A stretch of 49,748 bases of DNA, counting the filler, from Catajapyx aquilonaris (taxonomy: Eukaryota): the NCBI GenBank assembly GCA_000934665.2. It is 2 parts of 2 records of this genome, joined end to end, with 100 filler letters (N's around TTAATTAATTAA, not from the genome) between each part and the next. Parts side by side here need not be neighbours in the genome. Positions count along the whole stretch, not along the records: positions 24,930 to 49,748 come from KZ539354.1; 1 more part is not named here. The stretch is one strand, 5' to 3'. The notes under the pieces are model-generated. The model was not told the DNA's origin and did not search any database. It saw nothing but the letters and a program-made list of their open reading frames with translations. This document shows, piece by piece, positions 1 through 49,748 of this stretch. The stretch's first letter is position 1. Each line of letters starts with the position of its first letter. Made by a program: the position numbers and the translations under genes.

Positions 1-114
1 CTATGAACCCCCTCTAGATGGCGTTTCCGGACACGGGTTCCTATGTCAAAAATACTTGTCTTGGTCCCCTCTATTACCCCTGAAAGTCTTTGCAGAGTTA
101 CAATAAACACCCTG
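1..114. mobile_element. Right end of a Tc1/mariner-type MITE, truncated by the window start
   Basis: Ends ...AAACACCCTG followed by TA. The same CAGGGTG/CACCCTG+TA terminus bounds other MITEs in the window (e.g. 46619-47057). Confidence 0.4.
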
Positions 115-1277
115 TATATGGGAAGGTTATCAAATCTTCCGCTTATTTTCAAAGTCATGGAATTTTCCACTGTAAGTGGACAAGTGAGCAAATTGTTCAC
201 ATTTTTCAGTTGAAATGGGCTCGAATTTATTTTTAAATGGAAAAGTTCTATTATCTTCCACTATTTTCGAAGGGCTGGGATATTTCAGGCAATTTTTAAG
301 TGGAAAATGCGCAAAATTTGCACTTTTTTCAGTTGAAATGTGATATAATTTTTCACTTATTTTCGAAGTGCTGGAATTTTTCACATATTTTAAGTGGAGA
401 AGTGCTTCGATAGTAGGACTATCGGTCCTGCAATGAGGCGGAAAGCCTCCATTTTGTTTCTTCTGTGGACATGAAAAGCATAGCAGCTACTCAATTAATA
501 GCTAGACAAACCAACGCATGCAACAATGCAGCTGTGTCGATGTGCTGACAGAGTCCTGTTGAATTATTTACACGCTTCCGTAGAGCGATTTTTTTGTGTG
601 CGACTACGTGCTCGAAATCCGCTCACGAGGGTGTGACCGGACCTGCAGCGAAGGTGTCGGGTGTTTTGAGCCGTGGTGTCGAAAAAGAGGGAAAAAACCC
701 CATGTCCGTATCTCCGTTGTTCCGGGATCCTAAAGGGGGAGCACCCACCGGAAAAGCGGGTGCCAGGAACCGGAACAAATTAATTTTTGTGTACATTGTG
801 CTCGGGAGCAGGCCGTTTTGGTGTGATTGACAGATATGTGAGAAGGTGACAGTCGATGTGGCGACATCGCTCGAGGGTCATGGGTTCACGCGAGGACCGT
901 CGTCGTTGGTATCCTCGAGTGATCAAGGAATGTTCACATGTCTGGGATTTGGTGTAGTATGACCATCTTCAGAAACGGCATCATACGTCGCGTATGATGA
1001 CGTTTCATTAAACACCAATCAGAGGCAAGATCAGATAGGATACTTGGAAGCTCATTGGGCGGGAGTAGTAGTAGTGGCTCTCTGTTCCTGTTTGAAAATG
1101 GTCAGACTATACCAAGAGCGAGCGATTTTCTGTCCAGATATAGGGCGATGTATCACTAATCGCTCGCTGTGCCATATCGCCAATGTATAAATACGGTGTG
1201 TTCACCTGCTGGCGAGAAACGCCTTTCCACGCTTTTTGGCTCGCGATAGGAGCTGCAAACGCTAGAGAGCTGTACCC

Positions 1278-1414
1278 AAAGCCGCGTTTACATGTGAGCG
1301 ATTTAATCAGCGATGTTGCAGCGATGAGACCAATTGTTTAGGGCAAAAATATGTTGTTACTTTCGTTCGGCGAGGACATCGCGGATCAAATCGCTTGCAT
1401 GTAAACGCGGCTTT
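1278..1414. mobile_element. Short PIF/Harbinger-like MITE
   Basis: Terminal inverted repeats AAAGCCGCGTTTACATG / CATGTAAACGCGGCTTT. Confidence 0.6.
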
Positions 1415-1589
1415 AAAGCGTGGCGAGAATGTATATTTGCTTTGCGTCAGGCCGATTTTCGATACGCGATACATCGGCGTACGATCGACATTTAGGTCAT
1501 TCCGATACTGATGCAATATCGATGCTCAGAGCATGTTGATATTTAATGTCGTATCAATTCTTAGATCATAACGACATATTGGTAATATT

Positions 1590-1740
1590 TCTATGTAGAT
1601 TACGTCGAGACTGAAATCTTACCGATTCTTTGGTAATATCGATATTTAGACCACGCCGAGACTGAGGTCATACCGATTCGTTGCTACTATCGATACGGTA
1701 TTTAGACCACGTCGAGACTGAGATCATATCGATATTATGT
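1590..1740. repeat. Degenerate ~55-60 bp tandem repeat (3 units)
   Basis: Recurrent TAGACCACGTCGAGACTGAGATCATA-like unit at ~1597, ~1647 and ~1703. Confidence 0.6.
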
Positions 1741-4700
1741 CGAACGATCAGCATAGTTAGGACCATTCACGTCCAACCAGACCTGTTCCAGTGGTCAACC
1801 CGAAGCCTGACCCATGCGGTGTGGATACCATCGTCAGATTGGTTTCTCTCTATGGCGACCACGCTGCCAATTTTGCGAAATTGCTATTCGGAGCGAAATA
1901 TATCAGTGTAGCTTTGGGGAAGGGGGGGGGGGGNGGGGGGGGGGGTGAAATTTCCGCAACGCCCACGGAAGAGGCCCATTTGTGCATATCTCGTGCCAGC
2001 CGGCCCTCCCATGGATTTCTCATACCGCTGGCCTAAACCCCGGTTTTATTTAGTCGGCCCAAATGAACGGCAGGGGGTGGTGGCCCATTCTGGTGAGGGG
2101 ACACGCAAGAGTTCATGTTTGACCATCCACACAAGGGGGCGGATTTAAGGCCACCTTTTTTAGAGGCGATTGTACCGCTGCCTGGAAGCTCAAATTTGTG
2201 TCATCACGTTTCTCATACCGGGCACGTGGCTTTGGATCACCAGCGCCACTTGGTGTCGGCATTTTGAGGTCAAGACGCTGGGCGGTGCAACATAACGTAA
2301 TTGATTTATTATATTCTAAAGGGTTCGACATGCCATGTGGCGTGCCGGATTCCACCATGGAGGGACCATGTAATGCCCAATTAATTACGAAACAAATTTT
2401 ACGGCGAGTTAATCAATCAAAAAGGGGGCGGTAGGGCCCAGAATAAGTTGGTGCACCAGCCCACTGACACTCCTACCCCAACCTTATGGAGAAAGGGGAT
2501 AAGGTTGTGTGTGTAGGCTTATCAGGTGTACCCGTAGGGAGTGGGGTTGCCGCTTCAGCACTGCTGTAGTGCACCTATGTGGCGATCCTGGCGGACGATT
2601 CTGCCTTTAGTAGAATCCACTGTCTTATCGCTGTACATTTTGCTGTCGATTTACCGGCACCTGCACCGTGCGTGCGCCAAATTAATTCTGGAACAACCTG
2701 GTATAAATTTCCACGCGTGTCACACTCGGGTGTTCAAACACATCCTCGCTCACGGGTCAGTCACATGTCCTTGACCACAGGACGTACCCTTTGACGTCAT
2801 AACCTAACTCAACTCATACGTCGTAGGGGGGCGTGGCGATTGACATCCCGTTTATTGTCCCCGCAGTGCGTGCAGGCCAAGAAATACTGTGCGTGATAAG
2901 GAGGTGTTTCCATTCGAGGGTTGGAAGTATAGGGAAAGAAGAAGGTGGATAACCGATAAGGTGGGGAATTGCAGGTGTTGGGATATAGGGAGGTGGCATG
3001 GATTGAATTGGGCATATTGATATGTTGTTGGAGCGAGGAACGGCGATGACAGGGCGTTTACGCGCCGTGTAAACAGCGTGTCTAGGACGATAAGTGAAGG
3101 GCGCGGGTTATATACCGTGCGTGGCCCGGCTTGGAGATTGTGTCCTTGCACACGAGTCGGGTTGTTAACATGTTCCAGATGATGAGCTTGCGAGAAACGC
3201 CTCGCCACATTAGGCTCTCGCTGCCACAAAGCGTAGCGAGAAGCAAATTCTCGCAATCCGTCCGTTAGCTACTCGCTCACGCTAAGTCCATCGCATGTCG
3301 CTTAACCCAGATATTATTAGCGAGAAGCAAAGTCTCTCACCCCATTCGTTCACTTCGCGCCCACGCTACACATGTTTCTCGCTAGCTTCAGGCGTCACAC
3401 TTCTTTGTAAGCGAGTTGCACCAACTATACGAGCGTTAGCGGGCTGAAAATGGGGGTAAAACTCGCTGCCAAAGGTTTGGTGAGAAGGGGTTTCTTTAGC
3501 TTTAAGTTAGCAAGAAACGAATGGGAGAATGAGAGATTTAGCAGGAGCGAGAAGGCAACGGTTGAGGTGCGAGAATAGGATTCTCGCGAGAATCGCCTTC
3601 ACGTCACGCTCTTTTACTAGTAGAGCGACTTGCTGCCACAAAGGATCCCGAGAAGTCATTTGTCCCACAGAGAATCCAATTTGTTCGTTGGCTTCTCGCT
3701 CACGCTAAAATGTCTCTTGAATTCGCTCGCGTGGCGTTTCTCGCTAGCTGAGAGCTGCAGCGAGTTGGGTCTCTCTCGTTCGTGCTTTTACAGCGACTTG
3801 CTTGCAAAAAGGGTAGAAGGTTAGCGAGAAGCAATTCGTTCGCTTACTTCTCGCTCACGCTGAAATGACTCGAATTCGCTCTCGCTAAGGCCAGTTCTCG
3901 GAAGCTTGTGAGAAACGCCTCGCCATGTTTGTTAACATAGTGTTGTACCAGCGCAGCGAGAATTGGTCGTAGCGAGAGGCCAGCGGATGTACAGGGTGAT
4001 CCAAATTATAATCCACCTAACGCGAGCAGATCCCCAGGTGCCCAGTAAGCGGATGAACATGGACCGGACCCCATTTACAGGGTGTTACCGAATGTTGGTT
4101 TGTGTACGCTGCCAAAGCAAGCGTGCAAGTGCCAACATGGTCACCGCAAGGAGGTTGATACTGCTCTCTTTTTTTGGCAACTTTTCCGCTCACTTGTAAC
4201 TCTCTCGCGGGTTTTTTTTCCCAACGCAATAAAACCAGGTTCAGCCGGAGTCTATTTACCAACTGGTAGGGAGGGGGGTTTAATCCCGGATATACCGTAG
4301 CTTATATTGGTCCAAAGATCTCACCTCTCTCTCTGAGGTTGTGCCGCCTACGCTCAAGTCTGTCAATAATGTTACCATGGCGACAACTGTTACCTTATGC
4401 AGACTCGCTTCTAGCGTGGGGTGTTCACACGGCGACTTGTGACTAAGCAAGCTTTTAAATATTGTGACGGTGGCCCCGGGTGGGAGGCTTGCTGTTGTAT
4501 CGAGTCGTGATGCAGCCTAGTGCGAGGCTAGCCTGTTCATGGCCAAAAACCGCTTAATTCCGCTCAGGTTGGCTGGGAAAATGGAGACGGCTGAATTTCC
4601 ATACGCATCTAGAGTGGGTGGGCTGGGAAATCGACATAAATCCAGCTATTCAGCCAAGTTTCCTTAGCAGATATCGCTTTCAAGTACACCGCCGGGGTAG

Positions 4701-5574
4701 TGGCTTTTGAATGTAGCCTACTGGGGCAAAGGATTGCAAATTGCGAAACTTTCGCTCAATTCAAACCAGTTTCAGGCATTATGCTTAAGGTAAAGCCCTG
4801 CAGATAGGTCGGAGCCCAGTCTTATCCGGGAGTTGGAACAATTGCCCGAAGCTAGCGAGAAACGGAAGCGTGAGCGAGACAATTTTTTTAAATTAGCGGT
4901 GCGATATACATGCACCCATCCCCGGGTAGAGTCTAGCCAGATCTGAAGGCTCGGGCTCTATTTATTTATGGCGAGGCAGCAGAGAGTAAGTGACATTGAC
5001 CCGGGCATTCATCAGCGCAAGGCTGCCACCGTCGTCACTGGTGACGTCAAAGGGCCGTCTCTTGCCAAGGAAAATCGAAGCTCCGGCTGCGTGTAGGAGA
5101 AGCAGCGTTGCTGCAACAACATCCCCTTCCATCGCCAGGAGGGGAGAAAAACTCTCGCTTGTGTAATGGTGGTAAATACGGCGCTAATCTGACACTAAAT
5201 AGGCGATGTTTGGTTGCGCAACTGGGTATGCTCGGAGCGGTTCGATGTTGGCTACACTGGGGGATGTGGAGAAACCCCACGAACAGGCCTCGGCAACTCC
5301 TATGGAACTTGAGTCTCCGCCACCCCGGATTTGGCGCTGCCGGCGCTCCACAGGCATCCGGGAGGACGCCTTCAACTAACCCAAACCATCCTTTCCCCTG
5401 CAGATGGGTCCGGAGCACATTCGCAGACTCGCTCGTCAGCCACCCGAACCGCCTCGATGCTGGAAGCGCCAATTCTGGGGTGGCGGAGACTCACAAGTGC
5501 CATACTGTCCCTCAGTGTAGCCTATACGACAGCCCAGAGCGCAGCGAGCCGGGTGTTTCTCGCTAAATCCCTGC

Positions 5575-6350
5575 TGGCGAGAGTCGGTCGTAGCGGGAGC
5601 GAGAAGGCAATTCTCGTACCGCATTCGTCCGTTGACGTTTGCCCTATGCTAAAAGTTTGCTCCAAAATAACTGGGTTCTCGCTCTAGCAATGTCCGATTC
5701 ACGCTAGCTGGGTAGCGAGAACGGGAAGCATATCGTCTCATCTCAGTCATGGCGAGAGCGAGAAGGCAATTCTCGCACCGGATTCGTCCGTTGACGTCTG
5801 TCCTACGCTAATATTTTGCTCTAAAACAACTGGGTTCTCGCTGTAGCAATGGACGATTCACGCTAGCTGGGTAGCGAGAACCTGAAGCATATCGTCTCAT
5901 TTCAGTCGGTCGTAGCGAGAGCGAGAAGGCAAATCTCGCACCGGATTCGTCGGAAAAGTACGCTGGAAAACAATTTGATCTTCGCTTTAGCTAAGGCCGA
6001 TTCACGCTAGCTGGGTAGCGAGAGCGAGAAGCCTATCGTCGCAACTCGGCCGTGTCGAGAGCGAGAAGGCAATTATGGCTCCGGATTCGTCCTCTGACTA
6101 TTGGCCCACGCTAACTGTTTGCTCGAAAACAATTTTCTTCTCGCTGCATATTTTAGCAGCTGCGAATGGTACACCCGAGATGAGTAGAGAACGAGAAGCC
6201 TATCGTCGCATCTCGGTCATAGCGAGAGCGAGAAGGCAATTCTCGCACCGGATTCGTCCGTTGACGTATGTCCTACGCTAAAATTTCGCTCTAAAACAAT
6301 GGGCTCTTCGCTTTAGCTTTGGCCGATTCACCCGAGCTGGGTTGCTAAAA
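5575..6350. repeat. ~160-bp tandem array (about 5 units) rich in AGCGAG/CTCGCT
   Basis: Unit GCGAGAGCGAGAAGGCAATTCTCGCACCGGATTCGTC...GATTCACGCTAGCTGGGTAGCGAGA starts at ~5593, ~5752, ~5915, ~6056 and ~6222. Confidence 0.85.
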
Positions 6351-6369
6351 GCCTATCCGTGCACAATAA

Positions 6370-6563
6370 GGTGTGTTCACATGCTCGATAGTTTTGGAGC
6401 GAATCGCGACTTTAGCGTGAGCGTGTGTTGCTTTCTCGTTCAAACTTTCTAGCGATCTTGGGATCACAACCTCGTTCGTCCGTGGCTGGTCTCGAACTCG
6501 CTTCTAAAACTTAGCTTCTCGCTGGAACTATACGACGGATTCGGGCCAGCATGTGAACACACA
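6370..6563. mobile_element. PIF/Harbinger-like MITE with AGCGA-rich interior
   Basis: TIRs GGTGTGTTCACATGC / GCATGTGAACACAC, preceded by TAA. A similar terminus occurs at ~1196. Confidence 0.55.
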
Positions 6564-9500
6564 TTGAAGATGGGCGAGAATTGACCTATTGTAGCGAGAA
6601 GCCAATTGTCGCTTCTTGCTCTCGTTACGACCGATTCTCGCGAGAAGTGACATACTGGAACATCCTGAATGTTTGTTTGTTTTTAATACCCCGTGAAAGG
6701 CCAGGGCCCTCTTATGGGTTCCCAAGGGAGGGTGCTCTTAAGTAGTAATTTCTGACCCTCTTAAATACCAGACCTTTTTTCTCTTGGCCATGGGCAGAGA
6801 AGGAACATGCTGAATGTAACATGATGGAACCTAATCTAACACAAAGTAAAATAATGGATACATTTGAGATAACTGTCATATGAATTAGTTAGTTTAGGAC
6901 GATCCAACCGATTCAGACACAATTTTGCAAAATTTCGTTAGAGTAAAATGGCGCCGATAATGAGCTGAATAGGCCATCTTGGAATTCCCAGAGTGTGTAT
7001 TTTGCCCGGATGGGGAAAAAAATCCCGGCCTTGAGTAAATCCGTTGGGGAATGAGTGAAATCTGTGCGAATCCGCGTCCAGTGATTTCCCAGGCGGATTG
7101 GCTATTCGCGATTTTTTTTTTTGTCGGGCCAGCTCGTGCGATAAGCCATTACGCATTGAGCGTAACTCAATTACGCACGTAACCTTGCGCGATTTTTAGC
7201 GTTCCATTTAAATTGCTAAATTCGGATTTATGCCCGGTTTTAACCTGTTTATTGCCCAAGAGGTTCGAAGTGGTTGCTAGGGTAAACAATCTCAAAAGTC
7301 GATGCGGAATATACGTCACGATCGGGAATTTCCGAATGCAGATTTGGAGCAAGGTTCAGCGCGCCGCGGGCGACGGTGATTGGCAGCACAATGGCGGGCT
7401 CGCACTTGAATTGCGAGGACCGAGTTGTATATGTATACATGCATGGGCTGCCCCCGTCTGATGTCGCGCACAATGTCGGAAAAGGGGTAGAGCGAATCTC
7501 ACACCCGAATGCCGATTCACTATTGGCATTGTCAGGGGACGTCGATTCGGTGTGCTTGGTGTGGCATCTTGTGAACAACACCTAGAGACGGGCACAATAA
7601 GGTGCTTCGGAGTTGGGGAAACACTGAACTGTAATTGGTTCTTTCAAGGAGTAACTAGGAAGCGTGTAAAGAACGACCAATATGGCGGCGGTGCCACCTC
7701 GCGACTTCGAACACACGTGACCTGGTCAGTAGGTGACCTTAAGAGTAGTTAGCAGGTCAGCCCGGTTCAAAACTGTTGGCACTACACTTACACGCTAATA
7801 CGTTCTAGGTAACTAATGATGACCCCCAGGTACAACCAGTTTACAATTACGTGGCGGCCATCTTGATCCGAGAGGCTGCCGCGCCACCTCCCGACTTTGA
7901 ACGCACATGGCCGGGTCAGTTTGTGACCATAACAGTCATTAGCACATGTGCCCGATTCAGGACGCTTGGCACTACATATACGTGCTAACAGTTTCAATCT
8001 AACTTAATAATGTCACACTTAATCATGTTTAAAAGTAGGCGGCGGCCATCTTGGATCTGACAGATCACCTCCCGACTTTCAACTGGCGTGATCGGGCCAG
8101 TGGGTGACCTTACGAGCGGTTAATAGGTCAACTCGATTCAGTACATCTGTTACTACACATTTTTCGCTAATAGTCAACGCATCGGTAATGATCGTACCAA
8201 TTAAAACCAAAAAATTTGGGCATCACCCCGGCGGCCATATTGATCCGGCCTGCAGGCGCAGACGCCATTTCCAGTCGGAATCCGGGAATAGACAGTGGAT
8301 GTCAAAAAAATGGCCAAAAAGAGGAGCAAGAAATGAAATTTTCTGCAGTAATAAGCGTGGTCGGACTCAATATCGGTGGACAGCAAAAGGCCATCTGGCG
8401 GATGACATGATGACGCGACGGGGGATTTTTCGATCGGAGGCTTTTGAGTGACACTTTTTTCGGGTCTCATGGGGGGGGGGNGGGGGGGGAGATCACAAAA
8501 ATGGAGGACTAATGATGAGCACTTCGCCGAATCGGTTTCGCAACTATTTTGGCGACAAAAAATTGAGCTATATACAAAATGGCGCCGAAATGTGACCAGG
8601 ATAAAAAATGGCGGAATTTCAGATCAGGTTTGAACGAGCCGGTACTGTAAAAGTGCTATATTTTTACATTTGGATTATAGATCAAAGTAGTTTTTTCCCG
8701 GCCTGATAGAATTCTGGAAGTTGGGCCGAAACAGTTAAAAAGAATTTTCGAAAGCGAGTTTAGTTGTGCGGTGCATGGTAAATATTAATGTATGTTAAGC
8801 GGGGGTAGCTGTAATGCAAGGGCCGTGCTGTAAGTTAATGCTATGAATATTTATTGAGATAGATCTGACGTAATCCGGCCGACGGATGTAACCTGACTTG
8901 GACATAATAATAATACTAATACTAATAATAATTCCGGTGTACATTTGCTGCACTACTATATATGAATTTTTAATGAGCTCAACCGAGTGCGCAACACAGT
9001 TCGCGCAAATTGTTTCCAACACTACGCCTGAGGGGGTGACAATATGGCAAATTTCTGCGACGTTGCCAAGCTACTGGTGGGAATTTGGACCCCTAGGAGT
9101 AACTGTGGCAACGTTGTTGTCGGAACAATGGACTTGCGCGAATGTGGGTGCGCACTCGGTTGCTCTCGACAAAAAAAAAATCATATATAGCACAAGATGT
9201 GCGCTCCCCCCAAAAAAGATGTAAACAAAGGCTGCATATCTGCTGTACATTACCCCGGTTGTTTACACGCATTGTACACACGACACTGGTTATGGCCCCC
9301 TTTTCAAACGAGCCGCGGTTCTAAAATTATTATTGGCCCGACTCATTCTCTTATTGTTAACCATGGTTCCCCNCCATAGAAAATTATTTTGTAACATACA
9401 CATGAAGTAGGGCGTGCTTAACTAGTCCTTTCAGAATGAGCAGGCCTCATTTGTCGGCGATAAATATAAACCGCGGCACTAAAACCAGTTTCCCCGGGTG

Positions 9501-10207
9501 TAATTGGATTGTGACGTTTATTGTGACGGGGGAGGCCCGACCTTTATATTTTAGCCGGATTGCTTTAAAACCCGATCGGGAAAACCGGCTTTTGTTTGGA
9601 TATAACCGGCCGGTTTGTTTTTACGGCTTATCGGCCCATCTTTGAGCGCGGTTGCCAGATTGTGTACAATTCCGGTCATAAAGATTGACTAATCTGGACT
9701 AAAAATGGCGGCGTTTTCATACTCAGCATCTTAACAAAATTTTCGATATTTGAGGAGCCAATGTGGCGCCGGAGCCTCCGCACAGCAGCACCGGGGTTGC
9801 CAGATCGATAAAATATTTCAAAACCAGGGGGTGGGGGGTATGCACCGCAGGGGGTGGGTAGACACTCGTAATCCCAGTGACGTTGGGGGAGTGGGGGAGG
9901 GCTTCCTTATTCGGGACAGATAATTCGGGGCAGGATTTGAATCAGAGCGGCTTTTGGGAGGGGGGGTCCCACCCTGCTACTGGTGCGCTTTCCCGTCCCG
10001 CCGAATTTGCCTCTCTAATGAGCTGCTTCGATTAACACATGGCTGCCGGGAGAATGTTATTGTTTCCCAGGGGGAGGCGCCACGGTCGCTGTTTGCCGGA
10101 ATTTGCATCTTCAGGAGGAGCCAGTTGGAGAAAGAGGCGTTTGGGAGGGTATTTCCAACACTGAGTTACTGATCTCTGAAAATGGCCGCCACCTGGCCGA
10201 TATTGAG

Positions 10208-10552
10208 GCCCGATTTAAGCCCGTTTTATGACCCATCACCACGAAAATAGTGCATGTGGTCTTATCACACGTCACGAATCGTTAGAGCGCAACAAACAAG
10301 CTATCGGTCAGCCACAAGCCAAGTGACGGGGGGTCAAAAGTGCGAGGTGGGACGGCAGCCATCTTGGTACGCCGCATTGCCTATATTAATGCCCAATTTA
10401 AGCCCGTTTTATGGCCTATCACCACGAAAATAGTTGCATAATCACTTGTCACACGTCACGAATCGTTAGAGCGCAACAAACAAGCCACTGGTCAGCCACA
10501 AGCCAAATTACAGGGGGTCAAATGTGCGAGGTGAGACGGCGGCTATCTTGGA
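10208..10552. repeat. Tandem duplication of a ~183-bp unit
   Basis: ATTTAAGCCCGTTTTATG...CACACGTCACGAATCGTTAGAGCGCAACAAACAAGC...GTGCGAGGTG...ATCTTGG occurs twice. Confidence 0.85.
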
Positions 10553-11329
10553 TCTTCACCTTGTGCAGACCAGGTGAAGACAGCCTGGAAGGTAGACTTC
10601 TCGACAATTTGTTACCAGATTAACTTGCCAGGATAGGCTGATTCGCACCATCCTGTACTGCAGTAACCCTGACAAGCGCTGTACATGTTCATTCACACAT
10701 CGAACACAGCAGGGTACTTGACATACTCGCGGTGTACCTGGGAACTCCGATAGTATGTCGGAGGATCACCGTCAATCAGCACTGGCTTGCTTCAACAGAT
10801 GCCCTAAAATGTCATTCAATGGTGGCCGAACATTGGTTTTCAAATTGTTTACAGGTCCATAGAATATTCCATTGCTACCACAATAGCTGTCCCAAAATAC
10901 ATCAGTAGACCTATCGACTTTATAAAGTATGGAGGGCTAAAAATACTATTGTTGGTGGGCCGGACTCCGACATTAGCCCCGAACGAATTCTCATACACCT
11001 GTCAAAAACCCCGGTTCTAAGTGAATGGAATTATTTGAATAAATAATTCAGTGAGTTAGACCGAGTTTTGGCGTGACATGCGAAACAGCTGTCGAGTTGC
11101 GCGTGTGGGACTCCCGGGGTGACGCAACTCGCCAGCAGCTGACCTCAATGCAGTATTCACCATCCCATTACCCCAATTCCTTCCCCCTTTTCTTCCTGCC
11201 TTCCTCCTTTTCTCTTCAAACCATCGATTCTGGACATCGATTCGATTGATTCTGACCATAATCGAGCGTGTGCGGCTGCACGATGGCGCCACTGTCCATC
11301 TTGCTAGTTTCGGGCTCACCTGGGAAGTG

Positions 11330-11760
11330 TGACCTGTCATGGCCGCTATGATCACACATCGCAAATTTGACACCTTGTAACACACCATGTGGCTAGTCAA
11401 TTACGTAGTCTTTGACCTCTACAGGTTCCTGTCTGATGGTAGGACGTGAGTAAGGAAGGAATTCATAAGATTACAAGGTAAAAATGTGTATAAATTCGGA
11501 TAATGTGAACTGTCATGGCGGCCGTGATTACACCTCGCAAATTTGAGCTCTCGTTACACACGATGTGGTTAGCCAACCCCTCAATTTTTGACCTCTAGAG
11601 GTTCCTGCCTGGTGATATGACCCGAGTAAGTGAAGAATTCGTAATAATACGAGCAAAGAAATGTGAATAAATTCGAATGTGAACTGTCATGGCGGCCGCG
11701 TCCCACCTCAGGCCTTGTGGTAGCCAACTGCTTAATTATTGACCTCTGCAGATTCTGGCA
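11330..11760. repeat. Degenerate ~175-bp tandem repeat (about 2.5 units), weakly related in inverted orientation to 10208-10552
   Basis: CTGTCATGGC..C...CACATCGCAAATTTGA...TTGACCTCT...GGTTCCTG repeats at ~11334, ~11510 and ~11684. Confidence 0.7.
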
Positions 11761-12718
11761 TGTGACAGGAATGGGATATGTAAAGGACCTTTGTAGGTGA
11801 TCATGCATAAGTGCGAAATTTTGCGATTTCGACCCGGTCGAAATTTGCGACGAAAATGGTGGCAACGTGGCGAATTGCGTATGTCTAGACATATAGCTCA
11901 GTGTGCGGCGAGGAGGGATATTCCATCAGTCAATTTAGATCCAATCCCATGCAGGAAGTGGCTGTAAGGTCACCAGCGGCGATGACCATCAGGCGCACCA
12001 AGAATAAAAATCCGTGCGCACGTCTTGTGGAAGGGGTTATCCTCTCCAGGTTATCAAAGCTTCCTGTACACACCTTTTGTTGATGACACACTTATTGAAG
12101 CATCGACACATAGTAAACATCAACATGTGGGGTGAAAATGGCGCCAGTCCGATTATCAGGCCAGAAGATAAGGGCATAGTAGCAAATACGACCTTGGATC
12201 TCACTTGTGACGCACCTCCTGACCTCTCGTCCACCCCAACCCCACTACTAGTTAAACTCGGTACTACACGAGGATGAACTAAAAAAATATGTACGACGCG
12301 ATATGGGAATGCCTAAGGACGATTCTGGATGTCTATCATATGAAGACAAGGGCGATCTGTAACCTAAAAATGGATTATATGAAAGTAACTAATATGGATA
12401 ACCACGAAAATAACTAATGTCATTATAGCCAATATCTGAGTACAGTATGTCATCAAAACCAGGCTACATTTACTTGGTCCTGGTTACTCAATGCTAAATT
12501 CGTATTTGCAATATATGGAACGTTTGCACCTCGGGTCAAGCTCCAATTGGCTAGGTCACCTGGGCCGTGTGAGGAGACTCAATAAATCTGAAATGCCTTT
12601 TTTTTTGAAGTGCTCGACCGGCCCGGTTTTGATAATACTTACATATTGATAATGTTTAACTATAATACTAGTATATAATTATGCAAATAGCTAATACCAG
12701 CGTGTCTCCTTGTTACAG

Positions 12719-12800
12719 AGGGTCTTCGAGAATACTTCAGCAAATTTGGCGAAATCACCGAGGTGATGGTGATGAAGGATCCAACCACGCGCCGATCTAG
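12719..12800 (+). CDS. msi: Internal coding exon of a Musashi-family (Rbp6/MSI-type) RNA-binding protein, RRM1 segment
   Basis: Acceptor cttgttacag| and donor |gtgagt. The 82 nt (phase 1 to phase 2) encode (E)[26 protein letters not shown](R), matching Musashi RRM1 between RNP2 and RNP1 (cf. MSI2 [28 protein letters not shown]). Not in the ORF track. Confidence 0.93.
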
Positions 12801-13289
12801 GTGAGTTTCATAGAGATAGATCGACCCAACCTTTTACTCTCTTTTTTTTTGCACCCAAATCTAGCCCCAGCAGTCCATTAAATCCTATTTTTTTGACCTC
12901 CAACCCCTTAGCGTGTAAGTGCCCAGTTGACCCCAATTCGTAAACCCCACCCTCCCCTGCTCCCCACCCTCCAAAAATCTATTCGTGTTTATACAAAGGA
13001 TTTTGTCCCCAAATTTGGATTTAGGTTAAAATGTTGATATTTTTTTAAAAAAATGGTGAGTTGCGCAACAATGGTGGTTCGCAAAAAATAGAAAATTTTG
13101 GGGATGGAGACAGGGGTTTTGTAGGCGGTGGGGGCTGGCGGGGAGAGGGAGGGGGAGAGGGGGGCGGACCTGCGTCAGGAGGCGCGTTTCCTGCTCTGGA
13201 CCGATCAATAGGAGCTGATAAAAGGCGGGGTGTACAGCTGGCAACCCTGCTCTTCTCGCACCAAACCTAGAACCCGAATATTTTTAGAG

Positions 13290-13830
13290 CCGGTCGTCTG
13301 GTACCCCTGAGTGGTCTGGGCCAATCAAGCCTGACCTGTCAGTATGGCCGTCATCTGGTTATCTCTGCCGTCGACCAATCAGCGTATGGACATCACCTGG
13401 CACCTCTGACGCGGGCCAATCAGACCTGCCACGCAAGTGGGGGCCATCTGGTACTCCCCTGACTGGTGCGAGCCAATCAGGACCGACCAGTCATCTGGCA
13501 CCTCTAGCGTGGACCAATGCCTGACCCGGGTGTCAGATGGTAACACTTCAATGTGATCGGCTGCCACCTGGTACCCTGCTGGTTCCTGATTGGCTCTCTG
13601 ACGTGTGAAGTCGCTATTGGCTGCCAGGTGTCTGCCTGTTCAATGATTGGCCCGAGACATCCCGTCCCTATTAGAGAGCCTCGAGTGAGATGGTCGCCAA
13701 CTTGTGACGTCACGTCGTCTCTGATTGGCTGGAGTAATTATGGACCGTTTGCGGTTCCAATGGAGGTCGCCATCTTGGGTTATATGGAAAAAGTGGCCGG
13801 CTCTGACGTCACGGACGACTTATTGGCTGG
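13290..13830. promoter_or_regulatory. Array of CCAAT boxes paired with CA(T/C)CTG E-boxes (candidate intronic enhancer or degenerate repeat)
   Basis: CCAAT at 13321, 13375, 13416, 13473, 13514; ATTGG at 13589, 13616, 13646, 13724, 13822; CATCTGG/CACCTGG at 13352, 13394, 13445, 13492, 13565. Confidence 0.4.
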
Positions 13831-14959
13831 CGTAGTATAGGAAGGCCATCCTAACTTGTCATTGACGTCACCGTTTTGTTGCCCATGCAGCAATGGAAGT
13901 AAACAATATTCTTTTTGTTGACATGTTTACTCATATTGTTGTGTGGAAACTGACAATGACGTCAATGGCAAGTTAGGGTGGCTTGCGTATGCAGGCCTTC
14001 GGGCTCCAGCCAGTCGGAGTCGACCGTGACGTCAGAGCCGGCCACTTTTTCCATAGAAACGCAACGCGTAAAAAGTCCATAAATACTCCAGACAATCGGA
14101 GTCGACTTGAGGTCAAAAGTTGGCGACTCTCTTCCCTCCCTATTGGCCGGTCATCTGGTACCCTGGAATGATTGGCCAATCCGCCGATTGGTCCATCTGG
14201 CAACCCTGACATATCGAATCCCGATTGGTCCGGAACCGGATTTATATCCGGTCGCTTAATCCGGATTTATTTCGAGGATTTTTAGCGTGCAATTTTCTCC
14301 CAAGATTGGTTTGTTGTCTTGTCCCTCTTTTAAACGCTCGTTTATCACGCTGCTAAAAAAAAGCGAGGACAAAAAGGCGCGAGTCCGATCCCTCGTTAAT
14401 TCCTTGGACTTTTGCGCGCGATTTCTTTTTTGCAGTCGCCGGGAAAAAATAGTAGCGTTCTTTTTAGCTCCATTTGGACCAACTCTTCTGGCCAATTGCA
14501 GCTTGACGTACGACAATTTTTTATTCCGGTTGCTTGTTGGATCCGGATTGTTGATCCGGAAAGGGACTCACCTTGGCGTGTATTTTTACCTTTGCTCGCA
14601 CACACAAAAAAAAGCGGGCTTAAGAAAAAGAAGCGAGGAACAAAAAAAAAAGCTTCTTTGTACTTCCTTCCTTCCGCTCCTTTGTTCTGCTCCTGGTCTG
14701 AACCCTTAGACGCTTTTTTTTTTTGCTGCAGGGTTGCCAGGCTGGCATTGTTACAGCCCCCCCATTGTTGCCTGCATCCGAAAACAAACAGGGTCATAAA
14801 CAGCCATAAAGCCTGGAAGTAAATATGGTCATATACATGTGGGTTGTGTATAGTTATCACTAATATTGGCCGAAGTACTTGCAGCTATTTTTCTGTAGCC
14901 CGATCCAGGTGCCCTATTACTCCCAGGCGCAATACCAAGTGTATTAGTTATATTCGTTA

Positions 14960-15865
14960 TATAAGAAATTTCACTGTTATTTTGTAGCTGGTTGCTCCCC
15001 GATCCGCGTGCCCTATTCTACCTTCCACCTGGGGGACAACTAGCTACACAGATAACTACTCCAGTCGATTTTAGCGATAACTAAAAATGACCCACGAACT
15101 TGGAACACCCTGTATAGCAGTTTCTAAGGGGGCACCTGATTAGGGCGCAACAAGGGACAGAAAATAAAAGTTTCGAGCGAAAGAATAATTAAAAGTACCA
15201 GTTGACTCCGGATATGACAGCCTTGGCTATAACAGACTCGAAAGGCCGGTCCCGGCAAACTTCCATAAGGCCCCGTGTATTTTTTTACTCCTGATGTAAC
15301 ACATTTTCAGCCACCTCGGCTATAACAGACCAGTTCTTTTTGGCCCTCTCGGCGGGAAAATATGCGGGTTTTGATGATTTTATTTCCTACGCGAGGAAAC
15401 CACTGCATGCTGGAGAGGGGGTGATTTTCCCGTCTGTCACTGATGCCGAAAGGGTCAAAATCATTCTTTTTGTGATATATTTGGCAATCAGGAGACGGCA
15501 GAATAATTTACGGGTGAGCTAATTGTGAATTTTTGTGGATAGATTCATTAATCAGTATGCAGTAGTGTGCATTATAAGCATCAGTATTAGTTGACAAAAA
15601 TGGCGATTTGACTGGAACAGACTTTTCCCTTGAAGTCTGTTATATTCGGATTCAACTGTATAAGAAATTTCACTACCTTTTTTATTGTAGCTCGTTGCTA
15701 TCCCGGTAACTGCTATATTTGACCACCTGGGAGTTGTATAGGGGCACATGGCTCGGGTCACAACTAGCTACACTACAGTCACGAACTTGTAACACCCTGT
15801 AGAGCAGTTTCTATGGGTCACCTGATTACGGCATAACAAGCGATAAAAGATGACAGTTTCGAGCT
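14960..15865. repeat. Two dispersed copies (~14960-15180 and ~15660-15865) of a CACCCTG-TA-ended repeat; a related copy lies near 35820-36370
   Basis: Shared ATAAGAAATTTCACT...TTGTAGCT...ACAACTAGCTACAC...CACGAACTTG.AACACCCTGTA.AGCAGTTTCTA...CACCTGATTA...AGTTTCGAGC. Confidence 0.65.
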
Positions 15866-16741
15866 AACTAATATAGTTGGAACACCCATAATGGTCAGCA
15901 TTGTTGTGCATCCTTGGGAGTATACACAGTGTGTCGTGACAGGGTAAGCTCTCAAGGTTCTCAAGGTCGTGCAGGTGGAGTGTGACGTCACAGATTGCCC
16001 TACCTGCATGTATTACCTGGCGTGAGATGCACTGGATAAAAAAACAAAACGTCGGGAACAAAGTGAAGGTGACTGGCCTGGGATTGGTTCTAAATTGCGG
16101 TTTTTTCTCACTGCGCGCGCAAATATTTGTGACATACGCAGTCAAAGGAGGCCCCCTCCTTTTGTATGATCAGCACGAAAGCGGTGGCCTAAATTATTTT
16201 GCTGGCTAAGCCTAATTAACGCTCAAATCCTCTAATTAGCCAGGTGGATGAGGCCCTCGGGATGCTGCGGTATCAGCCTAGATTGGCAACCCTGCTCGGG
16301 GGGGCGGTGCTTTGTATCCAAATAGTTGGCGACCCTGCTGTAGCCACGCCTACCAGATGGGGTACATTCGGGTGCCTGTCATTGCCAGTCCGTTTTAGGG
16401 GCACCTCGAGTCGGCCTTTGCGGGGACGTGTCCAGATCCTTAAGCAGTCCAGTGTCCGCTAATTAAATGGGACAGCTGCGCTAGCAGGAAGCGGAATGGA
16501 GATTTTCCAGCAGGCAGGGGGGGGGGGGGCNGGGGGGGGGCTCGCATTTTCACGCCCGATTTGTACTCGGTACGTGCCCGGACTTCGAGTACACGGGAGC
16601 AGGAAAAGCAGTGCTCGTTTGTGCATATGGGGAAGCAAGGTTGCCAAATGGATCCAAAATGGCAACCAGGAAAAACGTACATAACCTTCAAGGGCTGTAA
16701 TTGTGTTTTTAAAAACCCGGTAGCCTCATTTGTACGGTCAT

Positions 16742-16925
16742 TTTAGACGTTTTCGCATCGATAAAAGGAGATATAGAACGGCTCTGTCCGTCCGTCTGTC
16801 TGTGGACATGTAACAGGGCCTAAACCGTAAGAGATAGCGACAAACGGTTTTCAGATTCCGATGAAGGGTGGCTAAATTGGTTTTCATGGTCAACTTCGGT
16901 GATCTGCCACTTCCGGTTTTCCGGG
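16742..16925 (+). mobile_element. DINE-1/HINE-like (Helentron-associated) non-autonomous element, 5' part
   Basis: T-rich start followed by a CTGTCCGTCCGTCTGTCTGT microsatellite and an AAACCGTAAGAGATAG block, the architecture typical of DINE-1-like elements. Confidence 0.5.
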
Positions 16926-19599
16926 TTCACTCTACGCACAAGTCTACTTTACCAGCGGGTTGTCGTTCGGTTTCGAAAGTAGTTTTCCTGGGTTACTGAC
17001 CAAGTGTGTCGGGGATTTACCCAGGGTTTTACCTGGCGCTCTGGCACAGGGGCTGTGGAATTAATTCATGACGTTGGACATGCGATACAAGTCCTCGGCC
17101 GCCATGATGTTATCGCCCAGGCCAATAGGTTACGATATATCGGTATCGATATATCGATCCACATGCCTATACTAGAAAGAATGAGAAAATTCTCATCGAG
17201 TATGATTTGCCGATCTTGTTTTTTTTGTTCCACAAGCAGTGATTGGCTGGTGGATATTTGCAGTTGGGAGTTTAGCAAATTGGCGTACCTTCCACAGGAA
17301 AAAAAAAGTTGAGGACACAACAAACACCCTCCTAGCCGACAGGCCTTTGTTCAACAAGGCGTTTGTTTGGCTGACTACGTGCCTTGTTTGACCAACCGGC
17401 TCGACGAAAGTTCTGAAACTTTGCGAGGCCCAAACTTCTTCGGAAAAAGTCTTGACAAAAATTGGGCGACACTTTTATTAAGAGCCAAGATGGCTGCCCC
17501 CAGTCGCGGCCATCTTGCGAGTATAATCCAAGATGGCGGTTAATATACGAATTAATTGACTAAAAATGGCGCGTTCAATTTCCGACTTCCGGTCGTGTGT
17601 TCATTTCCGGTTGAATTCCCCCCGTCGGCAAGGAGCAAGGGGTTGGAAATAGCGGGGAACTCCCTGGCGACCGGAAGTTAGATATTCCGGCTGCCAATTG
17701 GGTAAAACGCGGGAAGTTTCACGAAATTTGGCTCGCAATTTTGTTTTTGGCAAAAGGTTTCGTCGCTAAACTGAATTTCCTGGCCGCTCCCTCCACCAGG
17801 CGGCGCCATGTTAGGTGGAAAGCTTGAGCGAGAATATCCGGCCTGGAAAAATTTCGCGCTCGAAAACGAGCGAGACTGATTTTTATAGCCTTGTCATAGC
17901 CGTGGATAATTTGTTGACAACTCTTTGAAAATGGCAACGCCGCCTGGCAGTGTTGCCACTTTAGGCAATCCTGTTAGTATTGCATGTACGAGTTTAAAAC
18001 CCGGGAGCCCCCGACTTTGCATAATTGAGTTAGTGCGGCAATCGAAAGTTGGCAATTTTCGACGCTCCAGAAAGTTTTTGCGAATTTTCAAACGGCTGGC
18101 TCCCGTGGTCCGTGACGTCACACCTTGAGGTTAACACGCCTAACACGGAATTCGCAAAACGGGCAAGGGTAAAAAAAAAGTTTGTTTACTGGCTGAGATC
18201 CAGAATCCTTGAACTGGGCTCCGATAATTAACATTATCCAATTCGTTGGAACTTCTAAAGAGGGCGGGGTCTGACCAAAAAAAAATGGGCGGGTCAATCA
18301 AACAGCTAAATCCAATTATCGGAGCGGGAAATAGGAAGGAGTTAGCCAACCGTATTTTTTGTAATCGTTTTGAAATGGGTTGGCAACACTGATTCGGAAT
18401 TGGCTAATTATTTTTCAATACATTGTGACCTCGGGGATCGAATCCCACCCCCGACGTGTCAACTCATCCGTTTATGTCGGACCTCCGCCCCTTTTTTGGA
18501 CAATGGTCAGTAGCTGATGGCGCTAGTGTTATCCGTAAAAATTTTAAAGTTAAAAAAAAATCTTTCCTTACGTGATTGCCTTGCAGATGGGCGGAGCTTA
18601 GCTGACTCCCTCCCTTTAGCTAGCGAATCAATACCACTCAACCTTAATTCGCGGACTGACATAGAATTTTAACTGGAGACTGGTACGGTTTGACACTATC
18701 TGGCAACACTGCGGGGCAGTTAGCAAAATTGACGCCATGTTGGGTCCGAATTGCGTGTTCATAGGCTGTTGGCACCGGGGGCGCCATTTTGGATCCGAAT
18801 TGCAAGCGGTTGGCAACAGTGAGACGGTGGATGCCGCCATTTTTGATCCTAAAAGCTGCGTTTCTGGCAACAGTGACTCACTAGGCGCCGCCATGTTGAA
18901 TCCCGGATCTGGAACCTTGCCACAGAGTGTATCGATGGAGGCGATTTTTCCCGGTATCCAGCGTGTGCATCTGCGCAGTGGAGCGTGTTGTTTGGCAAGC
19001 CCTCGCAGCGGGACAAAAACCCGCGTCGCCGTTGGGTGGATAATCTTATCGGAGCGACATACAAGGCTTCGGCCTTCCCCATTGAAGAGGGTCAACACGG
19101 GCTAGTGTGCACTACAGTAGTAATCAGCCCATGCTGATTAGCTCAATGACCTTCTGCTCCATTAATTCCTCGATCAGTCGGCAGGAGGTCAAGTCACCAG
19201 ACACTTGATTTAACCTAGTTCGTAGTACTTTTGCGAGCGAATGTGACGTCAGACCGTTGCGTGACGGTGAGTGACTAGGATCGGTTTTTAGGCCTGATAA
19301 CTTATCGGGGCGAGTAACGGTCTTTTGTTGTTTGGAGGTAGATATTGTTGACAATAGGTTAATTGCAATGTGCGACTTGCTTGAAAAATATTGGTAGCAC
19401 TTACTCAATAGCCTTCGCACTTGATATGATACTAGAAACCTGCTTATCAGCCAATGAGGAGCTTTATACGGACCAACGTTACCTCTCTTGCAAGGTAACA
19501 CTGCTCCGGAAAAAGCTCATTGGCTGATAAGAGGGCTCTAGTATCATGTCAAGTACTAAGTCTTTTATTAAGTGTTTCCTAGAGTGTCCGTAGATACTA

Positions 19600-20330
19600 T
19601 TTGTGCAGTAAAGTTCGCGAGAAGGCGAGAACGAGAAGCAAATGTCTGGCTTCTCACTCACGCGTAAGTCTCGTTCTCAGTCACGCTTTTATTTAGAAAG
19701 TCGCCAATTTGCTCTAAAAATTCAGTTCTCGCGAGCTTGCAAGCACACCACTGTTTAGAGCGATTTCGAGACTGTGGCTTGAGCCAGTTTAGTGACCAAT
19801 GGGGGTTCGAGAATTGGTTTATAGCTCGCACACCAGATTCTCATGAGTTTGTAAACACACGTAGCGAGAGTGTGAGTGCACCTCATTGGTTGTTGCATCC
19901 ACTGACGACTTCACAGACCAAATAGGATTCGAGATTATATTCGTTTCTTCCTCACGCTTTCGCCGAGACAGTTTCTAGCGAGCTTGCTCACAAGCTCTTG
20001 AGAATCTGTAGCGTGCGCGAGAGGCCTATTCTCGAACCCCATTGGTCCGTGAACTTCTCGCTCATGCTGAAAAGTGTCGAATTAGCTCGAAAGGTTTTCC
20101 AAGCTCGCGAGAACGAGTTTTTTCAAGTGAATATGAAACTGTTTTTTAAAGCGTGAGCGAGAAGTCTATCATCACATCTCAAGGTGTATGTTCCCAAGTG
20201 GCAAGCTGGAGAGAATGAGTTTAGGAGCGAATTAGACTAAGATGCTTTTTAAGCGGGAGCGAGAAGTTGACGACCCAATAGGGTTCGAGAATTTATTTTG
20301 TGTTTTCGCTCACGCTTTTGCCACATGATT
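19600..20330. repeat. AGCGAG/CTCGC-rich repeat with internal inverted segments, similar in motif content to 3190-3970 and 5575-6350
   Basis: CCAATGGGGGTTCGAGAAT (~19796), inverted ATTCTCGAACCCCATTGG (~20028) and CCAATAGGGTTCGAGAAT (~20275); repeated TTCTCGCTCACGCT and AGCGTGAGCGAGAA motifs. Confidence 0.55.
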
Positions 20331-20705
20331 GGGAACATGTCTGAATTACTTTTTGTTTAAATTGTTAAAATGTTTCTTAAACGAACAAATGAAGAACTCA
20401 CACTCTAAAAATATAATCATACTACTAATTCCCTTATTCTGTCTGTCTGCTTATATGTCCTTGTTGACTCATCGTGTGGGTAATACTTGTAGTTACCATA
20501 GTTTTCACTTTTCCCGTTCAACAATGAGAGGACATATAGCGGTCGGAGAGGGTGTCCACTTCAACAGAGGCGAGACTTGCTGGTTATAGCACCCTGGTGG
20601 GCTTTGTCCTCGCGGTGTCTCATCATCAACTTGCATGTAGTACTACTTTTCCTCTAGACACGGCAGCAGTGTGCAGAGGGAGAGCTTATGCGCCAACTGG
20701 CAGGC

Positions 20706-20980
20706 GATGGACATTAATTCCGTCATACTGCTAGCGACATTTTCCGATGCGACAGACGTGCAAATCGAGGTGGTAGAGTGCGAACCGTGCGAGGAAGGAA
20801 TGGTAGCCCTTGGGTGACGTCACTGGCTGGAGACAAGCCTTTTCTCTATTGGCCCCCAGCCGGTAACGTCACTCAAGGCCTACCTCGTCTTACTCGCACG
20901 GCTCTCACCCTATCACTTCGATTTGCACGTCTGTCGCATCGGAAAATGTCGCTAGCCGTATGACTCGATTAATGTCCAAC
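20706..20980. mobile_element. Near-perfect 275-bp palindromic MITE
   Basis: GGACATTAAT..GTCATAC.GCTAGCGACATTTTCCGATGCGACAGACGTGCAAATCGA is mirrored by TCGATTTGCACGTCTGTCGCATCGGAAAATGTCGCTAGC.GTATGAC..ATTAATGTCC. Confidence 0.8.
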
Positions 20981-21992
20981 ACTACTACTTCCGGGGGGCG
21001 CCATCAGTGTTGCCAAGTAGACTTCAATGGACGAGGGAAATCAGTCTTCTATGGTGACGTACTAATGCCTTGGATTCGCTCTTATGCCGCCACACCTCGT
21101 GGCGTCCCCAGTATGCACAAATTCGCGTTAAATTTGTGCCTTTGAGCTGCGGCCTCGCAGATCCTGCGCATGCGTCTACTAACAATGAGAATCGTCCGTC
21201 ATCAGGGCTGAAACTATTGTTGAGATTTCGGCTTGCCATTGACCATACCGAGGTTATTTTATGCAGTAGGCCAGCTTTTTATTGCAGAGCGAGCGATTTT
21301 TTTTTTTGGAACAATGTCCGTCCGTCAGCTTATAAAATCCTGACCACCGTTGCCAGGAGCCTCTCTTTGTTTGTCTATTCCATCTGGTAACACTGGGGGC
21401 CGCAGAATCACTGGAATCTCGTTCGAGCAAATGTTAGGCCGAAATGGAATTTTCAATTTTGGCCAGGATTGAGAGAGAGGAATGGGAGGGAGGGGAGGGA
21501 AGGGGGGAGGGGGATGGAGCGAGCGATTTTCCGGGAGAACGATTGACTCTAATCCGATCCACCAAATCCGGGCTGAGGCCACTTCTGCTCATGACAAGCC
21601 CCATCATCAGCAGAGGAGTTTTTGGGCCCAACCCCCGAAAAAATTGTTAGGAAACATTGTTGGACCACACAGAACAGAAAAATTGTCATGTGTCAACACT
21701 ATGGTGGCAAAATTAGTGTTTGGCATTGTTGGGGCGTAATTGTTGCTTGTTTGGCATGTTGGACAGCCTGGCAACTCTGACGATGTCGGTTGTTGACGCA
21801 ATCGATACTTCCAGTACTTGATATCTGAAGTACTCGGACCCCAGGAGCGGTACACTTCGAATTCGTAAGTTGCAGGTACTCGAAAGTAGTAGGGTAGTTT
21901 CAGCTTGCGATACTTGTTCGTAATTGATACTTGTACAAGTGATACTTGTAGTTGTGGACAGTACCGGCAGGCTGTTGTAGTGGAGTAGTAGC

Positions 21993-22273
21993 GGAAATGA
22001 GTAAGGCAGCAGACCTGAAGCTCAAATTAAGGCCTGTTGACGCCCTCACGATTTGAGCCTCGGTCGTACGACCAGACGCTTTCCGGCCGACAAAAACGGG
22101 CTCCCCTATAGGTCCGGTCCGGTTTTTGTCGATCGCAAAGCGTCTGGTCGTGCGACCGAGGCCCACATCGTGAGAGCGTCAACACGCCTTCAGCCTCCAA
22201 GAGAGGCGATCCGACGACTCGTGGGCTGTTGCAGGCTAATTTGAGCTTCAGGTCTGCTACCTTACTCATTTCC
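21993..22273. mobile_element. Palindromic MITE (~280 bp)
   Basis: GGAAATGAGTAAGGCAGCAGACCTGAAGCTCAAATTA ... TAATTTGAGCTTCAGGTCTGCTACCTTACTCATTTCC, with an inner inverted pair CCTCGGTCG..CGACCAGACGCTTT / AAAGCGTCTGGTCG..CGACCGAGG. Confidence 0.8.
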
Positions 22274-24829
22274 CCGACTGGATGCCCAAGTTTGTCGGTT
22301 AGCATCGAATGTCTGTACTTTTCTGCTCCATTATCTGGCTCATTATGAATCTTCAGGACAGATGAGCCAGAAAGCCAGGATTGTCTGCTTTTAAGATTGC
22401 ACGATTGGGCTACCTCCATGTTTTTTTTCGGGATATGTCTGGGCTTACATTGTACCCACCCAGTGTCCCCAACCCATTATTTAGTGGACGTCCATAAAAA
22501 AATAATACCGGGTTCGGCCATTGGGTTAAACGGGGTGGAATGGTATCGAGCTGACCCTATCCGGACTCTGCCTTCCCCCTAGTATTTTTTTTTTGGACAT
22601 CTCCCCCCCACCCCCAATGGAGCCATTGGAACCAATCGATGGCATTTCGATACATGGAGAGGAAGTTGTGAAAGGGTACCGGATGACTATGGGAGTGTCT
22701 AGGGGACTGTAAACCGGTGTGTAAAACCAAGTCCTTTACAAGGATAGGGGGTGGGGAAATGGAATGGGGCGAGTTCCCTCCGAAATTTCATTAGAGAGGA
22801 GGGATGGGCGCTTAAGACCTGGGGAGAGGGTATAACGATGAAGCCATCTGTCAACGGCGCACTACTATTATGACAATTAATGGGTGTTCGCCTACGGTTA
22901 CGTTCAGGCGGTGACGGGACGAAGCGGTGTTGCCATGTCGGAGCCGGATTCGTATTCAGAAACCAAAAGTCTGGTCCTTGGAAGGACAGGAATGACCTGG
23001 GGTATCATCTGTATGGCATTTGGGTGACCCCGCCGGTGTGGCCCGTCGCTATCGCCCGATAATGTTAATTGCGACCTGGGCGATTATTGTGGTTTTGCCA
23101 AGGGGCTCACTAGCAGTCCGTAGTTAATTTTTTGTTGATGCAACTGGGTATATGGGTCCTTTCTACCTAGCGATTTTGAGGGAGGCGGCTTTCCCCCCCC
23201 CCCCCCCCCCNCATAGGAATCTGATTGGCTCTCCACCGATCACATGGCGGGGACCTGGTTGCGCAGGAGGTTGCGCAATGGTCATTCCGACTGGGGCGGT
23301 AGGTCGAGCAGGGTCTCTCTCGGTCTCTCTTCACATGGGTGCAGAGGGGGTTGGGAGTTCTGCATACCAAAATCATGCTCCCGGTTTTTCCTGCTTTCTG
23401 GGTCACAGGTCATAATAAAATTATAAGGTCACTGCCATTCGAAAGAGATGCCCATTACTATTCCTCTGCTTTTTACTACAATATTTTAAAAGTTTGCTTA
23501 CCTTCGCGCTGAGAGCATAATCCTTTAAAAACGCATAATTCGCCAGTTTTCGGAATTTCTTTTGGCGAAAGTAGTGGAAATCTTGAAAAACTGAAAAGCA
23601 TCGGATAAGCAGGAATGCCTTGTTTGCATAGATCAATTTGTATATTTGACGCAGGTGGCAAACTACGGACGAAAACAGTAAAATACGGAGACATGTTTTC
23701 GGAGACTAAAATCTAGGTAGAAAGGGCTCTTTAAGGCCTGGGTGAATCCAGCGGGGTAGTGACTATGGGTATGAATTAATTCGGGTGTTTATCGTGGAAT
23801 AAGCGAAGAGCATTCATGAGAGGACCCGTATTCAGAAAGGCATCGAGGGCAGGACAATGGTTGATCTAAAGGTCATTTACACAGTTGGAGTTAGCCCCGA
23901 CTTGATAATCTCCAGTCCGGACTAGACGGGCCGCAATTTGGGGGGTAATAACGCCGCCCTGGTGGTAAGTGCGAAGTAACAGTTACTCCGAATTGCATTG
24001 CCAGGTTAGGTGGGCAATATCCAGGAAAACTTGGGCGATTCTGTAGGATTGTGTATATAAAAAAAGAAGGAGTTTGTAGGAGGCTAGGAGGGGGCTTATC
24101 GCGCCATCTACTAGCTGCTAAGTAGTTGAGCGGGGTAAAAAGAAAAAGCGGGGCAAGTTGTTTCGATCGGAGTAAAAGCGTGGGTTGTCCGGTGGTTCGG
24201 ATGAGGCGTTGCGGTGTCGGCGGATACAAACGCTGATTGGATTTCACGGGCGAGAGCGCCATTGGCCCAGTTTTCACAGCGAGCGTCCATCCGGATTTGC
24301 TCCCGCATTAGCGCGAATTTTCCAATTTCATCGCCCAAGCTCCGGAGTTTTGTGTGTCAGACTTGGCAACAGCGCAGCGGGTTGTCAATGGTGTAATCCG
24401 GGTGATCTATGGCTGGGATGGTTTTCATATCATGCCGCTTTGCATCTACAACCATGCAGCCAGGCGTTAGGTGATGGTTGTTAATAGGGTTGGGAGCAGG
24501 CTATTGTTGACTGCTCTTGTGGGGAACACGCGAAAGGACTGCCAATCAGAAGCGATTTGTGTAGTACCGTATTCCTCACATACATGGCGGATCTCTGCAG
24601 TACGGTCCGGACACTTCCTTTGAGTGAAGGGGGGTTGCCGCTTCGGCGCTGGTGTAGTCTACAGGGTAGCCGAGTAACCCGCTGACACTCCTACCCCAGC
24701 CTTATCGAGACCCCCCGTGCAGTGGCGGCCCTAGACTTTGCGGGGCCCTGGGCCATTTACTTAAGCGTGGCCCTAATGTTTTGGAGAGGGGTCGTCAGTG
24801 ACGGTTCCCGGATTTTTTCTAAGGGGGGG

Positions 24830-24929
24830 NNNNNNNNNNNNNNNNNNNNNNNNNNNNNNNNNNNNNNNNNNNNTTAATTAATTAANNNNNNNNNNNNNNN
24901 NNNNNNNNNNNNNNNNNNNNNNNNNNNNN
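24830..24929. other. Artificial contig-joining spacer (44 N + TTAATTAATTAA + 44 N)
   Basis: Exactly 100 bp. The central 12-mer (24874-24885) places stop codons in all six frames, a standard concatenation linker. Confidence 0.95.
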
Positions 24930-25010
24930 CCCCCCCTTCATTAAACTTTCGACATTTCATTTGTTACAAACACATTATAACACATTATTGAAAAGAAAAG
25001 AAAAAAAACG

Positions 25011-26517
25011 TTGCCACGGCAACAACGTTCGATCGAAATAAACAAAGGGGAGGCTCACCGCACTCAAGTTGACAACATCTGTCGTGAGATTCTACTTGAG
25101 ACCAATTACAACACCCAAGAACTCATCCAAGAGGTTGCTCTTACTGAACCAAAGTTGCTACCAGATCAGAGATCTGCTTATTCGACAATTGTAGACAATG
25201 TCCAGGGCCAGAAAGGCGGAGTTTTTTTCCTTGATGCACCAGGAGGAACTGGTAAAACATTTGTGACAAATCTGTTGTTGGTAAAAGTTCGTCAGGATCA
25301 ACAAATCGCACTTGCGGTTGCCTCTTCTGGCATAGCATCTACTCTTTTGCCTGGTGGGAGGCCTGCTCATGCAGCATTCAAACTTCCTCTAAATTTAGCT
25401 ACACAGGAAAATGCATCATGCAACATCAGCAAGGGCACCTGGGTGGCACAACTTTTGAGACAGTGCAGGTTAATTGTTTGGGATGAGTGCACCATGTCCC
25501 ACAAAGTAGCTTTTGAAGCTCTGGACAGGACACTGCAGGATATCCGGGAAAGCAAAACGATTATGGGCGGAGTAACTTTGTTTTTGGCTGGGGACTTCAG
25601 ACAGATATTGCCTGTTGTTCCACGAGGCACACAAGCCGATGAGATAAAAGCTTGCCTAAAGTCTTCTTATCTTTGGATTCATGTTCTAAAATTCCATCTC
25701 TCTACGAACATGAGGGCCTATCTCCTTAGCGATTACTCCTCAGAGGAATTTGCACATGACCTCTTGAAATTTTTAGGAAATGGCCAGTTTAGAACCGATG
25801 CCCTAGGAAATGTTGACATGGGATTGATCGGTACAAAGGTGTCCTCTGTCAATGAGTTGAAATTTAAGGTCTTTCCCAATCTTTGCCTCAACTACCAGAG
25901 ACACGGTTGTGTGAGAGAGCAATATTAGCTCCGAAAAACAACACCGTCAATCTTATGAACGCACAACTCCTCAACCAACTACCTGGTCCTTCCCACTGCT
26001 ACAAGTCTGTGGACACAGTCCCAGACGAGACCCAGGTGGTGCACTACCCAACAGAATTCCTTAATTCTCTAGAACCTCCTGGAGCCCCACCTAATTCTCT
26101 CACTTTAAAAATTGGTGCTCCCATTATGCTCATTCGCAGCCTGGATCCACCCCGACTCTGCAATTGGCACTAGACTTGCTGTGAAAACTCTTATGCCTCA
26201 TATTGTCATCCAGGCTACAATTCTCTCGGGATGTAGCAAGGGAGAAGATGTCCACATCCCCAGAATTCCAGTCATCCCGACAGACTTGCCATTTGAGTTC
26301 AGGAGGCTCCAATTTCCTCTAAGGTTCAGCTTCGCCATGTCCATCAATAAGTCTCAGGGGCAAACTTTGAAGGTGGCTGGGCTGCAACTGGAAGAGCCGT
26401 GCTTCTCTCACGGACAGCTGTATGTTGGAGCGTCACGTGTGGGAAGCCCTAACAGTCTATGTTTATGCACCAGATGGGAAAACTAAGAACATTGTGTACA
26501 CCGAAGCCCTAGGCTGA
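25011..26517 (+). pseudogene. Helitron RepHel PIF1-family helicase domain, frameshifted
   Basis: Motifs DAPGGTGKT (Walker A), [69 protein letters not shown] and the C-terminus KTKNIVYTEALG* (stop at 26515-26517). Frameshifts near 25900, 26165 and 26458. Homology begins around 25054. Confidence 0.93.
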
Positions 26518-26688
26518 TCATTACTTCATGACACCTTCTCTCTCTCTCGCTCTTCCTGATGCTCTTTCATGCTCACTTCCTCACATCCTAATTTGTCACA
26601 CCACAGCAGATTAGTACCATGTCACACTTCATTCACACTTATTTTTTAAAAATCAAAAAAAAAAGAAGAAGAAAAAAGCCCATCGATG

Positions 26689-26810
26689 GTATCTCCACCT
26701 TGACGTGGTGGTGGGCCTCAAGTTCTCCAGTGACTCCACAGCTGCCTGCTGGCACAGTCACCCTGCCAGGTTGGCCATTTTGGGGTTGGGGAATGACTAA
26801 GAGAGGTGCA
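26689..26810 (+). mobile_element. Fragment resembling the structured 5' end of RTE-clade LINEs
   Basis: CCACCTTGACGTGGTGGTGGG...TGA...AGCT...GTCACCC.GCCAG...GACTAAGAGAGGTG resembles, from recall, the 5' termini of RTE elements such as Expander. The two ends can base-pair. Confidence 0.45.
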
Positions 26811-26996
26811 ATTCTTTCAATGCTATTGTACATTTTACTCCACAACCTTCAATTTTTCATTACATACTTTTGCTGGATTTTGGAGGTGTATTGTGTATTT
26901 TCTTACAATCTGACATCCTTAGTGTGTTGTTTGGACTTCATGCACATGCAATATGCTCCATGTTACAGGTATGCCAACATTGTATAGCCATAATTA

Positions 26997-27291
26997 ATAA
27001 TAATTTGTACCCCGTGCTAGAGCCATGGGCTCTCTTAGGGGGGTGGGATACCACCATTTTTTTGGTCTGGAACTCTTCCTTGCATTTTTACTTTTTCTTA
27101 TTGGGGATGGGATAGGGACGGAAGGAAGCGGCTGTGGCCTATTAATTACGGACACGACCCCGGAATTGTCCTGGTGGGACCATGGGAAACCACAGAAAAC
27201 CCCGGTCAGGGTCGGCAGCCTCCGGGATTTGAACCCAGGACCTCCCGATTAGCAGTCGGATACCAAATCCCCTCCGCTACCACTGCTTCGG
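26997..27291 (-). mobile_element. tRNA-derived SINE inserted in the Helitron 3' region
   Basis: B-box GGTTCAAATCCC, central GGTTTTCTGTGGTTTCCC...AGGCCACAGCCGCTTCCTTCC domain and (TTA)n tail. 16-bp TSD TGTATAGCCATAATTA at 26981-26996 and 27292-27307. The empty site is seen in the sister Helitron end near 32680. Confidence 0.9.
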
Positions 27292-27849
27292 TGTATAGCC
27301 ATAATTATTTCAAAGGTAACTACCAAATCAACGAGTTACTCCTATGGAAAAGTATTTCATAACCCCAGCAACGCCGGGTATCCTGCTAGTCTAATCTAAA
27401 TGCAGGATGGGGAAAATGTTTTTATCTCCCTCTCTCCCTCTCCCACTGCAATATTTCTCTTGAGAAATGACAAATCTTTCACTTTGTTGCTCAAGCCTCA
27501 CACCACAAGGACAAAGCCTACCAACAGCTAATTCATATTTCTATGTATGAGGGTTGGAACCGAAGTCATGGTACATACTTTAAACAAACACCTGAGTCTT
27601 TATAAGGATGAACAGAATGTTGTTTTATATCTCTGCCCAAGTTCTAAGCATATCTCATGAGATAAAAATACAATGCAAATTAAGAAAAGAATGGGGACAC
27701 ATAAGAAGAATGACACCCCCTCCTACTCCCACACACGAAACAATGTGAAATCTGTGAATTCCAACTAAAAAATTCTCTCAGCTCTCCCACCTTATGGCAA
27801 AACGCTATATATGCACTTTTGGCCAAAGTGCATTTTATTAGATACCGTA

Positions 27850-27880
27850 CTAGCAGCAAAGCCTGTTCTTCGCACGGCCT
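27850..27880 (-). mobile_element. Helitron-type 3' terminus (second family)
   Basis: The minus strand reads CCGTGCGAAGAACAGG...GCTGCTAG|T. The hairpin motif recurs at ~28182 and the full terminus at 49641-49670. Confidence 0.6.
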
Positions 27881-28237
27881 GTTTCCATGGTTTGATTCCA
27901 TGGAGACCCATTGCCATGGACAAACAGACAAACTTTCCTTTACACTTGTTGTAAGATTAGTAGGGTACCCATTCTTCACACGGGAATTGATAAAGTTATT
28001 GAGTAAATGGAAGAAGTTCATAAATATATGCATAACTAATTATTCACTGAGGTAAGTCAGACATGATGTGCAATGCTGCGGGTTCACTGGAGTGATGACT
28101 TTGAACATGTGTCACATGAGTATGTCTTGGCCTATGTAAGGGTGTGCAGCAGCCAGAATTGTAATGAATTTATGGCGGGGAACCCGTTCTTCGCACGGTG
28201 ATTGATAAATAAATGAAGTTTGTAAAACCTGCATATA

Positions 28238-28434
28238 CAGCGTGCTCATGAATTCATCTACAAAAATGGTATGGGTGGAAGGGGGTGCGTATAAGGTAGA
28301 GGCAAGGCATGGGCTCGAAAGGCCTTCGACGCTGGAGAGGTAAAAGTCGTCATTGGTCTTTCCAACTCATGCCTTGCCTCTGCGCATTCCTTACCACCCG
28401 TATCATTTTGGCAGATGAATTCATGAACATGCTG
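28238..28434. mobile_element. Tc1/mariner-type MITE
   Basis: TA|CAGCGTGCTCATGAATTCATCT ... AGATGAATTCATGAACATGCTG|TA; imperfectly palindromic throughout. Confidence 0.75.
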
Positions 28435-29733
28435 TAAAGTGAGCTAAATCAGAGGGACTGTAAATGCACAGGAGTGATGGCTTCACACATGTCACATGAG
28501 CAATACCTCTTGTGGCCCAAATAAGGGTGTGCAGCAGCCAGTATTATTTTCATGAGATTACACTACGAAATTACAATGTGTGCAGCAGTGTACATCTAAA
28601 ACTGCAGAGCACAGCACAGCATGACCAACAGACGACAACTCCATACAGAACATCTATGCCTAACTCTGATGCACATTTCTTTCCGAGCAGGCATACCTGA
28701 TTGGGTTCAGAGAATTACAAAACTCATTAATTACTGCACTCTTTCCACTGACAAAATAATGAAGTGACTCTGTTGCAATGACATGATGTACCGGTAGTAG
28801 TTTTATATTGAATCTATATTAACTGATGTGTCGATACTTGAAGCAGGCCCGGCGGAACGGGGGGAGNNNNNNNNNNNNNNNNNAGGCAGGTGGCAGCACC
28901 AAGTGTATCACCTCAGTAATCACTTCCAATTTCATTATAACCATGTTTTTTTCTAACGGCCGCGCTGTTGCGCGGCCTTGTTTCATATAAAACTCACACC
29001 ATCATGTAACACACATAGTCTTTGGAACTGTCCCAGACGCTATACTGATCGGAAACACTCATCGAGAGGGGGAACACCAACTCAAAGGTCTCCATCTATC
29101 ACCCCCTATAACGCCTAACCCCTGGCCTAACCATCACATCTTTCTGCCCAGGGGCCGTTCAGGAGCTCAAAAAATCATTTCTGCCTTTCCTTTCACCAAT
29201 TTGCCAAACAACAATAAGGTTATTACTAGTCCACATCGCGGAGTAGAAAACCAGAATCAGCCACAACGTCTTATGGGCATTTTCTGAACCATTCGCATTT
29301 CGGCATTTTTGTTAAGTCAAAAACGCTATGTACGCTTTGAAAACGAGCCGGGGGGGGGGGGGGGGGGGGGNGTTATTAATACAAAATAGTTTCTCCCATG
29401 CCCCCCCCAAATAGAAATACGTTCCGCCGCCGTTGACTTGAAGGCAGGATAAGTTCCACAAAACTAATCAGGATTGACTTTTTCAAAGTGATATGCCAGG
29501 GAATTTGCATACCAAAGTGTAACGTTGTGCATTTAATAATAATTACGTTAATTCTTGTTCTCTTATCAACCACTTGTATAACCCTTTCACCGATTATAAT
29601 TATCATTGGATCATTATTGAGCTCACTGTCATAATTCTGTTGTCCCTTTTCACGTTGTGATTTTTCTCTCTCTAACACCATCTCCAATACTGTGTGATAC
29701 TGTGTGACCATACTCACTCCACTTATTACCTGT

Positions 29734-29879
29734 GTATCAACGGTTCAAAAAGAATTGTCCCTCACGTCGAGCGGGCAGCCACGCGTCAGGATGAAAGGAA
29801 TCAGTTAACTGGTCGCTTTCATCCTGACGCGTGGCTGCCCGCTCGACGCGAGGGACAATTCTTTTTGGACTGATGATAC
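29734..29879. mobile_element. 146-bp hairpin MITE, copy 1
   Basis: GTATCA..GTTCAAAAAGAATTGTCCCTC.CGTCGAGCGGGCAGCCACGCGTCAGGATGAAAG and its near-perfect inverse. Second copy at 43702-43809. Confidence 0.85.
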
Positions 29880-30279
29880 CATACTCCTCTCTCTATTACA
29901 CAGTGGGGTTGGCTGAATCCCTTATTAACAACGCGTTTCGCCACAAAAAATCAAGTTCCCTAACAAATGCTCCTACTATATTAATTTTGCCACTGCACCC
30001 CCTTAAGGAGGAGCAAGGTGGTGTCTTTTGGCAACTGATCTGACCGAGACCTGCACCTGTTGAGGTCTGACCTGCTATGTGGTCTGAGACCCGTGCCTGG
30101 GACGAACTGCGTGATTTGTTTGGAAAACCCACGGGAAATCCAAGTAGGAAAGCCAGGAATACCACCTATATACTGGTAAAAACCATTAGCAACCTGCCCA
30201 TGGTTGTCGTTGACAGCAGTTGCCACGGCCATTCTAAAACGTGACATTGTTATAAGTACAACCACTCTCGTTTATACTA

Positions 30280-30871
30280 CAGTAAAACTTCTATAAGTCG
30301 AACTTCCCTAAGTCGAAGTTCTCTATAAGTTGAAGACAATGACGCTTGGTTGGTCACAATGTAAAATAATAGGAAATAAACTTCTCTAACTCGAATTTCT
30401 ATAACTTGAAGTTCTCCATAACTCGAAGTGCAGGCAGGGCCTTACCATGGGATATCAATGCATTTTCAGTCTCCCCAAGTCGAAGTTCCTGTTGGCGAGT
30501 ACGGAAAACTTTCTCATTTCCCAGCCGAAGGGTCGAGAGTAGGCCACAGAAATGCTCAAATTCCTGATCTTGGTCTACCCGACATACCGAAAGAATTGTT
30601 TGACTCGATTGTGACAATTGAATCCTTGAATCTAAGAGTAGGCAAATGTCCATCACAGAGATTTTTTTACAACAAAACAACGAGGAACATTGTAATTGTG
30701 ATAGTGACAGTTATTTCAAAGTTTTGAACACCTTTCGCCGCTGGATATAAAGGTAGGCTTCCTTATATAGTTATGTGCTTTAAAAAAATCCGAACTTCTC
30801 TAACTCGAATCTTCTATAACTCGAAGTTTTTTTCCGGTCCCACGGAGATTCGACTTACAGAAGTTTTACTG
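30280..30871. mobile_element. pogo/Tigger-like non-autonomous DNA transposon
   Basis: TA|CAGTAAAACTTCTATAAGTCGAA ... TTCGACTTACAGAAGTTTTACTG|TA, with subterminal (TA)ACTCGAA repeats. Confidence 0.85.
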
Positions 30872-31019
30872 TAATTGGGAATGGCTATACCAAATATTGC
30901 ATGTGCATGAAGTCCAAACAACCCACTATGGATGTCAGATTGTAAGCTCTGCTATGCTGGAGCTGCTACATTCTACATTTACTTCTACATTTACAGCACA
31001 ACCTTCAATTTTTCATAAT

Positions 31020-31725
31020 ATGGAAGCCTCGGGAGAAAAAGGTGATAACCACCAGTGGAGTAGTTTCGAGATACAGGCTTTTGTCACGTTTGAGTGAAAA
31101 TACCTCTTCTGCTTTAATTTTTTATCCCAAATGATATTGATACATTTGATGTACATCTAATTACGTATGTAACTGTTATTTTGTTGTCATTTTTTCCTAT
31201 GAAAATTAGTTTAAATTAATTTTTATCTAAACATCAACACAAAAATGTTGCTTAACATGTTTTACTGCAGTTTTATTATTTCTCGATAATATGCTTGGAT
31301 TTCGTCTTTTTCAACACGAACTACTGTAATCATAAGGCTTTTCACAAAACAGAGGTCTATAGCACACATTTAATATTACTCTGATAATGGGAAGGGCTCG
31401 GGAGAAAAATATGTCAGTGGAGTAGTTTCCAGATACAGGCTTCTGTCATGTTTGAATGCAAATTCATATTCTGCTTGAATTTTTTATCCCAAAACAAATT
31501 GATACATTTGCTGTACTTGTAATTACTGTTGATTTTTTGTTATTTTGTTCATCTGAAAATGAGTTTGAATTAATTTTTTTCTAAACATCAACACAAAAGA
31601 GGTTGCTGAACATGTTTTACTGCAGTTTTATTATTTCTCAATAATAAGCTTGGATTTCCTTTTTTTCAACACGAATTACTGTAATCATAAGCTTCTTCAC
31701 AAAACAGAGGTCTATAGCACACCTT
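31020..31725. repeat. Tandem duplication of a ~370-bp AT-rich unit, probably Helitron-internal
   Basis: CTCGGGAGAAAAA...CAGTGGAGTAGTTTC.AGATACAGGCTT...CACAAAACAGAGGTCTATAGCACAC occurs twice. The adjacent 30895-30946 is the reverse complement of the Helitron subterminal block. Confidence 0.8.
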
Positions 31726-31739
31726 TATTAATCGGATAA

Positions 31740-31880
31740 CGAGCCTTCAGCTTTTTCATCATCAGTGGCTTCCAAATCGTTATAAAAAGAAGCGTAAAAA
31801 GGTTGAATCCACTTCATACAATCTTGAATATCTTGTAATTTTGCCCTAGGTCCATGATATTTTTTTGGGAGGTCAAGGGC
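31740..31880 (-). pseudogene. Possible relic of a Sola-like transposase C-terminus
   Basis: The minus strand encodes LDLPKKYHGPRAKLQDIQDCMKWIQPFYASFYNDL, resembling the K..D...L..IP..Y..FY..L tail of Sola-type proteins (by recall only). Confidence 0.3.
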
Positions 31881-32559
31881 GGACATAAGACATACGGTGC
31901 CCGAGTTGTCTTCTAAAGTGTAGGGTGCGGAACATGTTGGAGTTGTATGAATCTGATGTTTGTATTATTATGAAGCATGGAGGTGTCCTCCAGTGGGCAG
32001 GTGGGTAGTACCCTAATGAGTTTCCGTGGGGAAAAATAATAATCTTGTCTGATACTTTTTTCACAGCCCACTGGCGGTTAACACATTTTACTACAGAGCC
32101 CTTCAAAAACCATGCCTGACAGACATGCGTTCTTAAATCAGCCAGAAAATAACGATCATCAACTTTTTACATCAATAATAGATAGTCAAGGCCACCACGG
32201 GCATTTGTGGATTAGTCCCCTAGCAATTTCGGGTGGCACTCCTGCTCCACCGTTTCCGCAGAGTCGCTGCGAAAATGTTTAGCAGCTCCGCATGAAAGTC
32301 AAAAGTAGCAGCAGGATATTCCGATATTCGGAAAAAAATGCCGTGGCACAATACTGGAGCCAATGTTGCTGGCGGTTAGCATGTTTTTCTTCAAAATGTT
32401 GGCGCTTAACATAAATTACAACTGCTTCTGAGCCGTCTGTTTTTCAAAAGTTGAATAAGATTACTACATAAAGTAGTTCCTTTGGGAATGTACTACACGA
32501 CGCTGGTTGTAACTCGAAAGTGATAAATGTGGCGCTTATCATGTTTTTCTCCCGAGCCC

Positions 32560-32757
32560 TCCATATACTTTTGCTGGATTTTGTGTATTGTGTGTATTTT
32601 CTTACAATCTGACATCTGTAGTGTTTAGTTTGGACTTCATGCAGATGCAATAAGCTCCATGTTACAGGTATGCCAACATTGTATAGCCATAATTATTGCA
32701 AGGGTAACTCCTATGGAAAGTATTTCATAACCCGAGCAATGCCCGGTATCCTGCTAG
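32560..32757 (+). mobile_element. Second copy of the Helitron 3' end (same family as the end at 27389)
   Basis: Shares ~190 bp with 26862-26996 plus 27308-27389. Ends CCCGAGCAATGCCCGGTATCCTGCTAG|T. Confidence 0.85.
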
Positions 32758-32849
32758 TCACATAAAAAATCAGTCTCAATTTCTTTTGAGTAGCCCTGGT
32801 AATTTCAACCTATTTTAGCCTCTCCTGTAAAATTTCTAAAATTGTCTAT

Positions 32850-33388
32850 TGTAATGGATGAGAAATAACATGGTGACCATTTGTCAAAGGTGACAGGTCC
32901 AGGGTGTATCAGGCACTGACTCTCAAGTCACGCAGTGTGACAAATTAGGTGAATCAGGAATGAGCAAGGGATACAATAAAAGGGGGATCCGAAAAGACAG
33001 GAGAGAGGGAGAGAGAGAGAGAGAGTCCAAGACACACACAAGAGCCAGGGAAGACGAGGGCCCATGTATGGCCTGACGAGGAGTCAGAGGAGGACGGGAC
33101 CCAGGAGCTCGGAGAAGACTGGGGCCAGGCGACGACCCTCAAGCAAAGACAGTTGAGTGGTCCCAAGGGACCATGTGTGGTTGTGTTGTGTATGGCTGTT
33201 GAGCCCTGCTATTGTTACATCCAGAGGACAAATTAAAGGAAAGGTAAGAGCAACCTCCCAGTCGTGATTTACCGGAAAGTGCCCCCAACCCATTGTGGTC
33301 CGGCACCTTACCTGCGGATCCCATCCCAACTGTCCCGTACCATCCTGTCCCCAAACCCATCCTTATCCACCCCCATTTCCCTGTTACA
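32850..33388. mobile_element. Solo LTR (539 bp), Gypsy-like
   Basis: TGTAA...TTACA termini, 4-bp TSD CTAT at 32846-32849 and 33389-33392, no internal coding region. Confidence 0.8.
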
Positions 33389-34016
33389 CTATTCACCCTT
33401 TCTCCTTAAAGGTGACGATATAAGCCTATACCTTAACATTTAGAGTTCTAGACTTATTGTGGACTGTAATCATGCCAACCTCCACTGATTACACATGCAC
33501 ATGCTAAAATCTGTGTGTGTGTTTTTTTTGTTTTTTTCCCCCCATCTCCACACTGGCATATGGTGGTCCTTGAGGTGGCAGGAACAAAATTTTGAAATGG
33601 CTGTAGATTACATGTGGGTCAAGTTTATCCAACTTTATTTATGATCGTATCATATCAATTTGAAAAATGTGAAGGGGTAACAGGACTCTTAGTCAGCCAT
33701 ATACATTGAAACACACAATTCTTTTGAAACAATCAATCCAAATACAAAGAACAATATTATTATGAAGTGTAGCACATTGATTTCGATCCGAATTCTACAA
33801 GAACATCTCTCCAGCACCTATTGTGCACGACTGATTTATTACTAAATAATATTGAAACAACAAACTGGGAAGGAGGTCCAAGTACCAGTAATGAATCCTT
33901 CAGGAATGGGTGAAGGCATAACATCTACAGATGATAAATGGAGGAGGCTGATGTGGGAGGCAAGCACAAATCATCTTATTCTTGTATCTTGCCAAAAATG
34001 ATACATAACAATAATA

Positions 34017-35024
34017 CAGGGGTTAGACAAAATAATGGGGTACCCTGCCAAAAGCAGGTGAATTTTCACCTCCATTGTATTCAAAAACTGGAAAGGTTAG
34101 AAGACAACTTTTACTGTTTTTTGAAGCTCTATTGATGTACTATATCGCTCAAAAAGATAGAGACGATTGGCATTTGATTCAAGTGCAAGTTGCACTTGAG
34201 TCAAATGCAAAATCGTCTCTATCTTTTTGGGCGATATAGTACATTTGTTGAGGTATTCAGATGGCGCAAAAATCACAAGGGGAGAGAAACAAAAGACGAA
34301 CGACCCCCCCCCCCCCNNNNNNNNNNNNNNNCCATTTTTGACCAAAGTGTCCCACCCTTTTCATTTGAAAACGAAAACTGTTATGGATATGAACTTTACT
34401 GGGTTTTGAAGCTGTAGCGATGTCACTTTGTCCCGGTATAGAGATGGACCAAAATTACTGACGGGGTACGGGGGACGGGGAAAGAATAGAAACGACACCC
34501 CCCTTCCAACCTCTCCTCAGATTTAGTGCCGGGGAAGGGGGATGCCGTTTCTATTTTTTCCTCCGCCCCCTGTAGGTAATTTTGGTCCATCTCCATACCA
34601 CACAAAGTGACATCGATAGAGCTTAAAAAGCCAGTAAAGTTCATATCTGTAACTGTTTTCGTTTTCAAATGAAAAGGGTGGGGCACTTTGGTCAAAAATG
34701 GGGTCTGGGGGGNTTTGTTTCTCTCCCCTTGTGATTTTTGCGCCATCTGAATACCTCAACAAATGTACCATATCGCCCAAAAAGATAGAGACGATTTTGC
34801 ATTTGACTCAAGTGCAACTTGCACTTGAATCAAATGCTCGTCGTCTTTCGTTTCTCCCCCTCCTCTTGTGATTTTTGTGACATCTTCATGTCCGTAAATG
34901 TATATCGATAGAGCTTCAGAAATCAGTAAAGGTCATCTCTATAACTTATCCAGTTTTCGAGTACAATGGAGGAGAAAATTCACCCGCTTTTTGCAGGGGC
35001 CCCCGTTTTTTTGTCTTACCCCTG
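34017..35024. mobile_element. Tc1-like foldback element with very long (~450 bp) inverted arms
   Basis: TA|CAGGGGTTAGACAAAA ... TTTTGTCTTACCCCTG|TA. The arms 34017-~34465 and ~34570-35024 are inverted copies. Confidence 0.85.
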
Positions 35025-35269
35025 TATGTTGAACTGTTCATTGAAAGAACACAAGACTTTACAAGTCTAAAATATGCATATTAATTTGTGACATACAACC
35101 TACATTTTTAGATCTTAAAACCATGACTTGTATCCCTGTCAGAAACCATGACTTGTATCCCTGTCAGAGCATCAATTTTGGATGTATTATTCTGCACGTT
35201 TACCACTGAGCTAAAATTCACCTTCACATTACGTATGATACATTATTATCGGCACATTAGCTTACACTA

Positions 35270-35614
35270 CAGGTTGAGAATCCTTAACCGAAATCCCAAA
35301 AACCAAAAATGTCCAGAATTCGCAACATTTTTGAGTGCTGCCATGACACGGCACAAATGGAAATTCCTCATAACTGTAATAAAACCAGCATCATTACCTG
35401 TATTTGTATGTACACAAAATTATTAACAATTTATATAAAACTACCTTCAGGGTTTATGTGAAACCTACACAATAAAATGTAAATTGATATCATGTTGAGG
35501 CTTAGGTCCCATCCCAAAGCTGTCCCATTTGATAGATTCAAATATACAAATATTCCAAAATCCAAAACACTTCATTATGGTTCTAAGCATTTCAGATAAA
35601 GGATTCTCAACCAG
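35270..35614. mobile_element. Tigger4/Zombi (MER46)-like MITE
   Basis: TA|CAGGTTGAGAATCC ... AAGCATTTCAGATAAAGGATTCTCAACCAG|TA. Internal blocks TTTTTGAGTGCTGCCATGAC, CACAAAATTATTAA, TACCTTCAGG, GGTCCCATCCC and CAAATATTCCAAAATCC are collinear with the mammalian Tigger4b consensus as recalled. Confidence 0.75.
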
Positions 35615-35865
35615 TATTTTATTTCAAGCAAATGTTATTTTTACGTCTAAAATCAGTACTGTTTAATATTATCCAAATAAGTTGATGCCCTGTTCAGACA
35701 TGTCACTAAATTTTGCAGCAAAGATCTAATCCCACAATTTTAGGTTCATTAGCAAGATAAAATGGGATTACTGCACTTGATTTCAGGTCCATCCTGTAAT
35801 ACACTTGAAAGATCACTAATACAGGGTGTTTCAAGTATGTAGGTCATTTTATTTATAGGAAATTT

Positions 35866-36143
35866 AACCGAAGCAGTTTGGAGGAGGGGATATGGTGTCC
35901 GACTGCTAATCGGGAGGTCCTGGGATCAAATCCCGTGGCCGGCAACTCTGACCGTGGTTTTCTGTGGTTTCCCACGGTCCTTCCAGGAAAATTCTGGAGT
36001 TGCTTCCGTAATTAATAGGCCACAGCCACTTCCTTCCATACCTATCCTATCCCAAAGAGCACAGTAAAAATGATAGCAAAGAGTTCCAAGCAAAACAAAC
36101 TTCCCCCCTAAAGAGCCGATGGCTGATAACGGGGTATGAATTA

Positions 36144-36214
<71 letters not shown>
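35866..36214 (+). mobile_element. tRNA-derived SINE (same family as 26997-27291) with an expanded (TTA)n tail
   Basis: CCGAAGCAGT...CCGACTGCTAATCGGGAGGTCCTGGGATCAAATCCC head, the same central domain and a long TTA tract. TSD TATTTATAGGAAATTT at 35850-35865 and 36215-36230. Confidence 0.9.
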
Positions 36215-36218
<4 letters not shown>

Positions 36219-37061
36219 TATAGGAAATTTCATTCCAAGCTGTTATTTTTTTTGTAGCTTGTTGTGCTCCTATCAAGGTACCCTATTACATAGCAACTGC
36301 TATATCCGACCATATAAAAGTAATTGGGCACCTGGATCGGGGCATGAAAAGCTACACAAAAATTACTTTGGGTGATATTAGCAACATCTTAAAATGACCC
36401 TGGCTGTTGGAACAATCTCTATACCCCCTCCTCTAAAAGTAGACATGGGTAAAACTAGCCCCATGCAACTCCCACCCTTTCCTTACAGTGACGGAAGAGT
36501 ACTTACAAAGTGTTCGCTGGCGCTGGTGTTGCTCACCGGGGTGATATTGGTTGCCAGGCGAACTCGGGGAAATGCCTCTGAACCAACCCAAACCGTCAAT
36601 ACTCAGTACAGCACACTCAGCCCCCTTCCACAGATTCGCACACAGACACATGAGTGAGTCTGGCAACACGCACGCCCCAGTGAGCGACGCCAGCACCAAA
36701 TTCCAGGCTGGCAAAGACTCTCTAATTAAACTACCATATCGTAGGAATTGGGTAGGTCTGGGTTAAACACAGGACATAGATGAGACACAATGAATTATTA
36801 TCAGGTGCCTGGGTAGGGAATCACGCCCATATGATAGAGAACTCTGTTCCTCTCTTTGCTGACAAGACAAGGGTACCATATTGGAGTATGTTTTACCTTA
36901 TCTCCTTAGGCAACAATACATGCCAGCTCTCTTGAATTAAACTTTGTTCAACAAATGTAACCCTGCCTGTCTTTTCCACTATCAATTCACACCAAAATAC
37001 TGTGCATTACTAGATAAAAGTTGGGATTACAAAAAAGAACACCTCCACCAGTGATACTCAC

Positions 37062-37512
37062 CTAATCATCTGAAGAAAGAAAGAAATTCTTCAGTGGGCG
37101 CAAGATGTACGCTGTCACAAGAGTGCTTGAGGCTCGTAGCATAAGTTTTTTACGTGTTGTCATTGAAAGATCAGACATATCTGCGAGCTGGCTGTTCATA
37201 CCATAGGCTGTGATCATGTCATTATACCATTGCATTGGTTTAACGGTTTTGGATTGTGGATCCAGACAGGCAACAGGATGTGCTGTTGATGGCCCAGGCA
37301 TAGAGAGCATCATGCAGCTAGCGGCTGCATTCATGGCTGCATTCATAGTCTTATTTCCTCCAACAAGGAACTCCTGGCGGGATAGTCGAGCAGTAAGTTT
37401 GTCTGTTGCGAGTGTCGCTTGAAGACCAGGGATGTTGCCCCAAAATGAACGCCCAAAGAAGGTGTTGGGTATGATTCCTGGTTGTAAAGTTACAGGCTCG
37501 CACCCCAGGAAC
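37062..37512 (-). CDS. Dnmt3: DNMT3-like protein, last coding exon (motifs VII-X, degenerate)
   Basis: Acceptor tttctaatgtatag|G (phase 2). Encodes (R)FLGCEPV...FFGRSFWGNIPG...WYNDMITAYGMNSQLADMSDLSMTTRKKLMLRASSTLVTAYILRPLKNFFLSSDD*, aligning to DNMT3A RFLESNPV...HRARYFWGNLPG...[50 protein letters not shown]. Confidence 0.9.
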
Positions 37513-37727
37513 CTATACATTAGAAATACAAAATAAATTTCATGCCTGTGCCAAATACTCTGTCCAATTCCATGCTCTCCTGGAACCCCTGCAATCAAAT
37601 TGTATTGACCTGTATCTCTAAACTGCACAGTAAAACATCATGTAACATTATCCATGACCAGTAATTAAATTGGCATTTAAATGCCGTCATTCTAAGTCAA
37701 AGATATGGCTTGTGAACCCTATGACAC

Positions 37728-37799
37728 GGCTCCCGCCAGGGATCGAACCTGGGTCAACACCTGAATCAAGTGTTTGCTCTGCCACTAAGCTACAAGAAC
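37728..37799 (-). mobile_element. tRNA-like SINE head or tRNA pseudogene in a Dnmt3-like intron
   Basis: A-box TAGCTTAGTGG and B-box GGTTCGATCCC at tRNA spacing; the anticodon arm is degenerate. Confidence 0.55.
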
Positions 37800-38238
37800 G
37801 CTTGCGGGACTAGCCACATCTTTGATTCATGTTACGGAAATTATCCAGTGACTTGTTAAGTAGCAAGTTTAGTGATACTGTCATCAATACAGTCTAAATC
37901 ATATTAAAGGAAAGTATTTTAAAATGCCTAAACAAACGACAAGTGACAATAAATATCTAGTTAAGAATTATTTTATGCAGAAGTGTATAGTGACAACACT
38001 TCAGACTACTTTAAAATGACTGGCACTGCCTAGTTCTCTTAATATTAGTCAACAACCATTTCACAATAACAGGTTAAGCCTTTTGTAACTCAGAAGCTTA
38101 TCATAAGGATCTAGGCATAGGTGACTGGGTTCATAAAGAAAAAGTCTGCAATAACGTAATAATAAATAGTAAGTTCAATTATATTATTAGTGTTGCAGCC
38201 AAGCTACGAGGGCTTGCCTGTGCAAATCCCTGAAAGTA

Positions 38239-39806
38239 CCGTCAAACGGGGGGAAATTGTGCCACTTTTGGAGGTTTTCCTTGCAAGCAAACCACAGTAA
38301 TTGATATATACTATATAGGAACGAATATTTTATACAACATTTCTGCACATCTCACCTTTCAGATCATACGTGAAAATAATATTTACATACTAATGAAGGG
38401 GAGATATAAAATAATTCTTTTCCGTGCCACAATTTCACCCCATCCTTTGGGTGAGATTGGGCCAGCCGGTTTAAATGCTTCAAATAAATAGGAAATGAGT
38501 CATGGCCACACTATCCATAAAAATTAGCATCTTTAATATGCAAAGAAAACATTTTTTGAAACATGGTGCAATTAGTTTAAAAAATGAATGCGATGAGAAG
38601 AGATTGTGCCACTGTTTTTCTCAGTTTTCCCCCATTATTTCCATAATTTTCATGTGCGACAGTGATGGGAAAGGTTGACGTGAAGATCAGTCGGAAGCTT
38701 CGGCAGAAATCATGGCTAGCATGCTGCGATGAAAAAAAAAGTAGATAATTGGATGTGAACAAAGCGATCAGATGAGGAGTACTGCAGCTGGCGCCATGGC
38801 AACAAAAGATAACATTGAACCTGATCAAATTGGAGCTTGAACTGGAGAATAAAATCGGATGGCCAATGTCCTCGAAAATCAAACTAGGTGGAGGAAGGGA
38901 AAAATTAATATAAATGCATTTTTTCATAGGGCATTTTTGCGATAGAGCAGACATGAATCGACAATTTTTTTCTCATTGAATACCGTATTTTATCACACCA
39001 ATCGGATGCTCAACATCTCTACTAAATAATGCCAACCTTAAAATTGCCCAGTGTTGCTGTTCTATGGCACCAGCTGCTCATACGTTCAACTGTGCCTTTT
39101 GGTGTCTGGGGACACACGCGGCTTGTGGTGCCTCTATAATCATTGCCATTCATATGATCACTTCTCCAGCGTGTCTGTTGGATGCAGTTCGATCAGGTTC
39201 GACGTGCTCTTTTGTTGCCGCGACTAGTGGCGCTGTTTGCAATACTCCTTTGGTCACTTCCAATTATCTACTCTTTTTTTCATCGCAGAATGTTGGACTT
39301 GATTTCCTGCAAAGCCTCTCCCCCCCCAATCTTCTTCAGGTAAACTCCTCTCACTACTGTCACACTAGAAAATCAGTGAAATAACGGGAAAAACAGTGGC
39401 ACAATCTCTCCCCTTCAAGTCCCCCTCTATCATTAATTGGGCCATAGCTCAACCACAAGTACAGATTTAAAAAATGTCAACTCGTATTTACTACCTTCAA
39501 TAATGTAGTTAGCGAAATATTAACTTACCTGGTAACAAGAAGCAACCAGCCACTGGCGGCAACCAACACTATACCACTAAGTGCAAAACTTGAAGAAAAT
39601 CAAAATTTCAACAATAATTTATTTTACAGGTCTTATAGCAAGAAATCGCGAATTCTCTTCGTGATTGTCAACATTGAACATTTATCAATGTAATGGAACA
39701 TGCCTAATTTCGTTAGTTTACGCCTGCTGCCAGCAGGCTGCTTTGTCCCAAAAAATGCGCTGGCACAATCTCTCCCCACCTGGCACAATGTCACCCCGTT
39801 TGATAG
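38239..39806. mobile_element. pogo-like non-autonomous DNA transposon (~1.57 kb)
   Basis: TA|CCGTCAAACGGGGGGAAATTGTGCCA ... TGGCACAATGTCACCCCGTTTGATAG|TA, with repeated ATTGTGCCA/TGGCACAAT motifs and an internal inverted pair (~38600-38870 vs ~39150-39410). Confidence 0.8.
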
Positions 39807-39973
39807 TATATGTAGAAGGTATGACAAAAAGGCGACAGAAAAAATTAAATATCACTTCAATAAAAAGTCAATCATGCATGCTCCCTCCTGAACACCCATG
39901 GCACACAGTAAAATAAAAAATTGTTAGATTCACATGAGGATTACCAATAAAGTCATATTGAAAGCTACCTTAG

Positions 39974-40842
39974 CCCTTTGTCTCCCGCGCTATTTTGAAC
40001 TCTTCGGGTGGGGGTTTAAAAAGGGTGCCCTAGGTGAAAATCACTGGATCTGGCACCATTCGCTTCGCTCTCGATTCATGCACAAGAGGGGGCTGAACAT
40101 TGAGAGACATACTAACCTACGCTGCATATTGAGATAGAGCAACAACCGCCTCATAAACTATGCACAAGACGGTGATGTCATCCTATTACATCATCTACGC
40201 AGTTTTTTAAAGGTGGCTTATACCCCTCTAAAAAATCCAAGAAAATTCTATATGGTCCCCCAGTCTCTCTGATTAATTATGAAAGCATTAGTGTCTCAGA
40301 AAAAGAAATTTCAAAGTCCGGTTTAAACAGAGGTAATGTGATACGCAAGATGCAAAAAAGGCGGCTCAGGTGCCAAGCTGGCAACGTCCAGTGCTCGGAG
40401 CAGTCTGCCCGGCCAATTAGGAGCGAGGACACTCTCGACAACCAAAATGGCGCTGGGGAGTTTGCCTACCCTTCACAGATCGTTCTGATTTTTTCCCTGG
40501 TGAAAAGTAAGTCACAGAATTTCAGGAATTTTTTAATAGTTTTCATTTGCACATGCACATACCGGGAAATATGCAGCAGGGAGCTGTGTATATTTAAATT
40601 CGTGCAGTAAGTGTTTGTTTCGGATTGTTTTAAATGAATGAAACCTTTGGCCTATGACGTCGTGCCATTAAAAATATCACGCGAGTGGCGTAAATACTGA
40701 TGAGCGTAGAAACTATGAACATTTCTTAAGGCTACCGGTATGGTGAAAGAAATTTCCGTCGGGTTTATACCAGTGAATTTTTAAACAATATTTTCTTTGG
40801 TTGTATTATAATACAGCCATATTGGCTGCGGAAGACAAAGGG
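39974..40842. mobile_element. piggyBac-like MITE with a TTAG target duplication
   Basis: TTAG|CCCTTTGTCTCCCGC ... GCGGAAGACAAAGGG|TTAG. Confidence 0.65.
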
Positions 40843-42166
40843 TTAGAATATCTACCATCACTGAATCATGATGATGAATGCTCAAAGACGTATGCAGGAT
40901 GTTTCTTACTAGTTGAATAGCTTGCAGCCAGTGTAATTGTGGGCTTAATGAATGTGGGAGTGAAGTAGGTCAAGGGATCAACCAGTAATGAGGTAGATGA
41001 CCAGGCACATTTGCCTACCCCTAGACAGATCTAACAACCTACATTGCAGCCAAAGGCATGAAGAACAGCCCATGAACATGCAGTAATTTCCTCAGTCGTC
41101 AGGGAGCAGAACACCAGTGTGATAATGGGCATTATGTATGAGGAACTATGACTGTGAGGCTGCCTCATGTAGTGACCATTACCACACTCATATCCTGCTC
41201 CCTGCATGTTCATGAGCTGTTCTGCCTGCCTTTGGCAGCAAATAGGGTTGAGGCCTGCGTCAAGGAGTAGGAAGTTGTGTCTGGTAATCTACCTTGTTAC
41301 TGGTTGATCCTTTGACACATCTCACACCTACATTTCAGACTTGCCTTGTGCCAAAAAGTAATCTTGCAGGGAACTTACATATTGTTTGAATCTTGAAAAA
41401 AAATGTTAATATGAGTGTCAGTCGGAAAGTAAGTTGAACTATGCTACAGTTTCGACGCCATGCGACGGGCCGGGTAAGACAAACATGGGCAGAGACGTTG
41501 ATCCTTCCTCTACTTTCTAGGACAGGTAGGTGCCTTCTTGCACCTTATGCGCAGGCGCAGCAGCCGTCGGACGAGAGTGAGCGGCAAGCTGAGCATGCCC
41601 ACCTGTATGTCACCAGAAGTCATGGCAGAGAGACAGTGTTGGTCACATGGACTAATAAGGCAGAAGTTGGGACACTTGAGGACAGTGTCGGTAATTGCCC
41701 TGGCTGGTAGTCCGAGTCTCTGGTTATCCGTCATGCTCGCGAGCTTATTCCGGAATTGCTGGCATCACATTGCCGCACCATTTGCCCAGACATGACAGCT
41801 CCAGACCATACACCTCCACTATCCAGTGATGAATGTCGTATATCATATCTCAAATGTCGACCACTGGGTGGGGCAAGTGCGACACTGTGCACCACGTGCA
41901 CATTGTAATTATTTTTTGGAGCACCCATATAGATGAATGTTATGCAATAGGCCAATTTGAAAGTCAATAAGGTAAGGTATATTGTCCAGTACTTTTCTTT
42001 GTCACTTGCTAATTACTGAGGAAGTAGCATGCCTTTAAAGTGCACCTAATCAAACTCCACACGCACTTGCCCCACTTTACCCTAGTGTATAAATACTAGG
42101 AGGCTTAAGAAGGATTGACTACACCAGGTGAGAGACTCGAGAGTGTATAGGTTTGCAAGTCACTAT

Positions 42167-42308
42167 AAGTCTAATGCCCAATTGCACCAACAAAATTACC
42201 CATCCGATAGCTCCTAATGGATTGTTAGAAGCCCTTTTAATGTGTCCGAACGATCTGTTAGGAGCTATCGCATCGGTAATTTCGTTGGTGCAATCAGGCA
42301 TTAGACTT
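42167..42308. mobile_element. Short hairpin MITE (Harbinger-like)
   Basis: AAGTCTAATGCCCAATTGCACCAACAAAATTACC ... GGTAATTTCGTTGGTGCAATCAGGCATTAGACTT. Confidence 0.75.
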
Positions 42309-43482
42309 GATCATGCATGTGACAGGAGTCATAGATGCATGGGAATAAGGAAATTGACTTACTGTTAGTGAAATGTAGGATAGGAAGTGATTTATGACTC
42401 GAATGTGAATGTGTCAAATTTCAACATTTCAACATTACCAGTTTGTTGGATTTGCATTTCATAAATGGCCCGTTGTTTTATCACTGAATACCTCTTGTTA
42501 GAAAAAAACAAACCATGTTGGTGTTCATTCCACATAGTAACATAAGAGGAAGAGAAAATATTATACTTAAAATGTGGGAATATATATAAATTCACAATTG
42601 AAATATCTTTAAGAAGTTGAAACCTTGCAACTCACAATAACATTAGGGACAAGAGGTGCATTCTGTGGTTACAGCAATAATACTGTGAAATCTTGAAAAC
42701 AGATAAAAGACATTGGGTAGAATTTTCGTCACACTGCTAGATAATCCTAACTTAGCGAGGTTAGCAGTATCTAGCAGTGGGACGAAAATTCGACACTTAG
42801 AATTTGGCATGGGCAAAAGTCTTTCCTCAGAGTGAGTTTTCTGAATTATCAATATGGACTTTTTGTTTCTGGAAACTATAAGCATTGTGCTTGACAATAC
42901 CAAACCGAACAAAAAGTATGGCTTTCAGTAATCGGATGACTACTCCATTTTACTACGACTATTACTGTGTACTTCAGCCAGGAATGGCTTCCCTTTGCTT
43001 CTGTTTAGCACATGTAGAGAGGTATCATATGTGTAGAAAATGCCCCACTTTCTCCACGTCTCCGGTCAATTGTCACTAACTTAACATACACTACCACAAA
43101 AAGTCATGGAGATCTCAGTGACAGTGTATTATTTCTGACAAGGCTGTTTATCATGCTATGTCCACTTACTCCAGCGCAATTCAGGACAAAGTCAGATTCA
43201 TGATTCAATTTCTCGAAAGAAAAAGTAACTAATGGAAATTCAGCTAAACCGAACTCATCTTGCCATCTTACTATAACAAACCTTGCAAATCCAATCCTAA
43301 CTGTAAAGAAGCCTTCTAAAGACATTTGACACATTCAACACTACAATGGGTAAAAAGTTCTTATGCACAATTGTAGTAAAATATTCAGTGCTAAATGCCT
43401 TTAAGTTATGTGAAAAAATTGTTATATTAACAAACTAAGTACCTTCATCACAGCCAACATACCACGGCATATTGCCTCTCAC

Positions 43483-43612
43483 CTCGTGATGTAGGCTTCT
43501 TCTTCGTGCTCCAAAGCCACACATTCAAAGAGCCAATGCAGGTGGTGACCTTCATTTCTGACTTGGACATATCGTAGTATGCGGTAAAACTCTTTGAAGT
43601 TGCACATTATCT
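43483..43612 (-). CDS. Dnmt3: DNMT3-like protein, internal exon (motif V-VI region)
   Basis: tttctttgtttttctcag| ... |gtgaga; 130 nt, phase 1 to phase 2. Encodes (E)IMCNFKEFYRILRYVQVRNEGHHLHWLFECVALEHEEEAYIT(R), compared with DNMT3A [47 protein letters not shown]. Not in the ORF track. Confidence 0.9.
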
Positions 43613-43701
43613 CTGAGAAAAACAAAGAAAACGTTTACTTCCATTGCCAAACGTTATAGGTCAGTGCAGTTTTAGGATGTATGTTTAGAGAAAACATTTT
43701 T

Positions 43702-43809
43702 GTATCAACAGTTCAAAAAGAATTGTCCTGTCGCGTCGAGGTTCCTTTCATCCTGACGCGTGGCTGCCCGCTCGACGCTCAGGGACAATTCTTTTTGAAC
43801 TGTTGATAC
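43702..43809. mobile_element. Hairpin MITE, copy 2 (internally deleted relative to 29734-29879)
   Basis: GTATCAACAGTTCAAAAAGAATTGTCC ... GGACAATTCTTTTTGAACTGTTGATAC. Confidence 0.85.
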
Positions 43810-43834
43810 CTAACATGTACATTTTTTTGTAATG

Positions 43835-45327
43835 CGAGGGGTGTTCAAAAACCGACCCAACTTTTTCTACACATACTCTATTGCGCAATTTGCAGGGGGA
43901 GGTGGAGTGGCACTGCTGTAACATATGAGCCCACAAATGTAAGGGTCCCAGGTTTGATCCCAAGCCCGGGCATTCCCCCCTTCATCTCGCGCAGAGTTGG
44001 GTCATCTCTGACTTCGTCTCAGGTGGGATTCCTCGAGACTAACCACCCGGGGGAGTTCACAAAACAACATTAGCAACGACAATGCATTGCAACTGGCACA
44101 TCCCCTCCCACTCATCCCCTTCGCTCGAGGTACCCGGGTGTTACGGAAAAGGACCAACGTGTACAAGCTTGTAATATCAAAGCAAATGAAGGCCTAGGGA
44201 GAAAAAACGATCAAGGTTCACTTCAGGTGAAACTGAGATAATCCAATTTTAAATTTCAAAGGCCCATAAGGCTCCATTGTAAATCCCACTTTCGGGGTCT
44301 TCCATAGTGACCTATGACCATTACTCAACAAACACGACCAAACCGTAATATTCTACACTAGTGAAAGTATCTTCTGAGATACGTAACTCATTTTTGACAA
44401 AAACTGGACCTNGTCTTCAAATAAAGGTACAGTGCCAGATGCCCAAGAAGGTGCACTAGTACCCAATTATTATTATCGCTCAATTTGCAACATTTAAGCA
44501 CTGTCCCATTCAAAGTAGTTCCCCCTACTGGTGATAGGCAGTTTTTTATTTTTTCTGCCATTGTTGAAATGCTTCCTGGAACGCACTTTCTGTGATGGCG
44601 CGCAGTGCTCTTGTTGCATTGTCCTGAATCGCCTCTATGGTTCAGAAATGACATCATTTCAAATTTGTTTTAAGTTTTGCATATAGCAAAAAGTCTGCTG
44701 GGGCTAAGTCCAGAGAATGGGGTAGTTTGGCACAACGGATGTCTGTTGTTTTGCCATATAACTAATGACGAGGAGCAATGTGTGAGCCGGCGGATTGCCA
44801 TGGCACAATATCCAAGTTTGGCTTTCCCACAATTTACGCCTTTCCTGGGCACAGCATCCCTCAAATGCACTAAGACATTCTGCTACAACACTGTTTGTCT
44901 GCCAATCCGACAACATGGTCCAAATTCATAATGGAAAATGCCTTTCCAATCCAAAAACACAACCATCACCACCTTGACCTTTGACTGACTGACCTCTGCC
45001 TCTTTTGGTCGAAGAGACCCTTCTCAAGTATGCTTGGTAAAGCAATTGAAATGTCTCTGAAAATTTTACCAATTTTTTAGCGAAATTTCACACAAACACG
45101 TTGTTTTTCAAGCTCTCTCATTTTCACATTCTCACTAATTTGACGAACAGCTTGTGTAAGTGCCACTTAAGTGGATGTATCTCGATGACCAATGGTCATA
45201 GCGGAACGTGTCAAATGGCAATTTGTTGTCAAGACATGTTGCTAGGGGCTGTCAGGAGCTGCAATACTCTCTTTGTGCCGGTTGACGCACTATTTAAAAA
45301 GTTCGGTCATTATTTGAACAACCCTCG
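43835..45327 (-). mobile_element. Decayed mariner element with a nested tRNA-SINE-like insertion (from ~43897)
   Basis: TIRs CGAGGGGTGTTCAAAAA..GACC.AACTTTT and AAAAAGTTCGGTCATTATTTGAACAACCCTCG|TA. The minus-strand relic at ~44500-44900 includes WILCHGNPPAH (cf. WLLHHDNAPAH), EAIQDNATRALRAITESAFQEAFQQW and NYFEWD (cf. DYFEGD). Confidence 0.85.
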
Positions 45328-45425
45328 TACACCAGGTAAAAAGCCATTTGTTACAAAATCCACAAGCCCATGCTTTATATCCATATGTGCACCAAACCGC
45401 TGTAAAATAACTACTAATTACTCAC

Positions 45426-45650
45426 CCTTTACGGTTTCAGGTGTCTCTGAGGTAGTGTAGGCTACATTCGCAATGAGGAGGTCAATTCCTCCTAGTTCAT
45501 CAAGTTCCTGTCTGCCAAGCTTCTCAACTGGGCCCAGATTCTGGAGCCTGTCTCCAAATTTCATACTAGCCACACGCAAAGCAATGTCATCGGATTCAGC
45601 AGCAAAATATCTGCGAACCTTCATGCCTAACTGGTCAAGTACATACAGTC
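45426..45650 (-). CDS. Dnmt3: DNMT3-like protein, internal exon (motifs II-IV; catalytic PC motif replaced)
   Basis: ttctttctag| ... |gtgagt; 225 nt, phase 1 to phase 1. Encodes (G)LYVLDQLGMKVRRYFAAESDDIALRVASMKFGDRLQNLGPVEKLGRQELDELGGIDLLIANVAYTTSETPETVK, compared with DNMT3A [76 protein letters not shown]. Confidence 0.92.
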
Positions 45651-46618
45651 CTAGAAAGAAAGAAAAACACGAAAATCAGATTGGGAAAGAGTACAAAAGT
45701 CAGATGGAAGGAGGCAGAAGTGGGAAAAGTGTGACAAAAGAGGGGACAAAATAGTGATTTGGAGCAGGGAAACATTTAGTGGTGCCCAAACCTAACTTTC
45801 CATAGCAGATGTGTGTACAACAATGTAGTAATTTTAACTGCATTAACCTGCTCCTACCTAACCTCCCAACCTAATGAATATATGGGAACATAGTTATTCT
45901 AAAAGAATGCAGTGATGTTAAACTACATAACCTGACCTACCCAACCTCTAAAATCTAATAGTTACATGACAATGTAGTTAAATTAATTTACACTACCCTA
46001 CGTCCTAAATTAACTTTTGGGAACAAAGACACACATGAAAGTTACAATTAATCCAATTTATTTACACACATAACACCATAACAATAATGAAAAAGAATGC
46101 TACCAGACTGCAACCAGCTGGAAATTATTGCCCTGGTCCTCAATTAATCAGTATTGGTATTGCTGCATTTGCATCCCACTTACAAGGGAATCTCATGAGG
46201 TGCCACTCGAAGTACATGTTACAATTGTGTTTTTCAGGTTCCTGGTCTGCTGGAAAGAAAATACCTTTCCGGAAAAATCATCAATTTGAACAGTTTTTGA
46301 GATCCAGGGGTCCAAAGTGTAAAAATCGAACACTTTATGAAGGCCTGAGGAAGTCCAAGTCACTATCTTAAAACTCCTTTTGCATCCTCAGTCCCTTTCA
46401 TAGACTGTTCAATTTTTAGCTTTGGACCCTCATATCTAAAAAAAAACTCTGCCGTTCAAGGGTTTTTCCAGGAAGGTGTTTTCTTGCTAGTAGATAAGAG
46501 ACCCAAAAAGCATAATTATTCCCATCACCATGACAGGACAGACCAGTGCTGAAAGCAAGTCTCACAATTGCCAGTTTAAAGGATAAAATTATCTGAGCAC
46601 GAAAATAAAACTTGTCTA

Positions 46619-47057
46619 CAGGGTGTCCGTGAACCGACCAGTCAGACCTGTACCCGTGGCTCAATTGAGACCAGAGGATCATGTTATGTAGAGGAGTCAT
46701 TATGTCTGGGCAACCTCATTAAGGAGATAATTATTGATCATTTGCAATTTAGCGATTTGCCCTAAGAGTGATTGTCAAAGAGCAGTGGCAAGTGCGTGTG
46801 GGTGAGTGTCAATGTGTGCTGGTGTGAGAATGTGACATGCTGGTATCCAAATGGAAAAGCTGCTATTATTTGACCGGTGATGCGATTTCGTGGCTGAAGG
46901 TTTCCATACTTCCCAGGATACTCTGTACTTGTAGTTTGAAGGCGATTATCTCAGTAATGAGGCTGCCCAGACATAATGACTCCTCTACATAACATGATCC
47001 TCTCGTGTCATTTAAGCCACGGGTACAGGTCTCACTGGTCGGTTCCCGAACACCCTG
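46619..47057. mobile_element. Tc1/mariner-type MITE with ~105-bp TIRs
   Basis: TA|CAGGGTGTCCGTGAACCGACCAGT...GAGGATCATGTTATGTAGAGGAGTCATTATGTCTGGGCA and its inverse, ending CACCCTG|TA. Confidence 0.85.
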
Positions 47058-47144
47058 TATAATTTGCTTCTACCAGGTTATGTGTAGCCTACTATACTCT
47101 GAGTGGAGCTAGCCTTGTTCAGACTATCCCTTCATATCATCAGC

Positions 47145-47179
<35 letters not shown>

Positions 47180-47317
47180 TCAAGGCAGCCTTCCCCTGAC
47201 CAAGACGTGGACTCTAGCCTCAGATTAAATACCAATAGGGGAAAAAAGTACATAAATGACACAGTGATTCACATATAAAATCCCACACCTGGCTGTAATC
47301 TTGAATCACACTATAGG

Positions 47318-48409
47318 CAGCGGTTCCTCGACAATGCACGTCTGGCACCTCCCACTTTTCACATTTCCACAAACAACTCCTGGTTGCCAGATGGCAAAAG
47401 TGATGTTTTTGAAAGAATGTTGTTACTTTATAAAACAATGACATACAAAAGAGCATCATATCTTAATAGTCCGGGCCCTAAGAGCAAAAATCAGGCCTAA
47501 CCTTGCACTTTGTGATAAGAAGGTGCCACTTGGCACATATGTTCTCTAGGCCTATAGGTGCAATTCCAGAGTTGCAGGCAACTGATCGGCCCCTTAGGTC
47601 ACGAGTTATGCGGTGTTGCCAACATGGCCCGGGATGAGCTGAGCGTTTTTAACGTTGCATTTTGTGATAAGAAGGTACCACTTGGCACATATAGTATATG
47701 TTCCCTAGGTCTGCAGGAGTCGTTTGAGAGATGGCGGCACTTGATCGGCTCCTTAGGTCAGGAGTTATGCGGTGTTGTCAACCTGATCAGGGAAATAAGC
47801 GTTTTAACTCGGCACTTTGTGATAGGAAGGTGCCACTTGGCAGACATGTTCCCTAGGTGTATAGGATCCATTTGAGAGATGGCAGCACTTGATCCGCTCC
47901 TTAGGTCAGGAGTTATGCGGTGTTGCCAACCTGGTCCGGAACCTAAGCATAACCGCATAACTCGTGACCTAAGGGGCAGATCAGGTGCCGCCAACTCTCA
48001 AATGGAACCTCTAGGCCTGGGGAACATGCTTGCCAAAATCCCAAAATGCAAAGTTAAAAATGGTTCAAAATGCTTAGGTCCAGGACCAGGTTGGCAACAC
48101 CTCATAACTCCTGACCTAAGGAGCCGATCAAGTGCCGCCATGTCTCAAACGACTCCTACAGACCTAGGGAACATATGTGCCAAGTGGCACCTTCTTATCA
48201 CTAAGTGCAAGGTTAAGACGCTTAGAGCCCGGTCTATAATATGAATTGACATATGAAAAGCACAATCACCCTGAATATTTCCTTTGCTGATGTAATGTTT
48301 TAAATCAGATAAGTTTCGCTTCACATAATACCCTCACTTTCTCCTTGGAGCATTGTTGGATATTTGAGAAGTGGGAGGTGCCAGATGTGCATTCTCGGGG
48401 AAACCGCTG
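47318..48409. mobile_element. hAT (Charlie-like) MITE hosting a nested element
   Basis: CAGCGGTTCCTCGACAATGCACGTCTGGCACCTCCCACTT / AAGTGGGAGGTGCCAGATGTGCATTCTCGGGGAAACCGCTG; degenerate 8-bp flanks ACTATAGG and GTTATAGC. Confidence 0.65.
47467..48236. mobile_element. Academ-like non-autonomous element with tandem and inverted ~150-bp internal units
   Basis: TAA|TAGTCCGGGCCCTAAG ... CTTAGAGCCCGGTCTA|TAA (TAG start, 3-bp TSD). Three direct and two inverted copies of GTGATAAGAAGGTGCCACTTGGCACATATGTTC...CCTTAGGTCAGGAGTTATGCGGTGTTGCCAAC. Confidence 0.65.
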
Positions 48410-48954
48410 GTTATAGCACTTGCCATGAGACAATTTCGAAAGCAAAGAGCACTTCATGGTCAGTCATGTACTCTGCTACTGTTAAGTGTCAAATGGTGGT
48501 GGCTTTAATTTAGAAAATGTCTACCATTATTGCATCATGTCACATGCATTATATGAGTGTGTTTTCTTGAAGGATTAACTTGCTCATACACTGTGTGGCA
48601 AACCGAAATAACTTTCTCGTTGTTACAAGTCCCTACTACGTACATGTATTATCCGTTATCTCACTTAAAGCAGCATGCCGGTGTAGTAAAGGTCGACCAG
48701 TTTTTAGAAATTCACAATCTGGTGGCTATATCGGCATGCCTACGCAAGGTATGCTGGTATAAGGTGAGGTTTTCTTACGATCTCTATGAAAATTATTATT
48801 ACTCAAATGAATGTATTACACCATGTTCTACAGTACGGATACAGCCCAGGACACTTCTATTGCCTGACACATCCCATAAGATTGTTCACTAAGTTCAAAT
48901 ACGGCAACATTTTCCATTAAAAGTGGAAAGCTGCTAGAAGGGAAGCATACATAC

Positions 48955-49186
48955 CAGGATATTTCATACGTTTGGTTTGGATTTTATTATTATTTGAGTG
49001 ACGAGGCTTCTCAGACAAATTGATACCACTACGCAAAGTGATCCTCTGATTGCCAAAGAGATCTGCGACCAGCGAACTATTGATAGCAAAACGAAGGACT
49101 GAAGGAATTTGTCTGGATCCTTTGTAATGTTTAGGGGGTTCCCCTCTCAGAGCAGGCTGAATGTGAGATTGGTCACACTCTATGCC
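48955..49186 (-). CDS. Candidate upstream exon of the Dnmt3-like gene (linker-like, no recognisable domain)
   Basis: tctgttgcacag| ... |gtatgt; 232 nt open frame GIECDQSHIQPALRGEPPKHYKGSRQIPSVLRFAINSSLVADLFGNQRITLRSGINLSEKPRHSNNNKIQTKRMKYP(G), ending in phase 1 and so compatible with the 45650 acceptor. No homology recognised. Confidence 0.4.
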
Positions 49187-49640
49187 CTGTGCAACAGATG
49201 AACTTGCATAATATTCTCACAGCCCTGTACTTGCACATTTTTCACTGGAACATAATTATAGTACAGTATCAGATGCATTCCAAAAAATTTGACAAGGATA
49301 GAAATTATAGATATCTACCTCGGGTATTGCGGCATGCCGGCCACCCCCGGGTTATACTGGCATGCTGGTCGACCTTGTTTTATACCGGCATGCCTCTTTA
49401 ACCCCTTCGCTACCAGATATGCCCGAACCACACAGATTTCGGCTTACGCGTACTCCGAAGATACTGACAAGATATTTTACAAATAATAATAACCGCTATA
49501 CTTACTAGATCTGGGAAAACGCTGTGAATGTGTCTGGAACAATTTTACTTGTCTAGAAGTCACTGAATTAATTTCCAAAAAGGGGCTATAAAAACTCGAA
49601 ATTGGAGTACTGCCTACCAACTGTTAGGCTTATTTAATAA

Positions 49641-49748
49641 CTAGCAGCGGCACCCGTTCTTCGCACGGGGAAAAAAAGAGCGTGGATAATTACTCCGAAA
49701 TCTTCTCAGATCTCAGGCAATATTAAATGCAAAACTGCTCATTCCATT
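49641..49748 (-). mobile_element. Helitron-type 3' end running off the window
   Basis: Minus strand CCCGTGCGAAGAACGGG hairpin followed by TGCCGCTGCTAG|T. Confidence 0.7.

Follow-up and report, generated by a model that had tools for sequence, protein, structure and literature searches.

A 49,748-nt stretch of Catajapyx aquilonaris DNA (the window) contains, on its minus strand, three predicted exons that are the 3′ part of a very diverged DNMT3-family gene, extending from motif II to the natural C-terminus. The model we favor, at a probability of roughly 0.55, is that they belong to a diverged, non-catalytic DNMT3 gene that evolved under selection and whose product works or worked as a pseudo-enzyme. 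Of the original prediction of a selected pseudo-enzyme, the loss of the active site and the constraint on the reading frame and protein core stand, while the claim of a whole, intact gene is not supported.

Reading of the DNA confirmed the proposed structure, in which three in-phase minus-strand exons separated by GT-AG introns form an uninterrupted frame of 268 codons. Exon 1 as seen (45426–45650, 225 nt) is entered in phase 1, lies between an acceptor (...ttctttctag/) and a donor (G/gtgagt), and encodes motif II (YFAAE, with the Glu kept), the motif III region (LGPVE), and a remnant of motif IV. Following intron 1 (43613–45425, 1813 nt, GT..AG), exon 2 (43483–43612, 130 nt; acceptor ...tttttctcag/, donor GAG/gtgaga) encodes a shortened catalytic loop, the helix FKEFYRIL, and the motif VI remnant WLFECV. 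Exon 3 (37062–37512, 451 nt, including a TAG stop at 37064–37062; acceptor ...atgtatag/) lies beyond intron 2 (37513–43482, 5970 nt, GT..AG). It carries FFGR and FWGNIPG, then a target-recognition region that has degenerated, LMLRAS as what remains of motif X, and PLKNFF at the C-terminus, with the stop at the same position as in canonical DNMT3. Joined, the exons total 806 nt: two nucleotides from a split codon come first, followed by 267 codons with no internal stop and then the stop itself. Each of the six splice sites agrees with the consensus. Intron 1 also carries one N and scraps of transposase-like ORFs, for which a Pfam search returned no matches, and a tRNA-like element lies within intron 2 at 37728–37799.

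By sequence, the spliced peptide is a single collinear homologue of the DNMT3 catalytic domain. It scored 148.8 bits (E 1e-44), as one domain, when compared to a profile built from 39 canonical DNMT3 catalytic domains; among 1000 shuffled peptides the top score was 5.7 bits. The match spans positions 27–295 of 303; since positions 1–26, which include motif I, are not encoded, the domain does not align end to end as had been claimed. When 11 DNMT3 proteins were searched against the window with tblastn, the three exons were found in collinear order and no other region matched, with identities of 38–47% for exon 1 and 46–57% for exon 2. In searches of the PDB, exon 3 alone matched chains of DNMT3A, 3B, and 3C (best, DNMT3A at E 2.9e-7) and exon 1 matched DNMT3C, 3B, and 3A at E 0.002–0.075, while exon 2 alone (42 aa) gave no matches. 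Pfam searches with each exon peptide separately, rather than with the spliced peptide, detected no family at E up to 1 for any of the three. Comparison of exon 3 with 1.84 billion representative sequences yielded nine matches at 24–30% identity, none of them a DNMT3.1-type protein, so that this search detected no close relationship to DNMT3.1. As nothing in this set exceeded 30% identity, the search revealed no close orthologue and no sign that the gene has been retained in other species.

Many of the residues that DNMT3 enzymes require have been replaced (numbering is that of human DNMT3A). In motif IV, GGSPC has become ANVAY (G706A, G707N, S708V, P709A, and C710Y); the remnant ANVAYT, corresponding to GGSPCN, lies at 45454–45471, with a Tyr codon (TAC, 45459–45457) where the catalytic Cys should be. 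Compared to the arthropod enzymes, the catalytic loop lacks 7 columns, and no Cys was found in or near it. By comparison, 128 of the 130 DNMT3 proteins that we retrieved fit the Pro-Cys pattern; the remaining two have SPC followed by V or A. Motif VI reads ECV instead of ENV (43518–43526; E756 and V758 kept, N757C). The motif VIII region (37425–37460) has FFGR (37460–37449) in place of HRAR, such that R790 is gone and R792 kept, followed by a conserved FWGNIPG (37445–37425). Motif X has changed from LLGRSW to LMLRAS (G890L and W893S), the TTRSNS-type DNA-contact/target-recognition loop is unrecognizable (T834A, T835S), and the HYTD stretch (H873–T875) is replaced. Thus, each replacement listed in the original prediction for motifs IV, VI, VIII, and X and for the target-recognition loop is present in the alignment. 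The exception is the change of GD686V to GPV, which had also been read as a sign of inactivation. Because a Pro-Cys-intact DNMT3 from an Ixodes tick (P0005) likewise reads LGPVE, this change is not diagnostic.

The Pro-Cys nucleophile is indispensable for C5-methyltransferases. With C710 replaced by Tyr, the Asn of ENV and R790 gone, and the DNA-contact loop and motif X replaced, the proposed loss of residues required for C5 methylation holds, and we infer that cytosine methylation by the encoded protein would be impossible. A methyltransferase that remains active, with unconventional residues or a different substrate, could draw on the retention of E664, E756, R792, and FWGN. However, with ANVAYT in place of GGSPCN and no substitute Cys, and with the DNA-contact loop and both G890 and W893 lost, we give this reading almost no weight.

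The losses were not evenly distributed. Of the 67 columns with at least 90% conservation, only 30 kept their residue, yet retention rose with column conservation (30/67, 40/107, and 16/97 kept), and hydrophobic consensus columns were kept more often than others (16/25 versus 14/42; Fisher p 0.022). Polar, catalytic, and DNA-contact positions thus bore more of the losses than did the hydrophobic core. The stretches IDLLI, WLFE, FWGNIPG, and PLKNFF, which contribute to the fold, are all present. Among polar residues, D876 and R885, which we take to be in the dimer interface of the enzyme, are kept. Of F731, F732, and F772, presumably the residues of the Phe-Phe interface, the first and last are kept and F732 is Lys.

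Divergence of the sequence is extreme for a frame that is open. In a phylogenetic tree built without DNMT3L sequences, the peptide was placed among protostome DNMT3 (support 82/89) on a terminal branch of 3.23 changes per site, ~10-fold longer than the median of 0.34. Its identity to canonical DNMT3 is 22–36%, while pairs of canonical proteins typically share ~50%. When neutral evolution was simulated in 4000 runs at each of three divergences, 309 runs kept an open frame at K=0.1, seven did so at K=0.3, and none at K=0.5, before any indels were counted. The differences in length from canonical domains (-7, -1, -2, and +5 residues) are all in frame, and base composition differs among codon positions (χ2 of 24.2; 500 samples of intron sequence gave no more than 14.0). 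Since neutral decay almost never leaves a frame open over a branch of this length, the sequence probably evolved as a coding, non-catalytic paralogue. Under this model, most of the ~10-fold excess divergence would have accrued while the gene was translated and selected for a folded, non-catalytic protein. Such a protein could support an active DNMT3 as its structural partner, by analogy with DNMT3L or DNMT3B3, or serve as a methylation-independent chromatin factor, as may be the case for Daphnia DNMT3.1.

These data also bear on whether the locus is an old pseudogene of a canonical, active DNMT3 that has decayed neutrally. Such a pseudogene would account for the disappearance of nearly all catalytic motifs, for the very long branch, and for our finding no orthologue, but when identity fell neutrally from ~50% to 22–36%, no more than 7 of 4000 simulations ended with the frame open. 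As the length changes are also all in frame, codon periodicity is still present, and conserved and hydrophobic positions are preferentially retained, we consider this explanation very improbable, in agreement with the original prediction, which had set aside a decaying pseudogene. Chance similarity or an assembly artifact is the least credible explanation of all: the only features of the window in its favor are isolated N characters (one of which is the N in intron 1), and it would have to produce both an E value of 1e-44, against shuffled scores that never exceeded 5.7 bits, and three collinear pieces joined by phase-compatible consensus splice sites.

A more serious alternative is that the exons are a copy, partial or only recently inactivated, of a non-catalytic DNMT3 paralogue that had already diverged elsewhere in the genome, in which case the open frame would have been inherited from the parent rather than maintained at the present locus. 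Such a copy might have arisen by segmental duplication with truncation, or a transposon, for example the neighboring Helitron-type element, might have carried a gene fragment to this site. The simulations are compatible with a copy that died recently, since the frame would survive a brief period of neutral evolution (K below about 0.05). This alternative also draws on the state of the 5′ end. Since exon 1 is entered in phase 1 and profile positions 1–26 are absent, an upstream exon is required, but tblastn and profile searches of the 4.1 kb upstream (45651–49748) found no coding sequence for motif I, ADD, or PWWP, and an N-terminal profile (394 positions, 70 sequences) compared to the six-frame translation of the window detected exon 1 only. 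The gene in the window, which covers motif II to the C-terminus, therefore cannot be called intact, as had been proposed. The one weak motif-I-like candidate that we saw fell inside a 148-bp tandem repeat (47505–47948, 2.9 copies) and was rejected. The surroundings, too, would suit a copied fragment. They are repeat-rich and gene-poor: among 108 ORFs of 85 aa or longer, only two had a Pfam family, both from a frameshifted relic of a PIF1 helicase (24981–26483). To this relic are added the 148-bp satellite upstream of the exons and the tRNA-like element in intron 2.

Against a recent or partial copy, the six splice sites are good, and neither a stop nor a frameshift interrupts the 267 codons. 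Moreover, the exon 1 and exon 3 peptides have no look-alike in the indexed part of the genome. With the two introns of the model at 1.8 and 6.0 kb, a first intron could plausibly exceed 4.1 kb, and the 5′ part of the gene, including motif I, may lie beyond the window. We thus regard a copied fragment as a possible but not a likely origin, and prefer the model of a non-catalytic gene that diverged under selection.

A catalytically dead DNMT3 in an invertebrate is not new, as DNMT3.1 of Daphnia, going by its published description, is a precedent (PMC8016896). Because our gene model is incomplete and the concept has been published for crustaceans, the gain is modest. Nonetheless, dead DNMT3 relatives (DNMT3L, DNMT3B3, Daphnia DNMT3.1, and plant DRM3) shape the site and strength of methylation or act without methylation, and a further, independently diverged arthropod example would show that this route has been taken repeatedly. 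A protein that kept the full-length fold would also be a natural variant for asking which DNMT3 surfaces matter once catalysis is gone. More speculatively, and we think this rather doubtful, the lineage could have evolved its own small family of full-length, dead DNMT3 paralogues that act as non-catalytic subunits or chromatin regulators, independently of both Daphnia DNMT3.1 and mammalian DNMT3L. If so, recruitment of dead DNMT3 copies would be a recurrent solution in animals.

The best matches to the peptide are canonical arthropod DNMT3 proteins, such as that of Rhipicephalus microplus (P0083; 94 of 261 residues identical) and that of the millipede Chamberlinius (P0001; E 1.1e-6). Features such as YVLDQ.G, LGPVE, and GHHL are shared with tick DNMT3, and the partial Ixodes persulcatus protein (P0005) starts at the same column as exon 1. 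However, the canonical proteins keep GSPC, ENV, R.R.FWGN, TTRSNS, and LLG[RK].WSVP, and have end branches of 0.06–0.5, in contrast to 3.23 here.

DNMT3L, which is not known outside vertebrates, has a truncated domain that lacks the target-recognition region and the final motifs. The description of our protein as DNMT3L-like is apt only by analogy, as both are dead members of the DNMT3 family and the presumed Phe-Phe interface is partly kept, but the Catajapyx domain runs at full length and in collinear order to a normal C-terminus, and no DNMT3L chain was among the PDB matches of exons 1 and 3, which listed DNMT3A, 3B, and 3C. DNMT3B3 is likewise inactive and sits beside active subunits in solved complexes (e.g., PDB 9e00). 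However, DNMT3B3 arises by splicing from an active gene and carries a deletion, while the Catajapyx exons are from a separate gene that lost its motifs point by point; DNMT3B3 matched only residues 1–31 of exon 3 (PDB, E 0.022). In Arabidopsis, DRM3 is described as a catalytically mutated paralogue that is needed by DRM2 (PMC2965745). Like our candidate, it is a dead paralogue of a DNMT3-type enzyme, in its case retained as a cofactor, but it comes from a plant lineage in which the order of the domains is rearranged; the analogy would be functional only.

The characterized non-catalytic DNMT3 that our protein most invites comparison with is DNMT3.1 of Daphnia magna, which is described as lacking five of six motifs and keeping motif VI (PMC8016896). 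According to the published accounts, its gene is complete and expressed, encodes PWWP and ADD domains, and gives a phenotype when mutated by CRISPR, and the protein is presumed to be a DNMT3L-like partner or a methylation-independent regulator (PMC8016896; bioRxiv 10.1101/2024.06.27.600920). The Catajapyx gene differs in that we have its 3′ part, from DNA alone, and the likeness is to DNMT3.1 as described in print. On that description, the two share a methyltransferase domain stripped of most motifs in which motif VI survives, here as ECV with its Glu kept.

Three open pieces on the minus strand of a stop-to-stop ORF list, whose borders we then read in the DNA, make up the DNMT3-like gene. Exon 1 (45650-45426, 225 nt) follows a pyrimidine tract and the acceptor ttctttctag and closes at the donor G/gtgagt; exon 2 (43612-43483, 130 nt) lies between the acceptor tttttctcag and the donor GAG/gtgaga; and exon 3 (37512-37062, 451 nt) follows the acceptor atgtatag and ends in a TAG stop (37064-37062). 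All six splice sites were good, and the phases are compatible: exon 1 opens with the last two bases of a codon and closes with one base, exon 2 supplies two codon bases at its start and closes with two, and exon 3 supplies one. A scripted join yielded 806 nt, which begin with a split codon and run uninterrupted through 267 codons to the stop. Thus, the exon coordinates, lengths, and frame of the original prediction were correct. The stop codon is followed directly by gtgagt (37056-37064, minus strand), giving TAG/GTGAGT, a consensus 5′ splice site that may reflect a 3′ UTR intron or coincidence. The nearest minus-strand AATAAA lies ~0.9 kb past the stop (36147-36152), and as such sites occur in the window at chance level, it is uninformative as a poly(A) signal. 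A long (ATT/AAT)n microsatellite, translated in the ORF list as poly-Ile or poly-Leu, occupies 36100-36220, also ~0.9 kb downstream of the stop.

We compared the encoded peptides with known structures and with DNMT3 proteins. Exon 3 (149 aa) matched 30 distinct PDB sequences at E up to 10, of which 26 were DNMT3A, 3B, or 3C chains (E 2.9e-7 to 5.5e-5), three were DNMT3B chains (two labelled isoforms 3 and 7) covering the first 31 residues only, and one was a chance P450. For exon 1 (74 aa), the top 29 of 34 PDB sequences were DNMT3 chains (E 0.002-0.075). Exon 2 (42 aa), which is too short alone, returned only chance caspase-3 rows from the PDB (E 1.5 or more); by tblastn, it was 46-57% identical to DNMT3 proteins and placed exactly between exons 1 and 3. 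Pfam assigned a family to none of the three single-exon peptides at E up to 1, the pieces being short and diverged. When the spliced peptide was compared with a profile of 39 canonical DNMT3 catalytic domains, it scored 148.8 bits (E 1e-44) as a single domain spanning profile positions 27-295 of 303 and peptide positions 2-265, while the best of 1000 shuffled controls reached 5.7 bits. Thus, the exons form one collinear DNMT3 catalytic domain that reaches the normal C-terminus of the family. The match is not end to end, as had been claimed, since the first 26 profile positions, motif I included, are absent from the three exons.

To describe conserved residues, we aligned the spliced peptide with the 39 canonical domains and numbered columns by the 912-residue lizard DNMT3A P0088, whose numbering we take to equal that of human DNMT3A used in the original prediction. 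All predicted residue numbers present in our conserved-column table fit P0088 numbering; D686 lies outside that table. The peptide keeps the consensus in 30 of the 67 columns with conservation of 90% or more. Motif IV is replaced, with G706, G707, S708, P709, and C710 reading A, N, V, A, and Y, and D712, N717, P718, and R720 are also lost. The catalytic loop is 7 columns shorter, three Gly/Leu columns having been deleted with it. F732 is replaced by Lys, N757 by Cys, and R790 by Phe, and the DNA-contact loop residues T834 and T835 are lost, as are H873, Y874, T875, G890, and W893. Retained residues include E664, E756, V758, R792, F794-N797 with P799 (FWGN.P), D876, R885, F731, F772, and several core Leu, Phe, and Trp. 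The Pro-Cys motif pattern was present in 128 of 130 retrieved DNMT3 proteins, the other two having SPC followed by V or A. In C5-methyltransferases, losing the Pro-Cys nucleophile alone abolishes catalysis. Since this nucleophile is replaced (ANVAY), the domain can safely be predicted to be catalytically dead, as first proposed. The change of GD686V to GPV, which had been counted as a further sign of inactivation, does not serve as one: the Pro-Cys-intact protein P0005 from the tick Ixodes persulcatus has the same residues (LGPVE), and the column varies among arthropods.

A HMMER search of 1.84 billion cluster representatives with exon 3 recovered only nine proteins at E up to 0.001 (24-30% identity) and none at E up to 1e-10. 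Seven are named, coming from a millipede, amphioxus, an annelid, two ticks, a fish, and a mussel, and two are unnamed Logan records. PF00145 was found in eight of the nine and ADD and PWWP domains in most; judged by their sequences, all nine are ordinary DNMT3 enzymes. Thus, neither a close orthologue nor the protein of the window itself is among these representatives. A search with exon 3 for longer homologous proteins gave 209 candidates, all with E above 0.001, and the ESM Atlas yielded no usable match. Over the whole domain, identity to the 39 canonical sequences was 22-36%, the best being P0083 from Rhipicephalus microplus (94/261), and canonical domains were ~50% identical to a millipede query. 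In a maximum-likelihood tree (40 rows, LG+G4), the end branch of the window sequence measured 3.23 changes per site compared to a median of 0.34. The sequence fell within the protostome group (support 82/89), where its exact place is unreliable, as the program warns for so long a row, and the bootstrap had not settled. Assignment of the gene to an invertebrate is based on these matches.

Two of the retrieved proteins had features of their own. P0005, which is partial, starts at the alignment column where exon 1 starts, which hints at an intron position common to the tick and window genes; it also carries a 21-residue insert resembling a retained intron. P0017 (Tachypleus tridentatus DNMT3B-like isoform X5), a second horseshoe-crab paralogue, retains both Pro-Cys and ENV; its DNA-contact loop is degenerate, and it reads LLAKAW where LLG[RK].W is expected. 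It may be a partly degenerate DNMT3 paralogue in another chelicerate.

We asked how much neutral divergence the open frame could withstand by mutating the coding sequence at random (substitutions only, 4000 replicates for each K, the number of substitutions per site). The frame stayed open in 309/4000 replicates at K=0.1, 40/4000 at K=0.2, 7/4000 at K=0.3, and 0/4000 at K=0.5, with amino-acid identities to the start of 80%, 65%, 54%, and 37%, respectively. A drop from the typical 50-55% identity to the observed ~30% requires ~54% identity to the start. Length differences from canonical arthropod domains (-7, -1, -2, and +5 residues) were all in frame, and base composition differed among codon positions (chi2 24.2, p 5e-4), with a maximum of 14.0 among 500 equal-length samples of intron 2. 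Retention followed conservation, as 30/67 highly conserved, 40/107 intermediate, and 16/97 variable columns were kept; among the conserved columns, hydrophobic consensus residues were kept in 16/25 compared to 14/42 for the others (Fisher p 0.022). Together, the simulation, the in-frame length changes, the codon-position composition, and the non-random retention argue that the excess divergence is not neutral. The retention pattern reads as the signature of a protein that keeps its fold and drops its chemistry.

The phase-1 entry into exon 1 calls for a coding exon farther upstream; initiation at the Met that lies nine codons into this exon would be a speculative alternative. In tblastn with 11 DNMT3 proteins, the three exons were the only matches in the whole window, the minus strand of 45651-49748 included, and no ADD or PWWP domain was detected. 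A profile of PWWP, ADD, and motif I (394 positions, 70 sequences) matched exon 1 alone in all six window frames. We also scanned all 2077 phase-compatible GT donors in the window for motif I with a PSSM. The top candidate, SRVMRLCLGSGPG (donor 47930, score 18.1 of a possible 60), is upstream and on the correct strand; we rejected it because it lies inside a 148-bp tandem repeat and has a poor donor (G/GTTGGC). This repeat (47505-47948) comprises 2.9 copies with 77% matches and has related inverted copies up to ~48250, and its units yield recurring ORF scraps on the opposite strand. The description of the gene as intact is therefore not supported within the window, from which its 5′ part, including any motif I, ADD, or PWWP coding, is missing.

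The surroundings are gene-poor and repeat-rich, as only 2 of 108 ORFs of at least 85 aa had a Pfam family, both from one PIF1-type helicase. This helicase (24981-26483, plus strand; PF05970, E 6.4e-64, with a Pif1 2B domain) is frameshifted over three reading frames, begins right after the N run that starts at 24830, and lies ~10.6 kb away from exon 3. It resembles the decayed remains of a Helitron-type or PIF1 element. ARAGORN reported a tRNA-like Ser GCT (27214-27286, minus strand) and, within intron 2, ~200 nt upstream of the exon 3 acceptor, a tRNA-like Asn with the unusual anticodon ATT (37728-37799, minus strand), possibly a repeat of tRNA origin and not a gene. In intron 1, ORF scraps at ~44657-45023 (minus strand) resemble by eye the end of a mariner/Tc1-type transposase, with Pfam matches in 0/3.

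In the reading that we put at a probability of roughly 0.55, the window contains the 3′ part of a genuine DNMT3 paralogue that is specific to its lineage, lacks catalysis, and has been kept as a coding gene. The pseudo-enzyme proposed in the original prediction is thus still the best reading, in that the fold is kept, the chemistry dropped, and the frame open, without the gene being whole in the window. A tentative alternative, to which we give clearly less weight, is that segmental duplication or transposon capture copied such a paralogue here and that this copy is truncated or has died recently. The missing 5′ part and the character of the neighbourhood fit a copy of this kind, and its recent death would be compatible with the neutral simulation; on the other side, a first intron of >4.1 kb is unremarkable since the known introns are 1.8 and 6.0 kb. 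An old pseudogene of an active enzyme is very improbable, as the neutral divergence needed would leave so few open frames (7/4000 at K=0.3) and would not account for the in-frame length changes, codon-position composition, or non-random retention. Replacement of the nucleophile makes a still-active enzyme more improbable again, and the gap between the profile score and the best shuffle leaves an artefact the least credible of all.

If the locus encodes a maintained non-catalytic paralogue, its protein would have a role that involves no methyl transfer. One possibility is that it serves an active DNMT3 as a structural partner, like DNMT3L or DNMT3B3; another is that it regulates independently of methylation, like Daphnia DNMT3.1. 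We take F731/F772 and D876/R885 to lie at the two subunit interfaces of DNMT3A. All four residues are kept but the neighbouring F732 is Lys, which would leave the partner idea possible without supporting it.

The protein is not DNMT3L itself, as its proposed likeness might imply: in contrast to DNMT3L, the window domain is full length and the tree places it among protostome DNMT3 sequences, and the PDB matches of exons 1 and 3 included no DNMT3L chain. In a full-text literature search for DNMT3, arthropod, and "catalytically inactive," judged by title, only the Daphnia work concerned such a paralogue, two general surveys of DNMT evolution aside, and a term search of a survey of Ecdysozoa DNMTs (PMC8821070) returned no instance of "pseudogene," "duplicat," or "DNMT3 paralog" in the text covered. 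The closest known case is Daphnia magna DNMT3.1, in which motif VI is described as the sole survivor of the six methyltransferase motifs, the other five being absent; its authors likened it to DNMT3L, and a CRISPR mutant had altered life-history traits under starvation (PMC8016896). A 2025 preprint terms DNMT3.1 non-functional and describes it as expressed above the active enzymes and as carrying PWWP and ADD domains (10.1101/2024.06.27.600920). The motif VI Glu survives in the window protein too. Dead DNMT3 paralogues as a kind are already known, in a crustacean and in mammals.
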